Source of the DNA: Escherichia coli
Lineage (GTDB): Bacteria > Pseudomonadota > Gammaproteobacteria > Enterobacterales > Enterobacteriaceae
Length of the DNA stretch: 64,000 bases
Assembly: GCF_003790525.1 (NCBI RefSeq)
Contig: NZ_CP033635.1
Strand: one strand, 5' to 3'
Shown here: in pieces, positions 1 to 64,000 of the stretch
How positions within the stretch are numbered: the stretch's first letter is position 1
How the letters are laid out: each line of letters opens with the position of its first letter
Notes under the pieces: generated by a model
What the model saw: the letters and a program-made list of their open reading frames with translations, nothing else
Databases searched by the model: none
What the model was told of the DNA's origin: nothing
Translations under genes and position numbers: made by a program

Positions 1-507
1 GTAGCGCAAATGGAACCCTTCTTTTGCTTCGATCACCTGTTGGTCGGCACGCCAGCCAGCGGCAGCGGAGCAGGTTATTGGTTGGCCGATAATCTCTTCC
101 AGGGTACGAAGGCCTCGTGCAATATCGTCGACCATCGTTTGCCGATCCCAGTTGCCGCTATGGGCTTGCCAGGCGTGGTGATCCCAGGCGTGCAGGCCGA
201 CTTCGTGGTATTTAGCCGCTTCACGAATGATATCGGCATTGGCATGACCAATCTCTTTACCTGGCCAGGCCGTACCTGCCAGTAAAATATCCCAGCCATA
301 AAGCGATGCCGCGTTTGAGCGCAGCATCTTCCACAAAAACTGTGGCTTCACCAGTCGCCAGAGATGGCGGCCCATATTGTCCGGGCCGACGCTGAAAAAA
401 ATGCTGGCCTGAATATTATGCTTACTCAAGATTTCCAGCAGACGCGGCACGCCTTCACGGGTGCCACGAAAGGTATCGACATCAATGCGTAAGCCGACTT
501 TGGTCAT
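1..507 (-). CDS. arnD: ArnD, 4-deoxy-4-formamido-L-arabinose-phosphoundecaprenol deformylase; N-terminal part only, C-terminus lies beyond the window edge
   Basis: Minus-strand frame opens at ATG 505-507 ([12 protein letters not shown]...) and stays open to position 1, reading ...[10 protein letters not shown] at the edge. Start overlaps the arnA stop in an ATGA arrangement. Not in the ORF track because it is open at the window edge. Confidence 0.85.
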
Positions 508-2485
508 GATGGTTTATCCGTAAGATCAACGGTGCGCAGGAAGAAATCCAGCGTTTCGTCGATGGTTTCCTGCATATCAATTTTCGGTTCCCAGTCCAGG
601 CAGCGGCGGGCATTGCGGATGCTCGGTTTACGATGCTCTACGTCCTGATATCCTTTGCCGTAGTAGCTGCTACTTTCGACAACACGAAAGCCCGCAAACG
701 GTGGGAAGTAATGGCGCAGCGGATGTTTTTCGAAGCTCGCCAGCAGCATCTCCCCCAGTTCTTCAATGCTCGCTTCGTTCTCAGGATTGCCAATGTTGAT
801 AATTTCGCCATCGCAGCGATTTCCCGCATTTTCGATAATGCGGTATAACGCCTCGATACCATCCCGAATATCAGTAAAGCAGCGTTTTTGTTTTCCGCCA
901 TCAATCAGCTTAATCGGTGAACCTTCTACCAGATTGAGAATGAGTTGCGTAATAGCGCGGGAGCTGCCAATTCGCGCTGCATTAAGGTTATCCAGTCGTG
1001 GCCCCATCCAGTTAAACGGGCGGAAGAGGGTGAACTGTAAACCTTCTTTTTCGCCATAGGCCCAGATCACTCGATCAAGTAATTGTTTAGACACCGAATA
1101 AATCCAGCGTGGTTTATTCACCGGGCCGACGATTAAATTAGAATGGTCCTCATCGAAGTATTTATCGCTACACATCCCATAAACTTCTGAAGTCGACGGG
1201 AAGATGATTCGCTTACGGTACTTCACGCAGTAGCGGATAATGCGCAGATTCTCTTCGAAATCGAGTTCAAATACGCGCAGCGGGTTGCGGGTATATTCAA
1301 TCGGCGTGGCTATCGCCACCAAAGGCAAGACGACATCACATTTTTTGACGTGATACTCAATCCATTCGGAATGAATACTGATATCGCCTTCGACAAAGTG
1401 AAAATGCGGATGATTCAGAAAACGGCTTATCGCATCGCTGCCAATATCCAGACCGTAAACTTCATAATGATCTTCGCGCAGCAGGCGTTCTGTCAGATGG
1501 TTGCCAATAAAGCCATTCACCCCGAGGATGAGTACCCGGGTACGGCGTCGGGCGGCACAGGCAGGCTGGCTATTCAAGCGTGAACCTTGCACCAGGCCCA
1601 GCGTCTGCGCTAATTGCGAGCCCTGCATAGTAATGCCGCCGCCCGCCTGTCCAGTGACGATTTCCAGCGCGCCATCGCCACAGGCAATCAGCAGTGGCGC
1701 AACAGAAATCACGCTCCCCGGTTGTGCTGCGGGCGCATGAGAATGTACGCGTGACGACCAGACGGTAAATTTTTGATTACCAACATAGCTGAAGGCACCC
1801 GGCCACGGATCGGCGACTGCACGCACCATGTTATGCAATACTGCTGCCGATTTGTGCCACTCGAGGAAGCTGTCTTCTGGCGTTCTGCGACCAAAACAGG
1901 TGGCTTCGTTTTCGCACTGGGCGATTTCCAGAATATTACCGTCTTTAATGGCGGGTAATGTCTGCTCCAGTAGCTGTCGCGCGGCATGGCATAACTTATG
2001 ATGCAGCGTAATGGCGATATCGTCTGGCGCAATGGCAATGCGCAGTTGGGCTACAATGGCCCCAGCATCGGCACGTTTCACCATTCGGTGCAATGTCACG
2101 CCAGTTTCCGTTTCACCGTTCACCAGCACCCAGTTCAGCGGCGCGCGACCACGATATTTTGGTAACAGTGAACCATGCAGATTAAATGCGCCTGCAGGAG
2201 CGAGCTGCAAAATCTTGTCGTGAATAAGATGGCGATAATAAAAAGAGAAAATCACATCTGGTGATAGTTGGGCAATGCGTTCCACCCACAGCGGATGGTT
2301 AACGTCATCCGGCGCATAAACCGGAATGCCTCTTTCCGCTGCCAGACGAGCCACCGAACCATAAAAGGCTTTTTCACCGGGATTATCAGTATGGGTAAAA
2401 ATGGCGCTAATTTCGTAACCGGCAGCCAGCAGGGCTTCAATACCGAGGCATCCCATATCGTGGTAGGCAAAAACGACGGTTTTCA

Positions 2486-2486
<1 letters not shown>
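504..2486 (-). CDS. arnA: ArnA, bifunctional UDP-glucuronate decarboxylase / UDP-Ara4N formyltransferase
   Basis: 660-aa ORF with N-terminal formyltransferase domain and C-terminal NAD-dependent dehydrogenase/decarboxylase domain; length matches ArnA. Confidence 0.95.
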
Positions 2487-3457
<971 letters not shown>

Positions 3458-4630
3458 TTATTGTCCTGCGAGTTGCTGAAGGGCTGTGATGACGCGGTCG
3501 GCATCGGCGGTAGTCATATCCGGGAACAGCGGCAACGAACAGATGCGTTCGCTATTCCATTCGGTATTCGGTAACGACAGCGTGGGAAAACGCTCGCGAT
3601 AATATTTTTGTGTGTGAGCGGCGCGGAAATGTAACCCGGTACCAATACCTCTTTCTTTTAACGCTTCCATCAACGCATCGCGACTGATACCACAACGTTG
3701 TTCATCGACACGAATAATAAACAGATGCCAGGCGTGAACGTGCGGCCAGGCGGGAAGGCTTAATGGCTGAAAGGGGAGAGCTGCCAGTGCTTGCTGATAT
3801 TGCTGGGCAATTTCGCGCCGACGGGTGTTGAGGTGCTCTAATTTTGCTAACTGTGTCAGGGCAATCGCGGCGTTAATATCGGTCAGATTGTACTTATAGC
3901 CCGGTGTTAAGACTTCAGCTTGCGGTGCACGGCCCCAGGTTTGTCTGTCATAGGCATCGACACCCAGACCGTGAAATTTCAGCATCCGTAGCTGGCGGGC
4001 AAGGTTTTCATTATCAGTTACAATCAGGCCACCTTCAGCACAGGTAATATTTTTAATGGCATGAAATGAAAAAATAGCGGTACCTTTTGCGCCAATATGT
4101 CGCCCTTTGTAATACGTACCGACGGCATGGGCAGCATCTTCGATAACTGCGATGCCGTAACGTTCGCCAATGGCGCGAATGGCGTCAATATCTGCTGGCG
4201 CACCGGCATAATGCACCGGAATGATGGCTTTAGTGCGTGGCGTAATGGCTGACTCGATCGCTTCAGGCGTGACCATCAGCGTATCGCGGTCGACATCCAC
4301 CATTACCGGCGTTGCACCCAACAAGGAGATCATATTGAGGGTTGAAACCCAGGTCAGGGAAGGCGTAATCACTTCATCGCCCTTGCCTATTTCCAACGCC
4401 ATTAGCGTGATATGCATTCCGGCGGTGGCTGAACTGACCGCGATGGCATGCTGATTTCCCGTCAACTGGCAAAAGGCTTGTTCAAGCGCCTGATTCTTCG
4501 GACCGGTTGTGATCCAACCGGATTCGAGAACCTCTTTAACTGCAGCGAGTTCCTCCACGCCCATTGCTGGTCGCGAAAAAGGCAAAAATTCTGACATTGC
4601 TTTTCCTTCCGCCATTGAATACCTGTCCAC
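3458..4630 (-). CDS. arnB: ArnB, UDP-4-amino-4-deoxy-L-arabinose--oxoglutarate aminotransferase (PLP-dependent, DegT family)
   Basis: 390-aa ORF of the DegT/ArnB aminotransferase family. The true start may be an internal Met (M6 or M12 of the ORF), giving about 385 or 379 aa. Confidence 0.9.
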
Positions 4631-4695
4631 TTATATTTGCTATAAAGAGTGTTGTGTATATTTTGCCATTTGGAGCAAAATTTTAAGGATAGAAT

Positions 4696-4712
4696 ATTAA
4701 CTTAACCTTAAG
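4696..4712 (-). promoter_or_regulatory. PmrA (BasR) box in the arnB promoter region
   Basis: Minus strand reads CTTAAG-GTTAA-GTTAAT, matching the PmrA direct-repeat consensus YTTAAK-N5-YTTAAK, about 66 bp upstream of the arnB start. Confidence 0.7.
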
Positions 4713-4904
4713 AAACTAATATTAGACGTAAATATTGAAATTTTTATATTTTTTCTTATTTAGGCTTTGCATTTGGCAAAATTTTGAGGCATTTTGCCGG
4801 CATCGCAGGATTTTTAATATTACACCAACTGCTAATTATCGCCAGAAATGTCGCTCAATTTCACGGTAATTGTCTGGTTGCGCTTGTCTATAGGTGGAGT
4901 TTAC

Positions 4905-5507
4905 GTGTTAGCTTTTTGCCGCTCTTCGTTGAAGTCAAAAAAATATTTCATCATTTTACTGGCGCTCGCTGCAATTGCCGGACTGGGTACTCATGCCGCC
5001 TGGAGTAGCAATGGTTTGCCACGTATCGACAATAAAACGCTGGCCAGACTGGCACAGCAGCACCCGGTTGTCGTTTTGTTTCGCCATGCTGAACGTTGCG
5101 ATCGTTCAACCAATCAATGCTTGTCAGATAAAACAGGTATTACGGTCAAAGGTACCCAGGATGCCCGTGAACTGGGCAACGCTTTTAGTGCTGATATCCC
5201 TGATTTCGATCTTTATTCCAGTAATACCGTCCGGACCATTCAGTCGGCGACCTGGTTTTCAGCGGGTAAAAAATTGACGGTAGATAAACGACTTCTTCAA
5301 TGCGGTAATGAGATTTATAGTGCAATTAAGGACTTACAAAGCAAAGCACCTGATAAAAATATCGTTATTTTTACCCATAATCATTGCCTGACATATATTG
5401 CTAAAGATAAGCGTGATGCGACATTTAAACCTGATTATCTGGATGGTTTAGTCATGCATGTGGAAAAAGGCAAAGTTTATCTGGATGGGGAATTCGTTAA
5501 CCACTAA
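4905..5507 (+). CDS. ais: Ais, aluminium-inducible putative LPS core heptose(II)-phosphate phosphatase
   Basis: ORF 4848-5507 contains the Ais sequence (…[19 protein letters not shown]…EFVNH). Start placed at GTG 4905 to give the 200-aa form; signal peptide and histidine-phosphatase RHAER motif present. Confidence 0.85.
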
Positions 5508-5519
5508 ATTTTCAATCTG

Positions 5520-5539
5520 ACAGCCAGTAATGGCTGTCA
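5520..5539. terminator. Hairpin between convergent ais and nudI; candidate bidirectional terminator
   Basis: gacagcca-gtaa-tggctgtc perfect 8-bp stem between the two convergent stops. Confidence 0.5.
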
Positions 5540-5545
5540 TCATTG

Positions 5546-5971
5546 TTACAGAAGACCTTTCAAACGTAACGTTTTTCGGGTGGCGACATTCAAATCATAG
5601 TGCACTAGATCTTCAGGTTTTACCCACGCGTAGTCCTGAAACTCTTCGTTTATTTTCACTTCTCGGTTGGCAGAAACGCAGTCAAAAATCAGGTAAATCA
5701 TATAAATCTCTTCCTTGCGACCATCTGCATACGTCTTGGTGCGAATATCATCGCTGAAGGTCCACGGCGTGATTTCTGTCAAAAGCAGCTGTTCTCCCAG
5801 TTCTTCGCGAATTTCGCGGCGTAGTGCCTCTTCAATTCGTTCGCCAGGCTCTACGCCGCCACCCGAAAGCGCCCATTGACCGGGGAAAACGCCGCGATCG
5901 TCGGCCATTTTACACAGCAAATAAGCACCATCATTTTGAATCAAAGGGCATACAATAGTCCGTTGTCGCAC
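5546..5971 (-). CDS. nudI: NudI, Nudix nucleoside triphosphatase
   Basis: 141-aa ORF with Nudix box ([24 protein letters not shown]). Confidence 0.9.
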
Positions 5972-6248
5972 AGGGGTATTCCTTATAAATAAAAAGAAAC
6001 CATGAGAATACGGTAACTCAGAAATATGTGAAAGTGACAGTAATCTCTTTTGCGATGATAACTGTACTTATTATTATTTTTGTGTGTATCGATAAAGTGT
6101 GTTTATTTTTGCGGCGTTTAATTATTTAAGAAGTATTTAGTTACAATAAGTGACTAGATCCCTTTTTTCGCTCATTGAATCCTCTGCGCCAGGCAGTACA
6201 ATCCCGCAGCTTTGGGAATTTTGATTAATTGCTTGTGGGAAAGGGGAT

Positions 6249-6791
6249 ATGAAAAAAATTGCGCTAGCAGGTCTGGCCGGAATGCTGTTGGTTTCTGCAT
6301 CGGTCAATGCAATGAGCATCAGCGGTCAGGCGGGTAAAGAATACACCAATATTGGTGTCGGTTTTGGGACTGAATCGACGGGCCTGGCGTTAAGCGGTAA
6401 CTGGACACATAACGACGACGACGGTGACGTCGCGGGCGTGGGGCTGGGGTTGAATCTGCCTCTCGGGCCGTTAATGGCGACCGTTGGCGGAAAAGGCGTT
6501 TACACCAACCCGAATTACGGCGATGAAGGTTATGCCGCAGCGGTAGGAGGTGGTTTGCAGTGGAAAATTGGCAACAGTTTCCGTCTGTTTGGCGAGTATT
6601 ATTACTCCCCGGATTCGCTCTCCAGCGGTATTCAAAGTTATGAGGAAGCGAATGCGGGCGCGCGTTACACCATTATGCGTCCAGTCAGTATTGAGGCGGG
6701 CTATCGCTACCTGAACCTTTCTGGTAAAGACGGTAACCGCGACAACGCCGTGGCTGACGGCCCGTATGTTGGGGTTAACGCCAGTTTCTGA
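6249..6791 (+). CDS. yfaZ: YfaZ, outer-membrane beta-barrel (porin-like) protein
   Basis: 180-aa ORF with signal peptide (…SASVNA) and C-terminal aromatic residue; length and sequence match YfaZ. Confidence 0.85.
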   Translation: MKKIALAGLAGMLLVSASVNAMSISGQAGKEYTNIGVGFGTESTGLALSGNWTHNDDDGDVAGVGLGLNLPLGPLMATVGGKGVYTNPNYGDEGYAAAVGGGLQWKIGNSFRLFGEYYYSPDSLSSGIQSYEEANAGARYTIMRPVSIEAGYRYLNLSGKDGNRDNAVADGPYVGVNASF

Positions 6792-6799
6792 TCCCTTCC

Positions 6800-6830
6800 G
6801 GCGCGGCATTCTGCCGCGCCATTCAGTTTC
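6800..6830 (+). terminator. Rho-independent terminator after yfaZ
   Basis: ggcgcggca-ttc-tgccgcgcc 9-bp GC-rich stem followed by a T-rich tract (attcagtttctt). Confidence 0.7.
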
Positions 6831-6890
6831 TTACTACGCCTTATCTCCCTTTGCGTTATAGTGATTCGATAACAAAAGCAGGAGATAACC

Positions 6891-8093
6891 ATGTTAAAAG
6901 TGGAAATGTTATCCACCGGGGATGAAGTGTTACACGGGCAAATCGTTGACACTAACGCTGCCTGGCTGGCCGATTTTTTCTTTCATCAGGGGTTGCCATT
7001 ATCTCGCCGCAATACGGTGGGGGATAACCTTGATGACTTAGTCACCATTCTTCGCGAACGGAGTCAGCACGCCGATGTGCTGATCGTTAACGGCGGGCTG
7101 GGGCCGACCAGTGATGATTTAAGCGCACTCGCCGCTGCGACAGCAAAAGGTGAAGGCCTGGTGTTGCATGAAGCCTGGCTCAAAGAGATGGAACGCTATT
7201 TCCACGAACGTGGACGAGTAATGGCACCGAGCAACCGTAAACAAGCGGAGCTACCTGCCAGTGCTGAATTTATCAATAACCCGGTAGGCACCGCCTGTGG
7301 TTTTGCCGTGCAGCTCAATCGTTGCCTGATGTTCTTTACCCCCGGCGTACCGTCAGAATTTAAGGTGATGGTCGAGCACGAAATCCTGCCGCGCCTGCGC
7401 GAGCGTTTTTCTTTACCGCAGCCGCCGGTTTGTCTGCGTTTAACTACCTTTGGTCGTTCGGAAAGCGATCTGGCGCAAAGCCTGGACTCCCTGCAACTGC
7501 CGCCGGGCGTAACAATGGGCTATCGCTCCTCAATGCCGATTATCGAACTGAAACTCACCGGACCGGCAAGCGAGGAACAGGCGATGGAAAAACTGTGGCT
7601 GGACGTTAAACGTGTTGCCGGACAGAGCGTGATTTTCGAAGGCACCGAAGGACTGCCCGCGCAGATCAGTCGCGAATTGCAGAGCCGCCAGTTCAGCCTG
7701 ACGTTGAGCGAGCAATTCACCGGTGGTTTATTGGCTTTGCAACTTTCTCGCGCAGGTGCTCCATTGCTGGCGTGTGAAGTGGTTCCTTCACAGGAAGAAA
7801 CCCTGGCGCAAACTGCGCACTGGATTACAGAACGGCGGGCCAACCATTTTGCCGGGCTGGCACTGGCTGTTTCGGGTTTCGAGAACGAGCATCTCAACTT
7901 TGCGCTAGCCACGCCAGACGGCACTTTCGCTCTGCGTGTGCGTTTCAGCACTACGCGCTACAGCCAGGCTATCCGTCAGGAAGTGTGCGCAATGATGGCA
8001 CTGAATATGCTGCGCCGTTGGTTAAACGACCAGGACATCGCCAGTGAGCATGGCTGGATTGAGGTTGTTGAGTCCATGACCTTATCTGTCTGA
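6891..8093 (+). CDS. yfaY: YfaY, CinA-like competence/damage-inducible protein (MoCF-binding domain)
   Basis: 400-aa ORF with CinA N-terminal domain (…ADVLIVNGGLGPTSDD…). Confidence 0.85.
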   Translation: MLKVEMLSTGDEVLHGQIVDTNAAWLADFFFHQGLPLSRRNTVGDNLDDLVTILRERSQHADVLIVNGGLGPTSDDLSALAAATAKGEGLVLHEAWLKEMERYFHERGRVMAPSNRKQAELPASAEFINNPVGTACGFAVQLNRCLMFFTPGVPSEFKVMVEHEILPRLRERFSLPQPPVCLRLTTFGRSESDLAQSLDSLQLPPGVTMGYRSSMPIIELKLTGPASEEQAMEKLWLDVKRVAGQSVIFEGTEGLPAQISRELQSRQFSLTLSEQFTGGLLALQLSRAGAPLLACEVVPSQEETLAQTAHWITERRANHFAGLALAVSGFENEHLNFALATPDGTFALRVRFSTTRYSQAIRQEVCAMMALNMLRRWLNDQDIASEHGWIEVVESMTLSV

Positions 8094-8312
8094 TTCCGCC
8101 ACTCTGTGCCGGTTTACTGCACCGGCACATTCCCCCTCCGGCAAAATTTGTCCAACCTGTTGTACTCAATAAGAAAAAATCCGTGCGCTAATTCACAAAT
8201 TTGTGCGTAATTTCTCCAGTCCGCTGGACGAGGAGCGGGATTTGATGCGCTTCACAATTTTACTCCCCCTGAGCAACGAGACTGATTCCAGTATCTAAGA
8301 CTGGAGTCCAGT

Positions 8313-9095
8313 ATGTTGGAATCAAGCAAAGTTCCCGCCCTGACACGGGCTATTGATATTCTCAATTTGATTGCCCGCATTGGCCCCTGTAGTGCTGCGA
8401 CGATCATTGACACATTGGGGATCCCTAAAAGCACGGCCTATTTGCTGCTTAATGAACTCAGGCGTCAGCGTTTTCTTAGCCTTGATCACCAGGAAAATTT
8501 TTGTTTGTGGACCAGGCTGGTGGAGCTTTCCGGTCATGCGTTAAGCAAGATGGATCTCCGGGAACTGGCTCGACCGCGTTTGACGCAACTGATGGATACC
8601 ACCGGGCTGTTATGTCACCTGGGGATTATTGATAACGGCAGCGCTTATTACATTTTGAAAGTGGAGTCATCAGCCACTATCAGCGTGCGTTCCCATGAAG
8701 GAAAAAGCCTTTCGCTTTATCGCTCCGGAATAGGTAAATGCCTGCTTGCCTGGCAACCTGCAGCTGTACAGCAAAGTATTATCGAAGGGCTGATCTGGGA
8801 GCAGGCGACACCCACAACGATTACTCATCCACAGCAACTTCACGAAGAACTGGCGCGTATTCGCCGTCAGGGCTGGAGCTATGACAACGGCGAAGATTAC
8901 GCCGATGTCCGTTGTGTCGCTGCGCCGGTTTTTAACGCCAATAACGAGCTTACCGCTGCGATCTCGGTGGTCGGTACCCGCTTACAAATCAATGAAGAAT
9001 ACCGTGATTATCTGGCGGGCAAGGCCATTGCCTGCGCCAGGGATATTTCACGTCTGTTGGGATGGAAAAGTCCCTTTGACTTACAGGCCTCATAA
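8313..9095 (+). CDS. rhmR: RhmR, IclR-family transcriptional regulator of the L-rhamnonate operon
   Basis: 260-aa ORF with IclR-type HTH plus effector domain, immediately upstream of rhmD-rhmT-rhmA. Confidence 0.85.
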
Positions 9096-9109
9096 CAATG
9101 GAGAACAGC

Positions 9110-10315
9110 ATGACCCTACCAAAAATCAAACAGGTTCGCGCCTGGTTTACTGGCGGTGCGACAGCAGAAAAAGGCGCTGGCGGTGGTGATTATCACGACC
9201 AGGGGGCGAATCACTGGATTGACGATCATATTGCCACCCCGATGAGTAAATACCGCGATTACGAGCAGTCACGCCAGTCATTTGGCATTAACGTTCTTGG
9301 CACGTTGATTGTTGAAGTCGAAGCAGAAAACGGCCAGACCGGATTCGCCGTTTCGACAGCCGGTGAAATGGGCTGTTTTATTGTCGAAAAACACCTTAAC
9401 CGTTTCATTGAGGGTAAATGTGTCAGTGATATCAAACTGATCCACGATCAAATGCTCAATGCCACCCTGTATTACTCCGGCTCTGGTGGCCTGGTGATGA
9501 ATACGATTTCCTGTGTCGATCTGGCTCTGTGGGATCTGTTCGGCAAAGTGGTCGGGCTTCCGGTTTATAAACTTTTAGGCGGCGCAGTTCGTGATGAGAT
9601 TCAGTTCTACGCCACAGGTGCGCGTCCGGATCTGGCAAAAGAGATGGGCTTTATCGGTGGCAAAATGCCGACGCACTGGGGGCCACATGATGGCGATGCG
9701 GGGATCCGCAAAGATGCCGCTATGGTCGCGGATATGCGTGAAAAATGCGGTGAGGATTTCTGGTTAATGCTCGACTGCTGGATGAGTCAGGACGTGAACT
9801 ATGCCACCAAACTGGCCCACGCTTGCGCGCCCTATAACCTGAAATGGATCGAAGAGTGCCTGCCGCCACAGCAGTATGAAGGTTATCGCGAACTGAAACG
9901 CAACGCACCAGCGGGGATGATGGTCACCAGCGGTGAGCACCACGGCACATTGCAATCTTTCCGTACGCTTTCAGAAACCGGTATCGACATTATGCAGCCG
10001 GATGTTGGCTGGTGCGGTGGCTTAACCACGCTGGTGGAAATTGCCGCAATCGCCAAATCCAGGGGGCAACTGGTGGTGCCGCACGGTTCGTCTGTTTACT
10101 CCCACCATGCGGTGATCACCTTCACCAATACGCCATTCAGTGAATTCCTGATGACCAGCCCGGATTGTTCAACGATGCGTCCGCAATTTGATCCGATTCT
10201 GCTTAATGAGCCGGTTCCGGTGAATGGTCGTATTCATAAATCAGTGCTTGATAAACCCGGTTTCGGCGTTGAACTCAATCGTGACTGCAATTTGAAACGC
10301 CCCTACAGCCACTAA
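9110..10315 (+). CDS. rhmD: RhmD, L-rhamnonate dehydratase (enolase superfamily)
   Basis: ORF 9098-10315. Start preferred at ATG 9110 ([13 protein letters not shown]…), which has a GGAGA Shine-Dalgarno 5 nt upstream and gives about 401 aa. Confidence 0.85.
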
Positions 10316-10371
10316 TCACTCCGGGCGTTGCTGTGACAACGGTAACGCCCACATATTCTAAGGAGCTTTTT

Positions 10372-11661
10372 ATGAGCACCGCTTTGCTTGACGCCGTGGT
10401 GAAGAAAAACCGCGCGCGTTTAATTCCGTTTATGTTGGCGCTGTATGTGCTGGCGTTTCTCGACCGTTCGAATATTGGTTTTGCCAAACAGACCTACCAG
10501 ATTGATACCGGGCTGAGTAATGAAGCTTATGCGCTGGGAGCAGGCATTTTCTTTGTGGTATACGCGTTTCTGGGGGTTCCGGCGAATCTTTTGATGCGCA
10601 AACTGGGGGCAAGAACCTGGATTGGTACGACAACACTGCTGTGGGGATTTCTTTCGGCTGCCATGGCATGGGCCGATACTGAAGCGAAATTTCTGATTGT
10701 TCGCACTCTGCTTGGTGCTGCGGAGGCTGGGTTTTTCCCTGGTATGATTTATCTCACCTCGCAATGGTTTCCGCAGCGTAATCGCGCCAGCATTATGGGG
10801 CTGTTCTATATGGGCGCACCGCTGGCGTTAACACTGGGATCACCGCTTTCTGGCGCGCTGCTGGAGATGCATGGATTTATGGGGCATCCCGGCTGGTTCT
10901 GGATGTTTGTTATTGAAGGATTGTTGGCAGTCGGCGCTGGGGTATTCACATTCTTTTGGCTTGATGACACACCGGAGCAGGCACGTTTTCTGAGTAAAGA
11001 AGAAAAAACGTTGCTTATCAACCAACTGGCAAGTGAAGAACAACAGAAAGTGACTTCCCGACTGAGCGATGCGCTGCGTAATGGGCGAGTCTGGCAACTG
11101 GCGATTATCTACCTGACCATTCAGGTAGCGGTTTACGGATTAATTTTCTTCCTGCCGACCCAGGTTGCTGCATTGCTGGGGACAAAAGTGGGCTTTACGG
11201 CGTCGGTGGTCACCGCCATTCCGTGGGTTGCGGCCTTGTTTGGAACCTGGCTTATTCCGCGCTATTCCGATAAAACCGGCGAACGGCGTAATGTCGCAGC
11301 GCTGACATTACTGGCGGCGGGCATTGGTATTGGTCTGTCCGGGCTGCTTTCTCCAGTACTGGCGATCGTAGCGCTGTGTGTTGCAGCCATCGGGTTTATT
11401 GCCGTGCAGCCGGTGTTCTGGACGATGCCGACACAACTGCTTTCCGGTACGGCGCTGGCTGCGGGGATTGGTTTTGTAAACCTGTTTGGTGCAGTGGGCG
11501 GGTTTATTGCCCCGATCCTGCGCGTGAAAGCAGAAACGTTATTTTCCAGCGATGCGGCGGGATTACTGACGCTGGCAGCGGTGGCGGTCATCGGTTCGCT
11601 GATTATTTTCACTCTGCGTGTAAATCGCACTGTTGCGCAGACCGACGTGGCACATCATTAA
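10372..11661 (+). CDS. rhmT: RhmT, MFS (ACS-family) L-rhamnonate transporter
   Basis: ORF 10333-11661. Start placed at ATG 10372 ([10 protein letters not shown]…) preceded by AAGGAG; 12-TM MFS protein. Confidence 0.85.
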
Positions 11662-11678
11662 ATAGGTTAAGGAACACG

Positions 11679-12482
11679 ATGAACGCATTATTAAGCAATC
11701 CCTTTAAAGAACGTTTACGCAAGGGCGAAGTGCAAATTGGTCTGTGGTTAAGCTCGACTACTTCTTATATGGCAGAAATTGCCGCCACCTCCGGTTATGA
11801 CTGGTTGCTGATTGACGGGGAGCACGCGCCAAACACCATTCAGGATCTTTATCACCAGCTACAGGCGGTAGCGCCCTATGCCAGCCAACCCGTGATCCGT
11901 CCGGTGGAAGCCAGTAAGTCGCTGATTAAACAAGTCCTGGATATTGGCGCGCAAACTCTACTGATCCCGATGGTCGATACTGCCGATCAGGCACGTCAGG
12001 TGGTGTCTGCCACGCGCTATCCTCCCTACGGTGAGCGTGGTGTTGGGGCCAGTGTGGCACGGGCTGCTCGCTGGGGACGCATTGAGAATTACATGGCGCA
12101 CGTCAACGATTCGCTTTGTCTGTTGGTGCAGGTGGAAAGTAAGACGGCACTGGATAACCTGGACGAAATCCTCGGCGTCGAAGGAATTGATGGCGTGTTT
12201 ATTGGACCTGCGGATCTTTCTGCCTCGTTGGGCTACCCGGATAACGCCGGGCACCCGGAAGTGCAGCGAATTATTGAAACCAGCATTCGGCGGATCCGTG
12301 CTGCGGGTAAAGCTGCTGGTTTTCTGGCTGTGGCTCCTGATATGGCGCAGCAATGCCTGGCGTGGGGAGCGAACTTTGTCGCTGTTGGCGTTGACACGAT
12401 GCTCTACAGCGATGCCCTGGATCAACGACTGGCGATGTTTAAATCAGGCAAAAATGGGCCACGCGTAAAAGGTAGTTATTGA
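11679..12482 (+). CDS. rhmA: RhmA, 2-keto-3-deoxy-L-rhamnonate aldolase (HpcH/HpaI family)
   Basis: Track ORF 11376-12482 is an over-extended frame. The real start is ATG 11679 ([24 protein letters not shown]…), giving 267 aa. Confidence 0.85.
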
Positions 12483-12488
12483 TATCAA

Positions 12489-12516
12489 AGGCCCATGGGG
12501 ATCGGCTGTGGGCCTG
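12489..12516. terminator. Hairpin between convergent rhmA and ypaA
   Basis: aggccca…tgggcct inverted repeat just after the rhmA stop. Confidence 0.45.
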
Positions 12517-12522
12517 TGTTAA

Positions 12523-12708
12523 TTAGTGGTTATTCGCTGCCAGATCGGCTTCGCTTAGCTGAGTGGCCGCGAGCACCTGGTCACGATCAATGCCCTGTTC
12601 CAGCATGCGCAAGGCAATTTTAATGGCTTGTTCATGCATGCCTTCTAATTTACCCTCCTGCCAGCCAATTTGGTGTCCTTCCTGCCGTAGCCGTTCAGCA
12701 ATAGTCAT
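12523..12708 (-). CDS. ypaA: YpaA, small Rpn C-terminal-domain protein (stand-alone copy of the rpnB 3-prime module)
   Basis: 61-aa ORF ([39 protein letters not shown]…) near-identical to the C-terminal region of the adjacent rpnB. About 190 bp of DNA is a direct repeat of the rpnB 3-prime end, including the AAGGAGAG Shine-Dalgarno. Confidence 0.8.
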   Translation of the reverse strand: MTIAERLRQEGHQIGWQEGKLEGMHEQAIKIALRMLEQGIDRDQVLAATQLSEADLAANNH

Positions 12709-12720
12709 TAATCTCTCCTT

Positions 12721-13680
12721 TTAATAACAGTTCGGAATATCAGCATCAGTGAGTTGGGTTGTCGCCAGCACAATCTCACGTTCAAAGCCCTGTTCCAGCA
12801 TGCGCAAGGCAATTTTAATGGCTTGTTCATGCATACCTTCTACTTTGCCTTTCTGCAAACCCTCCAACTTCCCCTCCTGCCAACCTTCAATCTTACCCTT
12901 CTGCCAGCCAATTTGATGCCCTTCCTGCCGCAGCCGTTCAGCAATAGTCATTAATCTCTCCTTTTGTAGTGGTGAACGTTCGGCAATCTCCTCAATAAAA
13001 CGGGTGAAACGGGAGGTATCGCCGCATTGCAGCAGATAATTAAACAGCGTTTGTAGCTGGCTGTCATTAGTGAAGCCTCTAACCAAAAGCGTGGTGATCC
13101 TGTCGACCATACCGATTAAATCGCGGTCGCGAATATGCTTTTGAATCAGTTCCAGCAGAGCTATACGCCGATGTTGCATGATCTCATCGTCAGGTACGAT
13201 GGTGATATCCACCAACGGAAAAGCTTCGGTGTACAACTGCCGGGCAAGTTGCGGATCGTCAAACTCATCCAGCCAGTTGAGTGAGTACGGGTAGGGCGAG
13301 GTTTCGCCATGATAAAACAGCAATGGTACCACCAGCGGGACTCTGTCATAGCCTTTGTCCAGGTGACGCTGCATGGCGGCAGTGGCATAGCGCATTAGCC
13401 GAAAAGCCATATTCTTTTCTGCAGAGCTTTGATGTTCAATCACGCAGTAGATATAACCGTCACCCTCGCTGGTTTCCACAGACCACAAAACATCCGAGTA
13501 GTAAGCGCGTAAACTTTTTTCAATAAAGCTGGTGGGTTCCAGGCGTAAGGTTTGCAGGTTGCAAAGCTTGCGCAGCGGCTCTGGTAGATGTATTTCCAGA
13601 AAATCTCGCGCCGTATCGGGCGAGAACATAAAGGTTTTAAATACCGCATCATGCGGGGAGGAGGTTGTTGATTCGGTCAT
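12721..13680 (-). CDS. rpnB: RpnB (YfaD), recombination-promoting nuclease, transposase_31 / PD-(D/E)XK family
   Basis: 319-aa ORF with conserved Rpn N-terminus ([18 protein letters not shown]…) and a C-terminal repeat region ([27 protein letters not shown]). Confidence 0.85.
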
Positions 13681-13872
13681 GGTTGTCCGTCACCTGATAT
13701 TTATGATGACGCGACATTACGGTTATCCCGGGCCTTTGACATCTGCCAGTTTCAGCCTTTGCGAGACGTTTTCAGAGGAATTTTCACTGCGTTGCAACGT
13801 ATACATTGGGCACGGAATCGTGTGCGCAAAAATGCCCGGTAACCACATGCTTACCGGGCATCAGAAGGGAGT

Positions 13873-17937
<4,065 letters not shown>

Positions 17938-18082
17938 TGTTATCCCTCTGAAGTTCGTTTTTACCATTTAGCCATAGTAAAAACATGAATTGTTTGATTT
18001 CGCGCATATTCGCTCATAATTCGAAAGTGAAACGTGATTTCATGCGTCATTCTGAACATTTAAACCATCGTATTTAATAATG

Positions 18083-18098
18083 TGTGCGGTAATTCACA
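18083..18098. promoter_or_regulatory. Candidate CRP site in the divergent glpACB / glpTQ control region
   Basis: TGTGC-ggtaat-TCACA matches the CRP consensus TGTGA-N6-TCACA inside the 271-bp divergent intergenic region. Confidence 0.5.
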
Positions 18099-18208
18099 TT
18101 TAATTTATGAATGTTTTCTTAACATCGCGGCAACTCAAGAAACGGCAGGTTCTCCCACTGAATCAGTCTGTTAATCATAAATAAGACCACGGGCCACGGA
18201 GGCTTTCA

Positions 18209-19567
18209 ATGTTGAGTATTTTTAAACCAGCGCCACACAAAGCGCGCTTACCTGCTGCGGAGATCGATCCGACTTATCGTCGATTGCGCTGGCAAATTTT
18301 CCTGGGGATATTCTTTGGCTATGCTGCTTACTATTTGGTTCGTAAGAACTTTGCGCTCGCTATGCCTTATCTGGTTGAGCAGGGATTCTCACGCGGTGAT
18401 TTAGGTTTTGCCCTTTCGGGGATCTCGATTGCTTATGGATTTTCGAAATTCATCATGGGTTCGGTATCGGATCGCTCGAATCCGCGCGTTTTCCTGCCCG
18501 CAGGTTTGATTCTGGCGGCGGCAGTGATGTTGTTTATGGGCTTTGTGCCGTGGGCGACGTCGAGCATTGCGGTGATGTTTGTACTGTTGTTCCTCTGCGG
18601 TTGGTTCCAGGGGATGGGATGGCCGCCGTGCGGTCGTACTATGGTGCACTGGTGGTCGCAGAAAGAACGTGGCGGCATTGTGTCAGTGTGGAACTGTGCG
18701 CACAACGTCGGTGGTGGTATTCCGCCGCTGCTGTTCCTGCTGGGGATGGCCTGGTTCAATGACTGGCACGCGGCGCTCTATATGCCCGCTTTCTGCGCCA
18801 TTCTGGTGGCACTGTTCGCCTTTGCGATGATGCGCGATACCCCGCAATCCTGTGGCCTGCCGCCGATCGAAGAGTACAAAAATGATTATCCGGACGACTA
18901 TAACGAAAAAGCGGAACAGGAGCTGACGGCGAAGCAAATCTTCATGCAGTACGTGCTGCCGAACAAACTGCTGTGGTACATCGCTATCGCCAACGTGTTC
19001 GTTTATCTGCTGCGTTACGGCATCCTCGACTGGTCACCGACTTATCTGAAAGAGGTGAAACACTTCGCGCTGGATAAATCCTCCTGGGCCTACTTCTTCT
19101 ATGAGTATGCGGGCATTCCGGGCACCCTGCTGTGCGGCTGGATGTCGGATAAAGTCTTCCGTGGCAACCGTGGGGCCACCGGTGTCTTCTTTATGACACT
19201 GGTGACCATCGCGACTATCGTTTACTGGATGAACCCGGCAGGTAACCCAACCGTCGATATGATTTGTATGATTGTTATCGGCTTCCTGATCTATGGCCCT
19301 GTGATGCTGATCGGTCTACATGCGCTGGAACTGGCACCGAAAAAAGCGGCAGGTACGGCAGCGGGTTTTACCGGGCTGTTTGGTTACCTCGGCGGTTCGG
19401 TGGCGGCGAGCGCGATTGTTGGCTACACCGTGGACTTCTTCGGCTGGGATGGCGGCTTTATGGTAATGATTGGCGGCAGCATTCTGGCGGTTATCTTATT
19501 GATTGTTGTGATGATTGGCGAAAAACGTCGCCATCAGGAATTACTGCAAAAACGCAACGGAGGCTAA
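18209..19567 (+). CDS. glpT: GlpT, glycerol-3-phosphate:phosphate antiporter (MFS)
   Basis: 452-aa ORF, full-length match to GlpT ([31 protein letters not shown]…). Confidence 0.95.
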
Positions 19568-19571
19568 TGGC

Positions 19572-20648
19572 ATGAAATTGACGCTGAAAAACCTTAGCAT
19601 GGCGATCATGATGAGTGGAATGATCATGGGAAGCAGTGCAATGGCGGCGGACAGCAACGAAAAAATAGTCATCGCCCATCGCGGTGCCAGTGGATATTTG
19701 CCGGAGCATACGCTGCCAGCAAAAGCGATGGCGTATGCGCAGGGAGCGGATTATCTGGAACAGGATTTGGTGATGACCAAAGACGACCATCTGGTTGTTC
19801 TGCATGACCATTATCTCGATCGTGTTACTGATGTTGCCGATCGTTTCCCGGATCGGGCGCGCAAAGACGGTCGTTACTACGCGATAGATTTCACGCTCGA
19901 TGAAATTAAGTCACTGAAATTTACCGAAGGTTTCGATATTGAAAACGGTAAGAAAGTACAGACTTATCCGGGGCGTTTCCCAATGGGTAAGTCCGACTTC
20001 CGGGTGCACACCTTTGAAGAAGAGATTGAATTTGTTCAGGGGTTAAATCACTCTACCGGGAAAAATATTGGTATCTACCCGGAGATTAAAGCGCCGTGGT
20101 TCCATCATCAGGAAGGGAAGGATATTGCGGCAAAAACGCTGGAAGTGCTGAAGAAATATGGTTACACCGGTAAGGACGACAAAGTTTATTTGCAATGTTT
20201 TGATGCCGATGAACTGAAGCGTATTAAGAATGAGCTGGAACCTAAAATGGGCATGGACCTCAATCTGGTACAGCTGATTGCCTATACCGACTGGAACGAA
20301 ACTCAGCAGAAACAGCCGGACGGAAGCTGGGTTAATTACAACTACGACTGGATGTTTAAGCCGGGGGCCATGAAACAGGTGGCGGAATATGCTGATGGTA
20401 TTGGTCCGGATTACCATATGTTGATTGAGGAGACATCGCAGCCAGGTAATATCAAACTCACTGGCATGGTGCAAGATGCTCAGCAGAATAAACTGGTAGT
20501 GCATCCTTACACCGTGCGGTCAGATAAGCTGCCTGAATACACTACTGATGTGAATCAGTTATATGATGCTCTGTATAACAAAGCGGGTGTAAATGGGCTG
20601 TTTACTGATTTCCCTGATAAGGCAGTAAAATTCCTTAATAAAGAGTAA
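19572..20648 (+). CDS. glpQ: GlpQ, periplasmic glycerophosphodiester phosphodiesterase
   Basis: ORF 19515-20648 with start trimmed to MKLTLKNLSMAIMMSG (signal peptide), about 358 aa; the upstream extension overlaps the glpT 3-prime end. Confidence 0.9.
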   Translation: MKLTLKNLSMAIMMSGMIMGSSAMAADSNEKIVIAHRGASGYLPEHTLPAKAMAYAQGADYLEQDLVMTKDDHLVVLHDHYLDRVTDVADRFPDRARKDGRYYAIDFTLDEIKSLKFTEGFDIENGKKVQTYPGRFPMGKSDFRVHTFEEEIEFVQGLNHSTGKNIGIYPEIKAPWFHHQEGKDIAAKTLEVLKKYGYTGKDDKVYLQCFDADELKRIKNELEPKMGMDLNLVQLIAYTDWNETQQKQPDGSWVNYNYDWMFKPGAMKQVAEYADGIGPDYHMLIEETSQPGNIKLTGMVQDAQQNKLVVHPYTVRSDKLPEYTTDVNQLYDALYNKAGVNGLFTDFPDKAVKFLNKE

Positions 20649-20656
20649 TGCTACTG

Positions 20657-20682
20657 CAGGATGGCGTTCATGCGCCATCCTG
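20657..20682. terminator. Hairpin after glpQ, overlapping the 3-prime end of the convergent LysR gene
   Basis: caggatggcgc-ttcat-gcgccatcctg, 11-bp perfect stem. Confidence 0.55.
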
Positions 20683-21567
20683 TCTCATATCAAATTTTCC
20701 ACTCTCCACTAATTGTTCTGTGCACATTTGTAGTAAAAACAGTGGACTGCCTTCTACCGGCTTTTCTTTAGCCAGCAACGAAATCTGTCGATAGAAGGTT
20801 GGTTCGAGAGGAACGGAACACAATTCATCTGCAATGGTTTTCAGCGTTAACTCTGGTAATAAGGCGATGCCTAATCCCTGTCGAATAAAACTGATCGCTG
20901 TATCCGGGTGATTAAATTCATATTTTATCTGTGGGGTAATATTCTTTTCTTTAAATAGTGCCATAATGCTTAATTCATAGCGTCCTTTACTAATAATTAA
21001 TGGTTCACCCATTAACTCTTCCACTGTAATAGTGCTGTTTTTTGCCAGAGCATGGTTGGGCGGTAACACTACGGTGAATTTATCCTGATAAATGGGCACG
21101 GAGTACATTCCGCTCACCGGAAAATGAACAAAACCGGCATCAATGGATTCATTCTGAAGGGAATCAATAATCGCTGTGCTATTTTCCTCAAAAGGAATAA
21201 TTTTTATATTCGGATGATGAATTTCAAAGTAGCGAATCACAGCCGGTAAGATACAGGCACAGACGCTGGGGAAACAACCAAGTCTCAGCGTTCTTTGAGG
21301 GTTCTGCTTTTCCTGCTCGGCTATCTCTTTTACTGCGTTCACTTCCCGATTAATGGCGCGCAGATGATGCATAATGCGGTGACCTGCAGAGGTCAGTTGT
21401 ATAGCTTTACGGCGATCGCGTAACAGTATATTCACGCCAAGTTCTTGTTCGAGGGCAGCAATTGCCTGACTTACCGCCGACTGCGTCATGAACAATCGCT
21501 TGCTGGCTTCAGTAAAGCCACCGTAATCCAGCACGGCGAGTAAAGAATTTATTTGGGTAAGAGTCAT
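20668..21567 (-). CDS. yfaH: LysR-family transcriptional regulator (full-length counterpart of yfaH)
   Basis: 299-aa ORF with N-terminal LysR HTH (…FTEASKRLFMTQSAVSQAIAALEQELG…) and substrate-binding domain. Intact here; I recall yfaH as a truncated pseudogene in K-12. Confidence 0.8.
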   Translation of the reverse strand: MTLTQINSLLAVLDYGGFTEASKRLFMTQSAVSQAIAALEQELGVNILLRDRRKAIQLTSAGHRIMHHLRAINREVNAVKEIAEQEKQNPQRTLRLGCFPSVCACILPAVIRYFEIHHPNIKIIPFEENSTAIIDSLQNESIDAGFVHFPVSGMYSVPIYQDKFTVVLPPNHALAKNSTITVEELMGEPLIISKGRYELSIMALFKEKNITPQIKYEFNHPDTAISFIRQGLGIALLPELTLKTIADELCSVPLEPTFYRQISLLAKEKPVEGSPLFLLQMCTEQLVESGKFDMRQDGA

Positions 21568-21718
21568 TAGAGTTTGCTAATCAATAATATTAAAACGATT
21601 AATTTCTCTAATAGCATGCCGCCATTTATACTTCTGTTCTGCAAAGTACATCACAATTTGACGTAACCGCAGTAACGGGAGTGTTGTCTGCGTGCGTCAT
21701 CCTGACAGGCGGTAGGGT

Positions 21719-22909
21719 ATGAAAGAGAAGTTATGGACGAAGGATTTTTGGGCAATAACCATCATCAGTTTTATTATTTTCTTCGTCTTTTATGTTTTAC
21801 TAACATTGTTGCCAATTTATATCTCAGACCGCTTGCATGCCTCTCCTGATAAAGCAGGTTTGTTGGTGACTTTATTTTTAATTGCCGCCATTGTTATTCG
21901 CCCCTTTGCCGGGCAATGGGTGGGTAAATATTCGAATAAAACTATTCTGGGGCTCTCTTCTCTGGCCTTCTTGGTGGTCACTGCGCTGTATCCTTTTTGC
22001 CACTCAATTGAATCACTGCTTTTTATTCGGGTGCTTCATGGTATTACCTTCGGGGTTATCACTACGGTAAAAGGAACGATTTCCGCGCGGCTGATCCCGG
22101 CCTCCCGACGTGGGGAGGGCATCAGTTTTTTCTCTCTGGCAATGGGGCTGGCAATGGTGGTCGGGCCGTGGATTGGCCTGAATATGGCGCGCTGGGAGGC
22201 CTTTAATATGGCTTTCTGGTTATGCACCGGCGTGGCAGCGGTGGGGATTATTCTGTCGCTGATTATGACAGTGCCGCCGGTTATCAGCCATGCTGATGGT
22301 TCAACGCCGAAAATGGGCTTCGCCGCCATGTTCGATCGCGCGGCGTTGCCATTTGCGATGGTCACCTTTTTTATGACCTTTTCGTATGCCGGGGTTTCTG
22401 CTTTTCTGGCGCTTTATGCACGCGAACTTAACCTGATGTCGGCAGCCAGTAATTTCCTGCTTTGCTACGCTATCTTCCTGATGATCTGCCGTACCTTTAC
22501 CGGCAATGTCTGCGACAAAAAAGGACCGAAATATGTGGTTTACCCTTGCCTTGTGTTCTTTACGGTTGGACTGGTGGTTCTCGGCTACACCCAGGGAAGC
22601 ATAATGATGGTTGTTTCTGGCGCGTTGATTGGTATCGGGTATGGTTCCGTGACGCCAGTTTTTCAGACGCAGATTATCAGTTCAGTGGAACCGCATAAAA
22701 TCGGTGTCGCAAACTCCCTCTTCTTCAATGCGATGGATGCAGGCCTGGCGCTGGGAGCCTGTGTGATGGGGATGATGGTTGCACATACTGGCTACCGAAT
22801 GATTTATCTGCTGGGTGCACTATTAGTGGTAGTGGCTGGTGGAGTCTATGAGCTGCAAATGAAGGGCAAAAGCGGTGTCATGCTAGTAGCGGCAAAAGAA
22901 ATTCATTAA
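21719..22909 (+). CDS. MFS transporter (12-TM, efflux-type), divergent from the LysR regulator
   Basis: 396-aa ORF, hydrophobic throughout with MFS loop motifs; not an ORF I associate with K-12 at this position. Confidence 0.75.
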   Translation: MKEKLWTKDFWAITIISFIIFFVFYVLLTLLPIYISDRLHASPDKAGLLVTLFLIAAIVIRPFAGQWVGKYSNKTILGLSSLAFLVVTALYPFCHSIESLLFIRVLHGITFGVITTVKGTISARLIPASRRGEGISFFSLAMGLAMVVGPWIGLNMARWEAFNMAFWLCTGVAAVGIILSLIMTVPPVISHADGSTPKMGFAAMFDRAALPFAMVTFFMTFSYAGVSAFLALYARELNLMSAASNFLLCYAIFLMICRTFTGNVCDKKGPKYVVYPCLVFFTVGLVVLGYTQGSIMMVVSGALIGIGYGSVTPVFQTQIISSVEPHKIGVANSLFFNAMDAGLALGACVMGMMVAHTGYRMIYLLGALLVVVAGGVYELQMKGKSGVMLVAAKEIH

Positions 22910-22989
22910 TACGACACGTTTCATTAAGATTTTTCGCAGGTAACCACCTATAGTCATTGTCGTAAATAAAAAATGACAGGCGATAGGGT

Positions 22990-23640
22990 ATGGCAGTTTC
23001 AGCAAAGCACGACGAATTTAATCACTGGTGGGCAACAGAGGGCGACTGGGTTGAAGAGCCTAACTATCGCCGTAATGGTATGAGCGGGGTGCAATGCGTC
23101 GAGCGCAACGGCAAAAAGCTATATGTAAAGCGCATGACGCATCATCTGTTTCATTCCGTACGTTATCCGTTCGGTCGACCAACGATTGTCCGTGAGGTTG
23201 CGGTAATTAAAGAACTGGAACGGGCTGGTGTCATCGTGCCGAAGATCGTTTTTGGTGAAGCGGTGAAAATTGAGGGGGAATGGCGCGCGTTGCTGGTGAC
23301 TGAAGATATGGCGGGGTTCATCAGCATTGCTGACTGGTATGCCCGGCATGCAGTATCGCCTTATTCTGACGAAGTACGGCAAGCCATGTTGAAAGCAGTG
23401 GCGCTGGCGTTTAAGAAAATGCATAGCGTTAATCGTCAGCATGGCTGTTGTTATGTTCGCCATATCTATGTGAAAACAGAAGGTAAGGCAGAAGCTGGAT
23501 TTCTTGACCTGGAGAAAAGTCGTCGCCGCTTGCGTCGTGATAAAGCGATTAATCATGACTTCCGCCAGCTGGAAAAATATCTGGAGCCGATCCCTAAAGC
23601 GGACTGGGAGCAGGTGAAAGCGTATTACTACGCCATGTAA
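22990..23640 (+). CDS. inaA: InaA, pH-inducible protein of the lipopolysaccharide-kinase (Kdo/WaaP) family
   Basis: 216-aa ORF; sequence and position between glpQ and nrdB match InaA. Confidence 0.85.
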   Translation: MAVSAKHDEFNHWWATEGDWVEEPNYRRNGMSGVQCVERNGKKLYVKRMTHHLFHSVRYPFGRPTIVREVAVIKELERAGVIVPKIVFGEAVKIEGEWRALLVTEDMAGFISIADWYARHAVSPYSDEVRQAMLKAVALAFKKMHSVNRQHGCCYVRHIYVKTEGKAEAGFLDLEKSRRRLRRDKAINHDFRQLEKYLEPIPKADWEQVKAYYYAM

Positions 23641-23693
23641 TCGTTGTAGGCCAGATAATACGCGTAAGCGTCGTATCTGGCGCTAGTACCCGA

Positions 23694-23948
23694 TCACAAC
23701 TCGATTTCAATATCGCCTTTTGCCCGGCAACAACAGGGCAAAATTTCCCCCGGCTGAATAAAGGCTAACGGTTCGGCAATCCAGTCCACCTGGCCTGCAA
23801 CAAGGCGTGTGCGACAGGAACCGCAGTAACCTTCGCGGCACTGATACTCAACCGCCACATTGTGGGATTCCAGCGCCGCCAGAAGGGAAAGGTGTTCATC
23901 CTGGCACAGCAGCTGTGTGCCAGTGATGCGCAGGGTAACGCGGGCCAT
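23694..23948 (-). CDS. yfaE: YfaE, 2Fe-2S ferredoxin involved in NrdB diferric-tyrosyl radical maintenance
   Basis: 84-aa ORF with Cys-rich ferredoxin motifs (CREGYCGSC…CCC) immediately downstream of nrdB. Confidence 0.9.
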   Translation of the reverse strand: MARVTLRITGTQLLCQDEHLSLLAALESHNVAVEYQCREGYCGSCRTRLVAGQVDWIAEPLAFIQPGEILPCCCRAKGDIEIEL

Positions 23949-25078
23949 CAGAGCTGGAAGTTACTCAAATCGTCGGTGTCCACTTCCGCGTCAATCTGCC
24001 CGACCAGATAAGAACTCACTTCCACTTCCTGCGGAGCAACCTGTACGTTATCAGACACCAACCAAGTGTTGATCCACGGGATCGGGTTGGAGCGCGTCTG
24101 GAACGGCAGATCCAAACCGACTGCCTGCATACGGATATTGGTGATGTATTCAACGTACTGGCAGAGGATGTCTTTATTCAGACCAATCATCGAACCATCA
24201 CGGAACAGATAATCCGCCCAGTCTTTCTCTTGCTGTGCCGCCTGGACAAACAGGTCATAGCACTCCTGCTTACATTCTTCGGCAATTTCCGCCATCTCCG
24301 GATCATCCGCGCCGCTGCGCAGCAGATTCAGCATATGCTGGGTGCCGGTCAGGTGCAGGGCTTCGTCGCGGGCAATCAGGCGAATAATTTTGGCGTTACC
24401 TTCCATCAGTTCGCGTTCTGCAAAGGCAAAGGAACAAGCAAAGCTGACGTAGAAGCGGATCGCTTCCAGCGCGTTAACGCTCATCAGGCAGAGATACAGT
24501 TTTTTCTTCAGCTCGCGCAGGCTAACGGTTACGGTTTTACCGTTAACGGTGTGGGTACCTTCGCCCAGCAGATGCCAGTAGCTGGTCATTTCGATCAGTT
24601 CATCGTAATAGCTGGAGATCCCTTCCGCACGTTTCTGGATCTGCTCGTTGGTGACGATATCGTCAAAGACAACTGACGGATCGTTAACGATATTACGGAT
24701 GATATGGGTATAGGAGCGGGAATGAATCGTTTCTGAGAACGCCCAGGTTTCTACCCAGGTTTCCAGTTCCGGGATCGAGATCAGCGGCAGCAGTGCCACG
24801 TTCGGGCTGCGACCCTGAATGGAGTCCAGCAGCGTCTGATATTTCAGGTTGCTGATAAAGATGTGTTTTTCGTGTTCAGGTAGTGCCTGGTAATCGATAC
24901 GGTCACGAGAAACGTCAACTTCTTCCGGACGCCAGAAGAAAGAGAGCTGCTTTTCGATCAGCTTTTCGAAGATGTCATATTTTTGCTGATCGTAGCGAGC
25001 CACGTTAACCGGCTGACCAAAGAACATCGGTTCTTTCAGCTGATCATTTTTCGTCTGTGAAAAGGTGGTATATGCCAT
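23948..25078 (-). CDS. nrdB: NrdB, class Ia ribonucleotide reductase beta subunit
   Basis: ORF 23948-25129 with start trimmed to [17 protein letters not shown], about 376 aa. Confidence 0.95.
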
Positions 25079-25089
25079 GAATGTGTCCT

Positions 25090-25222
25090 GTTGGGAGTTT
25101 AATGCCGGATAAGGCATTTTACGCCGCATCCTGTGCCTGATGCGACGCTGGCGCGTCTTATCAGGCCTACAAACCGAGCCGTATGCCGGATAAGGCGTTC
25201 ACGCCGCATCCGGCATCTCAAT
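25090..25222. repeat. REP (BIME) cluster between nrdB and nrdA
   Basis: Several copies of the REP motif (gccggataaggcg…cgccgcatccggc) in alternating orientation. Confidence 0.8.
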
Positions 25223-25223
25223 A

Positions 25224-27509
25224 TCAGATCTTACATGCGCCGCTTTCGCAGCCATCGTCCTGGATTGACGGCACCAGATCGTCTTGTGCGTCTTCTGCAC
25301 CGTCACGGGTGTTCTGATAATACAGCGTTTTAACCCCGAATTTGTAGGCGGTGAGCAGGTCTTTCAGCAGTTGCTGCATCGGCACTTTTCCTGACGGGAA
25401 GCGTGACGGATCGTAGTTGGTGTTAGCAGAGATCGACTGATCGATAAATTTCTGCATGATACCCACCAGTTGCAGATAGCCATCGTTACCCGGCATTTCC
25501 CACAGCAGTTCATAGGCGTCGTGCAGATGCTCGTAGTCCGGCACCACCTGGCGCAGAATACCGTCTTTCGACGCTTTGATGCTGACGTAACCACGCGGCG
25601 GTTCAATACCGTTAGTGGCGTTAGAGATCTGCGAAGAGGTCTCTGACGGCATCAGAGCAGAAAGCGTGGAGTTACGCAGGCCGTGCGTTTTGATTGACTC
25701 ACGCAGTGCTTCCCAGTCGTAATGCAGCGGCTCATTAGCGATGGCATCCAGATCTTTCTTATAGGTATCGATCGGCAGGATCCCTTTCGCGTAAGTGGTT
25801 TCGTTAAACCACGGGCACGCGCCTTGCTCTTTCGCCAGCTCATTAGACGCTTTCAGCAGGTAATACTGAATGGCTTCGAAGGTTTTATGCGTCAGGTTGT
25901 TGGCGCTGCCGTCGGAGTAGCGTTTACCGTGCTTCGCCAGGTAGTAAGCGAAGTTGATCACACCAATACCCAGCGTACGACGCCCCATCGCTCCACGTTT
26001 AGCGGCCGGGATCGGGTAATCCTGATAATCCAGCAGTGCGTCGAGTGCGCGAACCGCCAGAATTGCCAGCTCTTCCAGTTCATCCAGGCTGTTAATTGCG
26101 CCCAGGTTGAAAGCAGACAGCGTACACAGCGCGATTTCACCGTTCTCGTCGTTGACGTCGTTCAGTGGTTTGGTCGGTAGGGCGATTTCCAGGCACAGGT
26201 TAGACTGGCGCACTGGTGCAATAGCCGGATCAAACGGGCTGTGGGTGTTGCAGTGGTCTACGTTCTGAATATAGATACGACCGGTAGACGCACGTTCCTG
26301 CATCATCAGCGAGAACAGCTCAACGGCTTTCACACGCTGCTTGCGGATGCTGTCATCTTTCTCATATTTGGTGTACAGGCGTTCAAACTCTTCCTGATCG
26401 GCGAAGAACGCGTCGTACAGCCCCGGTACGTCGGACGGGCTGAACAGAGTGATATCTTCACCTTTCAGCAGACGGGTATACATCAGTTTGTTGATTTGTA
26501 CCCCGTAGTCCATATGACGCACGCGGTTGCCTTCCACCCCACGGTTGTTTTTCAACACCAGCAGGCTTTCAACTTCCAGATGCCACATCGGGTAGAACAG
26601 TGTTGCCGCACCGCCGCGCACACCGCCCTGAGAGCAGGATTTCACCGCTGTCTGGAAATGCTTATAGAACGGAATACAACCGGTATGGAACGCTTCGCCA
26701 CCGCGAATCGGGCTACCCAGCGCACGAATACGCCCGGCGTTGATGCCGATCCCGGCACGCTGGGAAACGTATTTAACAATCGCGCTGGAGGTGGCGTTGA
26801 TGGAATCCAGGCTGTCGCCGCACTCGATCAGTACGCAGGAGCTGAACTGACGAGTCGGGGTACGCACGCCGGACATGATTGGCGTCGGCAGCGAAATTTT
26901 AAATGTGGAAACCGCGTCGTAAAAACGCTTCACGTATTGCAGGCGCGTTTCACGCGGGTAGTTCGAGAACAGGCACGCGGCAACCAGAATATAAAGGAAC
27001 TGGGCGCTTTCGTAGATTTCGCCGGTCACACGGTTCTGCACCAGATATTTGCCTTCCAGCTGCTTAACGGCAGCATAAGAGAAGGTCATATCACGGTCGT
27101 GATCGATAAACGTGTCCATCTGCTTGAACTCTTCTTCCGTGTAGTCTTCCAGCAGATGATTATCGTATTTGCCCATCTCGACCATTTTCACCACGTGGTC
27201 GTACAGCGCAGGCGGCTCAAACTGGCCGTAGGCTTTTTTACGCAGGTGGAAGATCGCCAGGCGCGCGGCGAGATACTGATAATCCGGCGCATCACGGGAG
27301 ATCAGGTCTGCGGCAGCCTTGATAATGGTTTCGTGGATGTCAGAGGTCTTGATACCGTCATAAAACTGAATGTGGGAGCGCAGTTCGACCTGGGAAATCG
27401 AAACGTTATGCAGTCCTTCTGCCGCCCAATCCAGAACGCGATGGATTTTGTCGAGATTGATGCGCTCTGTGCTACCGTCGCGCTTTGTCACCAGCAGATT
27501 CTGATTCAT
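25224..27509 (-). CDS. nrdA: NrdA, class Ia ribonucleotide reductase alpha subunit
   Basis: 761-aa ORF, full-length match (MNQNLLVTKRDGSTERINLDKIHRVL…). Confidence 0.95.
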   Translation of the reverse strand: MNQNLLVTKRDGSTERINLDKIHRVLDWAAEGLHNVSISQVELRSHIQFYDGIKTSDIHETIIKAAADLISRDAPDYQYLAARLAIFHLRKKAYGQFEPPALYDHVVKMVEMGKYDNHLLEDYTEEEFKQMDTFIDHDRDMTFSYAAVKQLEGKYLVQNRVTGEIYESAQFLYILVAACLFSNYPRETRLQYVKRFYDAVSTFKISLPTPIMSGVRTPTRQFSSCVLIECGDSLDSINATSSAIVKYVSQRAGIGINAGRIRALGSPIRGGEAFHTGCIPFYKHFQTAVKSCSQGGVRGGAATLFYPMWHLEVESLLVLKNNRGVEGNRVRHMDYGVQINKLMYTRLLKGEDITLFSPSDVPGLYDAFFADQEEFERLYTKYEKDDSIRKQRVKAVELFSLMMQERASTGRIYIQNVDHCNTHSPFDPAIAPVRQSNLCLEIALPTKPLNDVNDENGEIALCTLSAFNLGAINSLDELEELAILAVRALDALLDYQDYPIPAAKRGAMGRRTLGIGVINFAYYLAKHGKRYSDGSANNLTHKTFEAIQYYLLKASNELAKEQGACPWFNETTYAKGILPIDTYKKDLDAIANEPLHYDWEALRESIKTHGLRNSTLSALMPSETSSQISNATNGIEPPRGYVSIKASKDGILRQVVPDYEHLHDAYELLWEMPGNDGYLQLVGIMQKFIDQSISANTNYDPSRFPSGKVPMQQLLKDLLTAYKFGVKTLYYQNTRDGAEDAQDDLVPSIQDDGCESGACKI

Positions 27510-27586
27510 GTATGTCGTACCTGTTTTTGGAATTCTTTCCGCAATAGTTTCATGCAGACTACCTGTAGTGAGGGAAGCTGCTTAGA

Positions 27587-27634
27587 ACACTATATATAGG
27601 GGGTATGTTTGGGATTCACTGCAAGATAGTGTGA
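27587..27634 (-). promoter_or_regulatory. nrdAB promoter NrdR boxes (two)
   Basis: Two NrdR-box-like palindromes on the nrdA strand (cactatatatag core at 27587-27602; tcacactatcttgcagtga at 27617-27634), about 80-125 bp upstream of the nrdA start. Confidence 0.6.
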
Positions 27635-27662
27635 AAATGGCCCTCTTGCAAGTGCATAACTT

Positions 27663-27671
27663 TGTGGATAA
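27663..27671 (-). promoter_or_regulatory. DnaA box upstream of nrdA
   Basis: Plus strand tgtggataa is the reverse complement of the DnaA-box consensus TTATCCACA. Confidence 0.6.
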
Positions 27672-28204
27672 CTCAGGAAGGAAAAAGTGGCTTTCGCGCA
27701 CCTTAGGTCAGACAAGGTGTCCGGGAAAGTCAATGGGAAGAGAAAAATTTGTTAAAAATAACTGTTCGGCGATTTCTTGAACGGAAGAATAGGTTAGATA
27801 AATTGATATAGATGGTTTATTAATCTTTTTGCTAATGATTGCAAAAATTGATCTAAGCACGAGTCATCACATAATCTGATGTATCAGTTATGGTCAATAT
27901 ATAAGCGAATGTAAGCGATTGTTGATGTCGAAATGGTTGTTTTCTCTTCGGTTGTTGTTAAATGCGAAGCCATTTTGTTAATTTACCTTATATTATAAGA
28001 AAATTATTCATTACTTTAATTCAGTTTAAACATAACTGATATCCCTTAAGGTGATTAACTTGAATTATGACGCACTGATATTATTCATGAAATAATAACA
28101 AAATAGCCATTGCACCGGGTTGAACAATTTACAAAAGAAAAATAACCCATATCGTATAATGCGATTAAATATGCCGTCTTATAGAAAATGATGGTCAGAT
28201 TAAT

Positions 28205-31200
28205 ATGCGGATTATTTTTCTACGCAAGGAGTATTTATCTTTACTCCCGTCAATGATTGCATCTCTTTTCTCTGTTAACAGTGTCGCGGAGGTTTTGGAT
28301 TCATGCCAGGGATATGATATCAAAGCGAGTTGTCAGGCCAGCAGGCAAAGCCTTTCAGGCATTACGCAGGACTGGAGCATCGCCGATGGGCAATGGGTGA
28401 TTTTTTCGGGTATGGCCAATAATGCCAGCGGTGGTGCCGTATTTTTGCAGCAAAGTGCTGAATTTACGATATCACCACAAAATGAAACAGGGATGACCCT
28501 GTTTGCTAATAACTCGATTAGTGGCGAATATAATAATGGCGGAGCTATCTTTGCTAAAGAAAACTCAACGATAAATCTTGCGAATGTTATTTTCGACAGT
28601 AACGTTGCAGGAGGCTATGGCGGAGCAATCTATTCTGCGGGAACAAACGATGCCGGTGATATGGATTTAAATATCACTAATGCAATATTTGCGAATAATA
28701 TCGCCAATGATGGTAAAGGTGGCGCTATTTATTCTATCAATAATGATATTTATTTAAGTGATGTCATTTTTGATAATAATCAGGCATATACATCAACCAG
28801 CTATAGTGATGGGGACGGCGGTGCCATTGATGTTACGGATAATAGTACGGATAACACACATCTTTCAGGAAAAACGATAATTAATAATACCTCCTTTACC
28901 AATAACTATGCAGAAGGTTATGGCGGAGCAATTTATACCAGCAGCACCACATCCCCGTATCTTATTGATATTTCTGTTGATGATAATTATGACCAAAACA
29001 ATGGTGTGATGATTGATGAAAATAACAGCGCCTCGGGATATGACCATTCGGCGACGGCAGCGGCGGGGGGCTTTATGTATATCGGTCATAGTGTGGCTGA
29101 ATTTAACATTGCCGCCGATAAAACGCTGGTAATAGGCAATACCAGCAACGATGGCGCGATTGATTCTCTTGCCGGAACGGGAGTCATCGTGAAAGAGGGA
29201 GCGGGAGAGTTAGTCCTCAATGCCGACAATAATGCGTTTACCGGCGAGATGAGTATCCAGAATGGCGAGGTGACGCTGGGGCGCAGCGATGAGTTAATGA
29301 ATGTCGGCGACACGCACTGTCAGAGCGATCCGCAGGATTGCTTTGGTCTGATGGTCGGCAGCACTGTTCATTCTGAGTATCAGGCAGAACTGAATGTTGG
29401 CAATACACAACAAACGTTTGTGCACTCATTAACCGGTTTTGCTAATGGCATTTTGAATATCGACGCAGGCGGCAATGTTACCGTAAACCAGGGCGGTTTT
29501 TCCGGCTCGATTCAGGGTGAAGGACAGTTGACGGTAGCGCAAGATGGCAGCTATCTCCTGACAGGGGAGCAGTCGATGGCATTAACCGGCGATATTGTGG
29601 TGGAAGATAACGCCGTATTGTCGCTAGCGGGGAATCAGGCCGATTTACGGGCAATGCAGAGCGATCCGCAATCGATCGTGCTAAATGGCGGAGTATTGGA
29701 TCTCTCTGATTTCACCACTTGGGATGGCGATAGCTCATACAATGACGGTCTGCAAATCAGCGGCAGTGGGGGGACAGTGATTGGCAGTAATGATGTCGTT
29801 GATATCAGCAGTGGCGATGATTTACATATTGGCGGCAGTGATGCCAGCCAGAATGGCGTTTATGTCGTCATTAATGCGGGGGATCAGCGCGTAACGCTGG
29901 CGAATAACAACGGTTATCTCGGTAATACGCAAATCGCCTCCGGTACGCTTGAAGTCAGCGATAATTCGCAATTGGGGGACACAAGTTACAACCGTTCAGT
30001 GATCTTCACAGATCCCCAACAACACAGTGAAATGGATGTGACGACTGATGTTGACACTCGCTCGGCTACAACAGGTCAGGGCAGGAATATTGAAATGCGC
30101 GCTGATGGCGAAATACACGTTGAGGATGGCGTAGATACGCAATGGGGCGGGTTGATGGCGGATAGTACCGGGCAACAACTGGATAGCGTAAGCACGTTGA
30201 CTAAAAGTGGCGGCGGGACGCTGGAGTTGACCGCCAGCGGCACTGCGACGTCTGCGGTACGTGTGGAGGACGGAACGCTAAAAGGTGAAGCGGAGAATAT
30301 TATTCCTTATGTTTCTTCACTGTGGGTGGGGGAAGACGGTGTTTTTGAAACCGGGAAAAATCAGGATATTCGTTCAATCGATGCCACCTCTGGCGGCGAT
30401 ATCGACATAACCGATGGTACTGTGTTGCGATTGACGCAGCAGGATACGAACCAGGCGCTGGATGCCTCGCTGTTTAGCGGCGACGGTACGTTGGTGAATG
30501 CCACCGATGGTGTGACGCTGACAGGCGAGCTTAATACCAACCTTGAAACTGACAGCCTGACTTATCTTTCAGACGTGACGGTCAATGGTGATCTAACTAA
30601 TACTTCCGGTGCTGTCAGTCTGCAAAATGGCGTTGCTGGCGACACGCTCACGGTAAACGGTGATTACACCGGTGGCGGTACGTTGTTTCTCGACAGCGAA
30701 TTAAACGGCGATGACTCGGCAAGCGACCAACTGGTGTTGAACGGTAATACTGCTGGCAACACGACCGTGGTAATTAATCCCATTACGGGTATTGGTGAGC
30801 CGACATCTACGGGCATTAAAGTGGTTGATTTCGCAGCCGATCCAACGCAATTTCAAAACAATGCGCAGTTCAGTCTGGCGGGCAGCGGCTACGTCAATAT
30901 GGGAGCGTATGACTACACGCTGGTGGAAGATAACAACGACTGGTATCTGCGATCGCAAGAAGTAACGCCACCATCGCCACCTGATCCAGACCCGACTCCA
31001 GATCCTGATCCTACGCCGGATCCTGATCCAACACCCGACCCGGCTCCAGCCCCTACGCCTGCCTACCAGCCGGTGCTGAATGCCAAAGTTGGTGGCTATC
31101 TCAATAACCTACGTGCGGCAAATCAGGCATTTGTGATGGAGCGACGCGATCACGCTGGTGGCGATGGTCAGACGCTGAATTTACGTGTTATCGGCGGAGA

Positions 31201-31969
31201 TTATCATTACACAGCAGCGGGGCAACTGGCTCAGCATGAAGACACTTCTACGGTGCAGCTTAGCGGCGACTTGTTTAGCGGGCGCTGGGGCATGGATGGC
31301 GAGTGGATGCTTGGGGCGGTTGGTGGCTACAGTGATAACCAGGGCGACAGCCGCTCGAATATGACCGGAACTCGCGCCGATAACCAGAACCACGGTTATG
31401 CCGTTGGTCTGACCTCAAGCTGGTTCCAGCACGGTAATCAGAAGCAGGGGGCCTGGCTGGATAGCTGGCTGCAATACTCGTGGTTTAACAATGATGTTTC
31501 CGAACATGAAGATGGCGCGGATCATTACCACTCATCGGGGATTATCGCCTCGCTGGAAGCCGGGTATCAGTGGTTACCGGGGCATGGAGTGGTGATTGAA
31601 CCACAGGCGCAGGTGATTTATCAGGGCGTGCAGCAGGATGATTTTACCGCCGCTAACCATGCGCGGGTGTCACAATCGCAGGGTGATGATATTCAAACGC
31701 GGCTGGGTTTACACAGCGAATGGCGTACCGCGGTTGGTGTCATACCAACATTAGATCTGAATTATTATCACGATCCCCATGCGACGGAAATTGAAGAAGA
31801 TGGCAGCACTATCAGTGACGATGCGGTGAAGCAACGGGGTGAAATAAAAGTGGGAATAACGGGCAATATCAGTCAGCGAGTTTCGCTGCGTGGTAGCGTG
31901 GCGTGGCAGAAAGGGAGTGATGATTTTGCCCAGACGGCAGGGTTTTTGTCGATGACAGTGAAATGGTAA
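28205..31969 (+). CDS. yfaL: YfaL (EhaC-type) AIDA-like autotransporter adhesin
   Basis: 1254-aa ORF with N-terminal signal sequence, pectate-lyase-like repeat passenger (GGAIY motifs), proline-rich linker and C-terminal beta-barrel translocator domain. Confidence 0.9.
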   Translation: MRIIFLRKEYLSLLPSMIASLFSVNSVAEVLDSCQGYDIKASCQASRQSLSGITQDWSIADGQWVIFSGMANNASGGAVFLQQSAEFTISPQNETGMTLFANNSISGEYNNGGAIFAKENSTINLANVIFDSNVAGGYGGAIYSAGTNDAGDMDLNITNAIFANNIANDGKGGAIYSINNDIYLSDVIFDNNQAYTSTSYSDGDGGAIDVTDNSTDNTHLSGKTIINNTSFTNNYAEGYGGAIYTSSTTSPYLIDISVDDNYDQNNGVMIDENNSASGYDHSATAAAGGFMYIGHSVAEFNIAADKTLVIGNTSNDGAIDSLAGTGVIVKEGAGELVLNADNNAFTGEMSIQNGEVTLGRSDELMNVGDTHCQSDPQDCFGLMVGSTVHSEYQAELNVGNTQQTFVHSLTGFANGILNIDAGGNVTVNQGGFSGSIQGEGQLTVAQDGSYLLTGEQSMALTGDIVVEDNAVLSLAGNQADLRAMQSDPQSIVLNGGVLDLSDFTTWDGDSSYNDGLQISGSGGTVIGSNDVVDISSGDDLHIGGSDASQNGVYVVINAGDQRVTLANNNGYLGNTQIASGTLEVSDNSQLGDTSYNRSVIFTDPQQHSEMDVTTDVDTRSATTGQGRNIEMRADGEIHVEDGVDTQWGGLMADSTGQQLDSVSTLTKSGGGTLELTASGTATSAVRVEDGTLKGEAENIIPYVSSLWVGEDGVFETGKNQDIRSIDATSGGDIDITDGTVLRLTQQDTNQALDASLFSGDGTLVNATDGVTLTGELNTNLETDSLTYLSDVTVNGDLTNTSGAVSLQNGVAGDTLTVNGDYTGGGTLFLDSELNGDDSASDQLVLNGNTAGNTTVVINPITGIGEPTSTGIKVVDFAADPTQFQNNAQFSLAGSGYVNMGAYDYTLVEDNNDWYLRSQEVTPPSPPDPDPTPDPDPTPDPDPTPDPAPAPTPAYQPVLNAKVGGYLNNLRAANQAFVMERRDHAGGDGQTLNLRVIGGDYHYTAAGQLAQHEDTSTVQLSGDLFSGRWGMDGEWMLGAVGGYSDNQGDSRSNMTGTRADNQNHGYAVGLTSSWFQHGNQKQGAWLDSWLQYSWFNNDVSEHEDGADHYHSSGIIASLEAGYQWLPGHGVVIEPQAQVIYQGVQQDDFTAANHARVSQSQGDDIQTRLGLHSEWRTAVGVIPTLDLNYYHDPHATEIEEDGSTISDDAVKQRGEIKVGITGNISQRVSLRGSVAWQKGSDDFAQTAGFLSMTVKW
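30961..31062 (+). repeat. Tandem degenerate 18-bp repeats encoding the Pro-rich linker of YfaL
   Basis: Encodes PSPPDPDPTPDPDPTPDPDPTPDPAPAPT; repeated ccNgaTccNgaNccNacNcc units. Confidence 0.8.
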
Positions 31970-31974
31970 TCGCT

Positions 31975-32095
31975 GTCTGACCGGCACTGTTGCCGGATGC
32001 GGCGTAAACGCCTTATCTGGCCTACGGGAGCATTTGTAGGCCTGATAAGACGCGGCAAGCGTCGCATCAGGCTTGGCTCGGTCGTCGGATGAATC
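31975..32095. repeat. REP (BIME) elements between yfaL and ubiG
   Basis: tgccggatgcggcgtaaacgccttatctggcctac and ggcctgataagacgcg…cgtcgcatcaggc REP motifs. Confidence 0.8.
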
Positions 32096-32107
32096 CAAAC
32101 AACAACC

Positions 32108-32830
32108 TCACTTATTCTGCGTATGCAGCATATAGTTCACATCAACGCCGGGGCCGAGCTTAAAGGAATTAGTTATAGGGTTGTAATGCAGCCCGGTCAT
32201 ATGCCGTTCTTTAAGACTGGTCTGATCCACCCAGCCCAGCAATTCTGCCGGTTTAATAAACTTCTTCACATCATGTGTACCTTTAGGCACCATGCGCAAA
32301 ATATATTCAGCACCAACCACCGCCATCAGCCATGACTTGCCGTTGCGGTTGAGCGTCGAGAAAAAGACATCGCCGCCCGGTTTCACCAGTTGCGCACAGG
32401 CTCTGACCACTGACTGAGGATCGGGGACGTGCTCCAGCATCTCCATGCAGGTCACCACATCATACTGCCCGGCATGTTTTGCCGCGTGCTCTTCCACGGT
32501 TTCCTGCACGTAATCCACCTGAATGCCGCTTTCCAGTGCGTGCAGTTTTGCCACCTGCAATGGCTCAAAGCCCATATCCAGACCGGTCACCGTCGCACCT
32601 TCGCGCGCCATACTCTCGGCCAGAATGCCGCCGCCACAACCGACATCGAGCACCTTTTTGCCAAATAAACCGCCAGCACGCTCGGCAATATAGCCCAGAC
32701 GCAGCGGGTTAATACGGTGCAGCGGTTTGAACTCACCTTCCAGATCCCACCAGCGGGAGGCGACGGCTTCAAATTTAGCGATCTCTTCGTGGTCTACGTT
32801 ATTGTTTTTAAGGAGATTTTCAGTGTTCAT
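32108..32830 (-). CDS. ubiG: UbiG, bifunctional ubiquinone-biosynthesis O-methyltransferase
   Basis: 240-aa ORF with SAM-binding motif ([13 protein letters not shown]). Confidence 0.95.
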
Positions 32831-32907
32831 TGTTACATAAGAGTCTATAAAGGTTGTCGGGCAGTATAGCAGGTGAAAAGTGCCAGTGTTATAAACTCAT
32901 TCACATT

Positions 32908-33606
32908 TTACTGTGTAGATAACGAGAGAATTTTTCGTGCGCGCTCGGTAAATCCACTACTTACGTGATGAGTAATAAAATTACAAACACCTTCAACGTT
33001 ATTATTTTTTAGCATATCTAAAATAGTCGCATGGCCACGATTTGAATTGGTGATATATTCCGTAGTGAAATCCAGTCGATAACGGATAGCAAGTAAACGT
33101 GCGGATATCAATTGGTGTGCCTGAGAGATGTATTTATTATCAGCGTATTTAACAAACACATAATGAAAATCATGATCCAGTTTAAGATAAGCCTGAGTAT
33201 CGCGCTCGGCATTAATTTTTGCTGATTTTGATAGTATACTATTTAGTTCAATGATGACATTGTTTGCATTCTTTTCCATTGCTTCACTAATTGCACCCTG
33301 CTCCAGAATTACTCGCATTTTTATGAGGTCATTAATATCTTTATCTGTTACGGAAAAAACGAATGTTCCGCTGCGTGGAATGATATTGATCAGATTTTCA
33401 TTGTGACTAAGTAAAATAAAAGCTTCACGAATAGGTGTTTTACTTACCGCCAGAATATTCGAAAGTTCATTTTCACTTATCGGTTGCCCAAGACTGAGAT
33501 CGCCATGAATTATCATATCCCTGATTTTTTCTTTGATGACCTGTGTTACGGATTTTGGTATCTCAATTGATATGTGACTTAAGTCACGTTTCGCTTTATC
33601 TCTCAT
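32908..33606 (-). CDS. GntR-family (FadR/FCD subfamily) transcriptional regulator; accessory-island gene
   Basis: 232-aa ORF with N-terminal GntR-type winged HTH (…LSENELSNILAVSKTPIREAF…) and C-terminal all-helical FCD-like domain; codons are AT-rich. Confidence 0.8.
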   Translation of the reverse strand: MRDKAKRDLSHISIEIPKSVTQVIKEKIRDMIIHGDLSLGQPISENELSNILAVSKTPIREAFILLSHNENLINIIPRSGTFVFSVTDKDINDLIKMRVILEQGAISEAMEKNANNVIIELNSILSKSAKINAERDTQAYLKLDHDFHYVFVKYADNKYISQAHQLISARLLAIRYRLDFTTEYITNSNRGHATILDMLKNNNVEGVCNFITHHVSSGFTERARKILSLSTQ

Positions 33607-33670
33607 TCCTTTGCCCCTTATTAAGCTGCTGGTCCATTATATGTAATCATTTTATCAATGAAGGTATCTA

Positions 33671-33753
33671 ATATATCAGATATGACAAAAATGATATATC
33701 TTATTGTTGTAGCTTAGTGTTTCAATCAATGATCAAGCTGATATATCAGATAT
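33671..33753. promoter_or_regulatory. Two copies of a 13-bp operator-like motif in the divergent regulator / transporter promoter region
   Basis: atatatcagatat occurs at 33671-33683 and again at 33741-33753; the core atatc-a-gatat is an inverted repeat. Confidence 0.45.
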
Positions 33754-33843
33754 AACACATCACCTTTTGAACTGGATTATTTTTTACGTAATATCCACTT
33801 CGGGCAGTACTCTTATTCATTGAACCACAAAAGGTGAAACAAA

Positions 33844-35172
33844 ATGAGCAGTCCTCAGAAAGATTTGTATGAAGCCATTTCTATTGTGAAAAGGAAGATT
33901 ATTCCGTTAGCATTTATTCTGTATTTTTTTAACTATATGGATCGTGTTAACATCGGATTTGCCGCTTTACGCATGAATGAATCCCTTGGTATTACACCAG
34001 AGGATTTTGCTAATATATCTTCAATATTTTTTGTGTCCTATTTGATTTTTCAAATTCCGAGCAGTATTGGATTGCAAAAGTTAGGTGCAAGAAAATGGAT
34101 TAGCGCCATTATTGTTGGTTGGGGAACAGTAACAACGTTAATTTTCTTTGCCAAAGACACCCAGCATATATTGCTCGCTCGGGTCTTTTTGGGAATATTT
34201 GAAGCGGGGTTTTTCCCTGGCATGGTTTACTACCTGGCATGTTGGTTCCCGGCGCGTGAACGTGGAAAAGTGAATAGCTTTTTTATGTTATCAATCGCAG
34301 TTGCATCTGTGCTGGCGGCACCAATGTCTGGTTGGATTATTGAACATATGAATACCGGTAACTATGAAGGATGGCGCTGGCTTTTTGCTATTGAAGGCAT
34401 TCCTACGGTGTTATTGGGGGCGCTGACCTTTTATTTACTGCCAGATCGTCCGGAAAAAGCCCGCTGGCTTACACCATCGCAAGTCACCGCATTGGTCGAT
34501 AAACTTAATTCTGATAACGAAAAAGCCGCAGCATTAAATAAAAATACAAATGCATCTTTTCTGTCAATCATTAAAAATCCAGTATTACTACAACTCTCAT
34601 TTGCTTATATGTTTATTCAGGCAGCGGCGTTGGCGGCAAATTACTGGTTACCGGGGTTGGTTAAAGGATTTTCATCGGATTTCACAGATACCGATGTCGG
34701 TTTGATTATGAGTATTCCGTTTATTTTCGCGATGTTCAGTATGCCATTATGGGGATGGCATTCCGATAAAAAGAATGAAAGGAAATGGCATGCCGCACTA
34801 CCGATGTTGGTTGCAGGTTGCGGTTTTTTAATGATCGCACTTGTACCTTCGATGACGCTGCGCATGATGGGATTAACATTATACGGTGTAGGCATTCTCA
34901 GTTATTACGGTCCGTACTGGGCTTTACCCTCAGCTTTACTTTCACCATCAGGCCTGGCAATCAGTATTGCGTTTATTAACTCTTGTTCAAGTTTGGGTGG
35001 TTTTCTGATCAATAAATCACTTGGCTATGTTTCTACACATTATGGAGCCACGGGGATATTTATTGTTGAGGCGATTCTTTGCTTTATCGCCGTAGCTATT
35101 TTGTTATCAATGAAAATTGATAATAAAAAAGATAACGCCCAGAAAGACAATGTTATTTCACATGCTAAATAA
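33844..35172 (+). CDS. MFS transporter of the anion:cation symporter (ACS) family, sugar-acid type (DgoT/RhmT/GudP-like)
   Basis: 442-aa ORF with motifs shared with the RhmT in this window (…DRVNIGFAA…, [11 protein letters not shown]…, WFPxRER). Confidence 0.8.
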   Translation: MSSPQKDLYEAISIVKRKIIPLAFILYFFNYMDRVNIGFAALRMNESLGITPEDFANISSIFFVSYLIFQIPSSIGLQKLGARKWISAIIVGWGTVTTLIFFAKDTQHILLARVFLGIFEAGFFPGMVYYLACWFPARERGKVNSFFMLSIAVASVLAAPMSGWIIEHMNTGNYEGWRWLFAIEGIPTVLLGALTFYLLPDRPEKARWLTPSQVTALVDKLNSDNEKAAALNKNTNASFLSIIKNPVLLQLSFAYMFIQAAALAANYWLPGLVKGFSSDFTDTDVGLIMSIPFIFAMFSMPLWGWHSDKKNERKWHAALPMLVAGCGFLMIALVPSMTLRMMGLTLYGVGILSYYGPYWALPSALLSPSGLAISIAFINSCSSLGGFLINKSLGYVSTHYGATGIFIVEAILCFIAVAILLSMKIDNKKDNAQKDNVISHAK

Positions 35173-35184
35173 ATGAGGTTATTT

Positions 35185-36387
35185 ATGAAGATTACATCTG
35201 TAGAAATTTTTGACTGCGAACTCAAAAAAAGAGATCAAACTATGGCCTCTTATAATCCAGTACTTATTCGGGTTAATACCGATGCTGGAATAAGTGGTGT
35301 TGGCGAAGTAGGATTAGCCTATGGTGCAGGTGCAAAATCTGGTGTTGGTATTATCAGAGATTTAGCCCCTCTCATCATTGGTGAAGATCCGTTGAACATT
35401 GAGAAGATTTGGGAATTCCTCTTCAGGAAAACATTTTGGGGAATGGGCGGTGGTAATGTTTTTTACGCAGGTATGAGCGCTATTGATATTGCCTTATGGG
35501 ATATTAAAGGTAAATATTTAAACGTGCCGGTTTATCAACTACTGGGGGGAAAGACTAACGATAAATTGAGAACTTACGCCAGTCAGTTACAATTTGGTTG
35601 GGGCGAAAAAAGGCAAATATTAGTAACGCCTGAAGAGTATGCAGAGGCAGCGCGTGCCGCTATTGCAGAAGGTTATAATGCGATAAAAGTTGATCCGCTT
35701 GAAATCGATCTGCATGGCGGCGATTGTGTCTTTCAGAACAAAAATAGAAATTACTCTGGCTTATTACTGGCCGAACAATTAAAAATGGGCGAGGCAAGAA
35801 TTGCCGCTATGCGTGAAGCAATGGGCGACGATGCTGATATTATTGTAGAGATTCATTCTCTTCTAGGAACAAATTCAGCGATCCAGTTTGCCAAAGCAAT
35901 AGAGAAATATCGTATTTTTCTCTATGAGGAGCCAATTCATCCATTAAATTCGGATAATATGCAGAAAGTTGCCCGTTCAACATCGATTCCGATAGCAACA
36001 GGTGAGCGTTCTTATACTCGCTGGGGATATCGTGATTTACTGGAAAAACAATCAATTGCGGTAGCTCAACCTGATTTGTGTCTTTGTGGTGGCATTACAG
36101 AGGGAAAGAAAATTTGTGATTATGCCAATATATATGACACAACCGTTCAGGTACATGTTTGTGGCGGGCCTGTTTCAACAGTAGCGGCGCTGCATATGGA
36201 AACTGCAATACCTAACTTTATTATTCATGAACATCATACCAATGCGATGAAAGCATGTATTCGGGAACTTTGTACTTACGATTATCAACCCGAGAATGGC
36301 TATTATGTCGCGCCAGAGTTGCCTGGGCTTGGTCAGGAATTAAACGATGAAATCGTACAACAATATCTTGCCTATGTGATCAAATAA
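35185..36387 (+). CDS. Enolase-superfamily sugar-acid dehydratase, GalD / mandelate-racemase subgroup (D-galactonate-dehydratase-like)
   Basis: ORF 35173-36387. Start preferred at ATG 35185 (MKITSVEIFD…) with a GAGG Shine-Dalgarno at 35175-35178. Has the KxK motif (WDIKGK), the metal-ligand region and the QPDLxxxGGITE motif typical of DgoD-like dehydratases. Confidence 0.8.
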   Translation: MKITSVEIFDCELKKRDQTMASYNPVLIRVNTDAGISGVGEVGLAYGAGAKSGVGIIRDLAPLIIGEDPLNIEKIWEFLFRKTFWGMGGGNVFYAGMSAIDIALWDIKGKYLNVPVYQLLGGKTNDKLRTYASQLQFGWGEKRQILVTPEEYAEAARAAIAEGYNAIKVDPLEIDLHGGDCVFQNKNRNYSGLLLAEQLKMGEARIAAMREAMGDDADIIVEIHSLLGTNSAIQFAKAIEKYRIFLYEEPIHPLNSDNMQKVARSTSIPIATGERSYTRWGYRDLLEKQSIAVAQPDLCLCGGITEGKKICDYANIYDTTVQVHVCGGPVSTVAALHMETAIPNFIIHEHHTNAMKACIRELCTYDYQPENGYYVAPELPGLGQELNDEIVQQYLAYVIK

Positions 36388-36403
36388 CGGCGATTTATAT
36401 ACT

Positions 36404-36660
36404 CTAAATAATTCGAGTTGCAGGAAGGCGACAAGCGAGTGACAAATTCGTCAGGAACGAATTTGCCCAGCCGCAGGCTGGCCTTCGGTGAGAGACATGG
36501 ATGTCTCTCATTAATCCCCAGGAGCTTACATAAGTAAGTGACTGGGGTGAGCGACAAATCCGCATGGAGCGGATTTGAACGCTGCTTGCAGCGGCCCCGT
36601 AAGGGGTGAGGTCCATGGATGGGCCGAATAACCCGCAGACGCAGCACATGCAACTTGAAG
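36404..36660. repeat. ERIC (IRU) repeat, long variant, upstream of gyrA
   Basis: Contains the ERIC core ccccaggagcttacataagtaagtgactggggtgagcg (exact ERIC2 primer sequence at 36532-36553) flanked by imperfect inverted-repeat arms. Confidence 0.75.
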
Positions 36661-36886
36661 TATGACGAGTATAGCCATTATTTCTGGTGTTTATTGAGGC
36701 ACAGGAAGCGTGTTGCGGTCTTTGTTCCTTTGTCGTTCACCGCCAGCGCGATGTGTGCTGGCGGTGGGGTAAAACGCAGTAGATCTACAGCGCCCGGAAG
36801 CCTGCATTACGTTTACCCGTCCGCAAGCGATTGTGTTATAATCTCCGACCTTTGAATCCGGGATACAGTAGAGGGATAGCGGTTAG

Positions 36887-39514
36887 ATGAGCGACCTTGC
36901 GAGAGAAATTACACCGGTCAACATTGAGGAAGAGCTGAAGAGCTCCTATCTGGATTATGCGATGTCGGTCATTGTTGGCCGTGCGCTGCCGGATGTCCGA
37001 GATGGCCTGAAGCCGGTACACCGTCGCGTACTTTACGCCATGAACGTACTAGGCAATGACTGGAACAAAGCCTATAAAAAATCTGCCCGTGTCGTTGGTG
37101 ACGTAATCGGTAAATACCATCCCCATGGTGACTTGGCGGTTTATAACACGATCGTCCGTATGGCGCAGCCATTCTCGCTGCGTTACATGCTGGTAGACGG
37201 TCAGGGTAACTTCGGTTCCATCGACGGCGACTCTGCGGCGGCAATGCGTTATACGGAAATCCGTCTGGCGAAAATTGCCCATGAACTGATGGCCGATCTC
37301 GAAAAAGAGACGGTCGATTTCGTTGATAACTATGACGGCACGGAAAAAATTCCGGACGTCATGCCAACCAAAATTCCTAACCTGCTGGTGAACGGTTCTT
37401 CCGGTATCGCCGTAGGTATGGCAACCAACATCCCGCCGCACAACCTGACGGAAGTCATCAACGGTTGTCTGGCGTATATCGATGATGAAGACATCAGCAT
37501 TGAAGGGCTGATGGAACACATCCCGGGGCCGGACTTCCCGACGGCGGCAATCATTAACGGTCGTCGCGGTATTGAAGAAGCTTACCGTACCGGTCGTGGC
37601 AAGGTGTATATCCGCGCCCGTGCGGAAGTGGAAGTTGACGCCAAAACCGGGCGTGAAACCATTATCGTCCACGAAATTCCGTATCAGGTGAACAAAGCTC
37701 GCCTGATCGAAAAAATTGCGGAACTGGTAAAAGAAAAACGCGTGGAAGGTATCAGCGCGCTGCGTGACGAGTCTGACAAAGACGGTATGCGCATCGTGAT
37801 TGAAGTGAAACGCGATGCGGTCGGTGAAGTGGTGCTCAACAACCTCTATTCCCAGACCCAGTTGCAGGTTTCTTTCGGTATTAACATGGTGGCATTGCAC
37901 CATGGTCAGCCGAAGATCATGAACCTGAAAGACATCATCGCGGCGTTTGTTCGTCACCGCCGTGAAGTGGTGACCCGTCGTACTATTTTCGAACTGCGTA
38001 AAGCGCGCGATCGTGCTCATATCCTTGAAGCATTAGCCGTCGCGCTGGCAAACATTGACCCGATCATCGAACTGATCCGTCATGCGCCGACGCCTGCAGA
38101 AGCGAAAACGGCGCTGGTTGCTAATCCGTGGCAGCTGGGCAACGTTGCCGCGATGCTGGAACGAGCCGGCGACGATGCTGCGCGTCCGGAATGGCTGGAG
38201 CCAGAGTTCGGCGTGCGTGACGGTCTGTACTACCTGACCGAACAGCAAGCTCAGGCGATTCTGGATCTGCGTTTGCAGAAACTGACCGGCCTTGAGCACG
38301 AAAAACTGCTCGACGAATACAAAGAGCTGCTGGATCAGATCGCGGAACTGTTGCGTATTCTTGGTAGCGCCGATCGTCTGATGGAAGTGATCCGCGAAGA
38401 GCTGGAGCTGGTTCGTGAACAGTTCGGTGACAAACGTCGTACTGAAATCACCGCCAACAGCGCAGACATCAACCTGGAAGATCTGATCACCCAGGAAGAT
38501 GTGGTCGTGACGCTCTCTCACCAGGGCTACGTTAAATATCAGCCGCTTTCTGAATACGAAGCGCAGCGTCGTGGCGGGAAAGGTAAATCTGCCGCACGTA
38601 TTAAAGAAGAAGACTTTATCGACCGACTGCTGGTGGCGAATACCCACGACCATATTCTGTGCTTCTCCAGCCGTGGTCGCGTCTATTCGATGAAGGTTTA
38701 CCAGTTGCCAGAAGCTACTCGTGGCGCGCGCGGTCGTCCGATCGTCAACCTGCTGCCGCTGGAGCAGGACGAACGTATCACCGCGATCCTGCCGGTGACC
38801 GAGTTTGAAGAAGGCGTGAAAGTCTTCATGGCCACCGCTAACGGGACCGTGAAGAAAACCGTCCTCACCGAATTCAACCGTCTGCGTACCGCCGGTAAAG
38901 TGGCGATCAAACTGGTTGATGGCGATGAGCTGATCGGCGTTGACCTGACCAGCGGCGAAGATGAAGTAATGCTGTTCTCCGCCGAAGGTAAAGTGGTGCG
39001 CTTTAAAGAGTCTTCTGTCCGTGCGATGGGCTGCAACACCACCGGTGTTCGCGGTATTCGTTTAGGCGAAGGCGATAAAGTCGTCTCTCTGATCGTACCT
39101 CGTGGTGATGGCGCAATCCTCACCGCAACGCAGAACGGTTATGGTAAACGTACCGCAGTGGCGGAATACCCAACCAAGTCGCGTGCGACGAAAGGGGTTA
39201 TCTCCATCAAGGTTACCGAACGTAACGGTTTAGTGGTTGGCGCGGTGCAGGTAGATGACTGCGACCAGATCATGATGATCACCGATGCCGGTACGCTGGT
39301 ACGTACTCGCGTTTCAGAAATCAGCATCGTGGGCCGTAACACCCAGGGCGTGATCCTCATCCGTACTGCGGAAGATGAAAACGTAGTGGGTCTGCAACGT
39401 GTTGCTGAACCGGTTGACGAGGAAGATCTGGATACCATCGACGGCAGTGCCGCGGAAGGGGACGATGAAATCGCTCCGGAAGTGGACGTTGACGACGAGC
39501 CAGAAGAAGAATAA
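36887..39514 (+). CDS. gyrA: GyrA, DNA gyrase subunit A; QRDR carries Leu83 and Asn87
   Basis: 875-aa ORF, full-length GyrA. Codon 83 (37133-37135) is TTG (Leu) and codon 87 (37145-37147) is AAC (Asn), within [11 protein letters not shown]. Confidence 0.97.
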
Positions 39515-39525
39515 TTTTACGTCTT

Positions 39526-39548
39526 CATGCCAAAAGGGAGATATCTCC
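39526..39548 (+). terminator. Hairpin terminator after gyrA
   Basis: aaagggagat-atctcccttgttt; 14-bp palindrome gggagatatctccc followed by a short T-rich stretch. Confidence 0.6.
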
Positions 39549-39662
39549 CTTGTTTGAATTGAAAAGTCCAGGCTGCAAAGTCTGGGCTTTTGTCGTATTA
39601 GGGCGCGGTAAAGTTTTGCTGTGCTCGTAAAAAATGGCTGGCTTTACACAAGGAATGTGGCA

Positions 39663-46509
<6,847 letters not shown>

Positions 46510-48159
46510 GTGAACTGGCGCAGAATCGTCTGGCTATTAGCGTTGGTTACTCTGCCAACGCTTGCGGAGGAGACGTCGTTACAACTGGCGCTGCGGGGCG
46601 CGCAGCATGACCAACTGTATCAGTTATCGTCGTCAGGCGTGACCAAAGTCTCGGCATTACCTGACACGCTCACCACGCCGTTAGGGAGTTTGTGGAAACT
46701 GTATGTTTACGCCTGGCTGGAGGATACCCATCAACCGGAGCAGCCCTACCAGTGTCGCGGAAACTCCCCGGAAGAGGTTTATTGTTGTCAGGCTGGGGAG
46801 AGTATAACGCGCGATACCGCGCTGGTACGTTCCTGTGGGCTCTATTTTGCGCCGCAGCGGTTGCATATTGGCGCAGATGTGTGGGGGCAATATTGGCAAC
46901 AGCGTCAGGCACCTGCGTGGTTAGCGTCTCTTACTACGCTGAAGCCAGAAACCTCGGTAACGGTTAAATCGCTGCTTGATTCATTAGCGACGTTACCTGC
47001 GCAAAACAAAGCTCAGGAAGTTTTACTGGATGTGGTGCTGGACGAGGCGAAAATCGGTGTCGCATCCATGCTCGGTAGTCGGGTACGGGTGAAAACCTGG
47101 AGCTGGTTTGCCGATGATAAACAGGAAATCCGTCAGGGTGGTTTTGCCGGCTGGTTAACCGATGGTACACCGCTGTGGGTGACTGGCAGTGGCACCAGCA
47201 AAACGGTACTGACCCGTTATGCGACGGTGCTTAATCGGGTTTTGCCAGTGCCGACGCAGGTTGCCAGTGGGCAATGTGTCCTGGTGGAGCTGTTTGCCCG
47301 CTATCCGCTGAAGAAAATCGCAGCGGAAAAGAGTACGACGGCAGTAAAACCCGGCGTACTTAATGGGCGCTATCGTGTGACGTTCGCCAATGGTAACCAC
47401 ATTACGTTTGTCAGCCACGGTGAGACGACCTTACTGAGCGAAAAGGGCAAACTGAAATTGCAGTCGCATCTCGATCGTGAAGAGTATGTTGCCAGAGTTC
47501 TGGATCGCGAGGCGAAAAGTACGCCCCCTGAGGCAGCGAAAGCCATGACCGTGGCGATACGCACTTTTTTACAGCAAAACGCCAATCGGGAAGGCGATTG
47601 CCTGACCATCTCTGACAGCAGCGCCACACAGCGTGTTTCGGCTTCGCCAGCGACCACGGGGGCGCGAACGATGACCGCCTGGACGCAGGATCTTATCTAT
47701 GCGGGCGATCCGGTTCATTATCACGGCAGTCGCGCTACCGAAGGGACGCTTTCCTGGCGGCAAGCCACGGCCCAGGCGGGGCAGGGAGAGCGTTACGACC
47801 AGATACTCGCGTTTGCTTATCCCGATAACAGCCTTAGCCGCTGGGGAGCGCCACGCTCAACCTGTCAGTTATTACCCAAAGCGAAAGCCTGGCTGGCGAA
47901 AAAAATGCCGCAGTGGCGGCGTATATTGCAAGGCGAGACGGGCTACAACGAACCAGACGTGTTTGCGGTCTGTCGTTTAGTCTCAGGTTTCCCCTATACC
48001 GATCGGCAGCAGAAACGGCTGTTTATTCGTAACTTCTTTACGCTTCAGGATCGGCTGGATTTAACCCATGAGTATCTGCACCTGGCCTTTGATGGTTATC
48101 CCACCGGGCTTGATGAGAACTATATCGAAACGCTGACCCGACAATTATTAATGGACTAA
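46510..48159 (+). CDS. yfaQ: YfaQ, DUF2300-family exported protein
   Basis: 549-aa ORF starting at GTG directly after the yfaS stop; signal peptide (…LPTLAEE). Confidence 0.8.
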   Translation: MNWRRIVWLLALVTLPTLAEETSLQLALRGAQHDQLYQLSSSGVTKVSALPDTLTTPLGSLWKLYVYAWLEDTHQPEQPYQCRGNSPEEVYCCQAGESITRDTALVRSCGLYFAPQRLHIGADVWGQYWQQRQAPAWLASLTTLKPETSVTVKSLLDSLATLPAQNKAQEVLLDVVLDEAKIGVASMLGSRVRVKTWSWFADDKQEIRQGGFAGWLTDGTPLWVTGSGTSKTVLTRYATVLNRVLPVPTQVASGQCVLVELFARYPLKKIAAEKSTTAVKPGVLNGRYRVTFANGNHITFVSHGETTLLSEKGKLKLQSHLDREEYVARVLDREAKSTPPEAAKAMTVAIRTFLQQNANREGDCLTISDSSATQRVSASPATTGARTMTAWTQDLIYAGDPVHYHGSRATEGTLSWRQATAQAGQGERYDQILAFAYPDNSLSRWGAPRSTCQLLPKAKAWLAKKMPQWRRILQGETGYNEPDVFAVCRLVSGFPYTDRQQKRLFIRNFFTLQDRLDLTHEYLHLAFDGYPTGLDENYIETLTRQLLMD

Positions 48160-48163
48160 TGCT

Positions 48164-48940
48164 ATGCGAAAGATTTTTCTTCCGTTGTTACTGGTGGCGC
48201 TTTCGCCTGTCGCTCACAGTGAAGGTGTGCAGGAAGTCGAGATTGATGCACCGCTCTCTGGCTGGCATCCGGCAGAGGGCGAAGATGCCAGTTTTTCACA
48301 ATCGATCAATTACCCGGCGTCGTCCGTCAACATGGCAGATGATCAAAATATCTCAGCGCAGATCCGCGGCAAAATAAAGAATTATGCTGCGGCGGGTAAA
48401 GTTCAGCAGGGCCGGCTGGTGGTCAACGGTGCCAGTATGCCGCAGAGAATTGAATCCGATGGTTCATTTGCACGCCCTTATATTTTCACGGAAGGCAGCA
48501 ACAGCGTGCAGGTCATCAGCCCGGATGGGCAAAGCCGGCAAAAAATGCAGTTTTACTCAACGCCGGGTGCTGGAGTGATCCGCGCGCGTTTACGACTGGT
48601 TCTCTCGTGGGATACGGACGATACCGACCTCGACCTTCACGTTGTTACGCCCGATGGCGAACACGCCTGGTACGGTAACACCGTGCTGAACAACAGTGGT
48701 GCACTGGATATGGATGTCACGACGGGGTACGGCCCCGAGATTTTCGCCATGCCAGCGCCAGTTCACGGGCGCTATCAGGTGTATATCAACTACTATGGCG
48801 GACGCAGCGAAACGGAATTAACCACCGCCCAACTGACGCTGATCACCGATGAAGGATCGGTCAATGAGAAACAGGAAACATTTATTGTACCGATGCGTAA
48901 TGCTGGCGAGCTGACGCTGGTGAAAAGTTTTGACTGGTGA
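48164..48940 (+). CDS. yfaP: YfaP, DUF2135-family exported protein
   Basis: 258-aa ORF with signal peptide (MRKIFLPLLLVALSPVAHSE), 4 nt after yfaQ. Confidence 0.8.
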   Translation: MRKIFLPLLLVALSPVAHSEGVQEVEIDAPLSGWHPAEGEDASFSQSINYPASSVNMADDQNISAQIRGKIKNYAAAGKVQQGRLVVNGASMPQRIESDGSFARPYIFTEGSNSVQVISPDGQSRQKMQFYSTPGAGVIRARLRLVLSWDTDDTDLDLHVVTPDGEHAWYGNTVLNNSGALDMDVTTGYGPEIFAMPAPVHGRYQVYINYYGGRSETELTTAQLTLITDEGSVNEKQETFIVPMRNAGELTLVKSFDW

Positions 48941-48977
48941 TTAATGGGGTTACCTTCGCCGTCGATGTTCAAGAAAA

Positions 48978-49010
48978 CGCCCGATAACTTTCGCTATCGG
49001 GTGTTTTTAT
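48978..49010. terminator. Bidirectional rho-independent terminator between convergent yfaP and atoB
   Basis: aaaacgcccgata-actttcgc-tatcgggtgttttt; stem flanked by A-run and T-run so it can act on either strand. Confidence 0.7.
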
Positions 49011-49013
49011 TGG

Positions 49014-50198
49014 TTAATTCAACCGTTCAATCACCATCGCAATTCCCTGGCCGCCACCAATGCACAGTGTTGCCAGCCCCAGCGTTTTATCGCGTGCCTG
49101 CATGGCATGTAATAGTGTGACCAGAATACGAGCACCACTGGCACCGATAGGATGCCCGAGCGCGATGGCCCCGCCGTTGACATTCACTTTCTCAGAATCA
49201 AAGCCCAGGGTTTTCCCAACGGCAAGGAACTGTGCGGCAAATGCTTCATTAGCCTCAATGAGATCAATATCCGCCAGTTGCAGCCCCGCCAGTTGTAACG
49301 CTTTTTGCGTGGCAGGTACTGGTCCCATACCCATCAATGCGGGGGGCACGCCACCGCTGGCATAACTTTTAATGCGAGCCAGGGGGGTAAGGCCTGCTGC
49401 CAGCGCCGCAGATTCTTCCATAATCACCAGAGCGGCAGCACCGTCATTAATACCAGACGCGTTCCCGGCGGTGACTGTTCCTGCTTTATCGAAGGCCGGG
49501 CGCAATGCACCTAACGCTTCAGCCGTTGAATTCGCTTTCGGGAATTCGTCTTGACTGAAGACGAAGGTTTTCTTCCGGGTGACAATATTTACCGGGACGA
49601 TTTCGGCTGTAAAAGCACCGGACTCAATTGCGGCTGCCGCTTTACGCTGTGAATGTAGCGCCAGTTCATCCTGCATTTCTCGGGTAATTCCGTACTCTTT
49701 GGCCACGTTCTCGGCGGTAATCCCCATATGATAACCATGAGTGGCGCACATCAGACCATCGCGCAGGATTACGTCATAAACCTGTCCGTCTCCAAGACGA
49801 TAACCAGAGCGTGCTTTTGCATCGAGTAAGTAGGGCGCTAAACTCATATTTTCCATACCCCCCGCCACAATGCTTTGCGCCTGACCTGCCTGAATTGCCT
49901 GGGCGGCAAGCGCCACACTTTTAAGACCCGAACCACACACTTTATTGACCGTGAATCCGCACACCGTTTCTGCCAGCCCGCTTTTTAACAGTGCCTGACG
50001 CGCCGGATTTTGCCCCAGCCCGGCTTGCAACACGTTACCCATAATCACTTCATCAATGTGTAGTGAATCGATTTTTGCACGTTCAATGGCGGCTTTAATT
50101 ACTGTCGCCCCCAGGTCGATGGCGCTGGTGGAAGCGAGTGAACCGTTAAAACTACCGATAGCAGTACGTACCGCACTGACGATGACACAATTTTTCAT
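49014..50198 (-). CDS. atoB: AtoB, acetyl-CoA acetyltransferase (thiolase II)
   Basis: 394-aa ORF, thiolase family ([21 protein letters not shown]…). Confidence 0.95.
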
Positions 50199-50228
50199 TT
50201 TATATTCCTTCTGTCTGTAGGGTTGCCG

Positions 50229-51551
50229 TCAGAACAGCGTTAAACCAATGACGAAAATGACGCCGGAGAAGAGCAGGGCAGTGATGCAATAGCCCATGAT
50301 GTCGCGGACACCGAGTCCGGCGATTGCCAGTGCTGGCAGCGCCCAGAACGGTTGTGCCATGTTCATCCATTGCTCGCCGTAGGCGATCGCCATTACCGAT
50401 TTACCGAGATCAGCGCCCAGCGCCTGGGCTGCGGGTATCACGAAAGGTCCCTGAATAACCCAGTGACCGCCGCCAGACGGAACGGCGAAGTTAATCAGTG
50501 CAGAACTAAAAAAGGTCATTACCGGGAAGGTGTCTTTGTTCGCAACATTGATGAAGAATTCGGTAATGAGTCCGCCCAGACCGGAATGCTCCATCATCAG
50601 TTGGATCCCAGCGTAGAAGGGGAATTGCACCAGAATACCGGCAGTACTCCGTGCTGCCGCGCTGATAGCACGCATATAAGCCATTGGCGTTTTATGTAGC
50701 AGCAGACCCGCAATCATAAACATCAGGTTGACGGTATTGATGGTGATGTTGAAGCCATGTTCGCTGAAGTACATCGCAAGGTAAGCGATACCGAGTGCGC
50801 CGATGATCAACGTCAGAATGCGGCTTTCTTCCAGTCGCTCGGATGGTGGGGCATCTTTCGGTAGCTGCTTTTGGAAATCAGCCTCTTCCATGAGTAGTTT
50901 CGGATCGATACTCACCACGTCAGACGGTTTTGGCATCATCATGCGGGTGATAAATGGCATCACCACAATCAACGCCACAGTGATGAAAATGTTAAAACCA
51001 CTGAACAGAGTATCGCCCACCGGGATCAGCCCGGCGATATGCTCAACCGGGTTGCCCGGTGTTGCAGCCAACAGAGGCATTGAGCCAGAGAAACCGCCAC
51101 CCCAGGTGAGAAAACTAATGTAGGCGCAGGCAATGAGCAACGGATAATCAGAACCGGGTACTCGGCGGGCGACTTCACGGGCAAACATTGCGCCGACAAC
51201 CAAACCAAATCCCCAGTTGATGACACAAGCGACTGAACCGAAGAAAGTAACCAGCATGACGCCCTGTACGGGCGTCTTTGCGGCGGAGGCGGCAGTACGC
51301 AGCAAACTTTTTACCGGAGCAGAGCTGGCAAGGGCATGACCGGTAACGATGATAAGCGCCATCTGCATACCAAACGCCAGCAAGTTCCAGAAACCGTCAC
51401 CCCACATTTTCACCATGCTGATCGGCGTTTGTGGTGTTAACCAAAGCGCGATCACGAATGTTAGCAATGTCAGCAACATGGCAAAGATCAGTGGATCGGG
51501 AAGCCACCGGCTGACAAAACGCGTCATAAAACGCGATATGCGACCAATCAT
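50229..51551 (-). CDS. atoE: AtoE, short-chain fatty acid transporter
   Basis: 440-aa polytopic membrane ORF between atoA and atoB. Confidence 0.9.
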   Translation of the reverse strand: MIGRISRFMTRFVSRWLPDPLIFAMLLTLLTFVIALWLTPQTPISMVKMWGDGFWNLLAFGMQMALIIVTGHALASSAPVKSLLRTAASAAKTPVQGVMLVTFFGSVACVINWGFGLVVGAMFAREVARRVPGSDYPLLIACAYISFLTWGGGFSGSMPLLAATPGNPVEHIAGLIPVGDTLFSGFNIFITVALIVVMPFITRMMMPKPSDVVSIDPKLLMEEADFQKQLPKDAPPSERLEESRILTLIIGALGIAYLAMYFSEHGFNITINTVNLMFMIAGLLLHKTPMAYMRAISAAARSTAGILVQFPFYAGIQLMMEHSGLGGLITEFFINVANKDTFPVMTFFSSALINFAVPSGGGHWVIQGPFVIPAAQALGADLGKSVMAIAYGEQWMNMAQPFWALPALAIAGLGVRDIMGYCITALLFSGVIFVIGLTLF

Positions 51552-52198
51552 AAATCACCCCGTTGCGTATTCAGATCGGCAGCTACTTCAAACCGAGCTT
51601 CTGTTTTGGCACGCACGGTGGCTAAATCACACCCGTCGGCAATTTCGGTGAGCCACATTTTGCCGTCAATAAAACGAAAGACAGCCAGTTCAGTAACCAG
51701 CATATGCACCGCATGTTGCGCAGTGAGAGGCATGGTGCAGCGGCGCAAAATTTTTGCTGAACCATCTTTGGCGCAATGTTCCATGGCGATGATCACTTTG
51801 CGCGACCCGGTCACCAGATCCATCGCGCCACCCATACCGGGCACCATTTTCCCAGGCACTACCCAGTTCGCGAGGTTTGCTTCTTCGTCTACTTGCAAAC
51901 CGCCGAGCACGCAGGCATCAATATGACCGCCACGGATTAGCGCAAATGACATGGCGCTATCAAACATGGCTGCACCGGGTAAAACACCGCACGGTTGTCC
52001 GCCAGCGTTCACCAGATCTGGATGCGCTGTCGTGACCGGGCCTAAACCGAGGAAGCCGTTTTCCGATTGCAGAGTGATATGAATACCCTCCGGTAAATAA
52101 TTGGCGACCATTGTGGGTAAACCGATCCCTAAGTTAACGATGTCACCATCACGAAGCTCTTGCGCCACACGGCGCGCAATACGTTGTTTCGCATCCAT
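51548..52198 (-). CDS. atoA: AtoA, acetate CoA-transferase beta subunit
   Basis: 216-aa ORF, CoA-transferase family I subunit B. Confidence 0.95.
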   Translation of the reverse strand: MDAKQRIARRVAQELRDGDIVNLGIGLPTMVANYLPEGIHITLQSENGFLGLGPVTTAHPDLVNAGGQPCGVLPGAAMFDSAMSFALIRGGHIDACVLGGLQVDEEANLANWVVPGKMVPGMGGAMDLVTGSRKVIIAMEHCAKDGSAKILRRCTMPLTAQHAVHMLVTELAVFRFIDGKMWLTEIADGCDLATVRAKTEARFEVAADLNTQRGDL

Positions 52199-52860
52199 TA
52201 TTTGCTCTCCTGTGAAACGATGATGTGGTCGATAACGGCACCAGGGGTGACAATATGGTCAGGTTGCAGCTCGCCGGTTTCGACCAGTTCATCTGGCTCT
52301 ACCAGCGTGATATCAGCCGCAAGGGCTATCAGGGGGTTAAAGTTGCGGGCGCTAAGGTGATAGGTCAGGTTGCCAAGTGTGTCGCAACGATGAGCGCGAA
52401 TTAGCGCCAGGTCGGCGCGCAGCGGGCGTTCGAGCAGCCAGGTTTTACCGTCGAGTGTCAGTGTCTGTTTGCCTTCCTCTACGACGGTACCGACACCTGT
52501 TGGGGTGAGAAAACCACCAAGTCCAGCTCCACCACAGCGAATTTGCTCGATTAGCGTACCTTGCGGCACCAGAACGACGTCCATCTCACCAGAAATCATG
52601 CGCCGACCTGTTTCCGGGTTGGTACCGATATGTGAAGCAATCACTTTGCGGACTCGACCATTGACGATGAGCGGACCGATGCCGGTATCAACAAACGCGG
52701 TATCATTGGCTATCAATGTCAGGTCGCGAACACCAGATTCCAGTAATACTTCAACCAGGCGGGATGGAGTGCCAATCCCCATAAATCCGCCCACCATGAT
52801 GGTCATGCCGTCACGAAAGAAGCCGGTGGCGTCTTGTAATGTCATCAATTTTGTTTTCAT
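52198..52860 (-). CDS. atoD: AtoD, acetate CoA-transferase alpha subunit
   Basis: 220-aa ORF, CoA-transferase family I subunit A. Confidence 0.95.
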
Positions 52861-52905
52861 TTTTTATCCCTCTTGCATACACCGTTGTGGGTACAGTCAG
52901 GGAAT

Positions 52906-52921
52906 AGCAAGGGGAGTGCCA
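52906..52921 (-). promoter_or_regulatory. Sigma-54 (-24/-12) promoter of atoDAEB
   Basis: Minus strand reads TGGCAC-tcccc-TTGCT, matching TGGCAC-N5-TTGCW, about 45-60 bp upstream of the atoD start. Confidence 0.65.
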
Positions 52922-53003
52922 GAATGAGATTATTGGGGGTTGTTATTTAACTAATTGAATAGAAAAGGATAAATTAGATGGGGGTTTATAAGGAGAATGA
53001 GCG

Positions 53004-53044
53004 GCTATGCAGAAAATTGCGCACTGTGCAAATTTCTGCATAGC
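53004..53044. promoter_or_regulatory. AtoC enhancer-binding site (imperfect 20-bp inverted repeat)
   Basis: gctatgcagaaaattgcgcac / gtgcaaatttctgcatagc palindrome about 85-125 bp upstream of the sigma-54 promoter. Confidence 0.7.
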
Positions 53045-53055
53045 AAGTTTTGGCG

Positions 53056-54441
53056 TTATACATCCGCCGGATCGATACCGTATTCCTGGAGTTTATACAT
53101 CAATGCACGGCGACTGATGCCCAGCATTAACGCAGTGCGGGTTCGGTTTCCTTCTTGTTGTTCCAGCACTTCCATAATGATGCGTTTTTCGACGCGTTTA
53201 ATTTCCTCTTTTAAATTACGCTCACCGACAGGGGCTGTTTTTGCCTCACCAGCATTACAGACTGGCTGACGAATCTGCGGCGGAAGATCCTCAGAGAAAA
53301 TGATCGGGCCTGAGTTCATCACGACGGCGCGTTCAATGACGTTGGAAAGCTCTCGAATATTACCCGGCCATGACCAGGCGGTAAGCAGCGACATTGCCAT
53401 CGGATCGATGTCGATAATATCGCGCTGATTCTCACTACTGAATTTTTGCAAAAAGTGATTAGCTAACAGGGAAATATCTTCCCGGCGATCGCGCAGAGGC
53501 GGTAGTATTAAATGAATAACGTTAAGGCGATAAAAGAGATCTTCACGGAAGGTGCCTTCTTTCACCATTGCCTGCAAGTCGCGGTTGGTGGCAGCAATGA
53601 TGCGGATATCAACTTTTATGGTCTGATGACCGCCAATCCGTTCAAATTCCCGTTCCTGCAGAATGCGTAGTAATTTGGCTTGCAGTACCAGCGGCATTTC
53701 GCCAATTTCGTCGAGGAGCAGAGTACCTTCGTTGGCACGTTCAAATAATCCCTGACGTAAGGTTTGTGCACCAGTAAATGCGCCTTTTTCATGACCAAAC
53801 AGTTCACTTTCGAGCAACGATTCCGGCAGTGCCGCGCAGTTGACTTTAATGAACGGCCCCTTTGCCCTCCGCGAATTGTAGTGAATCGCTCTGGCAATCA
53901 ACTCTTTCCCGGTGCCGCTTTCACCGCTAATCAAGACGCTGGCCTGAGAAAGGGCAATTTTGGCGGTGTCTTTGCAGATGTCCATCATCGCCGGGCTGTT
54001 GGTGAGAATGTGCCCCCATTGCCAGCTGGTGCTCAGTGCCTGGTGCAGATGACGGATCTCTTTTTTCATTGACTGGAGTTGTAAAGTGCGCTGAACGATT
54101 AAATTCAACTCATCGAGATCAAACGGTTTGATAACATAGTCGAAGGCTCCGCAGCGTAGTGCTTCGACGGCGGTTTCCACTTCAGCATAGGCCGTCATCA
54201 GAATAACGGGTGTCCGGGTCTCATGGCTGCGCATCTCCTTGAGTGCCTTGATGCCGTCCATCTCTGGCATGCGGATATCCATCAACACCACGTCAGGGTG
54301 AATATCGGCAAACAGGTGTAATGCTGTGCGCCCGTTGTTCGCACAATGTGTTTCGAATCCTTGTAGTGCAAAAGCGGTGCTCAGCATACGGCGAACATTA
54401 TCTTCATCATCCACAATAAGGATGCGATTAATAGCAGTCAT
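53056..54441 (-). CDS. atoC: AtoC, NtrC-family sigma-54-dependent response regulator
   Basis: 461-aa ORF with receiver domain, AAA+ sigma-54 activation domain (GESGTGKE, GAFTGA) and C-terminal HTH. Confidence 0.95.
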   Translation of the reverse strand: MTAINRILIVDDEDNVRRMLSTAFALQGFETHCANNGRTALHLFADIHPDVVLMDIRMPEMDGIKALKEMRSHETRTPVILMTAYAEVETAVEALRCGAFDYVIKPFDLDELNLIVQRTLQLQSMKKEIRHLHQALSTSWQWGHILTNSPAMMDICKDTAKIALSQASVLISGESGTGKELIARAIHYNSRRAKGPFIKVNCAALPESLLESELFGHEKGAFTGAQTLRQGLFERANEGTLLLDEIGEMPLVLQAKLLRILQEREFERIGGHQTIKVDIRIIAATNRDLQAMVKEGTFREDLFYRLNVIHLILPPLRDRREDISLLANHFLQKFSSENQRDIIDIDPMAMSLLTAWSWPGNIRELSNVIERAVVMNSGPIIFSEDLPPQIRQPVCNAGEAKTAPVGERNLKEEIKRVEKRIIMEVLEQQEGNRTRTALMLGISRRALMYKLQEYGIDPADV

Positions 54442-56264
54442 ACAGTCTGATTTCCCTGCGGGTTGATCGGTAAAATAAGCGTGAAGGTTGCGCCGTAGCC
54501 CGGCAAACTGGCGACGCGAATATCACCCTGATGGGCATTAATGATGCGTTGACTTAACGCCAGACCAAGCCCGGTTCCTGAGGCTTTGGTGGTGAAAAAG
54601 GGATCGAAGATCTTTTTTTGCAGCGAGAGATCAATGCCACAGCCGTTGTCCTCTATCGAAATGGCCTGTTGTGAGTCGCTGTATTGCCAGGTTCGAATGC
54701 GAATTTTCCCTCGTGCACTGATAGCCTGGACGGCATTGATCAGGATATTCAGTAGTACCTGTTTGAGCAGTTCACGATCGGCGTTAATCGGGCTTAATTC
54801 ATTATCCAGTTCGCTTATGAAGTCGACCCGCGCTTGTACGCCGGCGGTTTGTACCAGTACCAGAGTTTCTTCAACCAATGCATTGAGGCTGACTTGTTGC
54901 CATTGACTGTGGCGTGGACGTGAAAATTCGAGCAATTGCTGAATAACTTTGTTAATTGAATCAATTTCTTTGAGTACTACGGACAGATATTCCTGATGTA
55001 TTAGGTCGCTGGTTTGTTGGCGCAAGATCTGTACATAACCACGAATAGCCGTTAGCGGATTACGTACTTCATGCGCCACGCCAGCCATCAGCTCACCCAG
55101 TGTGGCGAGGCGTTCTGCTTGCGCCATGCGGCGCTGGGTTTCTTTGCGGGCAGTTAAATCAGAGAAAATCACCAAAGCACCTATCATTTCACCGTGCGTG
55201 TTATGAATACGACTGGTCGTGACACTGAGTTCAATGGTGCGGTCACGGCCTGGAAAACTGATCTCCAGCGCCACATGTTCGGTGCCATGTTCCAGCGTAT
55301 CCAGTACTGGACTGTAGAACTGAGTATTGTCGAACAACATGGAGTAAGGCTGCCCTACCAGTTCATGACGTTGATAGCCAGTGATGACTTCTGCTGCCGG
55401 GTTCATGGTGGTTACATCACCCTGGCGGTCAATGGCAATGACGCCATCGGCAGCGTTTTCAATAATCAGATCGTTAAGTGTCCGCGTTTCACGCAGTGCC
55501 TGGGCGAGGTTGTTAACACTCTGACTGATTTGCCCCATTTCACCGGGCAATTGTGGTAATCGAGTGGGAATATTTTGTGCCAGAGTCGAGAGGCCATCGG
55601 TGATGATATCTATATTGGCGCTCAGGCGACGGGAGAAAAGGACAATCAACAGCAGGCTTATCAGCAAACCGGCGGTGAGCACAATGATAATCCTCACATC
55701 CATTTTCCAGGCCTGGCGGCGAATATCTTCGGTTAATTCATTGGCCCAGATATAGCCGAGGATTTCACCATTACGCTCAATGGGAATCATTGAATTCAAA
55801 ATATCGCCGCGCACCTGCCTGCCTGAATAAACCAAAGGGGTATTTGTACGCATGACTTCGCGACCAGGGTGATCTGCGGCAATGGTAACGCCGACATTAT
55901 TCTGATATAGCGCTGAAGGCGCGTAGGTGATTATCGCATCCAGCGTTTTGTTGTAATAACCAGCGCCGATGCCAGGGAAGGCGTGAGTGATATTTTCGGT
56001 AATGGGGGCAAGTTCTGCATTTAATGCGCGGATACGCTCCTCACGTGGTAAGTCGATGTAGAGATCATAGCGATCGCCTAGTGCCTGATTAAGCAGGTTG
56101 ACCACGGCAGAAAGTTTTTTCTCTTTTTCAGATAAGACTGCTGAACGTCCTTCCGTTTCTACGATATAACCAATAGTAAGCGTTGGGACAATGACCATCA
56201 GGATTGCCATCAGGATCATTTGATTGCGTAAGCGGCGTGGATAAATCCACTTCATATAATGCAT
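54438..56264 (-). CDS. atoS: AtoS, sensor histidine kinase
   Basis: ORF 54438-56276 with start trimmed to MHYMKWIYPRRLRN, about 608 aa; PAS, HisKA (HEVRNP) and HATPase domains. Confidence 0.9.
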   Translation of the reverse strand: MHYMKWIYPRRLRNQMILMAILMVIVPTLTIGYIVETEGRSAVLSEKEKKLSAVVNLLNQALGDRYDLYIDLPREERIRALNAELAPITENITHAFPGIGAGYYNKTLDAIITYAPSALYQNNVGVTIAADHPGREVMRTNTPLVYSGRQVRGDILNSMIPIERNGEILGYIWANELTEDIRRQAWKMDVRIIIVLTAGLLISLLLIVLFSRRLSANIDIITDGLSTLAQNIPTRLPQLPGEMGQISQSVNNLAQALRETRTLNDLIIENAADGVIAIDRQGDVTTMNPAAEVITGYQRHELVGQPYSMLFDNTQFYSPVLDTLEHGTEHVALEISFPGRDRTIELSVTTSRIHNTHGEMIGALVIFSDLTARKETQRRMAQAERLATLGELMAGVAHEVRNPLTAIRGYVQILRQQTSDLIHQEYLSVVLKEIDSINKVIQQLLEFSRPRHSQWQQVSLNALVEETLVLVQTAGVQARVDFISELDNELSPINADRELLKQVLLNILINAVQAISARGKIRIRTWQYSDSQQAISIEDNGCGIDLSLQKKIFDPFFTTKASGTGLGLALSQRIINAHQGDIRVASLPGYGATFTLILPINPQGNQTV

Positions 56265-56430
56265 GCTGAAATCCACTAGTCTTGTCCGGTATATGACGAT
56301 TATCAGAGGTTAAGGTGATGATTTCTCGGCGGTGTATCATATTCCAGAGAAGAGAGAACATTGCGGTAACACGCTTTTACCGCTACCTTAACCACACTCC
56401 ATCGGTCACCTGAGGCGGAGCTTCGCCCCT

Positions 56431-59280
56431 TTGAAATACCTTGCTTCTTTTCGTACAACCCTGAAAGCCTCGCGCTACATGTTCAGAGCATTGGCGTTAG
56501 TGCTCTGGCTGTTGATTGCTTTTTCATCCGTTTTTTACATCGTTAATGCGTTACATCAGCGAGAATCGGAAATTCGTCAGGAATTTAATCTGAGTTCCGA
56601 TCAGGCTCAGCGCTTTATTCAACGCACCTCTGATGTGATGAAAGAGCTGAAGTACATCGCCGAAAATCGCTTATCGGCAGAAAACGGTGTGCTTTCCCCG
56701 CGTGGACGAGAAACGCAGACGGATGTGCCTGCGTTTGAACCGCTGTTTGCTGACTCTGATTGTTCCGCAATGAGTAACACCTGGCGAGGTTCTCTGGAGT
56801 CATTGGCGTGGTTTATGCGCTACTGGCGCGATAATTTTTCTGCGGCTTACGATCTCAACCGGGTATTTTTAATCGGCAGCGATAACCTCTGCATGGCCAA
56901 TTTCGGTCTGCGTGATATGCCAGTGGAACGCGATACCGCGCTAAAAGCTTTGCATGAACGCATTAATAAATATCGAAATGCACCACAAGATGATAGTGGC
57001 AGTAACCTCTACTGGATCAGCGAAGGTCCGCGCCCTGGCGTCGGGTATTTTTACGCGTTGACGCCAGTTTATCTGGCGAACCGGTTGCAGGCGCTTTTGG
57101 GTGTCGAGCAGACCATCCGGATGGAGAACTTTTTCTTGCCTGGTACGTTGCCGATGGGGGTTACCATTCTTGATGAAAATGGTCATACCCTGATTTCGCT
57201 TACCGGACCAGAAAGCAAAATTAAGGGCGATCCTCGCTGGATGCAGGAACGCTCCTGGTTTGGCTATACGGAAGGGTTCCGGGAGCTGGTGCTGAAGAAA
57301 AATCTGCCACCCTCATCGCTAAGCATCGTGTATTCGGTGCCGGTTGATAAGGTGCTGGAACGCATTCGCATGTTGATCCTTAACGCAATTTTGCTGAATG
57401 TGCTTGCCGGAGCTGCATTGTTTACTCTCGCGCGGATGTACGAGCGACGTATTTTCATTCCGGCGGAAAGCGACGCCCTGCGACTGGAAGAACATGAGCA
57501 GTTTAATCGCAAGATTGTCGCCTCCGCGCCAGTGGGTATCTGCATTTTGCGTACCGCTGATGGCGTCAATATTTTAAGTAACGAACTGGCGCATACCTAT
57601 CTCAATATGCTTACGCATGAGGATCGCCAACGGCTGACACAAATTATCTGTGGGCAGCAGGTCAATTTTGTTGATGTCCTGACCAGCAACAATACCAATC
57701 TGCAAATCAGCTTCGTCCATTCGCGCTATCGTAATGAAAACGTGGCCATTTGTGTGCTGGTGGATGTTTCTTCGCGCGTGAAGATGGAAGAGTCGTTGCA
57801 GGAGATGGCACAAGCAGCGGAACAGGCGAGTCAGTCAAAATCGATGTTCCTTGCCACCGTCAGTCATGAGCTGCGAACGCCGCTGTATGGCATTATCGGT
57901 AACCTGGATCTATTGCAAACCAAAGAGTTGCCGAAAGGCGTCGATCGTCTGGTGACGGCAATGAACAACTCTTCCAGCCTGTTGTTGAAAATTATCAGCG
58001 ATATTCTCGATTTCTCGAAGATTGAATCAGAACAGTTGAAGATCGAACCGCGTGAGTTTTCACCGCGTGAAGTGATGAACCACATCACCGCCAACTATTT
58101 ACCGCTGGTGGTACGCAAGCAGTTAGGCTTGTACTGCTTTATTGAACCGGATGTGCCAGTGGCCTTAAATGGCGACCCGATGCGTTTACAGCAGGTCATC
58201 TCCAACCTGTTGAGTAACGCCATAAAATTCACCGATACCGGCTGTATAGTTTTGCAAGTTCGCGCTGATGGCGATTATCTCTCTATCCGTGTTCGCGATA
58301 CCGGCGTGGGGATTCCGGCGAAAGAAGTCGTGCGCTTGTTTGATCCCTTCTTCCAGGTCGGAACGGGCGTACAGCGAAACTTCCAGGGGACCGGTCTGGG
58401 TCTGGCGATTTGTGAAAAACTGATCAGCATGATGGACGGCGACATCTCGGTAGATTCAGAACCGGGAATGGGCAGCCAGTTTACCGTGCGTATTCCGTTG
58501 TACGGCGCTCAGTACCCGCAGAAAAAAGGCGTGGAAGGGTTGAGTGGTAAACGCTGCTGGCTGGCGGTCCGCAATGCGTCGCTCTGTCAGTTCCTGGAAA
58601 CCAGTTTGCAGCGCAGCGGCATCGTCGTTACAACATACGAAGGGCAGGAACCGACTCCCGAAGATGTGTTAATTACTGACGAGGTAGTGAGTAAAAAATG
58701 GCAGGGTAGAGCGGTAGTGACCTTCTGTCGTCGCCATATTGGTATTCCGCTGGAGAAAGCGCCAGGGGAGTGGGTACACAGTGTGGCGGCCCCGCATGAG
58801 CTACCGGCATTGTTGGCGCGTATTTATTTGATCGAGATGGAGAGCGATGATCCTGCTAACGCTCTGCCGTCGACGGACAAAGCGGTCAGCGATAACGACG
58901 ATATGATGATTCTGGTCGTGGATGATCATCCGATTAACCGGCGTCTTCTGGCAGATCAGTTGGGATCGTTGGGCTATCAATGTAAAACCGCGAATGATGG
59001 CGTCGATGCGCTTAATGTACTTAGCAAGAATCATATTGATATCGTGCTTAGCGACGTCAACATGCCAAATATGGATGGTTACCGCTTGACGCAACGCATT
59101 CGTCAGTTGGGACTGACGTTGCCGGTAATCGGAGTAACTGCTAATGCGTTGGCTGAAGAGAAGCAGCGGTGTCTGGAGTCCGGTATGGACAGCTGCCTGT
59201 CGAAGCCGGTAACGCTGGATGTGATAAAACAGACGCTGACGGTATATGCCGAGAGGGTCAGGAAATCGCGGGAATCGTAG
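56431..59280 (+). CDS. rcsC: RcsC, hybrid sensor histidine kinase of the Rcs phosphorelay
   Basis: 949-aa ORF with HisKA (SHELRTP), HATPase and C-terminal receiver domain. Confidence 0.95.
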   Translation: MKYLASFRTTLKASRYMFRALALVLWLLIAFSSVFYIVNALHQRESEIRQEFNLSSDQAQRFIQRTSDVMKELKYIAENRLSAENGVLSPRGRETQTDVPAFEPLFADSDCSAMSNTWRGSLESLAWFMRYWRDNFSAAYDLNRVFLIGSDNLCMANFGLRDMPVERDTALKALHERINKYRNAPQDDSGSNLYWISEGPRPGVGYFYALTPVYLANRLQALLGVEQTIRMENFFLPGTLPMGVTILDENGHTLISLTGPESKIKGDPRWMQERSWFGYTEGFRELVLKKNLPPSSLSIVYSVPVDKVLERIRMLILNAILLNVLAGAALFTLARMYERRIFIPAESDALRLEEHEQFNRKIVASAPVGICILRTADGVNILSNELAHTYLNMLTHEDRQRLTQIICGQQVNFVDVLTSNNTNLQISFVHSRYRNENVAICVLVDVSSRVKMEESLQEMAQAAEQASQSKSMFLATVSHELRTPLYGIIGNLDLLQTKELPKGVDRLVTAMNNSSSLLLKIISDILDFSKIESEQLKIEPREFSPREVMNHITANYLPLVVRKQLGLYCFIEPDVPVALNGDPMRLQQVISNLLSNAIKFTDTGCIVLQVRADGDYLSIRVRDTGVGIPAKEVVRLFDPFFQVGTGVQRNFQGTGLGLAICEKLISMMDGDISVDSEPGMGSQFTVRIPLYGAQYPQKKGVEGLSGKRCWLAVRNASLCQFLETSLQRSGIVVTTYEGQEPTPEDVLITDEVVSKKWQGRAVVTFCRRHIGIPLEKAPGEWVHSVAAPHELPALLARIYLIEMESDDPANALPSTDKAVSDNDDMMILVVDDHPINRRLLADQLGSLGYQCKTANDGVDALNVLSKNHIDIVLSDVNMPNMDGYRLTQRIRQLGLTLPVIGVTANALAEEKQRCLESGMDSCLSKPVTLDVIKQTLTVYAERVRKSRES

Positions 59281-59365
59281 GACGGATAAGGCGTTTACGC
59301 CGCATCTGGCATTCAGTGCAAATGCCAGATAAGACACTAACGCGTCTTATCTGGCCTACAGGTGA
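59281..59365. repeat. REP elements between convergent rcsC and rcsB
   Basis: ggacggataaggcgtttacgccgcatctggca … gccagataagacac…gcgtcttatctggcctac REP motifs. Confidence 0.75.
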
Positions 59366-60016
59366 TTAGTCTTTATCTGCCGGACTTAACGTCACTGAAG
59401 AGAGATAATTCAGCAGGGCGATATCGTTCTCGACACCCAGCTTCATCATCGCAGATTTCTTCTGGCTACTGATGGTTTTAATACTGCGGTTCAGCTTTTT
59501 AGCGATCTCGGTCACCAGGAAGCCTTCCGCAAACAGGCGCAGAACTTCACTCTCTTTTGGCGAGAGACGCTTGTCACCGTAACCACCGGCACTGATTTTT
59601 TCCAACAGGCGAGAAACGCTTTCCGGGGTAAATTTCTTCCCTTTCTGCAGCGCGGCGAGAGCTTTCGGCAGATCGGTCGGTGCACCTTGTTTCAGCACGA
59701 TCCCTTCGATATCCAGATCCAATACCGCACTAAGAATCGCCGGGTTGTTGTTCATGGTCAGAACAATGATCGACAGGCTTGGGAAATGGCGCTTGATGTA
59801 CTTGATTAAGGTAATGCCATCGCCGTACTTATCGCCAGGCATGGAGAGATCGGTAATCAACACATGCGCATCCAGTTTCGGCAGGTTGTTGATCAGTGCT
59901 GTAGAGTCTTCAAATTCGCCGACAACATTCACCCACTCAATTTGCTCAAGTGATTTGCGAATACCGAACAAGACTATCGGATGGTCATCGGCAATAATTA
60001 CGTTCATATTGTTCAT
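59366..60016 (-). CDS. rcsB: RcsB, Rcs phosphorelay response regulator (LuxR/FixJ family)
   Basis: ORF 59366-60061 with start trimmed to MNNMNVIIADDHPIVLFGIR, 216 aa. Confidence 0.95.
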   Translation of the reverse strand: MNNMNVIIADDHPIVLFGIRKSLEQIEWVNVVGEFEDSTALINNLPKLDAHVLITDLSMPGDKYGDGITLIKYIKRHFPSLSIIVLTMNNNPAILSAVLDLDIEGIVLKQGAPTDLPKALAALQKGKKFTPESVSRLLEKISAGGYGDKRLSPKESEVLRLFAEGFLVTEIAKKLNRSIKTISSQKKSAMMKLGVENDIALLNYLSSVTLSPADKD

Positions 60017-60032
60017 GTAATAGGCTACCTTG

Positions 60033-62705
60033 CTACAGCAAGCTCTTGACATAACTGTCAATGTCGCTGATGTATTTTTCTATTCCTGGAACATCCTTCT
60101 CACGAATCAGATGTTCCAGCGTTTCACATAACTGCTTGCCGGGTACCAGATTTAGCATGGCAAATACGCCTTTAAGACGATGAGCCGTTTGGGCTAACGC
60201 AGCAAAGTCACTGGTTGCTGCTTCAGTATACAGCCTCTTAACATCATCCGGTACTGTGTCTACAAAGAGCGCATAATAGCCGCTGGCATGGAGTTGCGCA
60301 TTTTCATCTCCGCCCAGAGGCGATTCTGTCACCTCTTCCTGCGCCAGTTGCACTTCAATTAATTGTAAGACCGCTTCCTGCATAGCGTTGCTCATATTGA
60401 AGTTGACGCACAATTGACCAGGCCCAATTTCCCGTACGCCAGACTCATCATCGCTTAAAAGCAAGCCAGAGGCAGTAAGATTAGACGGATTATCCGTTAA
60501 AAAGATATCATAATCTTGACTAATTAATCTTTCATCGGGTGTGATACAGGTTGCACCCCAATTTTCTAACTGGCGAGTGACAATATTCCGAATTTCTGCC
60601 GAAGTAACATCCACCATTACGCAGACATCATCCAGTAATCGCTCTTCTTCCTCTTCAACTTTCGGGTCAGCTGCGAGCATTTTGATATGCACAGAGTAGC
60701 GTGTACCAAGCCCATCCCGCGTTTTGATGTTTAAATGACCGCCCAGTTTACGCGCCAGTTGATCGCTCAGCCAGAATGCCAGCGGGTCCGCCTTGCCATA
60801 GCGATCGTTTTGGGTCTGGTTGATAAACGGGAAGTGCAAATTATCCATTTCATGAATACTTACGCCTTCTCCCGTGTCCAGAATGCGGAACGTCAGGCGG
60901 TCTTCGGAGGACTCATCCTGATCAACCTCAAGGGTGATTTTTCCCAATTGCGTTGAGGTCACGGCATATTGCATCAGTAGCAGCAAAATACGTCGTAAGG
61001 CATCGCGATCGCCGCGGCGCATATCGTGTGCTTTCAGATGATTGTTAATCAGCAGTTGCAGACCTTTACGCTTGATGGCAGGCAACACTGAAGGCACAAC
61101 TTCATCAATTAAATCCTGCACGGAGAACAGCACCGTCTCACTTTTCCAGCTATCGTCCGCAAGCATGTTCGCTAACTGTATTTCATCGACCAGCCGCACC
61201 AGCACATCCGCCTGATTCGTCAGTTGTTTGCCTTCCGGGGCGTTGAGTTTAGCCGCGCTCTCCGCCAGGGACTGTGCGGGTTCTTTCAGCGCATCGCCAA
61301 TGTTTTTCATAAAGGTCATCCGCCCCTGCTGGTTTTTCTCATACAGACGCTGCGCCTGCTTGAGTTTCTTGTTTACCAGCACTTCGCGATCCTGATCGCG
61401 AATAATGAAAATTTGTGTGCGCGGCGCAACCTGGCTGCGGAACATGCGGATCTCATACAGCTCGTTATTGATCGTCGCCTGAATAATCCCCTGATGCTGT
61501 TCCGCCATGGTGGTGATGTTTTGCAGATTCAAATGCGGCAGCAAATGATCGGCAATTTTGTTACTTATGACTGTGCGGTTCGATTCCTGATCGTGAACCA
61601 GCAGGCCGAGCGGCAGCAGTGAGACTATCTCTTCATTAATTGCCCGTAAAATGCGCAATTCGTTATTGACCGCCGTGCTGGGGACGCTTTCTGTACTGCG
61701 GCTGGAGAAATGGCGGAATGTGGTATAGCCAAATAACGCCAGCGCCAGCAAACCGATGTTCAGCAGCAGTGGCAGCAGAATGTTTTGCAACGTATCCAGC
61801 AATAAGGTGCCATAAGGAACCTGCCAGACCAGTCGCATATCGGTAGAGTTGAGTGCCGAGGAGATTTCAATCTTCGTACTGTTAAAGTGGATACTGACGC
61901 TATCCGTCCCTTCTTTCTCATTATCATTGTCTCCCGTTGCCGTCGCGTCTGGCTCAAGGCGGAAACTGTCCAGCGGCATGCCCGGTGGGATCAAATCATT
62001 AATCGGCAGATCAAAAGCCACAACCGTTGCCAGATGTCCCGGCTGGTTAAAGGTGGTACGTAAGGTAAAGTAATGACCGTTCTGCCAGGCCAGGCGGCGC
62101 ATGTTAGAAAAGCTTTCGCGTTCATCGAGGGCGTTGGCCTGTTGCAACATCTCTGCACGACGTGAATCAACAATGTCGCTGACGGTCGATTCTTTAAATC
62201 CGGAGGTGAGATCTTTGAGGGGCAGGGTTGAGATCAGCACCAGACTGTTATCCTGACCATTCAGGTAATACATCGACCACGGTACATTTTCTGCGCCCCA
62301 CAATGTGTCCAGATAGGTGGACATCCGTTGAGTCATCTCAAGCGTTGAGTTGTCGTGAGAGCCAAAGATTAACGCTTCCGTTTTGCGGCGTGGTTTCTCC
62401 AGATAGTAGACATCCTGTTTCAGGCGCGTCTCTTGTAAACCTTCGCCGGAGGAGGGGGAGGTCGTCGCGGCAATGTTGTCGTAGATCTGCCAGGTCACGT
62501 AACGCCAGGTATCGACGCGCTTTTGGATAGCGTGGGTAATGTCGACAATCTGGTAACTTTTATCTTTCAGCCAGGCGTTAACAGCGCTTTGTACCATTAC
62601 TCCCATCGTCACCAGTAACACAATGATCAACAGTAAAAAGAAGCGGGTAATGCTCCCCGGTAGGAGTGAAAAGCGGGTCGTGGCCGTTGTCTCTTTCTGA
62701 CGCAT
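60033..62705 (-). CDS. rcsD: RcsD, Rcs phosphotransfer (HPt) protein
   Basis: 890-aa ORF with N-terminal membrane/periplasmic region, pseudo-kinase region and C-terminal HPt domain. Confidence 0.95.
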   Translation of the reverse strand: MRQKETTATTRFSLLPGSITRFFLLLIIVLLVTMGVMVQSAVNAWLKDKSYQIVDITHAIQKRVDTWRYVTWQIYDNIAATTSPSSGEGLQETRLKQDVYYLEKPRRKTEALIFGSHDNSTLEMTQRMSTYLDTLWGAENVPWSMYYLNGQDNSLVLISTLPLKDLTSGFKESTVSDIVDSRRAEMLQQANALDERESFSNMRRLAWQNGHYFTLRTTFNQPGHLATVVAFDLPINDLIPPGMPLDSFRLEPDATATGDNDNEKEGTDSVSIHFNSTKIEISSALNSTDMRLVWQVPYGTLLLDTLQNILLPLLLNIGLLALALFGYTTFRHFSSRSTESVPSTAVNNELRILRAINEEIVSLLPLGLLVHDQESNRTVISNKIADHLLPHLNLQNITTMAEQHQGIIQATINNELYEIRMFRSQVAPRTQIFIIRDQDREVLVNKKLKQAQRLYEKNQQGRMTFMKNIGDALKEPAQSLAESAAKLNAPEGKQLTNQADVLVRLVDEIQLANMLADDSWKSETVLFSVQDLIDEVVPSVLPAIKRKGLQLLINNHLKAHDMRRGDRDALRRILLLLMQYAVTSTQLGKITLEVDQDESSEDRLTFRILDTGEGVSIHEMDNLHFPFINQTQNDRYGKADPLAFWLSDQLARKLGGHLNIKTRDGLGTRYSVHIKMLAADPKVEEEEERLLDDVCVMVDVTSAEIRNIVTRQLENWGATCITPDERLISQDYDIFLTDNPSNLTASGLLLSDDESGVREIGPGQLCVNFNMSNAMQEAVLQLIEVQLAQEEVTESPLGGDENAQLHASGYYALFVDTVPDDVKRLYTEAATSDFAALAQTAHRLKGVFAMLNLVPGKQLCETLEHLIREKDVPGIEKYISDIDSYVKSLL

Positions 62706-63016
62706 TCGTGTTTATGACCTGTTAAAACTTCGCGAAGTGATAGGGCAGTATAAAGGGTACAGTGTGAAATTCCAGACTCTTACCTGATTGATGATTCTCT
62801 ATTCTCCCGTGATATTTATCATCCTGCATTGGGGGAAATAGATGTACAAGCGCCATTTTGCTGTACAAATAACCTACAAAAAGCCCAATGAAATTAATTG
62901 CAAATAAACGAAGATTGCTGGAAATTATGCTGATGTTAATTATTTGTGAAATAGTTAACAAGCGTTATAGTTTTTCTGTGGTAGCACAGAATAATGAAAA
63001 GTGTGTAAAGAAGGGT

Positions 63017-63109
63017 AAAAAAAACCGGATGCGAGGCATCCGGTTGAAATAGGGGTAAACAGACATTCAGAAATGAATGACGGTAATAAATAAAGTTAAT
63101 GATGATAGC
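63017..63109 (-). ncRNA. micF: MicF antisense sRNA (regulator of ompF)
   Basis: Minus strand reads gctatcatcattaactttatttattaccgtcattcatttctgaatgtctgtttacccctatttcaaccggatgcctcgcatccggtttttttt, which is the MicF sequence including its terminator hairpin and U-tract; divergent from ompC. Confidence 0.9.
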
Positions 63110-63428
63110 GGGAGATATTCTAGTTGCGAGTGAAGGTTTTGTTTTGACATTCAGTGCTGTCAAATACTTAAGAATAAGTTATTGATTTTAACCTTGAATT
63201 ATTATTGCTTGATGTTAGGTGCTTATTTCGCCATTCCGCAATAATCTTAAAAAGTTCCCTTGCATTTACATTTTGAAACATCTATAGCGATAAATGAAAC
63301 ATCTTAAAAGTTTTAGTATCATATTCGTGTTGGATTATTCTGCATTTTTGGGGAGAATGGACCTGCCGACTGATTAATGAGGGTTAATCAGTATGCAGTG
63401 GCATAAAAAAGCAAATAAAGGCATATAA

Positions 63429-64000
<572 letters not shown>

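Follow-up and report, generated by a model that had tools for sequence, protein, structure and literature searches.

In E. coli, the main chromosomal route to polymyxin/colistin resistance is the arn operon, which attaches aminoarabinose to lipid A; the ais product trims a core-heptose phosphate. The operon arnBCADTEF is controlled by BasRS (PMC10962826), and ais expression drops in serum together with that of arn, basRS, yjdB, and ugd (PMC4145685). The PmrA/BasR box of the arn promoter is already known biology; it is the switch by which PmrA/BasR, and the pmrAB resistance mutations, act on the arn operon, and its confirmation adds nothing new to the picture of polymyxin resistance. The remaining detail is the coupling of ais to the box from about 100 bp away, a modest question of promoter architecture.

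The closest described system is the pbgP (pmrH/arnB)–pmrG (ais) locus of Salmonella enterica, which has the same gene pair, the same divergent layout, and a box at the homologous position in arnB orientation. The Salmonella box CTTAATGTTAATTTAAT is followed after 10 nt by TAGGGT, and the core promoter block of ais/pmrG is common to both species. The differences are that both half-sites are perfect YTTAAK in Salmonella, whereas in E. coli half-site 2 begins with G; that the gap between the box and the pmrG −10 element is 67 nt in Salmonella and 77 nt in E. coli; and that the pmrG spacer contains TTTAAG in Salmonella and TTTGAG in E. coli. Verified Salmonella PmrA boxes consist of CTTAAG, 5 bp, and then XTTAAT (PMC3973317).

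In Klebsiella pneumoniae, the pbgP box CTTAAT-ATTAT-CCTAAG has been footprinted with PmrA, studied by NMR, and crystallized with activated PmrA (PMC2565834, PMC3973317, PMC4660055). Two PmrA DNA-binding domains lie head-to-tail on its half-sites, with the half-1 site at the −35 element of the pbgP promoter that depends on PmrA (PMC2565834, PMC4660055). Like the E. coli arnB box, it is a direct repeat with hexamers 11 bp apart; however, Klebsiella pbgP additionally carries a PhoP box and has a second start site that depends on PhoP, whereas E. coli, Shigella, and Salmonella are without a PhoP box (PMC2565834), and in the Klebsiella loci that we compared ais is not adjacent to arnB. The pho box of PhoB with its sigma-4 contact is likewise an 11-bp direct repeat that replaces the −35 element and binds a tandem winged-helix dimer, but it differs from the PmrA box in half-site sequence. 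The PhoB/sigma-4 complex was the docking template of the authors of the PmrA–DNA structure, and the PmrA–sigma-4 contact is a model only (PMC4660055).

Within E. coli itself, the ugd promoter has the box CTTAAT-ATTAA-CTTAAT at −39 to −23, then 10 nt and the −10 element TATTCT, a geometry like that of arnB. The ugd box differs in being a perfect match to the consensus (12/12) and in serving a single gene, with no divergent promoter sharing it.

The window analyzed here is a stretch of 64,000 nucleotides of E. coli DNA (NZ_CP033635.1). The 701 bases around the box find a match in 5418 of 5426 complete genomes, and in several RefSeq E. coli genomes the identity is 100%. On either side of the box lie arnB and ais, identified from annotated RefSeq E. 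coli chromosomes at 100% identity, and nudI, yfaZ, and yfaY follow downstream of ais in the RefSeq annotation. The features of the locus are as follows.

3458–4597, minus strand: arnB, from the RefSeq annotation of an identical genome and its open reading frame.
4598–4670, minus strand: arnB 5′ leader, 74 nt counted from the start site at 4671, ending before the RefSeq ATG at 4597.
4671, minus strand: arnB transcription start site (A), equal to MG1655 2365854 (+), a Cappable-seq primary start site (PMC12987492, Table 1).
4680–4685, minus strand: probable arnB −10 element TAAAAT, assigned by its place 10 nt after half-site 2, at −14 to −9 of the start site.
4696–4712, minus strand: PmrA/BasR box, with half-site 1 CTTAAG at 4712–4707, spacer GTTAA, and half-site 2 GTTAAT at 4701–4696.
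4713–4766, no strand: AT-rich spacer from the box to the ais −35 element, containing no TTAA core.
4767–4772, plus strand: probable ais −35 element TTGCAT (conserved TTGCnT), 17 nt 5′ of the −10 element, conserved in 13 of 15 taxa and placed from the start site.
4790–4795, plus strand: probable ais −10 element CATTTT, at −12 to −7, within the conserved block GGCATTTT.
4802, plus strand: ais transcription start site (A), equal to MG1655 2365723 (−) (PMC12987492, Table 1).
4802–4904, plus strand: ais leader, 103 nt.
4905–5507, plus strand: ais (pmrG), LPS core heptose(II)-phosphate phosphatase, with a GTG start.

The length of the arnB–ais spacer depends on the arnB start codon, three of which are in use. 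The 274 bp of the original prediction holds only with the longest open reading frame (GTG at 4630, 390 aa); the RefSeq (PGAP) start at ATG 4597 (379 aa) gives 307 bp (4598–4904), and the start of the K-12 record, an ATG equivalent to 4615 (385 aa), gives 289 bp. All three codons lie downstream of the start site at 4671, and therefore the transcript does not choose among them. An Rfam scan of 4400–5100 (E ≤ 1) found no RNA family in the arnB or the ais leader.

Both start sites were taken from a re-analysis of Cappable-seq data for E. coli K-12, in which the primary starts of arnB, ais, and ugd (the last at MG1655 2099734 (−), outside the window) were seen only under antibiotic treatment (PMC12987492); they are thus starts of antibiotic-treated cells rather than of cells induced by Fe3+ or low Mg2+ or of a basR mutant. 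They were transferred by the relation window = 2370525 − MG1655 coordinate, which involves no indels and was checked base by base, and they lie 131 bp apart. The transcription starts of Kim et al. 2012 include no arnB or ais promoter start under the conditions of that study. It should also be mentioned that a generic sigma-70 scan returned TAGACG-16-TATATT (4723–4750, plus strand) and GTGAAA-18-GATAAT (minus strand), both of which lie off the mapped starts; the number of matches equaled the shuffle expectation, and these candidates were rejected.

The element at 4696–4712 reads ATTAACTTAACCTTAAG on the plus strand and CTTAAGGTTAAGTTAAT on the minus (arnB) strand, which is exactly the CTTAAG-N5-GTTAAT that had been noted at this place on the arnB strand. 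It is a direct repeat of two hexamers with the 5-nt spacer GTTAA and an 11-bp repeat length; the pair CTTAAG/GTTAAT agrees with the consensus at 11 of 12 positions and fits CTTAAG-N5-XTTAAT exactly. In the 64-kb window, the exact box pattern is found a single time, and 100 dinucleotide-preserving shuffles do not produce it at all. The loose consensus YTTAAK-N5-YTTAAK with at most one mismatch gives three matches in the window against 3.75 expected; such a scan has no discriminating power, and therefore a position weight matrix (PWM) was built instead, from 45 unique boxes located 5′ of arnB in non-Escherichia genomes only. With this matrix, the box scores 25.6 bits and takes first place among 127,956 positions, the best unrelated position reaching 13.7 bits. 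The same box read on the ais strand is second in the window (13.8 bits), because CTTAAG is its own reverse complement.

Relative to the arnB start site, the box spans positions −41 to −25. A TAnnnT hexamer stands at the same 10-nt offset from the box in all 15 taxa compared and also in the E. coli ugd promoter; the layout shared with ugd makes the geometry the standard one for PmrA, with the arnB −10 element slightly farther from the start than usual. At arnB, phosphorylated PmrA would bind CTTAAG and GTTAAT as a head-to-tail dimer, half-site 1 would stand in for the −35 hexamer, and RNA polymerase would start at 4671 from TAAAAT, 10 nt past the box; such activation from a site overlapping the −35 element would be of class II. 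The replacement of −35 recognition by PmrA~P, with a possible sigma-4 contact, is what the family would lead one to expect, and the orthologous Klebsiella footprints make BasR binding at the box in this strain likely. A search of the accessible literature for gSELEX data (Ogasawara 2012) on the box found none.

We conclude that the PmrA box almost certainly drives arnB. The interpretation of the element as a PmrA box, advanced in the original prediction, is upheld by the published definition, by the placement at −41 to −25, and by its conservation 5′ of arnB across Enterobacterales. The fuller statement, that the arnBCADTEF promoter has its PmrA (BasR) box in the 17-bp element at 4712–4696 (minus strand) and that this element also serves ais, we make with good but lesser confidence.

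The conservation of the box is stronger than that of its surroundings. A 37-nt segment made up of the box and 10 nt to either side is found unchanged, at 100% identity, in 5374 of the 5426 complete E. coli genomes, whereas only 1244 of 5415 have 99% identity or more over the whole arnB–ais spacer; in five diverse E. coli strains, one of them K-12-like, substitutions occur on both sides of the box and none within it. Most of 80 Enterobacterales loci have the box 5′ of arnB in arnB orientation. In the spacer alignment of Escherichia, Salmonella, and Citrobacter, the box block GAATATTAAnTTAACnTTAAGAAA is the best conserved, and the second conserved block is the ais core promoter TTGCAT-17-CATTTT, which is conserved but weak.

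In Citrobacter, Klebsiella, Enterobacter, and other genera, arnB has the box without having ais as its neighbor. It is also kept 5′ of ais in five genomes without an adjacent arnB: ais is preceded by menE in C. rodentium, C. freundii, and locus L097, and by pmrD in Intestinirhabdus alba, and in C. tructae a PMT-family gene is divergent from ais. Since the box is retained with arnB alone and with ais alone, both genes appear to need the same element. It should be added that the genomes in which the box is kept at ais also keep an arnB-type −10 element beside it, and the retention could serve this arnB-type promoter rather than ais.

Four loci in which ais does not adjoin arnB and the box is kept, L085 (2261–2500), L094 (1220–1500), L097 (941–1200), and L092 (1251–1500), have a TAnnnT hexamer at exactly 10 nt from the box, pointing away from ais (TAATAT, TATATT, TAATAT, and TAGAAT), and the 10-nt spacer and all downstream sequence have diverged. 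Judging from the nucleotide sequence, an orphan arnB-type promoter of this kind would make a transcript of 70–100 nt running into the terminator hairpin of menE or pmrD.

Another arrangement was observed in E. coli 2017-19-1CC (L090, NZ_AP027854.1), where IS1 lies between menE and ais, at a place corresponding to about 4779 of the window and leftwards. Between menE and ais, this isolate has neither arn genes nor a PmrA box nor the ais −35 element, and the junction is at ...CAAATTTTGAGGCATTTTGCC; it therefore lacks the arn operon at this locus, and its ais gene is separated from the box.

With regard to ais, the original prediction reported no second equally good box on that side and left a choice between one shared site and a degenerate ais site. 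The PWM scan for which it had asked agrees on the first point: no second PmrA box was found on either strand of 4598–4904, where no other position exceeds 5.4 bits, and the box, at 25.6 bits, is the only recognizable PmrA site between the divergent starts at 4671 and 4802. Nor is there a TTAA core between the box and the ais −10 element (4713–4790) in E. coli. The box is very probably the sole PmrA site in the arnB–ais spacer. On the second point, the absence of a second box and of a TTAA core and the retention of the box with ais, at a nearly constant distance, without an adjacent arnB favor the shared site, and we consider it moderately probable that the same single site is responsible for ais. 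A text search of the accessible literature for 'pmrG promoter' or 'ais promoter' found nothing.

The geometry at ais is quite different from that at arnB. Relative to the ais start site, the box spans −106 to −90, is centered at −98, and stands in reverse orientation, which is unusually far for direct activation and counts against sharing. If the site is shared, the same box would act on ais in reverse orientation from this distal position, and it might do so by a contact with the alpha subunit of polymerase along bent AT-rich DNA, by relieving H-NS silencing, or by the two together.

The distance between the box and the ais −10 element, which is 77 nt in the window, falls into a few classes: 77 nt in seven taxa, 67 nt in five, and 56, 69, and 64 nt in one taxon each. 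Taxa of the 77-nt class share only 57–79% sequence identity over the gap, which suggests a constraint on gap length. The gaps of 77, 67, and 56 nt keep the helical phase, and two lineages, with gaps of 69 and 64 nt, depart from it. Phase is kept in about two of four inferred indel events, too few independent events, and the helical phasing of the box to the ais promoter is suggestive and not significant.

Polymerase contact has to be weighed against the possibility that the box controls ais without any contact, PmrA binding or transcription from the arnB promoter either relieving H-NS silencing or sending negative supercoils to the ais promoter 131 bp away. The base composition of the spacer points in this direction, with a GC content of 22% at 4650–4749 and 26% at 4700–4799 in 100-nt windows, and PMC3661553 lists the region between ais and arnB among the H-NS-bound 'promoter islands'. 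The spacer being AT-rich and H-NS-bound, silencing relief is thus plausible, besides or instead of long-range polymerase contact. The presence of the box with TAnnnT at 10 nt in 15 of 15 taxa, in four of which only a terminator lies downstream, also hints that the divergent promoter matters. However, the exact spacing of 77 or 67 nt in 12 of 15 taxa is more easily explained by a stereospecific contact, and we regard control without contact as unlikely, although the two mechanisms at ais are not exclusive.

A more specific proposal combines these observations. One PmrA dimer site would serve two divergent promoters in two geometries, overlapping the −35 element at arnB and acting from a reversed distal position at ais (−98, or −88/−77 in relatives), and the retention of the box, 10 nt, and TAnnnT after loss of the adjacent arn operon could mean either that the divergent promoter is needed for ais, for instance through supercoiling or H-NS displacement, or that a short PmrA-dependent transcript is made. 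We put this proposal forward as rather improbable.

The alternative of a degenerate PmrA site of its own by the ais core promoter, with the strong box serving arnB only, draws on two sequence features. Just 5′ of the ais −10 element, the conserved block TTTAAGGCATTTT of the relatives contains one consensus half-site, TTTAAG, and a weak match CTTATT-TAGGC-TTTGCA (8/12) overlaps the ais −35 element. But the half-site of the relatives lies inside the −35/−10 spacer (about −19 to −14), which is not an activating position, and has no partner half-site 11 bp away, while all E. coli sampled have TTTGAG there and ais is induced nonetheless. In addition, the matrix gives at most 5.4 bits everywhere in this region outside the main box, 4713–4790 contains no TTAA core in E. 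coli, and ais retains the strong box even without arnB beside it; we find a separate ais site highly doubtful.

The reading of the motif as a fortuitous, non-regulatory match in AT-rich intergenic DNA, to which the very AT-rich region and the chance frequency of the one-mismatch loose consensus in the window might lend color, is of negligible probability given the exact pattern in 0 of 100 shuffles, the first rank among 127,956 positions with an independent matrix, the conservation of its place and orientation across Escherichia, Salmonella, and Citrobacter, the invariance of the box in 99% of E. coli genomes, and the expected distance between the box and the mapped start site.

Several further features of the region were recorded. 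A 14-nt direct repeat, GCAAAATTTT(A/G)AGG, occurs at 4675–4688, in the −10/start region of arnB, and at 4776–4789, in the −35/−10 spacer of ais; the latter copy belongs to an 8-bp inverted repeat, GGCAAAAT-N8-ATTTTGCC, at 4776–4799. As the site of a second regulator, the 14-nt repeat was rejected, its conservation not extending to Salmonella or Citrobacter; it may have arisen by chance in AT-rich DNA or be specific to Escherichia. In Citrobacter amalonaticus (L007), the arnB 5′ leader contains about 210 bp of inserted sequence that no other taxon has, which moves the box to −327 from the start codon.

Elsewhere in the window, TTTAAGAAGTATTTAGT at 6125–6141 (plus strand), just 5′ of yfaZ, matches the loose PmrA consensus with one mismatch; it falls within the promoter sequence of the yfaZ start site of Kim et al. 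2012, and such matches occur at chance frequency. The next-best PWM matches in the window are found at 63164–63206 (plus strand), with 13.7 and 10.7 bits and 20 nt apart, in a long non-coding stretch 5′ of an 890-aa open reading frame whose length fits rcsD. This stretch may be the micF/ompC control region, and the two matches may be OmpR-type direct repeats that cross-react with the PmrA matrix.

Follow-up and report, generated by a model that had tools for sequence, protein, structure and literature searches.

The nudI–yfaZ intergenic region of Escherichia coli: a probable shared control region with a conserved yfaZ-proximal segment

Results

The nudI–yfaZ locus and its base composition

The divergent genes nudI and yfaZ lie in a 64,000-nucleotide stretch of DNA, referred to here as the window, and are separated by a 277 bp intergenic region (Table 1). 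Gene boundaries were taken from the open reading frames and from the RefSeq annotation of identical DNA, and these place the locus on the E. coli chromosome. A sequence-only reading had described the region as strongly AT-rich with T-tracts, and its coordinates, length and description proved exact. GC content is 0.347, as against 0.503 for the window, and A/T runs of at least 5 residues occur at 14.4 per kb, a density about four times the window-wide value of 3.5 per kb. The AT-richness is real, but it is not exceptional. The window has 23 intergenic regions that measure 80 bp or more; the nudI–yfaZ region ranks fourth lowest of these in GC, and the nine divergent ones have GC contents of 0.281, 0.312, 0.342, 0.347, 0.373, 0.411, 0.487, 0.502 and 0.506 (median 0.373). 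The lowest of the 23, below the region studied here, is the divergent arnB–ais spacer (4631-4847; GC 0.281).

Of 5426 complete E. coli genomes, 5415 carry the region, each in one copy; being single-copy, it was judged to be neither a mobile nor a REP element. No annotated feature lies within it in the RefSeq records inspected, that of K-12 MG1655 included. Across the region K-12 differs from the window by six substitutions and one indel, which leave the yfaZ promoter hexamers and the upstream element described below untouched.

On the other side of nudI, where it converges with ais, a hairpin (acagccagtaatggctgt, at approximately 5514-5545) occupies the intervening space. In K-12 the 3′ end of nudI maps by Term-seq to 2365011(+), at this ais–nudI hairpin and antisense to the end of ais (Adams et al. 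2021, PMC7815308). The ais–nudI gap is 38 bp in the window versus about 875 bp in the locus labelled 'E. coli strain E69' (L021, 350-2222), which suggests an insertion or rearrangement there; the yfaZ gene of this strain is 95% identical.

Table 1. Genes and sequence features at the nudI–yfaZ locus (window coordinates)
Feature	Coordinates	Strand	Basis or description
arnB	3458-4630	minus	ORFs and identical RefSeq DNA
ais	4848-5507	plus	ORFs and identical RefSeq DNA
nudI	5546-5971	minus	GTG start
nudI–yfaZ divergent intergenic region	5972-6248	.	GC 0.347; ORFs, RefSeq annotation, composition
nudI Shine-Dalgarno (SD) sequence	5980-5984	-	AAGGA, 8 nt before GTG
Candidate nudI sigma-70 promoter	6005-6032	-	TTCACA, 16 bp, TATTCT; consensus scan
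33-codon hydrophobic ORF	6028-6129	+	GTG start, without SD; judged non-coding
T-rich tract quoted in the sequence-only reading	6068-6110	.	Escherichia-specific; upstream of both yfaZ promoters
Upstream element GAAGTATTTAGTTACAATAA	6130-6149	+	Tandem 10-bp repeat GTnnYA-N4-GTTACA; -79 to -60 of P1; overlaps P2 -10
yfaZ P2	6142-6153	+	-10 TACAAT 6142-6147; minor TSS A6153 (Kim et al. 2012, available part of Table S1)
T6 tract	6163-6168	+	Just upstream of P1 -35 (-46 to -41); kept in Escherichia, Salmonella and Citrobacter
yfaZ P1 core promoter	6175-6202	+	-35 TTGAAT 6175-6180, 16-bp spacer, -10 TACAAT 6197-6202; consensus scan
P1 TSS G6209 and 40-nt yfaZ leader	6209-6248	+	SD AAGGGG 6241-6246
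yfaZ	6249-6791	plus	ATG at 6249
yfaY	6891-8093	plus	ORFs and identical RefSeq DNA

Conservation divides the region in two

Scanning a single genome for each species yielded 80 yfaZ loci, and the counts given below were taken over 78 Enterobacterales loci. The yfaZ–yfaY pair is kept throughout the Enterobacteriaceae and into Rahnella, Hafnia and Ewingella, whereas nudI is the divergent neighbour of yfaZ only in Escherichia, Salmonella and Citrobacter. When the intergenic regions were aligned, the yfaZ-proximal segment of about 120 bp (6130-6248) was the only part conserved across genera; the distal part, T-tracts included, can be aligned within Escherichia only. Identity to E. albertii is 0.69 in the distal part versus 0.85 in the proximal part. 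In Enterobacter an upstream ORF co-directional with yfaZ ends 6-10 nt before the 20-bp element, leaving a yfaZ control region of 121-129 bp that opens with the element.

Within Escherichia the distal half is under moderate constraint. Compared with the nearer species it is 0.83-0.87 identical, more than the 0.55-0.79 at 4-fold degenerate positions of the neighbouring genes, and compared with E. albertii and the E69 locus 0.67-0.69. The scan also recovered typical enterobacterial yfaZ–yfaY loci from assemblies named Terrisporobacter mayombei (477 bp, coverage 0.78), Chryseobacterium sp. 18061 and Pseudomonas sp. UBA4617, which are likely to be contaminated or mislabelled.

Two yfaZ promoters lie in the proximal segment

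In the available part of Table S1 of Kim et al. 2012 (PMC3415461), two K-12 transcription start sites (TSSs) inside the interval are assigned to yfaZ. P1 starts at 2362338(-), with 11 reads and a 5′UTR of 41 nt, and P2 starts at 2362394(-), with 5 reads and a 5′UTR of 97 nt; both sites come from one study of a K-12 strain, and the read counts are low. The 51-nt sequence listed for P1 ends ...CATTGAATCC...CAGTACAATCCCGCAG, corresponding to G6209 of the window, and that for P2 ends ...AGTATTTAGTTACAATAAGTGA, corresponding to A6153, from which the 5′UTR in the window is 96 nt. As positioned from these entries, G6209 is 7 nt past T6202, the last base of the P1 -10 hexamer, and A6153 is 6 nt past the TACAAT of P2. 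The spacing between TACAAT hexamer and TSS is thus as expected in both cases, which supports the presence of two promoters.

A consensus scan arrived at the same P1 promoter as the TSS mapping, with hexamers that match TTGACA/TATAAT at 9 of 12 positions. The pattern TTGAnn-16 bp-TAnAAT recurs in 64 of the 78 loci, over many genera. In all 64 the spacer is 16 bp long, and its sequence varies; a fixed spacer length with a drifting spacer sequence indicates a promoter and not an RNA element. P1 combines every feature by which we recognised a sigma-70 promoter: hexamers at 16-18 bp spacing, a mapped 5′ end, and conservation of both the hexamers and the spacer length. The predicted yfaZ leaders measure 38-46 nt across loci.

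The surroundings of the P1 start (6203-6220; CCCGCAG|CTTTGGGA, with CGCGGTTTTGGG in other genera) are better conserved than the remainder of the leader, and this could reflect a GC-rich discriminator or a constrained initial transcribed sequence. Conserved RNA structure was sought in both the short and the long yfaZ leader, and RNAalifold returned 0 pairs for 23 sequences spanning genera. In a single-sequence fold the P2-specific leader segment AUCCCUUUUUUCGC (6154-6168) pairs with the SD and start region of yfaZ (6235-6267). This fold is no better than that of shuffled sequences (z -0.30) and the pairing with the SD is not conserved; if it forms, the long P2 transcripts might be translated less well than those from P1.

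The distal half and signals for nudI

The T-rich tract occupies 43 nt, of which 25 are T. It contains a 9/10 match (TCGATAAAGT, 6089-6098) to the high-affinity H-NS motif TCGATAAATT (PMC2094087), a match that is not significant alone since the window holds 11 such sites versus 5.3 expected. One Dan box (GTTTATT, for GTTNATT) is present in the region, at 6101-6107. For Dan (YgiP/TtdR), a nucleoid-like LysR protein, genomic SELEX in vitro recovered the yfaZ–yfaO spacer as a target, and in gel shift assays (EMSA) this spacer fell in the highest affinity class, equal to the dan–ttdA spacer (PMC2887951). The distal half thus probably serves as DNA for nucleoid-associated proteins, with Dan binding observed in vitro and H-NS binding suggested by the motif and the AT content. 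The tract also carries an exact 9-nt direct repeat, TTATTTTTG, at 6074-6082 and 6103-6111 with a spacing of 29 bp, which is probably due to chance. Beyond this two-copy repeat, a search of the region for repeats returned weak inverted repeats only.

On the nudI side, the complement of the nudI SD (TCCTT) shows no variation among the 24 nudI-bearing loci from Escherichia, Salmonella and Citrobacter, and the segment with the candidate nudI promoter, GAATACGG, is kept in Escherichia and some Citrobacter. The nudI promoter is most likely carried by the distal half, as judged from these sequence features. The available part of the Kim et al. 2012 table lists no nudI TSS, and no nudI or ais row stands between yfaZ and arnB. 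The minus strand of the nudI leader region (5972-6060) folds better than shuffled sequences (z -2.66; 0 of 200 shuffles as good). One hairpin in it (approximately 6001-5975) pairs with the nudI SD, AAGGA, and would be present in the transcript only if the nudI TSS allows. The divergent promoter candidate and the SD of nudI had been overlooked in the sequence-only reading.

A conserved 20-bp element upstream of P1

The upstream element (...ATTTAGTTACAAT) is found 105-114 nt from the yfaZ ATG in 63 of 78 loci, whatever the upstream neighbour. Its copies read GTAGTATTTAGTTACAATAT in Citrobacter and Salmonella, GAAGTATTTAGTTACAATAA in E. coli, GTAGCAACTGGTTACAATC in Klebsiella and GTTTCAAATAGTTACAATC in Enterobacter. 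The first half-site of the E. coli copy is degenerate (GAAGTA).

A position weight matrix (PWM) was built from the orthologous copies and run over the 64 kb and over fetched K-12 promoters. In the 64 kb the element itself was the sole strong match, at 24.4 bits, with the next site at 11.4. Among the K-12 promoters the matrix recovered the asr RstA box, the csgD OmpR/RstA site and ompF F1, each at about the top 1e-4 of background scores. The window supplies an internal control for such comparisons in the divergent micF–ompC region (63109-63444), with the classical OmpR boxes C1-C3; these boxes (63266-63326) were unmatched by the matrix, with a best score of -3.4.

These properties suggest that the element is probably an operator for a response regulator of the OmpR/PhoB family, and from its sequence we infer that the best candidates are RstA, which acts downstream of PhoPQ, or OmpR. 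The consensus RstA box is TACATNTNGTTACA, a tandem TACA-N6-TACA (PMC4117788). Against this consensus the Enterobacter element matches at 10 of 12 positions (TTCAAATAGTTACA) and the E. coli element at 9 of 12 (AGTATTTAGTTACA, 6132-6145), a level found 40 times in the window versus 42.5 expected. The case for RstA is carried by conservation and position, because the consensus match occurs at chance frequency. With respect to OmpR, the available text of the ChIP supplements (PMC3945435) has no entry for yfaZ, yfaO or nudI, a weak negative given that this text is partial.

Several other regulators were compared with the conserved element by eye and set aside. The sites of PhoP (TGTTTA-N5-TGTTTA) and PmrA/BasR (CTTAAT-N5-CTTAAT) do not fit it, nor do those of CpxR, EvgA, Fis, Lrp, sigma-E and sigma-54. 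For ArcA, the GTTA repeat of the element has a spacing of 10 bp and not 11 bp. The IHF core WATCAANNNNTTR is perfect in some Enterobacter and Leclercia copies, but it leaves the invariant ACA unexplained and has three mismatches in E. coli.

Alternative readings of the region

The conserved GTTACAAT block might be nothing other than the -10 of a second sigma-70 promoter, P2, in which case yfaZ would have plain tandem promoters and no dedicated regulator. In favour of this reading are the TSS at A6153, mapped in the available part of Table S1 to 6 nt after TACAAT 6142-6147, and the T-rich DNA further upstream, at the place expected of an UP element. The pattern of conservation, however, is the wrong one for a -10 hexamer. 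The TTACA core is invariant among the orthologous elements, including the C, which in TACAAT occupies the least informative position of a -10, and the critical T at -7 is replaced by A in 17 of the 39 unique element sequences. Taken together, the invariant TTACA and the variable T-7 point to a protein site and not to a -10. There is no conserved -35 at 16-18 bp upstream; instead, another half-site (GTAGYA, GTTTCA or GTATCA) is conserved exactly 10 bp upstream of the TTACA half, an arrangement typical of the tandem sites bound by OmpR/PhoB-family response regulators. Reads are also fewer at P2 than at P1 (5 versus 11) in the portion of the table available. We therefore regard tandem promoters with no regulator as unlikely, and favour an operator that overlaps the P2 -10.

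Two further readings concern products of the AT-rich segment itself. A small RNA transcribed independently, from either strand, could be driven by a promoter-like TTGCGA-16 bp-TATTAT found by consensus scan on the plus strand (6050-6077), and it would account for the better conservation of the segment than of flanking 4-fold degenerate sites among the closer Escherichia species. Nothing further in the data speaks for such a transcript, which we consider very improbable. A search of 4400-7200 gave no Rfam match at E<=10 except chance matches to snoRNAs. The sole terminator-like site is weak, with a 5-bp stem, and overlaps the P1 -10 and TSS. Two Term-seq lists covering K-12 2354383 to 2365011 contain no 3′ end in that interval (PMC7815308), a weak negative given that the 3′ end of yfaZ is missing from them too. 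The available part of the Kim et al. 2012 table gives no TSS in the interval besides the two of yfaZ, and the SMRT-Cappable-seq supplements have no entry for the locus. The T-rich segment folds no better than shuffled sequences on either strand (z +0.85 and +1.22), has no homology beyond the genus and corresponds to no ncRNA annotated in K-12. That the 33-codon ORF encodes a small hydrophobic membrane protein is extremely improbable. It is open in all eight Escherichia sequences examined, and its N-terminal 20 or so residues stay hydrophobic; T-rich DNA, however, gives hydrophobicity in any frame, and we estimate the chance of 33 open codons at such a composition at about 9% per frame. The start is changed to ACG or GCG in three of seven species, a 1-nt deletion shifts the frame in another, and additional indels alter the C-terminus in almost all species. 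The variable columns fall 10/8/8 over the three codon positions, with no third-position excess. The ORF is missing from the K-12 annotation, which includes many small proteins found by ribosome profiling, and the available part of the Ribo-RET supplement has no start entry for it.

Discussion

We conclude that the interval is probably the shared control region of the divergent nudI and yfaZ genes, with two functionally different halves. The sequence-only reading had offered either a complex promoter for yfaZ or an unannotated small transcript. The promoter is borne out by the two mapped yfaZ TSSs and the conserved element; these lie in the proximal segment, however, and not in the T-rich tract that had been quoted. 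The small transcript finds no support in Rfam, terminator prediction, Term-seq, the TSS table or folding. A single yfaZ TSS with no other transcript was to have spoken against both proposals; the available part of the table lists two yfaZ TSSs, and a separate transcript was not seen in it. The yfaZ start sites were already known, having been mapped in 2012, and the region is an ordinary, largely known promoter region. The novelty is modest and lies in the conserved element, which gives a gene whose function is not known a candidate RstA/OmpR site that can be tested.

In the arrangement we propose, the proximal 120 bp or so would act as a compact regulatory module kept across the Enterobacteriaceae. 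The sigma-70 promoter P1 starts transcription at G6209 and gives a short leader provided with an SD. A phosphorylated regulator of the OmpR/PhoB family would bind the element, centred at -69.5, and may activate P1 as a class-I activator. Its occupancy would also be predicted to shut off P2, because the element contains the TACAAT of P2. The distal 158 bp or so (5972-6129) is lineage-specific AT-rich DNA that holds the nudI SD and a probable nudI promoter and probably binds nucleoid proteins.

Expression data bear on the nature of the regulator. In colistin-resistant Enterobacter with a deletion of mgrB, in which PhoPQ is active, yfaZ and its product rank with the most strongly over-expressed envelope genes and proteins (PMC10434160), and this rise of yfaZ with PhoPQ on fits a PhoP to RstA cascade. 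A YfaZ-family gene is upregulated in Klebsiella by an antimicrobial peptide (cecropin), yfaZ is up in E. coli during urinary-tract infection, and the YfaZ protein is detectable at a low level in outer-membrane proteomes. YfaZ, whose function is not known, turns up repeatedly in the transcriptomes of colistin and antimicrobial-peptide resistance. We tentatively suggest, as a possibility short of an even chance, that RstA and/or OmpR act through an uncurated operator at 6130-6149 conserved across the Enterobacteriaceae, that this operator places YfaZ in the PhoPQ to RstBA envelope response, and that it operates a switch between P2 and P1. If so, an uncharacterised outer-membrane beta-barrel would join the envelope response to low Mg2+, acid and cationic peptides.

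The region can be compared with three kinds of known system. Like AT-rich divergent regions bound by nucleoid proteins (dan-ttdA for Dan, and H-NS sites), it combines low GC, T-tracts and divergent genes; neither its GTTNATT nor its H-NS motif match is above chance alone. The OmpR arrays of ompF (F1-F3) and ompC (C1-C3) resemble yfaZ in that their target is an outer-membrane protein gene, and the yfaZ matrix ranks ompF F1 (TTTACTTTTGGTTACATATT) within the top 1.3e-4 of scores. The half-site variants GTAGCA, GTATCA, GTTTCA and GTTACA of the yfaZ orthologues resemble OmpR half-sites. In contrast to these arrays, yfaZ has one clearly conserved 20-bp site and not three, and ompC C1-C3 are unmatched by the matrix. 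The closest parallels are the K-12 csgD OmpR/RstA site (GTTACATTTAGTTACATGTT) and asr RstA box (TACATATCGTTACA, matched by the matrix as TGTACATATCGTTACACGCT). The yfaZ element, a candidate site, differs from them in its degenerate first half-site in E. coli, with AGTA where the box has TACA, in its chance-level agreement, again in E. coli, with the RstA consensus and in its position relative to P1. It shares with both sites direct tandem half-sites, a 10-bp period and a GTTACA end; the two score in the top 3e-5 to 8e-5 of background with the yfaZ matrix, and an 11-nt run, ATTTAGTTACA, is identical between the csgD site and the yfaZ element.

Follow-up and report, generated by a model that had tools for sequence, protein, structure and literature searches.

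The chromosomal rpnE–ypaA locus of Escherichia coli: a nested small protein and its free-standing, repeat-variable copy

Introduction

The closest described systems are the L/S pairs of RpnA, RpnB, RpnC and the plasmid-encoded RpnP2. RpnE has three features in common with them: a PF04754 nuclease domain followed by a helical domain at the C-terminus, an internal start that is in frame and preceded by its own Shine–Dalgarno (SD) sequence, and four-residue repeats that vary by strain. Zhong et al. (2023; PNAS, PMC10400941) established that RpnS proteins are intragenic antitoxins. Unlike for RpnE, toxicity, neutralization by the short form, complex formation and, with RpnP2, phage protection have been demonstrated in these systems; toxin and antitoxin activities were shown for RpnA, RpnB, RpnC and RpnP2 only, never for RpnE, and phage protection only for the plasmid RpnP2. 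Meydan et al. (2019; bioRxiv 10.1101/520783) located internal initiation sites within each of the five rpn genes, and remarked that the C-terminal product of RpnE resembles YpaA. Some rpnC loci also carry a free-standing copy downstream, like ypaA.

As in type II toxin–antitoxin modules, the proposed RpnE system would consist of a protein antitoxin that blocks a protein toxin and is encoded in the same transcription unit. Unlike in type II modules, the Rpn antitoxin is encoded in frame within the toxin gene and equals the C-terminal domain of the toxin, and a second, separate antitoxin-like gene (ypaA) lies downstream of rpnE. Here, we analyse this module in a 64,000-nucleotide stretch of an E. 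coli chromosome, hereafter the window. A preliminary description of the locus, made from the sequence alone, had taken Rpn nucleases to be toxins restrained by intragenic small proteins, rightly so according to Zhong et al. (2023), and had named the gene rpnB.

Identity of the locus

The nuclease gene occupies the following positions:

12721–13680, minus strand: rpnE (yfaD), full-length open reading frame for RpnE-L, 319 aa (open-reading-frame list, NF007418, K-12 b2244)
13054–13659, minus strand: PD-(D/E)XK nuclease domain, residues 8–209 (Pfam PF04754, Transposase_31/YhgA-like)

The long open reading frame scores 706.6 bits against NF007418, the PGAP model that names rpnE (cut-off 583), and 416.8 bits against the RpnA model, which is below the RpnA cut-off. 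The gene order in the window is glpC–rpnE–ypaA–yfaU, which matches the b2244/b4543 neighbourhood of K-12, and the K-12 orthologue is annotated rpnE b2244. The model score and the synteny together assign the gene to RpnE rather than RpnB; rpnB is yfcI, a different gene from rpnE (yfaD; Kingston 2017), so the name in the preliminary description has to be corrected. The mix-up matters because toxicity and antitoxin activity have been demonstrated for RpnB and not for RpnE. The K-12 rpnE/rpnE-S/ypaA genes lie at the same locus between the same neighbours, glpC and yfaU, and share the internal start M244 and the 16 nt upstream of it; E. coli strain 165 is 100% identical to the window. Most probably, the region is the rpnE–ypaA module of the E. 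coli chromosome and belongs to the Rpn family of 'gene-within-a-gene' toxin–antitoxin systems.

RefSeq names the rpnE product an 'ISNCY family transposase', and a 14-nt inverted repeat (12481–12494 and 13730–13743) flanks the module, as would suit an insertion sequence. However, in 5,420 of 5,426 E. coli genomes the gene occupies one and the same place on the chromosome, it is found on no plasmids, and its glpC neighbour is also present in E. fergusonii and in a cryptic Escherichia clade. Among the 33 fetched loci in which the upstream flank is present, only 4 have an exact upstream arm of the inverted repeat, and the four loci of E. fergusonii and Escherichia sp. E4385 have neither arm in exact form. 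Zhong et al. (2023; PMC10400941) found neither terminal repeats nor target duplications, and no autonomous mobility. We rejected the transposon reading on account of the fixed position and the poorly kept repeat, which by our estimate is at about the level that chance would produce in a region of this size; that rpnE encodes a transposase is extremely improbable.

Internal start and RpnE-S

Two features define the short form within rpnE:

12958–12963, minus strand: Shine–Dalgarno AAGGAG of the internal start, which is also codons K240–E241 of RpnE-L (pattern match)
12721–12951, minus strand: rpnE-S, in-frame internal open reading frame from M244, 76 aa (translation and frame check)

The AAGGAG motif is followed by a 6-nt spacer and an ATG at codon 244 of 319, in frame. 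The same 15-mer, AAGGAGAGATTAATG, stands at the start of both rpnE-S (12949–12963) and ypaA (12706–12720), and in the K-12 allele the 16 nt preceding each of the two ATGs do not differ from those in the window. In the 64-kb window, the pattern AAGGAG-N5–7-ATG occurs four times, compared with 1.15 occurrences expected. Thus, the preliminary description was correct in seeing one strong ribosome-binding context at both copies and an internal ATG in the frame of the nuclease gene, as the identical 15-mers, the translation and the frame check show; the positions it gave for this ATG (12953–12955) are spacer bases, and the codon lies at 12949–12951 (M244).

Its proposal that a C-terminal small protein is made independently is right in outline, and the experimental support comes from the K-12 allele. 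In K-12, both RpnE-S and YpaA are made, as indicated by Ribo-RET and Onc112 initiation peaks and by SPA-tag immunoblots (Meydan et al. 2019; Zhong et al. 2023). RpnE residues K240, E241 and M244 have the same layout as the RpnA residues whose mutation abolished RpnA-S (Zhong et al. 2023, PMC10400941). Since translation of RpnE-S is published for K-12 and the start context is identical, RpnE-S is probably translated from 12949–12951 in the window as well. Ribosomes would then start not only at the first codon of rpnE but also at the codon 244 ATG, using the AAGGAG of K240–E241, to give the C-terminal domain alone. The long first helix of RpnE-S, with its glycine-every-fourth-residue repeats, would pair with the same domain in RpnE-L and hold the nuclease inactive.

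Direct repeat and free-standing ypaA

The segment that contains the internal start is repeated downstream of rpnE:

12739–12965, minus strand: direct repeat, upstream copy, inside rpnE (repeat families D1 and D3, global alignment)
12544–12722, minus strand: direct repeat, downstream copy, ypaA with its SD (repeat families D1 and D3, global alignment)
12715–12720, minus strand: Shine–Dalgarno AAGGAG of ypaA, immediately after the rpnE stop codon (pattern match, sequence read)
12523–12708, minus strand: ypaA (b4543; rpnE-Ss), free-standing RpnE-S paralogue, 61 aa (open-reading-frame list)
12489–12515, minus strand: GC-rich hairpin between the convergent ypaA and yfaU, a probable terminator by its structure

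Two gapless matches link the copies: 91 nt at 88% (12875–12965 with 12632–12722) and 123 nt at 81% (12739–12861 with 12544–12666). Aligned globally, the two units (245 and 200 nt) agree at 166 of 190 aligned positions (87%), and the one gap, of 48 nt, equals four 12-nt repeat units. The ypaA ATG lies 12 nt after the rpnE stop codon, and the SD is identical to that of the internal start. The tandem repeat that had been described is therefore present, with rpnE and not rpnB as its parent, and ypaA is indeed free-standing, although the two copies are unequal in length and the last ~20 residues differ between RpnE-S and YpaA. K-12 YpaA has the same 61 aa as the window protein, with two residues differing. 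The stand-alone copy had been seen as an unusual twist; it is not new, since Zhong et al. (2023; PMC10400941) named ypaA 'rpnE-Ss' and described its loss by deletion or fusion, and the resemblance had been remarked by Meydan et al. (2019).

Since just 14 nt ahead of the ATG belong to the repeat, the duplication did not bring along any promoter sequence from upstream. A scan of 12400–13900 showed a single terminator-like site, the hairpin at 12489–12515 (RNA fold −12.1 kcal/mol, z −2.07), and none between rpnE and ypaA. Because the duplicated segment carries no promoter and no terminator precedes ypaA, ypaA is probably translated from the same transcripts as rpnE; the rpnE/rpnE-S/ypaA transcripts would end at the hairpin. 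An internal transcription start is indicated by dRNA-seq data as cited by Zhong et al. (2023; PMC10400941), the sole source for an internal promoter since a sigma-70 consensus scan of 12400–13900 found no promoter-like site. An Rfam search of 12300–13900, with E up to 1, returned no RNA element.

A further reading, which follows RefSeq, takes ypaA as a decaying, non-functional remnant of the duplication. It draws on annotation only ('pseudogene' in K-12 and 'incomplete, missing N-terminus' in PGAP genomes) and on the absence of ypaA as a separate unit from ~42% of genomes. However, each of the 24 two-copy E. coli loci sampled has intact ypaA and rpnE-S open reading frames with both SDs, as do E. 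fergusonii and Escherichia sp. E4385, so that ypaA retains its reading frame, ATG and SD in every two-copy locus examined. The decay by frameshifts in other strains that would have spoken against the preliminary description is seen in none of the 24. (In three loci, an apparently broken rpnE was discarded, as the breaks are stretches of N from scaffolding of the assembly and not mutations.) Every change in length is a multiple of 12 nt, and YpaA has been detected by SPA tagging, with published initiation peaks. Over 23 two-copy loci, piN/piS is 0.11 for ypaA, 0.13 for rpnE-S and 0.065 for the nuclease domain; ypaA is under purifying selection. Approximately 58% of 5,426 complete E. coli genomes (roughly 3,133) keep both copies. 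The remaining ~42% have one rpnE gene fused to a ypaA-type tail; where ypaA is 'lost', its tail is kept as the C-terminus of rpnE. We consider decay very improbable. As a separate downstream open reading frame with its own SD and under selection, ypaA qualifies as a free-standing RpnSs gene, and it would have arisen by an old tandem duplication of the unit that encodes RpnE-S, whose ribosome-binding site it shares unchanged.

Variation of the four-residue repeats

The four-residue repeats lie in one tract:

12832–12906, minus strand: variable four-residue (12-nt) repeat tract, RpnE-S codons 16–40 (24-nt periodic family D2)

The tract has a glycine at every fourth residue, and the 48-nt gap in the alignment with ypaA falls within it. 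Counting extra repeats relative to the shortest allele, the window has five in RpnE-S and one in YpaA, whereas K-12 RpnE-S (56 aa, compared with 76 aa in the window) has none. Over the sampled loci, RpnE-S carries 0, 1, 2, 3, 4, 5 or 8 extra repeats and YpaA 0, 1, 2, 4, 5 or 6, and the protein matches have lengths in steps of 4. In the window and 22 fetched E. coli loci, sampled without regard to repeat number, the RpnE-S and YpaA counts are unequal in 23 of 23 cases, with the pairs (5,1), (0,1), (5,0), (5,2), (3,1), (8,6), (8,4), (1,4) and (4,2). Unequal pairs also occur in E. fergusonii (5,2), in Escherichia sp. E4385 (0,4) and in metagenomic loci (0,5 and 2,5).

This mismatch bears on the role of YpaA. 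In RpnC, only equal repeat numbers neutralize, and a mismatch of one repeat abolished neutralization (Zhong et al. 2023, PMC10400941). The idea of YpaA as a plain second dose of the same antitoxin is therefore uncertain: the repeat numbers of YpaA and RpnE differ, and a single-repeat difference was sufficient in RpnC. A tentative reading, to which we give a minority weight, is that YpaA, with a repeat number that evolves independently of that in RpnE, is not a spare cognate antitoxin but a poor RpnE-L binder, either a stored C-terminal cassette or a neutralizer of a different partner. The unequal counts within and beyond E. coli and the RpnC rule are in line with it, as is the presence of the same five-repeat core in RpnE-S of some strains and in YpaA of others. 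The first 17 codons of the two copies show 0–3 nt differences, and the tails have a synonymous divergence of 0.34–0.48; near-identical starts with diverged tails point to exchange of the 5′ half. The fused rpnE genes, with their ypaA-type tails, would also fit a cassette. However, random pairing of the 11 distinct combinations yields no match with P = 0.44, so the mismatch in the sample is not significant. Matched pairs, sought with synthetic matched-pair queries, do exist: strain A30 has a (2,2) pair, as its translation confirms, and strains ECO20 and ECO21 gave matches of 4,4 length. These refute an absolute rule that the repeat numbers are never equal; among the best 15 matches per query, no (0,0), (1,1) or (5,5) pair was found. 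In addition, the matching rule is known from RpnC alone, and Zhong et al. (2023) had already reported that ypaA can be lost by fusion.

Helices with a glycine at every fourth residue, as in RpnE-S from G11 to G39, are also found in FliH/YscL (PMC2674601) and Yae1–Lto1 (PMC4523923), where, as in RpnE-S, the repeat number varies between relatives and the motif serves protein–protein association. These proteins are unrelated to RpnE, and the likeness is in the motif only: FliH models score 20.8–31.2 bits on RpnE-L against cut-offs of 180–293, and a Yae1_N match (E 0.31) is far below the family threshold. According to the account in Zhong et al. (2023), gain or loss of a four-residue helix repeat (the TAEL repeat number) alters specificity in the EcoR124I and EcoR124II specificity subunits; as far as that account goes, those repeats space DNA recognition, whereas Rpn repeats tune protein–protein pairing.

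Nuclease, small-protein fold and the K-12 allele

The PF04754 match of RpnE-L (E 6.6e-88) spans residues 8–209 and covers the model in full. The residues needed for RpnA activity, as listed by Kingston (2017), are all at the RpnA positions in RpnE-L: D11, D63, E82, Q84, R94 and the PDDE motif (D165). A structure search with full-length RpnE found no solved structure at E 0.01 or better. RpnE-L would be a DNA endonuclease of the PD-(D/E)XK type whose C-terminal domain is helical. Judging from its homologues RpnA, RpnB, RpnC and RpnP2, RpnE-L may be toxic, RpnE-S or YpaA may neutralize it, and RpnE may have an anti-phage role. PADLOC v2.0.0 matched neither small protein; its only match, a weak one, was between the C-terminal region of RpnE and a candidate model named 'putative invertase' (E 1.4e-5).

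The C-terminal domain is assigned to the RpnS fold, a three-helix bundle (HTH_Rpn_C). YpaA matches the RpnA-S crystal structure (PDB 7TH0) end to end in sequence (E 1.1e-4), and 7TH0 is also the best PDB match of the AlphaFold model of RpnE-S (pLDDT 73, helix over residues 3–53), with a probability of 0.99 but an E of only 0.096. PF27070 HTH_Rpn_C is recorded on YpaA homologues in precomputed annotations only, and a local Pfam-A search gave no significant match for YpaA. We regard the fold evidence as moderate because the RpnE-S model shows two helices rather than three.

The helix-turn-helix class of this domain (PF27070), together with weak matches of that type (HTH_7, E 0.19), could also suggest that the small proteins are unrelated in role, for example DNA-binding regulators, beside a catalytically dead RpnE relic. 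Over-expressed K-12 RpnE caused no toxicity, SOS induction or recombination stimulation (Kingston 2017), three assays in all, and RefSeq names the K-12 product 'inactive'. However, the catalytic residues are all retained, and the nuclease domain is under the strongest purifying selection of the three parts compared above. RpnE-S is co-expressed from K-12 constructs; Zhong et al. (2023) made the point for other paralogues that constructs with K-12 rpn genes co-expressed RpnS. The K-12 allele itself is also atypical: it has Q107 and L155 in the nuclease domain, compared with the consensus L107 and P155 in the window, and the substitutions L107Q and P155L occur in none of the 39 other alleles sampled. 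Exact K-12 60-mers occur in only ~355 of 5,426 genomes, and among the best 25 matches every identifiable strain is a K-12 derivative. We therefore judge a dead relic improbable. As a smaller, related possibility, RpnE could be actively toxic in wild strains such as the present one, and appear 'inactive' in the literature only through L107Q and P155L of K-12.

Conclusions

The locus is real, ordinary and already known. Initiation inside rpnE, the small protein that results, its free-standing ypaA copy, variation in the repeats and loss of ypaA by fusion have each been published (Meydan et al. 2019; Zhong et al. 2023). We add the conservation and selection of ypaA, the frequency of the two-copy form, the mismatch of repeat counts, and the K-12 substitutions L107Q and P155L. 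The value as a discovery is small, and the practical value lies in annotation. The RefSeq labels to be mended are 'ISNCY family transposase' for rpnE and pseudogene or N-terminally truncated fragment for ypaA, and the intragenic product rpnE-S is absent from annotation. More speculatively, and with less confidence than the cassette reading as a whole, YpaA may be a stored, usually repeat-mismatched cassette whose recombination with rpnE-S, through the near-identical 5′ halves of the two, swaps repeat tracts and tails and so acts as a diversification device. If so, new RpnE-L/S pairings would arise for a defence nuclease, including the fused single-copy form found in ~42% of genomes.

Identity and organization of the rpnE–ypaA locus

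The published toxin/intragenic-antitoxin model is the best-supported reading of this locus. In this reading, full-length RpnE (RpnE-L) would be a PD-(D/E)XK nuclease, the product of the internal start at M244 (RpnE-S) would be its in-frame antitoxin, and YpaA is an ancient, maintained and free-standing paralogue of RpnE-S. The locus, flanked by glpC and yfaU, comprises two entries in the ORF list, separated by 12 nt.

12721-13680, minus strand: long ORF, rpnE, 319 aa
12523-12708, minus strand: short ORF, ypaA, 61 aa

The window is identical to E. coli strain 165 over 1.4 kb (100%), and 5,420 of 5,426 complete E. coli genomes carry the locus, on the chromosome every time. The counterparts in K-12 MG1655 are rpnE (b2244, formerly yfaD) and ypaA (b4543). 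The 319-aa protein contains a full-length Pfam PF04754 domain, falls short of the NCBIfam RpnA model and scores 706.6 bits (cut-off 583) against NCBIfam NF007418, the model used by PGAP for naming rpnE. The preliminary description had named the gene rpnB; NF007418 and the K-12 counterpart identify it as rpnE, and rpnB is a separate gene, yfcI (Kingston 2017).

As had been described, the 3′ part of the nuclease gene is directly repeated downstream as ypaA, in gapless matches of 91 nt (12875-12965 versus 12632-12722, 88%) and 123 nt (12739-12861 versus 12544-12666, 81%). Global alignment of the repeat units (245 and 200 nt) gives 166 identities over 190 aligned positions, with a single 48-nt gap that falls within a 12-nt-periodic tract. 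The same ribosome-binding context had been noted at both copies, and both indeed open with an identical 15-mer, AAGGAGAGATTAATG. A pattern search for AAGGAG-N5-7-ATG returns four occurrences across the 64-kb window, where 1.15 would be expected. The internal ATG is in frame inside the nuclease ORF, at codon 244, and defines a 76-aa product; its position is 12949-12951 and not 12953-12955 as first reported. The repeat begins just 14 nt 5′ of each ATG, so the duplicated unit has the ribosome-binding site and no upstream promoter sequence. YpaA is probably translated from the same transcripts as rpnE, since no terminator-like site was found between the two genes and a hairpin (12489-12515) lies 3′ of ypaA. 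A 14-nt inverted repeat (12481-12494 and 13730-13743, 93% complementary) brackets the module, with one arm abutting the terminator hairpin. Of 33 fetched loci that reach into the upstream flank, only four have an exact upstream arm, and in the four loci from E. fergusonii and Escherichia sp. E4385 (L029-L032) both arms deviate; the arrangement is probably due to chance.

Relation to the Rpn family and the K-12 allele

In retapamulin ribosome profiling, all five rpn genes have peaks at internal start codons that are in frame, and the internal product of rpnE is very like that of the independent gene ypaA (Meydan et al., 2019, bioRxiv 10.1101/520783). These starts yield small RpnS proteins that block long-form toxicity and SOS induction and, for RpnA, also DNA cleavage in vitro (Zhong et al., 2023, PMC10400941), in agreement with the earlier description of Rpn toxins restrained by intragenic small proteins. 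In the same study, the plasmid system RpnP2 gave phage protection, free-standing YpaA (termed rpnE-Ss) was detected via SPA tagging, and some rpnC loci had the same arrangement with a free-standing copy. Toxicity, neutralisation and defence have been demonstrated for RpnA, RpnB, RpnC and RpnP2, not for RpnE. The free-standing copy, presented earlier as a twist, is real and had already been published (Meydan 2019; Zhong 2023). Thus, the rpnE–ypaA architecture, including this copy, is real and already known, with two corrections made here, to the name of the gene and to the position of the ATG. Window and K-12 agree in the 16 nt preceding each start codon, so the published initiation data should apply to the window allele.

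Window RpnE has D11, D63, E82, Q84, R94 and the PDDE motif, all at RpnA residue numbers; the list of residues required in RpnA was taken from Kingston 2017. The Shine–Dalgarno sequence (SD) of the internal start is encoded by K240-E241 and the start is M244; the RpnA counterparts of these three residues are those mutated by Zhong et al. (2023, PMC10400941). K-12 RpnE showed no recombination stimulation, viability loss or SOS induction (Kingston 2017), and RefSeq labels it inactive. Compared with the window, the K-12 protein (L001) has the substitutions L107Q (codon 13360-13362) and P155L (codon 13216-13218). The window and all 39 other sampled alleles have L107 and P155. Exact K-12 60-mers around the two sites occur in only 355 and 356 of the 5,426 genomes, and every identifiable strain among the top 25 matches shown is a K-12 derivative (MG1655, C600 and J53, for example). 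The 'inactive' label may therefore be specific to K-12.

Maintenance of ypaA

The RefSeq annotation of this locus is at odds with the literature. There, rpnE is named 'ISNCY family transposase', and ypaA is entered in K-12 as a pseudogene; other entries flag it 'incomplete; missing N-terminus' and begin the feature directly after the rpnE stop, and only a few genomes have it as an ordinary CDS (WP_000150333, WP_000150331). Intragenic RpnE-S is never annotated in the RefSeq loci examined. The sequence evidence says that ypaA is neither a pseudogene nor an N-terminally incomplete fragment. Decay by frameshifts in other strains had been raised as a possibility; the ORF, ATG and SD are intact in all 24 sampled two-copy E. 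coli loci, as well as in E. fergusonii and Escherichia sp. E4385. The πN/πS values are 0.11 for ypaA and 0.13 for rpnE-S (23 loci: the window and 22 fetched), and 0.065 for the nuclease domain over all sampled alleles.

A database search returned 228 proteins, and nearly all of the 120 listed are 50-101 aa long; the lengths mostly follow four-residue steps, and the matches listed carry PF27070 (HTH_Rpn_C). YpaA matches the crystal structure of RpnA-S, 7TH0, over its whole length (E 1.1e-4). The AlphaFold model of RpnE-S, of moderate confidence (pLDDT 73), shows a helix over residues 3-53 with the repeats inside, and its best PDB match is also 7TH0 (probability 0.99, E 0.096). Separately, RpnE residues 208-300 (12781-13059) give a weak PADLOC match (E 1.4e-5) to PDLC01084 ('C3a178, putative invertase'), a model that forms part of a candidate defence system; this probably reflects a shared helix-turn-helix.

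Variation of the four-residue repeats

Extra four-residue repeats were scored against the shortest allele, and the window has five in RpnE-S and one in YpaA. The (RpnE-S, YpaA) pairs in 23 loci (the window and 22 fetched, chosen without regard to repeat number) are (5,1), (0,1), (5,0), (5,2), (3,1), (8,6), (8,4), (1,4) and (4,2); further pairs, from other Escherichia species and from metagenomic loci, are (5,2), (0,4), (0,5) and (2,5). No equal pair was found in any of these sets, which is notable because a one-repeat mismatch abolished neutralisation in RpnC (Zhong 2023, PMC10400941). Random pairing of the observed values, however, gives zero matches with a probability of 0.44. Searches with synthetic matched pairs identified a genome with (2,2), which translation confirmed, and two genomes with 4,4-length matches. 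The data support independent variation of the two tracts, with numbers that are usually different, and not a rule against equal pairs.

One and the same five-repeat core belongs to RpnE-S in some strains (L003, L011, L012) and, joined to a ypaA-type tail, to YpaA in others (L036, L042, L043), which suggests that the 5′ half has been exchanged between the copies. The window core (12832-12906) is one residue apart from it, QKGK for QEGK. Glycine recurs at every fourth residue from G11 to G39 in RpnE-S (12832-12906) and from G11 to G23 in YpaA (12637-12663). This is a GxxxG/GX3 repeat helix resembling those of FliH/YscL and Yae1-Lto1, which explains sub-threshold matches to NCBIfam FliH (E 1e-7) and Pfam Yae1_N; the likeness is absent from the main text of Zhong 2023 (PMC10400941).

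Evolution of the duplicated unit

When the two copies of one genome are compared, rpnE-S and ypaA show a synonymous divergence of 0.34-0.48 over their last 31 codons, and the within-species value of about 0.09 is far below this. Over their first 17 codons, they are just 0-3 nt apart. Both tail types are also found beside glpC in E. fergusonii and a cryptic Escherichia clade. By these comparisons, the duplication is older than E. coli, as the shared position in other Escherichia indicates, and the 5′ halves were homogenised afterwards. Loci L029-L032, from E. fergusonii and Escherichia sp. E4385, lack the rhamnonate genes yfaU, yfaV and rhmD; downstream of ypaA come a short IclR-type fragment, yfaY and yfaZ, in that order.

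When the presence of ypaA was compared across strains, 3,133 of 5,426 genomes matched the whole rpnE-stop/ypaA-start junction, and 5,410 had the ypaA-type tail together with the flank downstream of it. The ~42% that lack a whole junction match, among them the O157:H7 and E. coli B genomes sampled, have a single rpnE whose tail and repeat cores are of the ypaA type; this fits the recombinational fusion reported by Zhong et al. (2023, PMC10400941). The single-copy rpnE of E. coli O157:H7 TR01 (L019, NZ_CP033605) has an odd tail, …DLAPLSLQ, whose identity to the ypaA-type 3′ end is just 79.7%; L017, also O157:H7, ends in the usual ypaA-type tail. In E. coli UTME-10 (L022, NZ_CP157104), rpnE is broken by an IS2 element about 211 codons in; the fetched stretch contains neither the RpnE-S nor the YpaA start, so the entire C-terminal part has been displaced or lost along with ypaA.

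Implications

L107Q and P155L might account for the inactivity of RpnE in K-12 assays.

Follow-up and report, generated by a model that had tools for sequence, protein, structure and literature searches.

The rpnE-ypaA locus

The window analysed here, a stretch of 64,000 nt of Escherichia coli DNA, harbors on its minus strand a gene of the Rpn family, rpnE, with a tandem repeat in its 3′ part, followed by the short gene ypaA, in which the same kind of repeat occurs with fewer units. The features of the locus are listed below; positions are counted from the first nucleotide of the window.

13873-15138, minus strand: glpC, neighbour of rpnE-ypaA
12721-13680, minus strand: rpnE (yfaD) coding sequence, 319 aa, full-length Rpn-family protein RpnE_L (from the ORF, NF007418, TIGR01784 and RefSeq orthologues)
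13054-13659, minus strand: Transposase_31/YhgA-like PD-(D/E)XK nuclease domain, aa 8-209 of RpnE_L (Pfam PF04754, E = 6.6e-88)
12958-12963, minus strand: Shine-Dalgarno sequence AAGGAG for the RpnE_S start, in codons K240-E241 (reading AAGGAG-AGATTA-ATG)
12721-12951, minus strand: RpnE_S, in-frame internal ORF of 76 aa starting at M244, ATG at 12949-12951 (from the sequence)
12826-12921, minus strand: rpnE repeat block, 8 units of 12 nt/4 aa, aa 254-285 (from Tandem Repeats Finder, translation and self-identity)
12715-12720, minus strand: Shine-Dalgarno sequence AAGGAG of ypaA, abutting the rpnE stop codon TAA (12721-12723)
12523-12708, minus strand: ypaA (rpnE_Ss), 61 aa, tandem duplicate of the RpnE_S module (from the ORF and module alignment)
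12631-12678, minus strand: ypaA repeat block, four units, 16 residues (from the unit count)
ending at 12482, plus strand: yfaU/rhmA, 2-keto-3-deoxy-L-rhamnonate aldolase gene, neighbour of rpnE-ypaA

The 319-aa product scores 706.6 bits against the NCBIfam equivalog NF007418 (cutoff 583) and 173 bits against the Rpn family model TIGR01784 (cutoff 52), and the RpnA model aligns with it collinearly (1-257 to 1-257). The residues needed for RpnA activity (D11, D63, E82 and Q84) are all found at the same positions, and R94 and D165 are likewise kept; with these residues and the PF04754 domain the protein belongs to the Rpn/YhgA-like nuclease family. In RefSeq the label rpnE is given to the orthologous long gene of K-12 MG1655 (WP_000140592.1) and of many other genomes. 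In MG1655 this gene is followed by the 61-aa ypaA product, and according to RefSeq the pair is flanked by yfaU and glpC. An earlier note on this DNA had named the gene rpnB. In the nomenclature of Kingston et al. 2017 RpnB is YfcI and RpnE is YfaD, and the RefSeq label, the synteny and the match to NF007418 together give rpnE (yfaD). Identity with rpnB (yfcI) is ruled out because RefSeq labels the locus rpnE and a tblastn search of the 64 kb turned up no further Rpn paralogue. The gene is the rpnE (yfaD) orthologue, lying between glpC and ypaA-yfaU.

A megablast search with positions 12480-13760 gave matches in 5,420 of 5,426 complete E. coli genomes, always on the chromosome. This segment of 1,281 nt is 100% identical to that of E. 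coli strain 165 (NZ_CP020509.1), and 71 of the 5,420 genomes reach an identity of 99% or more to the window across it. The product name for rpnE in RefSeq is 'ISNCY family transposase'. Despite its complete ORF, ypaA is called a pseudogene fragment 'missing N-terminus' by RefSeq in most genomes; it has its own Shine-Dalgarno sequence, and its product was detected in K-12. The 40-nt gap between the convergent genes yfaU and ypaA contains a GC-rich hairpin with a 10-bp stem (12489-12515, plus strand), which was scored as terminator-like and could serve both transcription units. A search with the PADLOC 2.0 models gave a single match that was weak and irrelevant ('putative invertase', E = 1.4e-5), so that Rpn is without representation in that library. 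Two matches at Rfam gathering level, both unrelated to the repeat, were obtained for the MicF sRNA (63017-63110, minus strand, 116.8 bits) and for naRNA4 (59280-59356, plus strand, 65.5 bits).

Sequence and period of the repeat

The repeat block of rpnE consists of eight in-frame units which on the coding strand read GGGCATCAAATT GGCTGGCAGAAG GGTAAGATTGAA GGTTGGCAGGAG GGGAAGTTGGAG GGTTTGCAGAAA GGCAAAGTAGAA GGTATGCATGAA and together encode 32 residues. Tandem Repeats Finder reports positions 12851-12906 as a repeat with a period of 24, 2.3 copies and 78% matches. In the repeat core (12835-12909) self-identity is 72.5% at a lag of 24 nt and 44% at a lag of 12 nt. The background at lag 24 across the 64 kb window has a mean of 27% with a standard deviation of 6.8%, and the value of the core is attained by no more than four windows of the 64 kb, all four of which overlap the rpnE repeat locus. 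Since this identity tops the entire 64 kb, the repeat is real and far beyond what chance would give. It is built from units of 12 nt (4 aa, G-x-x-E/K), and a more pronounced super-period of 24 nt results from the alternation of two unit types, G-[W/L]-Q-[E/K] and G-K-[I/L/V]-E.

The tandem repeat recognized in the earlier note is thus confirmed, and the two peptides quoted there occur exactly in the translations of the 319-aa ORF (12721-13680, minus strand) and of the 61-aa ypaA ORF (12523-12708, minus strand). It was also correctly seen that ypaA has fewer units than the long gene, with four against eight in the window. The period had been given as 18 bp, which has to be replaced by 12/24 nt, as self-identity of the core at lag 18 is 19% and falls below background. 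Of the interval 12780-12925 assigned to the repeat, the part 12826-12921 is repetitive, whereas 12780-12825 encodes 15 non-repetitive residues.

The internal reading frame RpnE_S, ypaA and the predicted structure

The repeat lies inside a gene within a gene: an AAGGAG motif is followed after a spacer of 6 nt by an in-frame ATG (12951), giving a small ORF that corresponds to the C-terminal part of RpnE. A Ribo-RET study found internal initiation in all five rpn genes of E. coli K-12 and described the internal product of rpnE as near-identical to YpaA. Both RpnE_S and YpaA (RpnE_Ss) were detected in K-12 by SPA tagging (Zhong et al. 2023, PNAS 120:e2307382120; PMC10400941). For the internal promoter reported in the literature, a scan for sigma-70 promoters in 12400-13900 found no site on either strand; this was counted neither way. 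The rpnE 3′ module (12739-12965) aligns to 12544-12722 with a gap of 48 nt in the repeat block, and the ypaA start region is identical to that of RpnE_S (AAGGAGAGATTAATG), from which it follows that ypaA duplicates the RpnE_S module in tandem, ribosome-binding site included.

The repeat units begin at residue 11 of RpnE_S. A PDB sequence search with RpnE_S gave 7TH0 as the relevant match (E = 0.15). This is the structure of RpnA_S, a dimer with the first helices packed together (Zhong et al. 2023). The top match of the search, a designed PPR protein, was rejected as spurious helical-repeat similarity. Residues 1-13 and 38-72 of RpnE_S align to residues 1-13 and 10-44 of RpnA_S, and the repeat block accordingly forms an insertion into the first helix of a three-helix domain. 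In a monomer AlphaFold2 model of moderate confidence, for which 29 variants were used, residues 3-53 of RpnE_S form one continuous helix, with a pLDDT of about 60 across the repeats and of 85-88 across the conserved domain. The predicted place of the repeat block is thus helix 1, the long one, of a small C-terminal domain with three helices.

Unit number among strains

Units were counted between RQE and QAIKIA in 26 fetched E. coli loci. For rpnE the number is 3, 4, 5, 6, 7, 8, 9 or 11, and for ypaA it is 3, 4, 5, 7 or 9. The window has 8 units in rpnE and 4 in ypaA, as compared to 3 and 4 in K-12 MG1655. Length differences among the fetched alleles are always multiples of 12 nt and in frame, and the two unit types go on alternating in alleles of different length. 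As a result of this variation RpnE ranges from 299 to 331 aa and RpnE_S from 56 to 88 aa. The earlier note had expected that unit number would vary among strains in both genes and would alter the nuclease C-terminus together with any small protein made from it, and had named an identical number in all strains as the contrary outcome; the 26 loci bear out the expectation on both counts. The small protein also occurs in a global protein collection, where its copies from E. coli, Shigella, E. marmotae and other Escherichia have 3-12 units.

Approximate frequencies were obtained from two systematic samples of 60 genomes each, taken in even steps down the ranking of the 5,420 matching complete genomes. 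Sample rows for which the sequence was not fetched were classed by their match span against fetched representatives. In the second sample, for which a short query was used, some pieces were joined to ypaA, which gave five ambiguous rows with spans that were not multiples of 12; four of these were fetched and classed directly, and the fifth (H67) was assigned through a span equal to that of H65.

rpnE allele: sample 1; sample 2
3 units: 34/60; 35/60
4 units: 1/60; 2/60
5 units: 5/60; 3/60
6 units: 1/60; 0/60
7 units: 1/60; 1/60
8 units: 10/60; 9/60
9 units: 2/60; 2/60
11 units: 5/60; 6/60
IS2-truncated: 1/60; 0/60
unclassified: 0/60; 2/60

Pooled over both samples, the K-12 state of 3 units accounts for about 57% of the genomes, the 8 units of the window for about 16% and 11 units for about 9%. 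In strain UTME-10 (NZ_CP157104.1, L020) an IS2 element lies in rpnE, and the C-terminal part, the repeat block and ypaA are gone. Within lineages the number is stable: in independent assemblies of K-12 derivatives (MG1655 twice, XL1-Blue, JW-5 and 'K-12') the count is 3 for rpnE and 4 for ypaA throughout, and all three O157:H7-type genomes in the second sample (H81-H83) have the same span.

Relation to known repeats

The repeat of rpnE and its variation between strains are already known (Zhong et al. 2023), and the window holds no new kind of feature. These authors described 'four amino acid repeats' that vary by strain in all E. coli RpnS proteins, including YpaA, and that start 8-20 residues after the internal methionine; they also observed that the downstream copy has been lost through deletion or fusion. 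The block found here shares with the published RpnS/RpnL repeats the family, the domain and the position (residue 11 of RpnE_S). It also shares their composition (a single hydrophobic residue alongside glycine or charged residues) and the variation within a species. There is no essential difference, and what is added are details, namely the 24-nt period, the allele spectrum and the junctions. With units in predicted helix 1 from residue 11 and a number that varies among E. coli, the block belongs to the Rpn four-amino-acid repeats.

Outside the Rpn family the closest functional analogy is the TAEL repeat in HsdS of EcoR124I/EcoR124II, which is also an in-frame 12-nt/4-aa repeat and forms part of a helical spacer in a defence protein, and the copy number of which changes the molecular specificity of HsdS (cited by Zhong et al. 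2023). The two families are unrelated. In HsdS the TAEL repeat sets the spacing of the DNA half-sites, whereas the rpnE repeat is proposed to set the pairing of toxin and antitoxin.

A second resemblance, unmentioned in Zhong et al. 2023, is to the GxxxG repeats of FliH/YscL (Trost & Moore 2009) and to the deca-GX3 of Yae1/Lto1. These are likewise long G-x-x-x repeats, rich in E/Q/K and predicted to be helical, and the copy number differs between homologues in all of them, in FliH between species and in rpnE between strains. Weak matches of FliH models (E = 1e-7, 31 bits, cutoff 293) and of Pfam Yae1_N (E = 0.31) coincide exactly with the repeat block 12826-12921 (aa 254-285). Homology to FliH was rejected, the score being far short of the cutoff and the match confined to the repeat block; judging by these profiles, the resemblance to FliH and Yae1_N reflects a shared G-x-x-x helical periodicity rather than homology.

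Changes in unit number

Several alleles are related by single exact indels of 12 or 24 nt that are bounded by direct repeats of 2-27 nt. Removal of one 24-nt segment from the 8-unit allele of the window gives exactly the 6-unit allele of strain M160133 (L004), with GG as the junction microhomology. Similarly, a 5-unit allele (GLQE GMHE) becomes the 4-unit allele ending in GLHE when 12 nt are taken out at a TGCA microhomology, an indel from which the chimeric unit GLHE arises. In ypaA, the 9-unit block of GN03590 (L007) and the 7-unit block of CCUG 73778 (L008) differ by a 24-nt indel inside an exact direct repeat of 27 nt; these two strains have no SNPs in 759 nt of rpnE and carry identical rpnE alleles. 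Such local indels may plausibly have arisen by slippage of mispaired strands or by unequal exchange at the direct repeats, with the proviso that a comparison of alleles would fix neither the direction (expansion or contraction) nor the rate of the changes. Adjacent 12-nt units are about 44% identical and some of the indel junctions have a microhomology of 2 nt only, which makes the block a poor substrate for slippage of the classical kind. How these 'dodecamer repeats' expand and contract was left for further study by Zhong et al. 2023, and a search of the literature after 2023 on the mechanism of repeat change found nothing relevant.

Other alleles point to exchange between the two genes. Strain B19695 (L013) has a fusion allele with 3 units and no ypaA, WCHEC4533 (L021) has 8 units in rpnE and 3 in ypaA, and the 5′ 759 nt of the two are identical; this pair, in which the step from 8 to 3 units in rpnE is accompanied by loss of ypaA and gain of a ypaA-type tail, fits a deletion between the two direct-repeat modules. 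The fusion allele of CFT073 (L015, 5 units) is 2 SNPs away from 11-unit alleles. Strain E2348/69 (L005) carries 7-unit blocks in both rpnE and ypaA which differ at 2 of 84 nt, as would fit gene conversion. In about 42% of the sampled genomes (25/60, first sample) there is no separate ypaA and rpnE ends in a ypaA-type tail (...QLSEADLAANNH); fusion alleles of this kind (L009, L012-L015) look like products of deletion between the two direct-repeat modules. In two of the fetched fusion strains, L009 and L014, the annotation gives yfaU next to it as a pseudogene truncated at the N-terminus. One could hold on these grounds that differences in unit number stem mainly from recombination, with ypaA and the rpnE 3′ module undergoing gene conversion or deletion and whole alleles being exchanged horizontally, and not from local slippage. 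We consider this possible but rather unlikely as the main source, since L007 differs from both L008 and L017 only in having 9 instead of 7 units in ypaA, with rpnE and flanks identical, which is a purely local change, and since the window and L004 differ by the exact 24-nt indel with the rest of the block identical. The attribution of the length changes to slipped strands in the earlier note is therefore upheld in part: exact 12/24-nt indels at direct repeats agree with it, but some of the variation appears to come from recombination or deletion involving the rpnE 3′ module and ypaA. To judge from the alleles, both routes operate, local repeat events as well as exchange between rpnE and ypaA.

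Three further explanations are much less probable. A tandem repeat inside a defence-type gene, in which closely related strains can differ, brings to mind a fast contingency (phase-variable) locus with high-frequency switching of repeat number within a clone, and classical contingency loci also possess a coding tandem repeat that changes by direct-repeat events. The rpnE units are, however, long (12/24 nt), imperfect and few, and all changes stay in frame, which modulates length and gives no on/off switching of expression. The number is also lineage-stable, being invariant in K-12 derivatives from independent laboratories and shared, as far as the span tells, by the three sampled O157:H7-type genomes. 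Because the units are imperfect and few, the count is stable within lineages and the changes are in frame, the variation is one on an evolutionary scale rather than a phase-variable switch; with differences in multiples of 12 nt and invariant K-12 derivatives, classification as a contingency locus was rejected, and we regard such rapid switching as very improbable. Zhong et al. 2023 raised the possibility that expansions are catalyzed by the Rpn nuclease itself or by a phage factor instead of arising as replication errors. The catalytic residues defined for RpnA are intact in RpnE of the window, but the indel junctions look like ordinary direct-repeat events and K-12 RpnE, over-expressed, was the one paralogue found inactive in the recombination assays of Kingston et al. 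2017, so that catalyzed expansion is improbable too, if marginally less so than rapid switching. The RpnE construct used in those assays would have yielded RpnE_S as well, and ypaA was present in the host. An artefact of assembly or annotation would be conceivable as repeats can collapse in short-read assemblies, yet the collection consists of complete genomes only, the block (36-132 nt) is shorter than a sequencing read, equal counts recur in independent assemblies of one lineage, and the length differences are exact multiples of 12 nt that keep the reading frame. For practical purposes this possibility can be neglected.

Functional interpretation

The rpnE block at 12826-12921 very probably represents the hypervariable four-amino-acid (dodecamer) repeat known from the C-terminal domain of Rpn proteins, with a unit number that changes by slippage or unequal exchange or by exchange with ypaA, and with a function as pairing helix that we infer from the paralogues. 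New unit numbers would arise from slipped-strand mispairing or unequal exchange between neighbouring units, as the alleles suggest, while an exchange of the rpnE 3′ module with ypaA, through recombination or gene conversion, or a deletion between the two could replace the whole block in one step.

For the paralogues a role of the small proteins in toxin neutralization has been established. Toxicity of the long protein and its neutralization by the small protein were demonstrated for RpnA, RpnB and RpnP2, with RpnA_S and RpnB_S blocking the toxic long proteins (Zhong et al. 2023). With RpnC, only a small protein with an equal number of repeats blocked the long protein; RpnC was the sole paralogue examined in this way, and one added KGIE unit was used for the pairing test (Zhong et al. 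2023). By analogy with RpnA, RpnB, RpnC and RpnP2, for which this was shown, the helix that contains the repeat would serve as dimerization interface, at which the small antitoxin attaches to the long nuclease toxin and blocks it, and in RpnE the unit number would set which small protein pairs with which long protein. RpnE may thus be a toxin neutralized by RpnE_S, the two being paired by unit number. As RpnE_L and RpnE_S are read from the same DNA, any change in unit number would alter both together.

The relation between RpnE_L and YpaA would be a different one. Among 21 fetched loci with both genes, the window included, the unit number of ypaA differs from that of rpnE in 20, the concordant case being E2348/69 with 7 and 7. 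If the rule found for RpnC holds, YpaA would therefore not be the cognate partner of the resident RpnE_L. A concordance of 1/21 is about what is expected by chance, and no sign of selection is claimed. It may be proposed that ypaA is a stored alternative cassette and that the locus, rather than being a simple slippage-prone repeat, is a two-cassette specificity-switching system under phage pressure, in which one recombination between the direct-repeat modules would swap the unit number of RpnE together with its C-terminal tail. We regard this cassette function as improbable, though worth naming.

Under the preferred reading, that of a repeat in a pairing helix of rpnE, the block forms part of the interface at which an intragenic antitoxin would restrain a toxic defence nuclease, and the unit number would act as a built-in dial for the toxin-antitoxin pairing, shifting both partners at once, an idea that likewise dates from the 2023 publication. 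To the published description we add the corrected gene name, period and coordinates of this locus and the spectrum of rpnE and ypaA alleles with approximate frequencies, sampled from 5,420 complete E. coli genomes. We also add junctions at the sequence level, according to which the count would change both locally, by events of 12/24 nt at direct repeats, and through exchange with ypaA. The junction evidence bears on the mechanism of count change, the point that was left open in 2023.

Other variants of the same small domain were also noted. One protein (P0113) has an in-frame tandem duplication of 11 aa, and in another (P0041) GHQIGWQE is duplicated; the RpnE_S/YpaA module as a whole seems prone to short tandem duplication. 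Four YpaA-like proteins, mostly from Escherichia marmotae (P0065, P0071, P0074 and P0081), have 8 units, are without the third helix region and end in a wholly different basic tail (...DRDLAARSHPAKRSRSGSE), which may represent a frameshifted or truncated variant.

Follow-up and report, generated by a model that had tools for sequence, protein, structure and literature searches.

An apparently old LysR regulator and MFS transporter pair between glpQ and inaA in Escherichia coli, kept in K-12 as the yfaH stump

The window, a stretch of 64,000 nucleotides from Escherichia coli, carries a gene for a LysR-type transcriptional regulator (20668–21567, minus strand, 299 aa) and a gene for an MFS transporter (21719–22909, plus strand, 396 aa). 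Both start with ATG, and according to the list of open reading frames they lie divergently across 151 bp (21568–21718), between glpQ and inaA. The Pfam matches, HTH_1 and LysR_substrate for the regulator and MFS_1 for the transporter, score far beyond chance, and together with the reading frames they confirm the two genes, their strands and sizes and the divergent gap that an earlier note on this DNA had described. On one side the pair is flanked by glpA, glpT and glpQ, the last ending at 20648, and on the other by inaA (22990–23640), followed by yfaE, nrdB and nrdA. A hairpin with a 12-bp stem is found 3' of glpQ (20656–20683, plus strand; fold −22.5 kcal/mol, z = −5.4) and is likely the glpQ terminator. 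The final codons of lysR, which is frameshifted in the window, extend into this hairpin, and the junction between hairpin and lysR is identical in arrangement in E. albertii. An Rfam scan of 19500–24000 gave sub-threshold chance matches only. The pair as such is already known: over 1,200 complete genomes have it annotated, the regulator of O157 has been studied, and the remnant in K-12 is a catalogued pseudogene. In E. coli strain 165 a 100% identical pair is labelled 'LysR family transcriptional regulator' and 'MFS transporter'.

The regulator has an N-terminal winged helix-turn-helix (HTH_1, PF00126, E=1.2e-17, residues 3–63) and a LysR_substrate domain (PF03466, E=1.5e-36, residues 88–267), and it shares its domain organisation, size and divergent arrangement with the classical LysR-type transcriptional regulators (LTTRs). 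None of the NCBIfam equivalog models reaches its cut-off for this protein, the best being GltC with 129 as compared to 350 bits. The N-terminus of the regulator, MTLTQI..., and that of the transporter, MKEKLWTKDFW..., are kept in the orthologues from seven other taxa, which shows that the start codons are right. The C-terminal end of the regulator is different: the orthologues have 292 aa, and the ancestral protein was not 299 aa long. One base has been lost from a T-run at 20695–20698, with four T in the window as compared to five in O157, and because of this loss the tail ...GKI* is replaced by ...GKFDMRQDGA*. The window thus carries a class I lysR allele with a 1-bp frameshift in its 3' end. 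There is also a class II allele, sharply bounded, with 76% nucleotide identity to class I against a background of 99–100%, which shows that recombination acts on the locus; between the two classes the regulator allele is swapped wholesale and the transporter is not. The dN/dS values are low, 0.04–0.17 for lysR and 0.05–0.09 for the MFS gene, showing that both genes are under purifying selection.

The transporter matches MFS_1 over residues 14–340 (E=6.3e-45), and its 12 hydrophobic segments correspond to 12 predicted helices, arranged as 6+6 around a central loop at 183–205. Motif A (GxxxD[RK]xGx[RK]) is found as GNVCDKKGPK at 262–271, in the loop between helices 8 and 9, the copy in loop 2–3 being degenerate, and motif B (LxxxRxx[QH]G) as LLFIRVLHG at 100–108 in helix 4. 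Helix 5 contains GLAMVVGPWIG (143–153), which has the GP core but falls short of the full motif C consensus (G-x8-G-x3-GP-x2-GG). With A, B and C-like motifs of the kind seen in drug:H+ antiporters, a proton-coupled exporter appears to be the most likely assignment, and we lean towards export as the direction in which the protein works. Direction and substrate are read here from motifs and weak similarity. The 12-helix format of roughly 390–400 aa is common to the YhhS/YfcJ-like transporters, and the CDD model 'MFS_YfcJ' has been cited for the protein (PMC10819331). The YhhS and YfcJ models (PRK05122 and PRK12382) nevertheless miss their cut-offs widely, with 110.1 vs 374 and 85.3 vs 364 bits, and BLASTP against K-12 YfcJ gave 25% identity over 119 residues (E=4e-4). 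The protein belongs to a distinct and tightly conserved subfamily, with 79–97% amino acid identity across eight taxa and six invariant cysteines. Because of the link to YfcJ and the many cysteines, a copper importer of the CcoA/CalT type was also considered. The CalT (CcoA-like) importers are marked by two motifs, MxxxM (helix 7) and HxxxM (helix 8) (PMC10588857); inspection of the translation showed that the sole MxxxM (142–146) lies in helix 5 and that HxxxM is absent, and this candidate was rejected.

The same locus is found in O157:H7 EDL933 as O-island 97, where Z3494 (MFS) and Z3495 (LysR) are orthologous to the genes in the window, also between glpQ and inaA, and about 98% identical to them in amino acid sequence for either protein. 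The published z3494/z3495 primers (Table S3) can be placed on the O157 copy, and for three of them the window also has an exact match. Both copies share the divergent layout and the sequence between the genes, but genomes of the O157 type have an extra AT-rich segment of 1.7 kb between glpQ and lysR, with a 356-aa orphan ORF, and a regulator of 292 aa, whereas the window has the insertion-free layout common to E. albertii and a regulator of 299 aa. The insertion sits at the 3' edge of the glpQ hairpin (about 20678–20681), and its 356-aa ORF gave no match to NCBIfam, PADLOC or Pfam. Z3495 was described by Wang et al. 2024 as a regulator of virulence genes in O157:H7 (PMC10819331). In EDL933, loss of z3495 is reported to reduce LEE transcripts as well as adherence and colonisation of mice; the protein shifts the rcsF promoter in EMSA and is reported to raise LEE expression through rcsF, and ChIP-seq gave 97 loci, with low enrichments (log2 1.2–1.8) that fall largely on highly expressed genes (PMC10819331). 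A z3494 deletion was without phenotype in the adherence and colonisation assays that had revealed one for z3495 (PMC10819331), which leaves room for the two genes to act in separate pathways.

According to the earlier note, K-12 has only a truncated yfaH remnant at this place, and this is borne out. In K-12 a C-terminal fragment of the regulator (yfaH) is fused to a C-terminal fragment of the transporter, around a deletion of 1,879 bp between two TTTATCTG repeats, located by BLAST breakpoints and the junction sequence; in the window the left copy of this microhomology is at 20924–20931 and the right copy at 22803–22810. The remnant shares about 96% DNA identity with the window, but the N-terminal three quarters of the regulator are missing, together with the promoter region and the larger part of the transporter, and K-12 hence carries the remnant only, not two intact genes. 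The 68-aa YfaH family (NCBIfam NF007272 / PRK09729) corresponds to the C-terminal stump of the regulator, as seen from its match to residues 226–291 of the window protein, scoring 140.8 bits where the cut-off is 139. A literature search on yfaH found nothing relevant.

The states of the locus were counted in 5,426 complete E. coli genomes by megablast coverage thresholds, and the counts are accordingly approximate. The core of the module is kept in about 1,220 genomes (22%; 1,216–1,232), in agreement with the variable loss among strains that had been proposed. The window-type junction is present in 507 genomes, about 101 of them with diverged alleles, so that the layout of this window is found in roughly 400, and the O157-type junction is present in 711. 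The K-12 deletion junction is present in 3,113 of the 5,426, and an empty locus of the B2 type is seen in 1,058 genomes, among them CFT073, Nissle and ST131. The 102 bp that replace the module in CFT073 were searched, and they hold no remnant of it. The module is dispensable in many niches, as E. coli has lost it by deletion on at least two occasions, in the K-12 and the B2 types.

An alignment of the intergenic region from eight taxa, E. coli to Leminorella, was used as a footprint. A search for the T-N11-A box of LysR regulators in 21568–21718, which the earlier note had suggested, did find such boxes, conserved across the eight taxa. A dyad, ATTAG-N6-CTAAT, at 21566–21581 overlaps the start codon of lysR and is a candidate recognition site (RBS); it is the sole match in the 64 kb, with 0.05 expected, and its arms hardly differ between the taxa, unlike the variable 6-bp spacer. 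Two overlapping T-N11-A dyads at 21589–21612, ATTAAAACGATTAAT at 21589–21603 and ATTAATTTCTCTAAT at 21598–21612, are candidate activation sites (ABS' and ABS''). Two of the three matches to ATTA-N7-TAAT in the window fall inside this segment, and GATTAATTT..CTAAT keeps every base throughout, E. coli to Leminorella, the O145 allele (CTTAT) being the exception at a single position. A candidate −10 hexamer for the transporter gene, TATACT, is located at 21627–21632 on the plus strand, and the T, the A and the last T of it do not vary among the eight taxa (TATACT, TATAAT, TATTAT or TAGAAT). Placing the start site 7 nt downstream of this hexamer, near 21639, the dyads would be centred at about −65, −43 and −34, with the T-N11-A dyads overlapping the −35 position of the putative promoter. 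In the classical LTTR architecture (CynR, GltC, BenM and CysB types) the RBS is found near −65 and the ABS near −35, with T-N11-A spacing. The dyads here have corresponding positions and spacing, but the one at −65 is 16 bp as compared to the usual 15 bp. A strict scan for sigma-70 consensus promoters and terminators gave no intergenic promoter and missed the candidate −10 as well, so the promoter proposal rests on the comparative footprint. An invariant ATCACA block at 21650–21655 in the same alignment would belong to the 5' UTR of the transporter gene or to the promoter region of lysR. It was examined by eye as a CRP site (TGTGA on the other strand) and rejected, the second half-site not being conserved.

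The conserved dyads and their spacing to the −10 suggest that the regulator controls the transporter, and we hold it to be probable that the transporter is its cognate target. In the mechanism proposed here, a LysR tetramer would bind the ATTAG-N6-CTAAT dyad at about −65 and, in addition, one of the two overlapping dyads at about −43 and −34. As the candidate sites lie in the start codon and leader of lysR, the bound regulator would repress this gene, and once a small-molecule co-inducer is bound, it would switch on the gene for the transporter. The transporter in turn would most likely export a small metabolite or a toxic compound in a proton-coupled manner. Taken together, the window contains an intact, old Enterobacterales LysR/MFS pair that equals O-island 97 and has its stump in yfaH of K-12, and we regard this reading as a whole, with the regulator and a putative exporter working by such a mechanism, as likely.

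The conservation of the pair outside E. coli bears directly on its origin. Divergent orthologous pairs are found at the same position, with the glp genes on one side and yfaE-nrdBA on the other, in E. albertii, Salmonella, Citrobacter, Klebsiella and Kluyvera; these five taxa uphold the claim that the window has the intact ancestral module. In Leminorella the two genes are kept together in another neighbourhood (MFS 79% and LysR 61% identical). From this distribution the pair appears to be an old, chromosomally inherited module of the Enterobacterales, ancestral in E. coli. In Salmonella the pair presumably carries the tags STM2280/STM2281, for which a literature search found nothing. A lateral origin has instead been proposed for O-island 97, two clades being read as independent acquisitions (PMC10819331), and the pair would then be an islet that had reached certain pathogenic lineages of E. 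coli in separate events. The patchy distribution, in about 22% of the genomes, is in line with such an entry, as are the sharply bounded second allele class of lysR and the AT-richer composition of this gene, 43% GC and a GC3 of 41% vs about 50% in the surroundings. The MFS gene and nrdB have about 49–51% GC, and the MFS gene is not deviant. Against lateral entry, position and orientation are the same in the five taxa above, the window-type layout is without integrase, IS element, tRNA or flanking repeat, and 5,703 of 5,704 matches are chromosomal. Furthermore, the K-12-type genomes keep both gene ends around the microhomology deletion, which implies that absence is the result of loss and not of non-acquisition, and we regard an acquired islet as very unlikely. 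The 'O-island' would thus be ancestral core content that was deleted by K-12 and B2 strains and not a lateral acquisition. It is equally improbable that the window copy is decaying toward a pseudogene, with the regulator inactivated by the 3' frameshift. Such decay could be read from the 1-bp deletion itself and from the repeated loss or truncation of the locus in E. coli, where LysR clusters of 184–266 aa also exist, but the change affects one terminal residue (I to F) and adds eight, outside both Pfam domains, which are intact; at least 12 contigs share the 299-aa form, and the neighbouring MFS gene is full length.

The published work on O157 also allows a different function, in which the regulator is mainly a global or virulence regulator, acting through rcsF and the Rcs system on LEE, and the transporter is an unrelated passenger and not a target. 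The deletion phenotypes of z3495, the rcsF shift and the ChIP-seq loci, along with the lack of effect of the z3494 deletion, speak for such a role (PMC10819331). However, the pair is kept as a unit in genera that lack LEE, including Kluyvera and Leminorella, and the best-conserved non-coding elements are the LysR-type dyads in front of the transporter gene. The rcsF fragment used in EMSA, searched here in its K-12 and not its O157 sequence, contains neither dyad when one mismatch or fewer is allowed, and the ChIP enrichments are low and favour highly expressed genes, which makes a passenger transporter improbable. An uptake unit, with the transporter importing a nutrient that the regulator senses, is rather unlikely in our judgement. 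The best characterised relatives of the regulator among the NCBIfam models, GltC, CidR, AlsR, CynR and HcaR, are metabolic regulators, symporters are numerous among the MFS families, and there are weak matches to aromatic-acid and sialate symporter models, all of which would suit import. On the other hand, no gene for a catabolic enzyme lies beside the pair in the seven contexts examined, helix 5 has the motif C-like GP sequence, NorA and SotB, both efflux pumps, are the closest solved structures, and the best-scoring named NCBIfam models are of the exporter type (YhhS/YfcJ-like and CntE).

The conserved operator architecture gives a concrete prediction of the primary target of the regulator, outside the published ChIP and EMSA work. 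K-12, as a natural double null, is a handy strain for substrate tests of the transporter by add-back. A combination of the two functions can also be imagined, and we put it forward only tentatively: the transporter may be an ancient, constrained Enterobacterales exporter of an endogenous metabolite, the regulator may moonlight on rcsF and LEE, and the losses and allele swaps may reflect niche-specific selection. What has been called a laterally acquired virulence regulator would in that case be a regulator of the core genome, lost by commensal and laboratory lineages. An endogenous metabolite as substrate fits with the 79% identity of the transporter between Escherichia and Leminorella, with its invariant cysteines and with a dN/dS of about 0.06, and the niche-specific selection draws on the loss in 78% of the E. 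coli genomes and on the swap between the class I and class II regulators.

The regulator gene (20668-21567, minus strand, a 299 aa ORF) and the MFS transporter gene (21719-22909, plus strand, a 396 aa ORF) were found in the ORF list with the positions, strands and sizes of the earlier note, and 151 bp separate their start codons. The glpA, glpT and glpQ genes flank the lysR side, glpQ ending at 20648, and beyond the MFS gene follow inaA (22990-23640), yfaE, nrdB and nrdA. Pfam recognises HTH_1 (E=1.2e-17) and LysR_substrate (E=1.5e-36) in the regulator and MFS_1 (E=6.3e-45) in the transporter. The window is E. coli DNA; the stretch matches the chromosome of strain 165, a human abdominal isolate, at 100% identity, and the genes are annotated there as 'LysR family transcriptional regulator' and 'MFS transporter'. 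The low dN/dS values of the transporter (0.05-0.09) and the regulator (0.04-0.17) show purifying selection on both genes. The pair is an ordinary LysR-MFS unit, annotated before and characterised in part.

Orthologues of both genes form the same divergent pair in Salmonella enterica, Citrobacter, the Klebsiella oxytoca group and Kluyvera, flanked by the glp genes on one side and by yfaE-nrdBA on the other; their amino acid identity to the window proteins is 84-86% for the transporter and 67-80% for the regulator. E. albertii also has the pair, and its glpQ-hairpin-lysR junction is that of the window, without the 1.7-kb segment of O157-type strains, which makes the layout of the window the ancestral one in Escherichia and the segment an insertion. 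In Leminorella the two genes are together near dsbB and fadR (transporter 79% and regulator 61% identical), and this pairing in another neighbourhood argues for a functional coupling over mere synteny. The observation in the earlier note is confirmed, and its interpretation as an 'ancestral intact module, variably lost' is supported by the syntenic pairs in other genera, the several locus states in E. coli and the purifying selection.

The pair can be identified as z3494 (MFS gene) and z3495 (lysR) of O-island 97, since all 9 primers of a study of this island map exactly to the O157:H7 locus, three of them also being exact in the window: the z3495 start primer (21544-21567), the upstream homology arm (21566-21605) and the OI-97 check primer (22937-22960). 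The authors termed the regulator 'laterally acquired' and inferred independent acquisitions (PMC10819331), a reading that is contradicted by the synteny in other genera and by the evidence for deletion. A K-12 record has no more than two pseudogene fragments in the glpQ-inaA interval, the C-terminal part of LysR (yfaH) and that of the MFS transporter. Neither gene is whole there, so the truncated yfaH remnant mentioned in the earlier note does exist. The NCBIfam YfaH model (68 aa) hits the window regulator at residues 226-291, barely over the cut-off. As the BLAST breakpoints and the sequence of the junction show, 1,879 bp of the module are missing from K-12, lost in a microhomology deletion between two copies of TTTATCTG, at 20924-20931 and 22803-22810.

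Among 5,426 complete E. coli genomes, queries that span the junctions placed about 5,390 in a locus state. The module core is present in 1,216-1,232 genomes, for instance strain 165, O157:H7 and O145. The window-like glpQ-hairpin-lysR junction, as in strain 165, was found in 507 genomes, but this number includes about 101 with a diverged allele, so that the window's own layout is left with about 400 (7%). The O157-type layout, with the additional 1.7-kb segment between glpQ and lysR, was found in 711 genomes (e.g. O157:H7), the K-12 deletion junction in 3,113 (e.g. MC4100 and C43(DE3)), and 1,058, among them CFT073, Nissle 1917 and ST131, are fully empty, glpQ and inaA being separated there by 102 unrelated bp. 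All match places except one (5,703 of 5,704) are chromosomal. Shortened LysR forms of 184-266 aa, one of them in Shigella sonnei, show additional decay of the locus.

The O157-type segment (1786-3494 of the O157:H7 locus, 33.6% GC) is inserted at about 20678-20681 of the window, where it separates the lysR stop codon from the hairpin that probably terminates glpQ. It encodes a 356-aa orphan ORF, rich in K, N, S and I, with no match in Pfam, NCBIfam or PADLOC. Of the E. coli genomes, about 1,050 carry the segment, some with an IS1 inside it, and about 335 of these have the K-12-type deletion too; E. albertii and the other genera lack it. It was also possible to observe two deeply diverged E. 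coli alleles of a block at 20599-21877, which holds the glpQ 3' end, lysR, the intergenic region and ~160 bp at the start of the MFS gene. Class I (GC 43%) is carried by the window, O157 and the K-12 remnant, and class II (GC 48.6%) by O145 and about 100 genomes. The classes are about 76% identical in nucleotides and 84% in amino acids, with dS > 2, while the flanks of the block are 99-100% identical between O157 and O145. The E. albertii regulator is closer to class I (90% amino acid identity) than to class II (83%), which would fit class II being imported from another lineage or being an old polymorphism.

The orthologous regulators are 292 aa long, as compared to 299 aa in the window. One base is missing from the T-run at 20695-20698, and as a result the protein ends in ...GKFDMRQDGA and not in ...GKI, reading into the probable glpQ terminator hairpin (20656-20683; fold -22.5 kcal/mol, z = -5.4). 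The description of the module as intact thus holds for both Pfam domains, which are unaffected, but not for the frameshifted 3' end of lysR. The 299-aa form was also found on other contigs, and is probably functional.

Aligned over eight taxa, the control region has a column identity that averages 55%, yet it contains tight invariant islands. The dyad CATTAG-N6-CTAAT (21566-21581), with nearly invariant arms and a free spacer, overlaps the lysR start codon and is the sole such match in 64 kb, with 0.05 expected. The T-N11-A box that the earlier note proposed to look for is present as two overlapping, conserved ATTA-N7-TAAT dyads in ATTAAAAyGATTAATTTnnCTAAT (21589-21612), which account for two of the three hits of this pattern in the whole window. 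At 21627-21632, a TAnnnT hexamer (TATACT, TATAAT, TATTAT or TAGAAT, depending on the taxon) is a candidate -10. If it serves the transporter, the start site would be near 21639 and the three dyad centres near -65, -43 and -34. With the start site placed from conservation in this way, the arrangement matches the textbook one of LysR family reviews, a recognition site around -65 and activation sites overlapping -35. Autorepression would be expected, since the dyads extend over the lysR start codon and probably over the leader as well. A strict sigma-70 scan of the intergenic region found no promoter; activator-dependent promoters usually escape such scans. The invariant block ATCACA (21650-21655) is followed by a conserved TTGACG/ATCACG/ATGATG element, the two spanning 21650-21663; in each of the eight taxa they lie downstream of the proposed MFS start. 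The LysR-box model does not account for this stretch, which could belong to the lysR promoter, act as a second operator or be a leader element.

The ribosome-binding region and ATG of the MFS gene and of inaA form a 19-nt direct repeat, TGACAGGCG[G/A]TAGGGTATG (21703-21721 and 22974-22992; 18/19 identical, 6e-4 expected by chance in 2.4 kb). The inaA copy is present in every E. coli locus state, and the MFS copy is limited to class I alleles and E. albertii. Recombination across the repeat would excise the MFS gene exactly and leave inaA behind the LysR-controlled promoter; no genome with such an excision was seen.

The hydropathy scan gave twelve hydrophobic segments (6+6) in the transporter, which has a motif A (GNVCDKKGPK, 262-271), a motif B (LLFIRVLHG, 100-108) and, in helix 5, a motif C-like GP sequence. 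Among solved structures, the efflux pumps NorA and SotB are closest to it. The best named models, YhhS/YfcJ-like and the metallophore exporter CntE, are all well under cut-off, and K-12 YfcJ is 25% identical across 119 residues only, which makes it a distinct subfamily, very tightly conserved and with six invariant cysteines. From these features the transporter is somewhat likely to be a proton-coupled exporter. A CalT-type copper importer was rejected, as the CalT motifs are absent. The closest characterised relatives of the regulator, GltC, CidR, AlsR, CynR and HcaR, sense small carboxylates or related metabolites, which by analogy is at most a hint of the substrate.

Deletion of z3495 is reported to lower LEE transcript, HeLa adherence and mouse colonisation, deletion of z3494 had no effect in these assays, and MBP-Z3495 shifts the rcsF promoter (PMC10819331). 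In the ChIP data the enrichment is small (log2 1.2-1.8) and mostly over highly expressed genes, and the peaks in Supplementary Table S4 include ompA at 1,019,229 and glpA at 2,352,683 (PMC10819331). The rcsF EMSA fragment, in its K-12 sequence, has neither conserved dyad at ≤1 mismatch, and this, together with the small enrichments over highly expressed genes, calls for caution with the reported regulon. Judging by MG1655 coordinates and the K-12 position of glpQ, the peak coordinates are presumably those of K-12, not EDL933; had the reads been mapped to K-12, no score would be possible for the locus of the regulator itself, which K-12 lacks.

Between inaA and yfaE there is an naRNA4 Rfam match (23649-23724, minus strand) of 28.9 bits, below the gathering score of 59.5; the element is probably a REP-like palindrome. 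Between the MFS gene and yfaE, inaA is absent in Salmonella, Citrobacter, Klebsiella and Kluyvera, and reduced to its last ~140 bp (equivalent to window 23500-23640) in the E. albertii genome compared. The presence of inaA at this position is therefore an Escherichia feature, partly deleted in E. albertii.

Follow-up and report, generated by a model that had tools for sequence, protein, structure and literature searches.

The control region of nrdAB, which sets the dNTP supply for DNA replication, is a classic case of multi-factor promoter control. The primary paper on H-NS repression of the operon is Cendra et al. 2013, and the K-12 literature names both H-NS and NrdR as repressors of class Ia ribonucleotide reductase. 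In K-12, two DnaA boxes have been described directly upstream of the -35 hexamer (PMC8203912), and the functional NrdR pair consists of box 1 and box 2, which lie in the leader DNA (PMC12176259). The spacer on the yfaL side belongs to the K-12 promoter islands, i.e., regions with at least 8 PlatProm starts per 100-bp window across at least 300 bp; island 2342143_534 (2342143-2342676, "yfaL(-)/ypaB(-)") is listed there, on the basis of the compiled ChIP data sets, as H-NS-bound "according to all studies" (PMC3661553), and the yfaL/nrdA spacer carries an HNS flag in a genomic SELEX study of the RpoD holoenzyme (PMC3946193). A further described relative is found in phage P1, the records of which annotate a segment as "nrdA-like promoter" and "dnaA box" (GenBank M95666, NC_005856).

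The corresponding DNA in the window, by which we mean the whole 64-kb stretch analyzed here, is the 695-bp gap between the divergent genes nrdA and yfaL (27510-28204, from ORF calls and RefSeq annotation; Table 1). Its sequence is identical to that of E. coli strain SMS-3-5 and, across the gap, 96.7% identical to that of K-12, the orthologue from which all statements on binding and regulation are carried over. With a GC content of 34.2%, compared to 50.3% across the window, the gap agrees with its description in a first-pass annotation as a nearly 700-bp AT-rich divergent region. We read this interval as two non-coding control regions that lie side by side, differ in their histories, and contain no independent gene, a reading to which we give a probability of about 85%. 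According to our analysis, the interval is already known DNA, namely the published nrdAB control region together with AT-rich yfaL upstream DNA that is H-NS-bound in K-12, and current understanding is left unchanged; of some interest is the question whether H-NS control reaches nrdAB through the acquired AT-rich island.

Table 1. Features of the nrdA-yfaL interval and its flanking genes (positions are those of the window).
Feature	Position	Strand	Basis or remark
nrdA, class Ia ribonucleotide reductase alpha subunit	25224..27509	-	761-aa ORF; RefSeq annotation of the identical SMS-3-5 sequence
nrdA 5' leader DNA, ~107-110 nt	27510..27616	-	-10 position and reported start; predicted start ~27616-27619
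NrdR box 2, TCACTACAGGTAGTCT	27556..27571	-	15 bp downstream of box 1; 2 nt off the K-12 box 2 oligo (PMC12176259)
NrdR box 1, CCCCTATATATAGTGT	27587..27602	-	exact match to published oligo; conserved across Enterobacterales
NrdR "box 0" palindrome	27617..27633	-	exact match to published oligo; CACTATCTTG invariant in 14 genera
-10 hexamer TATCTT of PnrdA	27623-27628	-	overlapped by NrdR box 0
Weak DnaA-box-like site ATTTTCACA, promoter spacer	27630..27638	-	1 mismatch to TTWTNCACA
Segment also in P1/P7-like phage-plasmids, upstream of hot and humD	27633..27762	.	78-95% identity
Annotated ORF ypaB, 47 codons	27637..27780	+	RefSeq; antisense to and overlapping the nrdA promoter/upstream region; judged non-coding
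-35 hexamer TTGCAA of PnrdA	27646..27651	-	17 bp from -10; CACTTGC invariant in 14 genera
Second DnaA box TTATGCACT	27651-27659	-	motif scan; abuts -35
DnaA box TTATCCACA, perfect	27663-27671	-	motif scan; invariant in 14 aligned genera
HusR (YnfL) box CACTTTTTCCTTCCTG	27674-27689	-	exact match to a box in Table 1 of PMC12844172
HusR (YnfL) box CAGACAAGGTGTCCGG	27709-27724	+	exact match to a box in Table 1 of PMC12844172
Distal upstream block ...GTTATTTTTAACAAAT / CGTTCAAGAAATC	27747..27790	-	final stretch with homology to ubiG-nrdA spacers elsewhere in Enterobacterales
AT-rich DNA upstream of yfaL, specific to the lineage; most of the K-12 promoter island/H-NS platform	27791..28204	.	GC ~29.5%; relatives; PMC3661553
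Predicted local intrinsic bend, junction of the two halves	27800..27860	.	wedge model; 29 degrees peak at 27846, >99th percentile of the window
Sigma-70 promoter-like site TTGATC-16-CATAAT	27848..27875	+	consensus scan; predicted, towards yfaL, ~330 bp upstream of the ATG
yfaL, AIDA-I family autotransporter adhesin YfaL/EhaC	28205..31969	+	1254-aa ORF; RefSeq annotation

Judged from its sequence, the nrdA-proximal part of the interval (27510-27790, ~280 bp) is the published nrdAB promoter/operator, the core of which is conserved across Enterobacterales. It is 98.2% identical to the K-12 segment, with no indels, and the two promoter hexamers, the two DnaA boxes, the two HusR boxes, and NrdR boxes 0 and 1 have the same sequences in both. 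The promoter is of the sigma-70 type (TTGCAA-17-TATCTT), its -10 hexamer ending 113 nt from the nrdA ATG, and would initiate transcription ~107-110 nt upstream of the gene. We place the start at ~27616-27619 because of the position of the -10 hexamer and of a transcription start reported 110 nt upstream of the ATG. The fold predicted for the leader RNA is ordinary (z = 0.42), and the leader has no Rfam match. The DnaA box that had been noted on the nrdA side is a perfect one, and it is accompanied by a second box next to the -35 hexamer. DnaA at these two boxes would, as published, activate the promoter at low ATP-DnaA and repress it at high ATP-DnaA. Such repression probably proceeds via the weak box in the promoter spacer, a candidate ATP-DnaA repression site that we equate with the published third box (PMC8203912). 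Growth-phase input would be provided by HusR and by upstream Fis/IciA sites, as has also been published. The distal block of the module may correspond to the published Fis/AT-rich upstream activating site.

We also compared the NrdR boxes of the window with the published oligonucleotides. The 58-nt K-12 oligonucleotide covering boxes 0 and 1 is matched exactly, while the one covering boxes 1 and 2 is matched with 2 mismatches, box 2 differing by two substitutions between the window (TCACTAC) and K-12 (GTACTAC). Since the window form also occurs in Pseudocitrobacter, in E. albertii, and in a B2-type E. coli strain, the K-12 form is the derived one; the CACTAC half-site of box 2 is kept in Yersinia, Hafnia, and Dickeya. 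Boxes 1 and 2 form a pair of 16-bp palindromes 15 bp apart, as expected of an nrdAB operator (15-16 bp), and when up to 3 mismatches were allowed, the only match to the NrdR consensus in the whole window was box 1 (27587-27602). The first-pass annotation had counted two NrdR-box-like palindromes among its stacked sites. These sites are real and match the published oligonucleotides, but there are three boxes, the one at 27556-27571 having been missed, and the functional pair is not formed by the two palindromes around the promoter but by box 1 and box 2 (PMC12176259). Annotation should accordingly place the functional NrdR operator in leader-encoding DNA.

Alignments with other genera separate this module from the DNA on its yfaL side. 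From Escherichia to Yersinia, Serratia, Hafnia, Dickeya, and Edwardsiella, TTATCCACA, CACTTGC, CACTATCTTG, and the core of NrdR box 1 are invariant or nearly so, and the homology that other genera show in their ubiG-nrdA spacers stops near 27790. The nrdA module is 93% identical to that of E. albertii. The AT-rich half, for its part, is only ~52% identical to E. albertii and ~50% identical to Pseudocitrobacter, yet it retains a GC content of 28.5-29.5%. The gene with which this half is associated was acquired horizontally: of the 80 species sampled, 4 have yfaL next to nrdA, and in most of the others ubiG is directly upstream, 340-630 bp from nrdA. On these alignments, the DNA from 27510 to ~27790 is the ancestral nrdAB control module, and the AT-rich half is lineage-specific and compositionally constrained. 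The patchily distributed adhesin gene yfaL would have been inserted between ubiG and nrdA, and the AT-rich DNA, which runs from ~27791 to 28204 and into the 5' end of yfaL, would either have arrived with the gene or evolved around it. For annotation, this half is best grouped with yfaL and not with nrdA.

Part of the nrdA module has a counterpart in P1/P7-like phage-plasmids. The best-conserved core shared with the window comprises the -35 hexamer and the two DnaA boxes, whereas the NrdR boxes and the nrdA -10 hexamer are missing from the phage segment, which adjoins a late promoter and replication/repair genes (hot, humD). The phage segment appears to be captured Escherichia-type host DNA and not the source of it. 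An origin of the E. coli DnaA-box arrangement from a P1-like phage was rejected, as the same arrangement is found with flanking homology in Yersinia, Serratia, Hafnia, and others.

Turning to the AT-rich half, its composition is as extreme as the first-pass annotation had put it: at 29.5% GC, the stretch 27751-28204 is essentially the lowest of all 454-bp stretches in the 64 kb. The accompanying proposal of H-NS binding is documented for the K-12 orthologue (PMC3661553; flag in PMC3946193), where the AT-rich part is 95.7% identical with no indels. Island 2342143_534 has the same neighbors, the same AT-richness, and, going by relaxed-consensus sites, a high density of promoter-like sites; its H-NS occupancy is documented in K-12, and the AT-rich half is likened to it by sequence. 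It presumably corresponds to ~27720-28253 of the window, assuming that the nrdA ATG lies at 2,342,887 in U00096.2. Using relaxed-consensus promoter-like sites as a proxy for PlatProm, we found ~4.7 sites per 100 bp in the AT-rich half, compared to a window mean of 0.86 (99.4th percentile). A strict 9-of-12 promoter scan yielded 6 sites, with 3.1 ± 2.1 expected, and thus no significant enrichment. The window's densest run of promoter-like sites lies within the first 800 bp of yfaL, which have a GC content of 40%. Among the predicted sites, TTGATC-16-CATAAT has hexamers that are listed for the yfaL/nrdA spacer (PMC3946193) and that the window matches exactly. We also searched for the H-NS high-affinity motif TCGATAAATT and obtained one site with 1 mismatch (27795-27804), a result that is uninformative because the whole window is dotted with sites of this kind. 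As to expression, Roux et al. 2005 reportedly found yfaL to be cryptic in the laboratory.

Other listed islands (sfmA, fimB/fimE, yjgL) are likewise AT-rich and fast-evolving, lie upstream of an adhesin gene with a patchy distribution, and are H-NS-bound in K-12 ChIP. Unlike these, the yfaL island borders directly on the DNA that controls nrdAB, an essential housekeeping operon, and silencing DNA and an active, regulated promoter therefore lie within ~170 bp of each other. The dense cluster of promoter-like sites and the H-NS platform would both be products of composition, with no specific conserved sequence involved. The platform would keep yfaL, as well as pervasive transcription from the cluster, largely silent, and it is probably also behind the reported H-NS repression of nrdAB.

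If the interval did contain an independent gene, one candidate would be ypaB, an annotated ORF with an ATG that the first-pass annotation overlooked when it reported no convincing RBS-ATG or small ORF; its statement holds after testing all the same, and ypaB itself looks spurious. Were ypaB real, it would encode a 47-aa protein divergently from the nrdA promoter region, and HusR would activate it in stationary phase or following replication stress; we regard this as the least likely of the alternatives, with hardly any probability of its own. The sampled chromosomal records that are not of the B2 type do carry the RefSeq annotation, an open frame is likewise present in P1 (UpfO, 46 aa) and P7 (Upf91.6), and "ypaB" RNA has been reported to be HusR-dependent in stationary phase by RT-qPCR (PMC12844172) and to be induced 9.6-fold by AZT in RNA-seq (PMC11228462). 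These signals imply that some transcript covers 27637-27780, which counts against the reading of two non-coding control regions. However, the E. albertii type strain has a TGA at codon 18, the ATG has become CTG in the B2-type strain examined, and differences are spread over the three codon positions as 28/22/25, with 47 non-synonymous versus 8 synonymous codon changes. Given the nonsense codon, the lost ATG, and the lack of codon-position bias, ypaB is probably spurious, a chance open frame over regulatory DNA, kept open by the conservation of the DnaA, HusR, and promoter sites in it. Further points against a gene are that no Shine-Dalgarno sequence occurs in the 22 nt before the ATG (TTGGGATTCACTGCAAGATAGT plus GTGAAA), that the ATG lies between the -35 and -10 hexamers of PnrdA, which is read from the other strand, and that the protein matches no family in Pfam or NCBIfam. 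The annotation is absent from the seven chromosomal records sampled at ~90% identity (579 records fall below 90%), and within E. coli there are "partial YpaB" variants truncated to 25-32 aa. Homologues of YpaB were found only in E. coli/Shigella, in one Salmonella-labeled fragment, and in P7-like phage, several of them truncated. One supplement of a ribosome-profiling study of small ORFs (Stringer 2021, 10.1101/2021.07.02.450978) has no entry for the locus, which argues weakly in the same direction. Targeting ypaB by CRISPRi is deleterious, as the nrdA promoter is included in the ORF. We suggest that ypaB is better treated as regulatory DNA than as a gene. The remaining ORFs of at least 25 aa in the gap offer no better candidate: none is conserved in the AT-rich half, where all are stopped in K-12, in the B2-type strain, or in E. 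albertii, and those over the nrdA module are open only because the DNA itself is conserved.

The AT-rich half has room for a small RNA that escaped annotation or for a long 5' leader with a regulatory role, acting in cis or in trans and starting, e.g., from the promoter-like site at 27848-27875. The RNA polymerase holoenzyme binds the yfaL/nrdA spacer in vitro and the promoter TTGATC-16-CATAAT has been predicted independently (PMC3946193), promoter islands are described as forming open complexes and making short RNAs (PMC3661553), and the 330 bp to yfaL would be an unusually long leader, with space for regulation. We nevertheless consider such an RNA very improbable. An Rfam search at permissive E-values returned chance-level matches alone (best E = 0.05, at 21.5 bits versus a gathering score of 94.2), and the fold energy of the AT-rich half equals that of shuffles (z = 0.13). 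A promoter/terminator scan of the interval found 0 intrinsic-terminator-like sites, in accordance with the earlier remark that no convincing terminator hairpin is present. Identity to E. albertii is lower in this half (~52%) than on either side, where it amounts to 72% in yfaL coding DNA and to 93% in the nrdA module, and nothing in the AT-rich half is therefore conserved as a structured RNA would be. In addition, promoter islands are reported to give very little full-length RNA (PMC3661553), and, as weak evidence, the supplements consulted for an E. coli 3'-end map (Adams 2021, PMC7815308) contain no 3' ends for nrdA, yfaL, or ypaB. The first-pass view that a small RNA could hide here but that none is convincing was therefore borne out by matches, terminators, conservation, and fold alike. 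Another possibility is that the key property of the AT-rich half is curvature from helically phased A/T tracts, which would position H-NS or activate promoters. Here, we analyzed tract centers and AA/TT steps by Fourier analysis against 500 dinucleotide-preserving shuffles, and found no excess periodicity of 10-11.25 bp anywhere in the interval (p = 0.40-0.83), while A/T runs of at least 4 numbered 14, compared to 13.7 expected from shuffles. The phased A/T tracts of the first-pass annotation were thus not recovered. Of its curved promoter DNA, a single predicted bend near 27800-27860 remains, built from the A5/T5 runs at 27743, 27754, 27826, and 27843 and among the six strongest curvature peaks in the 64 kb (wedge-model parameters, presumably those of Bolshoy et al. 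1991, passed a sanity check on a phased A-tract control). Beyond that bend, the island shows no general curvature, its mean predicted value of 11.7 degrees being just modestly over the window mean of 8.75 degrees, and AT-richness by itself is enough for H-NS binding. We therefore rate curvature as the key property as unlikely, although less so than a hidden RNA.

Returning to the reading of two control regions with different histories, we can offer a more speculative extension, one that we hold tentatively and think rather doubtful. The insertion of yfaL may have put an H-NS nucleation platform ~170 bp from the promoter of nrdAB, an operon that is essential and under cell-cycle control, such that H-NS repression of nrdAB would be a side effect of an acquired adhesin gene. 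The HusR-dependent, replication-stress-induced "ypaB" RNA could then report on a non-coding transcript, either divergent or upstream, by which this silencing is countered in stationary phase or under dNTP shortage. As a minor observation, the repeats in the interval are just short AT-rich two-copy matches, and the DnaA-box pair appears as a 10-nt direct repeat.

Across 27400-28320, this Escherichia coli sequence showed no difference from strain SMS-3-5 and several further genomes (100% identity); of 5,426 complete E. coli genomes, 5,423 contained 80% or more of it. The first-pass annotation rightly described a divergent nrdA/yfaL gap of nearly 700 bp (27510-28204, 695 bp) whose yfaL-proximal part, put at about 500 bp, is extremely AT-rich. 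GC content was 34.2% in the gap versus 50.3% in the window, 43% in the 241 bp next to nrdA, and 29.5% in the 454 bp adjoining yfaL, essentially the minimum for that length in the 64 kb. The second-lowest-GC stretch in the window (~33331-34100) coincides with a GntR-family regulator gene downstream of ubiG (32909-33651), annotated as frameshifted in SMS-3-5.

Features of the nrdA-yfaL gap and copies of its nrdA-upstream segment in phages and a plasmid
Feature	Position	Strand	Remark
nrdA	25224-27509	minus	
NrdR box 2	27556-27571		
NrdR box 1	27587-27602		
NrdR box 0	27617-27633		
PnrdA -10 hexamer TATCTT	27623-27628	minus	from oligonucleotide match
DnaA-box-like ATTTTCACA	27630-27638		one mismatch; PnrdA spacer
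ypaB, 47 codons	27637-27780	plus (yfaL strand)	RefSeq annotation
PnrdA -35 hexamer TTGCAA	27646-27651	minus	from oligonucleotide match
Second DnaA box TTATGCACT	27651-27659		abuts PnrdA -35
DnaA box TTATCCACA	27663-27671		perfect; just upstream of PnrdA -35
HusR (YnfL) box	27674-27689		unchanged vs PMC12844172 listing
HusR (YnfL) box	27709-27724		unchanged vs PMC12844172 listing
Predicted promoter TTGATC-16-CATAAT	27848-27875	plus (yfaL strand)	same as PMC3946193 site
yfaL	28205-31969	plus	
Phage copy, P1	L005 1501-1615		
Phage copy, P7	L007 701-829		
Plasmid copy, 111-kb plasmid	L002 5001-5139		

Sequence matches identify the nrdA-proximal half of the gap as the published nrdAB promoter/operator. 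Of the NrdR-binding oligonucleotides in PMC12176259, the 58-nt "box 0+1" matched exactly at 27582-27639 and "box 1+2" at 27551-27607 with two mismatches, and these matches placed the hexamers of the nrdA promoter (PnrdA), which are spaced 17 bp apart. The NrdR-box-like palindromes and DnaA box noticed earlier were real but undercounted: there are three NrdR boxes rather than two, and two DnaA boxes plus a weak one rather than a single box. Since NrdR binds boxes 1+2, which lie 15 bp apart, with high affinity (about 100 nM) and boxes 0+1 more weakly than 6 uM (PMC12176259), the operator lies in leader-encoding DNA and is not the palindrome pair bracketing the promoter. We suggest that the one-mismatch ATTTTCACA is a candidate for the ATP-DnaA-specific site of PMC8203912. 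By chance, 64 kb should hold 0.5 perfect DnaA boxes and 0.56 NrdR-like sites; single motifs are therefore not beyond expectation, and it is position and cross-species conservation that count. Across the 14 genera aligned, which range from Escherichia to Yersinia, Serratia, Hafnia, Dickeya, and Edwardsiella, there was no variation in TTATCCACA, CACTTGC, or CACTATCTTG and little in the NrdR box 1 core. The only other perfect DnaA box in the 64 kb lies at 44940-44948.

We then compared nrdA neighborhoods fetched for 80 Enterobacterales species. Among these, the yfaL-nrdA adjacency was confined to E. coli, E. albertii, a Pseudocitrobacter MAG, and isolate RIT691; most other species carried ubiG immediately upstream of nrdA and codirectional with it, separated by spacers of 340-630 bp at 34-52% GC. 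Since homology of the E. coli gap to these spacers stops near 27790, the AT-rich half (~27791-28204) belongs with yfaL. It also evolves fast, being 95.7% identical in K-12, 85.7% in a B2-type strain, about 52% in E. albertii, and about 50% in Pseudocitrobacter; the corresponding values for the nrdA module were 98%, 96%, 93%, and 85%. GC content of the AT-rich half was 28.5-29.5% in E. coli, E. albertii, and Pseudocitrobacter; composition has been kept and sequence has not. The RIT691 equivalent has 43% GC (27791-28204 compared with L009, L015, and L039).

The first-pass annotation found no convincing small ORF in the gap; it had overlooked ypaB, although our tests likewise judge this ORF non-coding. 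The ypaB ATG falls in the PnrdA -35/-10 spacer on the opposite strand, with no Shine-Dalgarno sequence ahead of it; codon 18 is a stop (TGA) in the E. albertii type strain, CTG replaces the ATG in the B2-type strain examined, and the annotation was absent from all seven ~90%-identity chromosomal sequences sampled. A search of 5.8 billion proteins recovered homologues only in E. coli/Shigella, P7-like phage, and one 27-aa Salmonella-labeled fragment, several of them shortened to 25-32 aa. Over seven comparisons, substitutions at codon positions 1, 2, and 3 numbered 28, 22, and 25, and changed codons were non-synonymous in 47 cases versus synonymous in 8. The disruptions in relatives together with the lack of codon-position bias argue against ypaB being a coding gene; its frame probably stays open because the DNA is conserved for binding sites. 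In an earlier CRISPRi screen, the fitness effect of ypaB was assigned to the nrdA promoter inside it.

Each of the other gap ORFs of at least 25 aa was either interrupted by a stop in K-12, E. albertii, or the B2-type strain or overlapped the conserved module. The earlier view that the gap shows no convincing sign of a small RNA or terminator hairpin was upheld: an Rfam search gave nothing above chance, a promoter/terminator scan found no terminator-like sites, RNA fold energies equaled those of shuffles, and the AT-rich half held no conserved block. The locus also had no entry in the supplements of a ribosome-profiling study and a 3'-end map, which is weak negative evidence. RNA assigned to "ypaB" reportedly shows a HusR-dependent increase in stationary phase (PMC12844172) and also increases after AZT treatment (PMC11228462).

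The proposed H-NS association of the AT-rich part is borne out for its K-12 orthologue, one of 78 "promoter islands" (entry 2342143-2342676, "yfaL(-)/ypaB(-)"), which was H-NS-bound in every ChIP data set compiled (Panyukov and Ozoline, PMC3661553). The yfaL/nrdA spacer is also an RpoD-holoenzyme SELEX site flagged "HNS," with a predicted TTGATC-16-CATAAT promoter (Shimada et al., PMC3946193). Relaxed-consensus promoter-like sites numbered 4.7 per 100 bp in the island versus 0.86 in the window (99.4th percentile); in a stricter scan, the excess was not significant. The longest dense run of such sites in the window is not intergenic; it falls inside the yfaL CDS (28625-29072), the 5' part of which is AT-rich (40% GC over the first 800 bp). 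Phased A/T tracts, which had also been claimed, were not found: periodicity of A/T-tract centers or AA/TT at 10-11.25 bp was no stronger than in 500 dinucleotide-preserving shuffles, in the whole gap or any part (p = 0.40-0.83), and A/T runs of 4 or more were as frequent as in shuffles. A wedge model using the parameters of Bolshoy et al. 1991, validated with an artificial phased A-tract, predicted a single bend where the halves meet (near 27800-27860); elsewhere, predicted curvature was close to average.

We infer that an ancient nrdA control module here meets xenogeneic, AT-rich DNA that goes with yfaL. At PnrdA, as described for K-12, DnaA on the two upstream boxes most likely modulates transcription according to nucleotide state, HusR, Fis, and IciA act upstream, and H-NS represses nrdAB. 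Composition alone would make the AT-rich half an RNA polymerase trap and H-NS platform, leaving yfaL largely silent, and this neighboring DNA may be the source of the H-NS repression of nrdAB. A further reading, in which the acquired island brings an essential operon under H-NS control and the "ypaB" RNA reports anti-silencing transcription, we consider doubtful (roughly one chance in five). All of these elements were already known from K-12, and what this analysis adds is small: evidence against coding by ypaB, a boundary near 27790 that separates ancestral from yfaL-associated DNA, AT-richness retained without sequence conservation, and the absence of A-tract phasing.

Strains and genera also differed around nrdA. 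At 27567-27571 in NrdR box 2, K-12 reads GTACTAC, while the window, the B2-type strain, E. albertii, and Pseudocitrobacter share TCACTAC; the box of K-12, the laboratory strain of the NrdR binding studies, is therefore derived and less consensus-like. B2-type strain THO-003 lacks 27529-27541, 13 bp of nrdA leader (minus strand CGGAAAGAATTCC) 19 nt upstream of the ATG, and in other ~90%-identity strains the alignment begins only at gap position 33. Within 400 bp upstream of nrdA (L008-L087), Enterobacterales show two alternative DnaA-box placements: 69-79 bp upstream of NrdR box 1 (Escherichia, Pseudocitrobacter, Yersinia, Serratia, Hafnia, Dickeya, Edwardsiella, and Rahnella), or an inverted pair from 16 bp after the box 1 start, the position of E. 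coli NrdR box 2 (Citrobacter, Klebsiella, Enterobacter, Kosakonia, Pantoea, Erwinia, and Mixta). Escherichia is unlike its nearest relatives sampled.

P1/P7-like phages and phage-plasmids carry a copy of 27633-27762 (78-95% identity) upstream of and adjoining hot and/or humD, with the -35, two DnaA boxes, and most of "ypaB"; the -35 and DnaA boxes are best conserved, and P1 records already annotate an "nrdA-like promoter" and "dnaA box." Plasmids of the complete E. coli genomes gave 234 matches to the segment; there were also 317 matching records in PLSDB and 55 matching contigs in IMG/VR, 44 of these contigs with hot and/or humD nearby. In one IMG/VR contig (L092, IMGVR_UViG_2778261537_000017, 1-4024), nrdB-nrdA-upstream segment runs directly into P7-like DNA, and contig 000004 of the same genome (L107) ends within the segment, entered from the P7 side; the junction reflects either an assembly mis-join caused by the repeat or genuine recombination of the chromosome with a P7-like element at the shared 130 bp.
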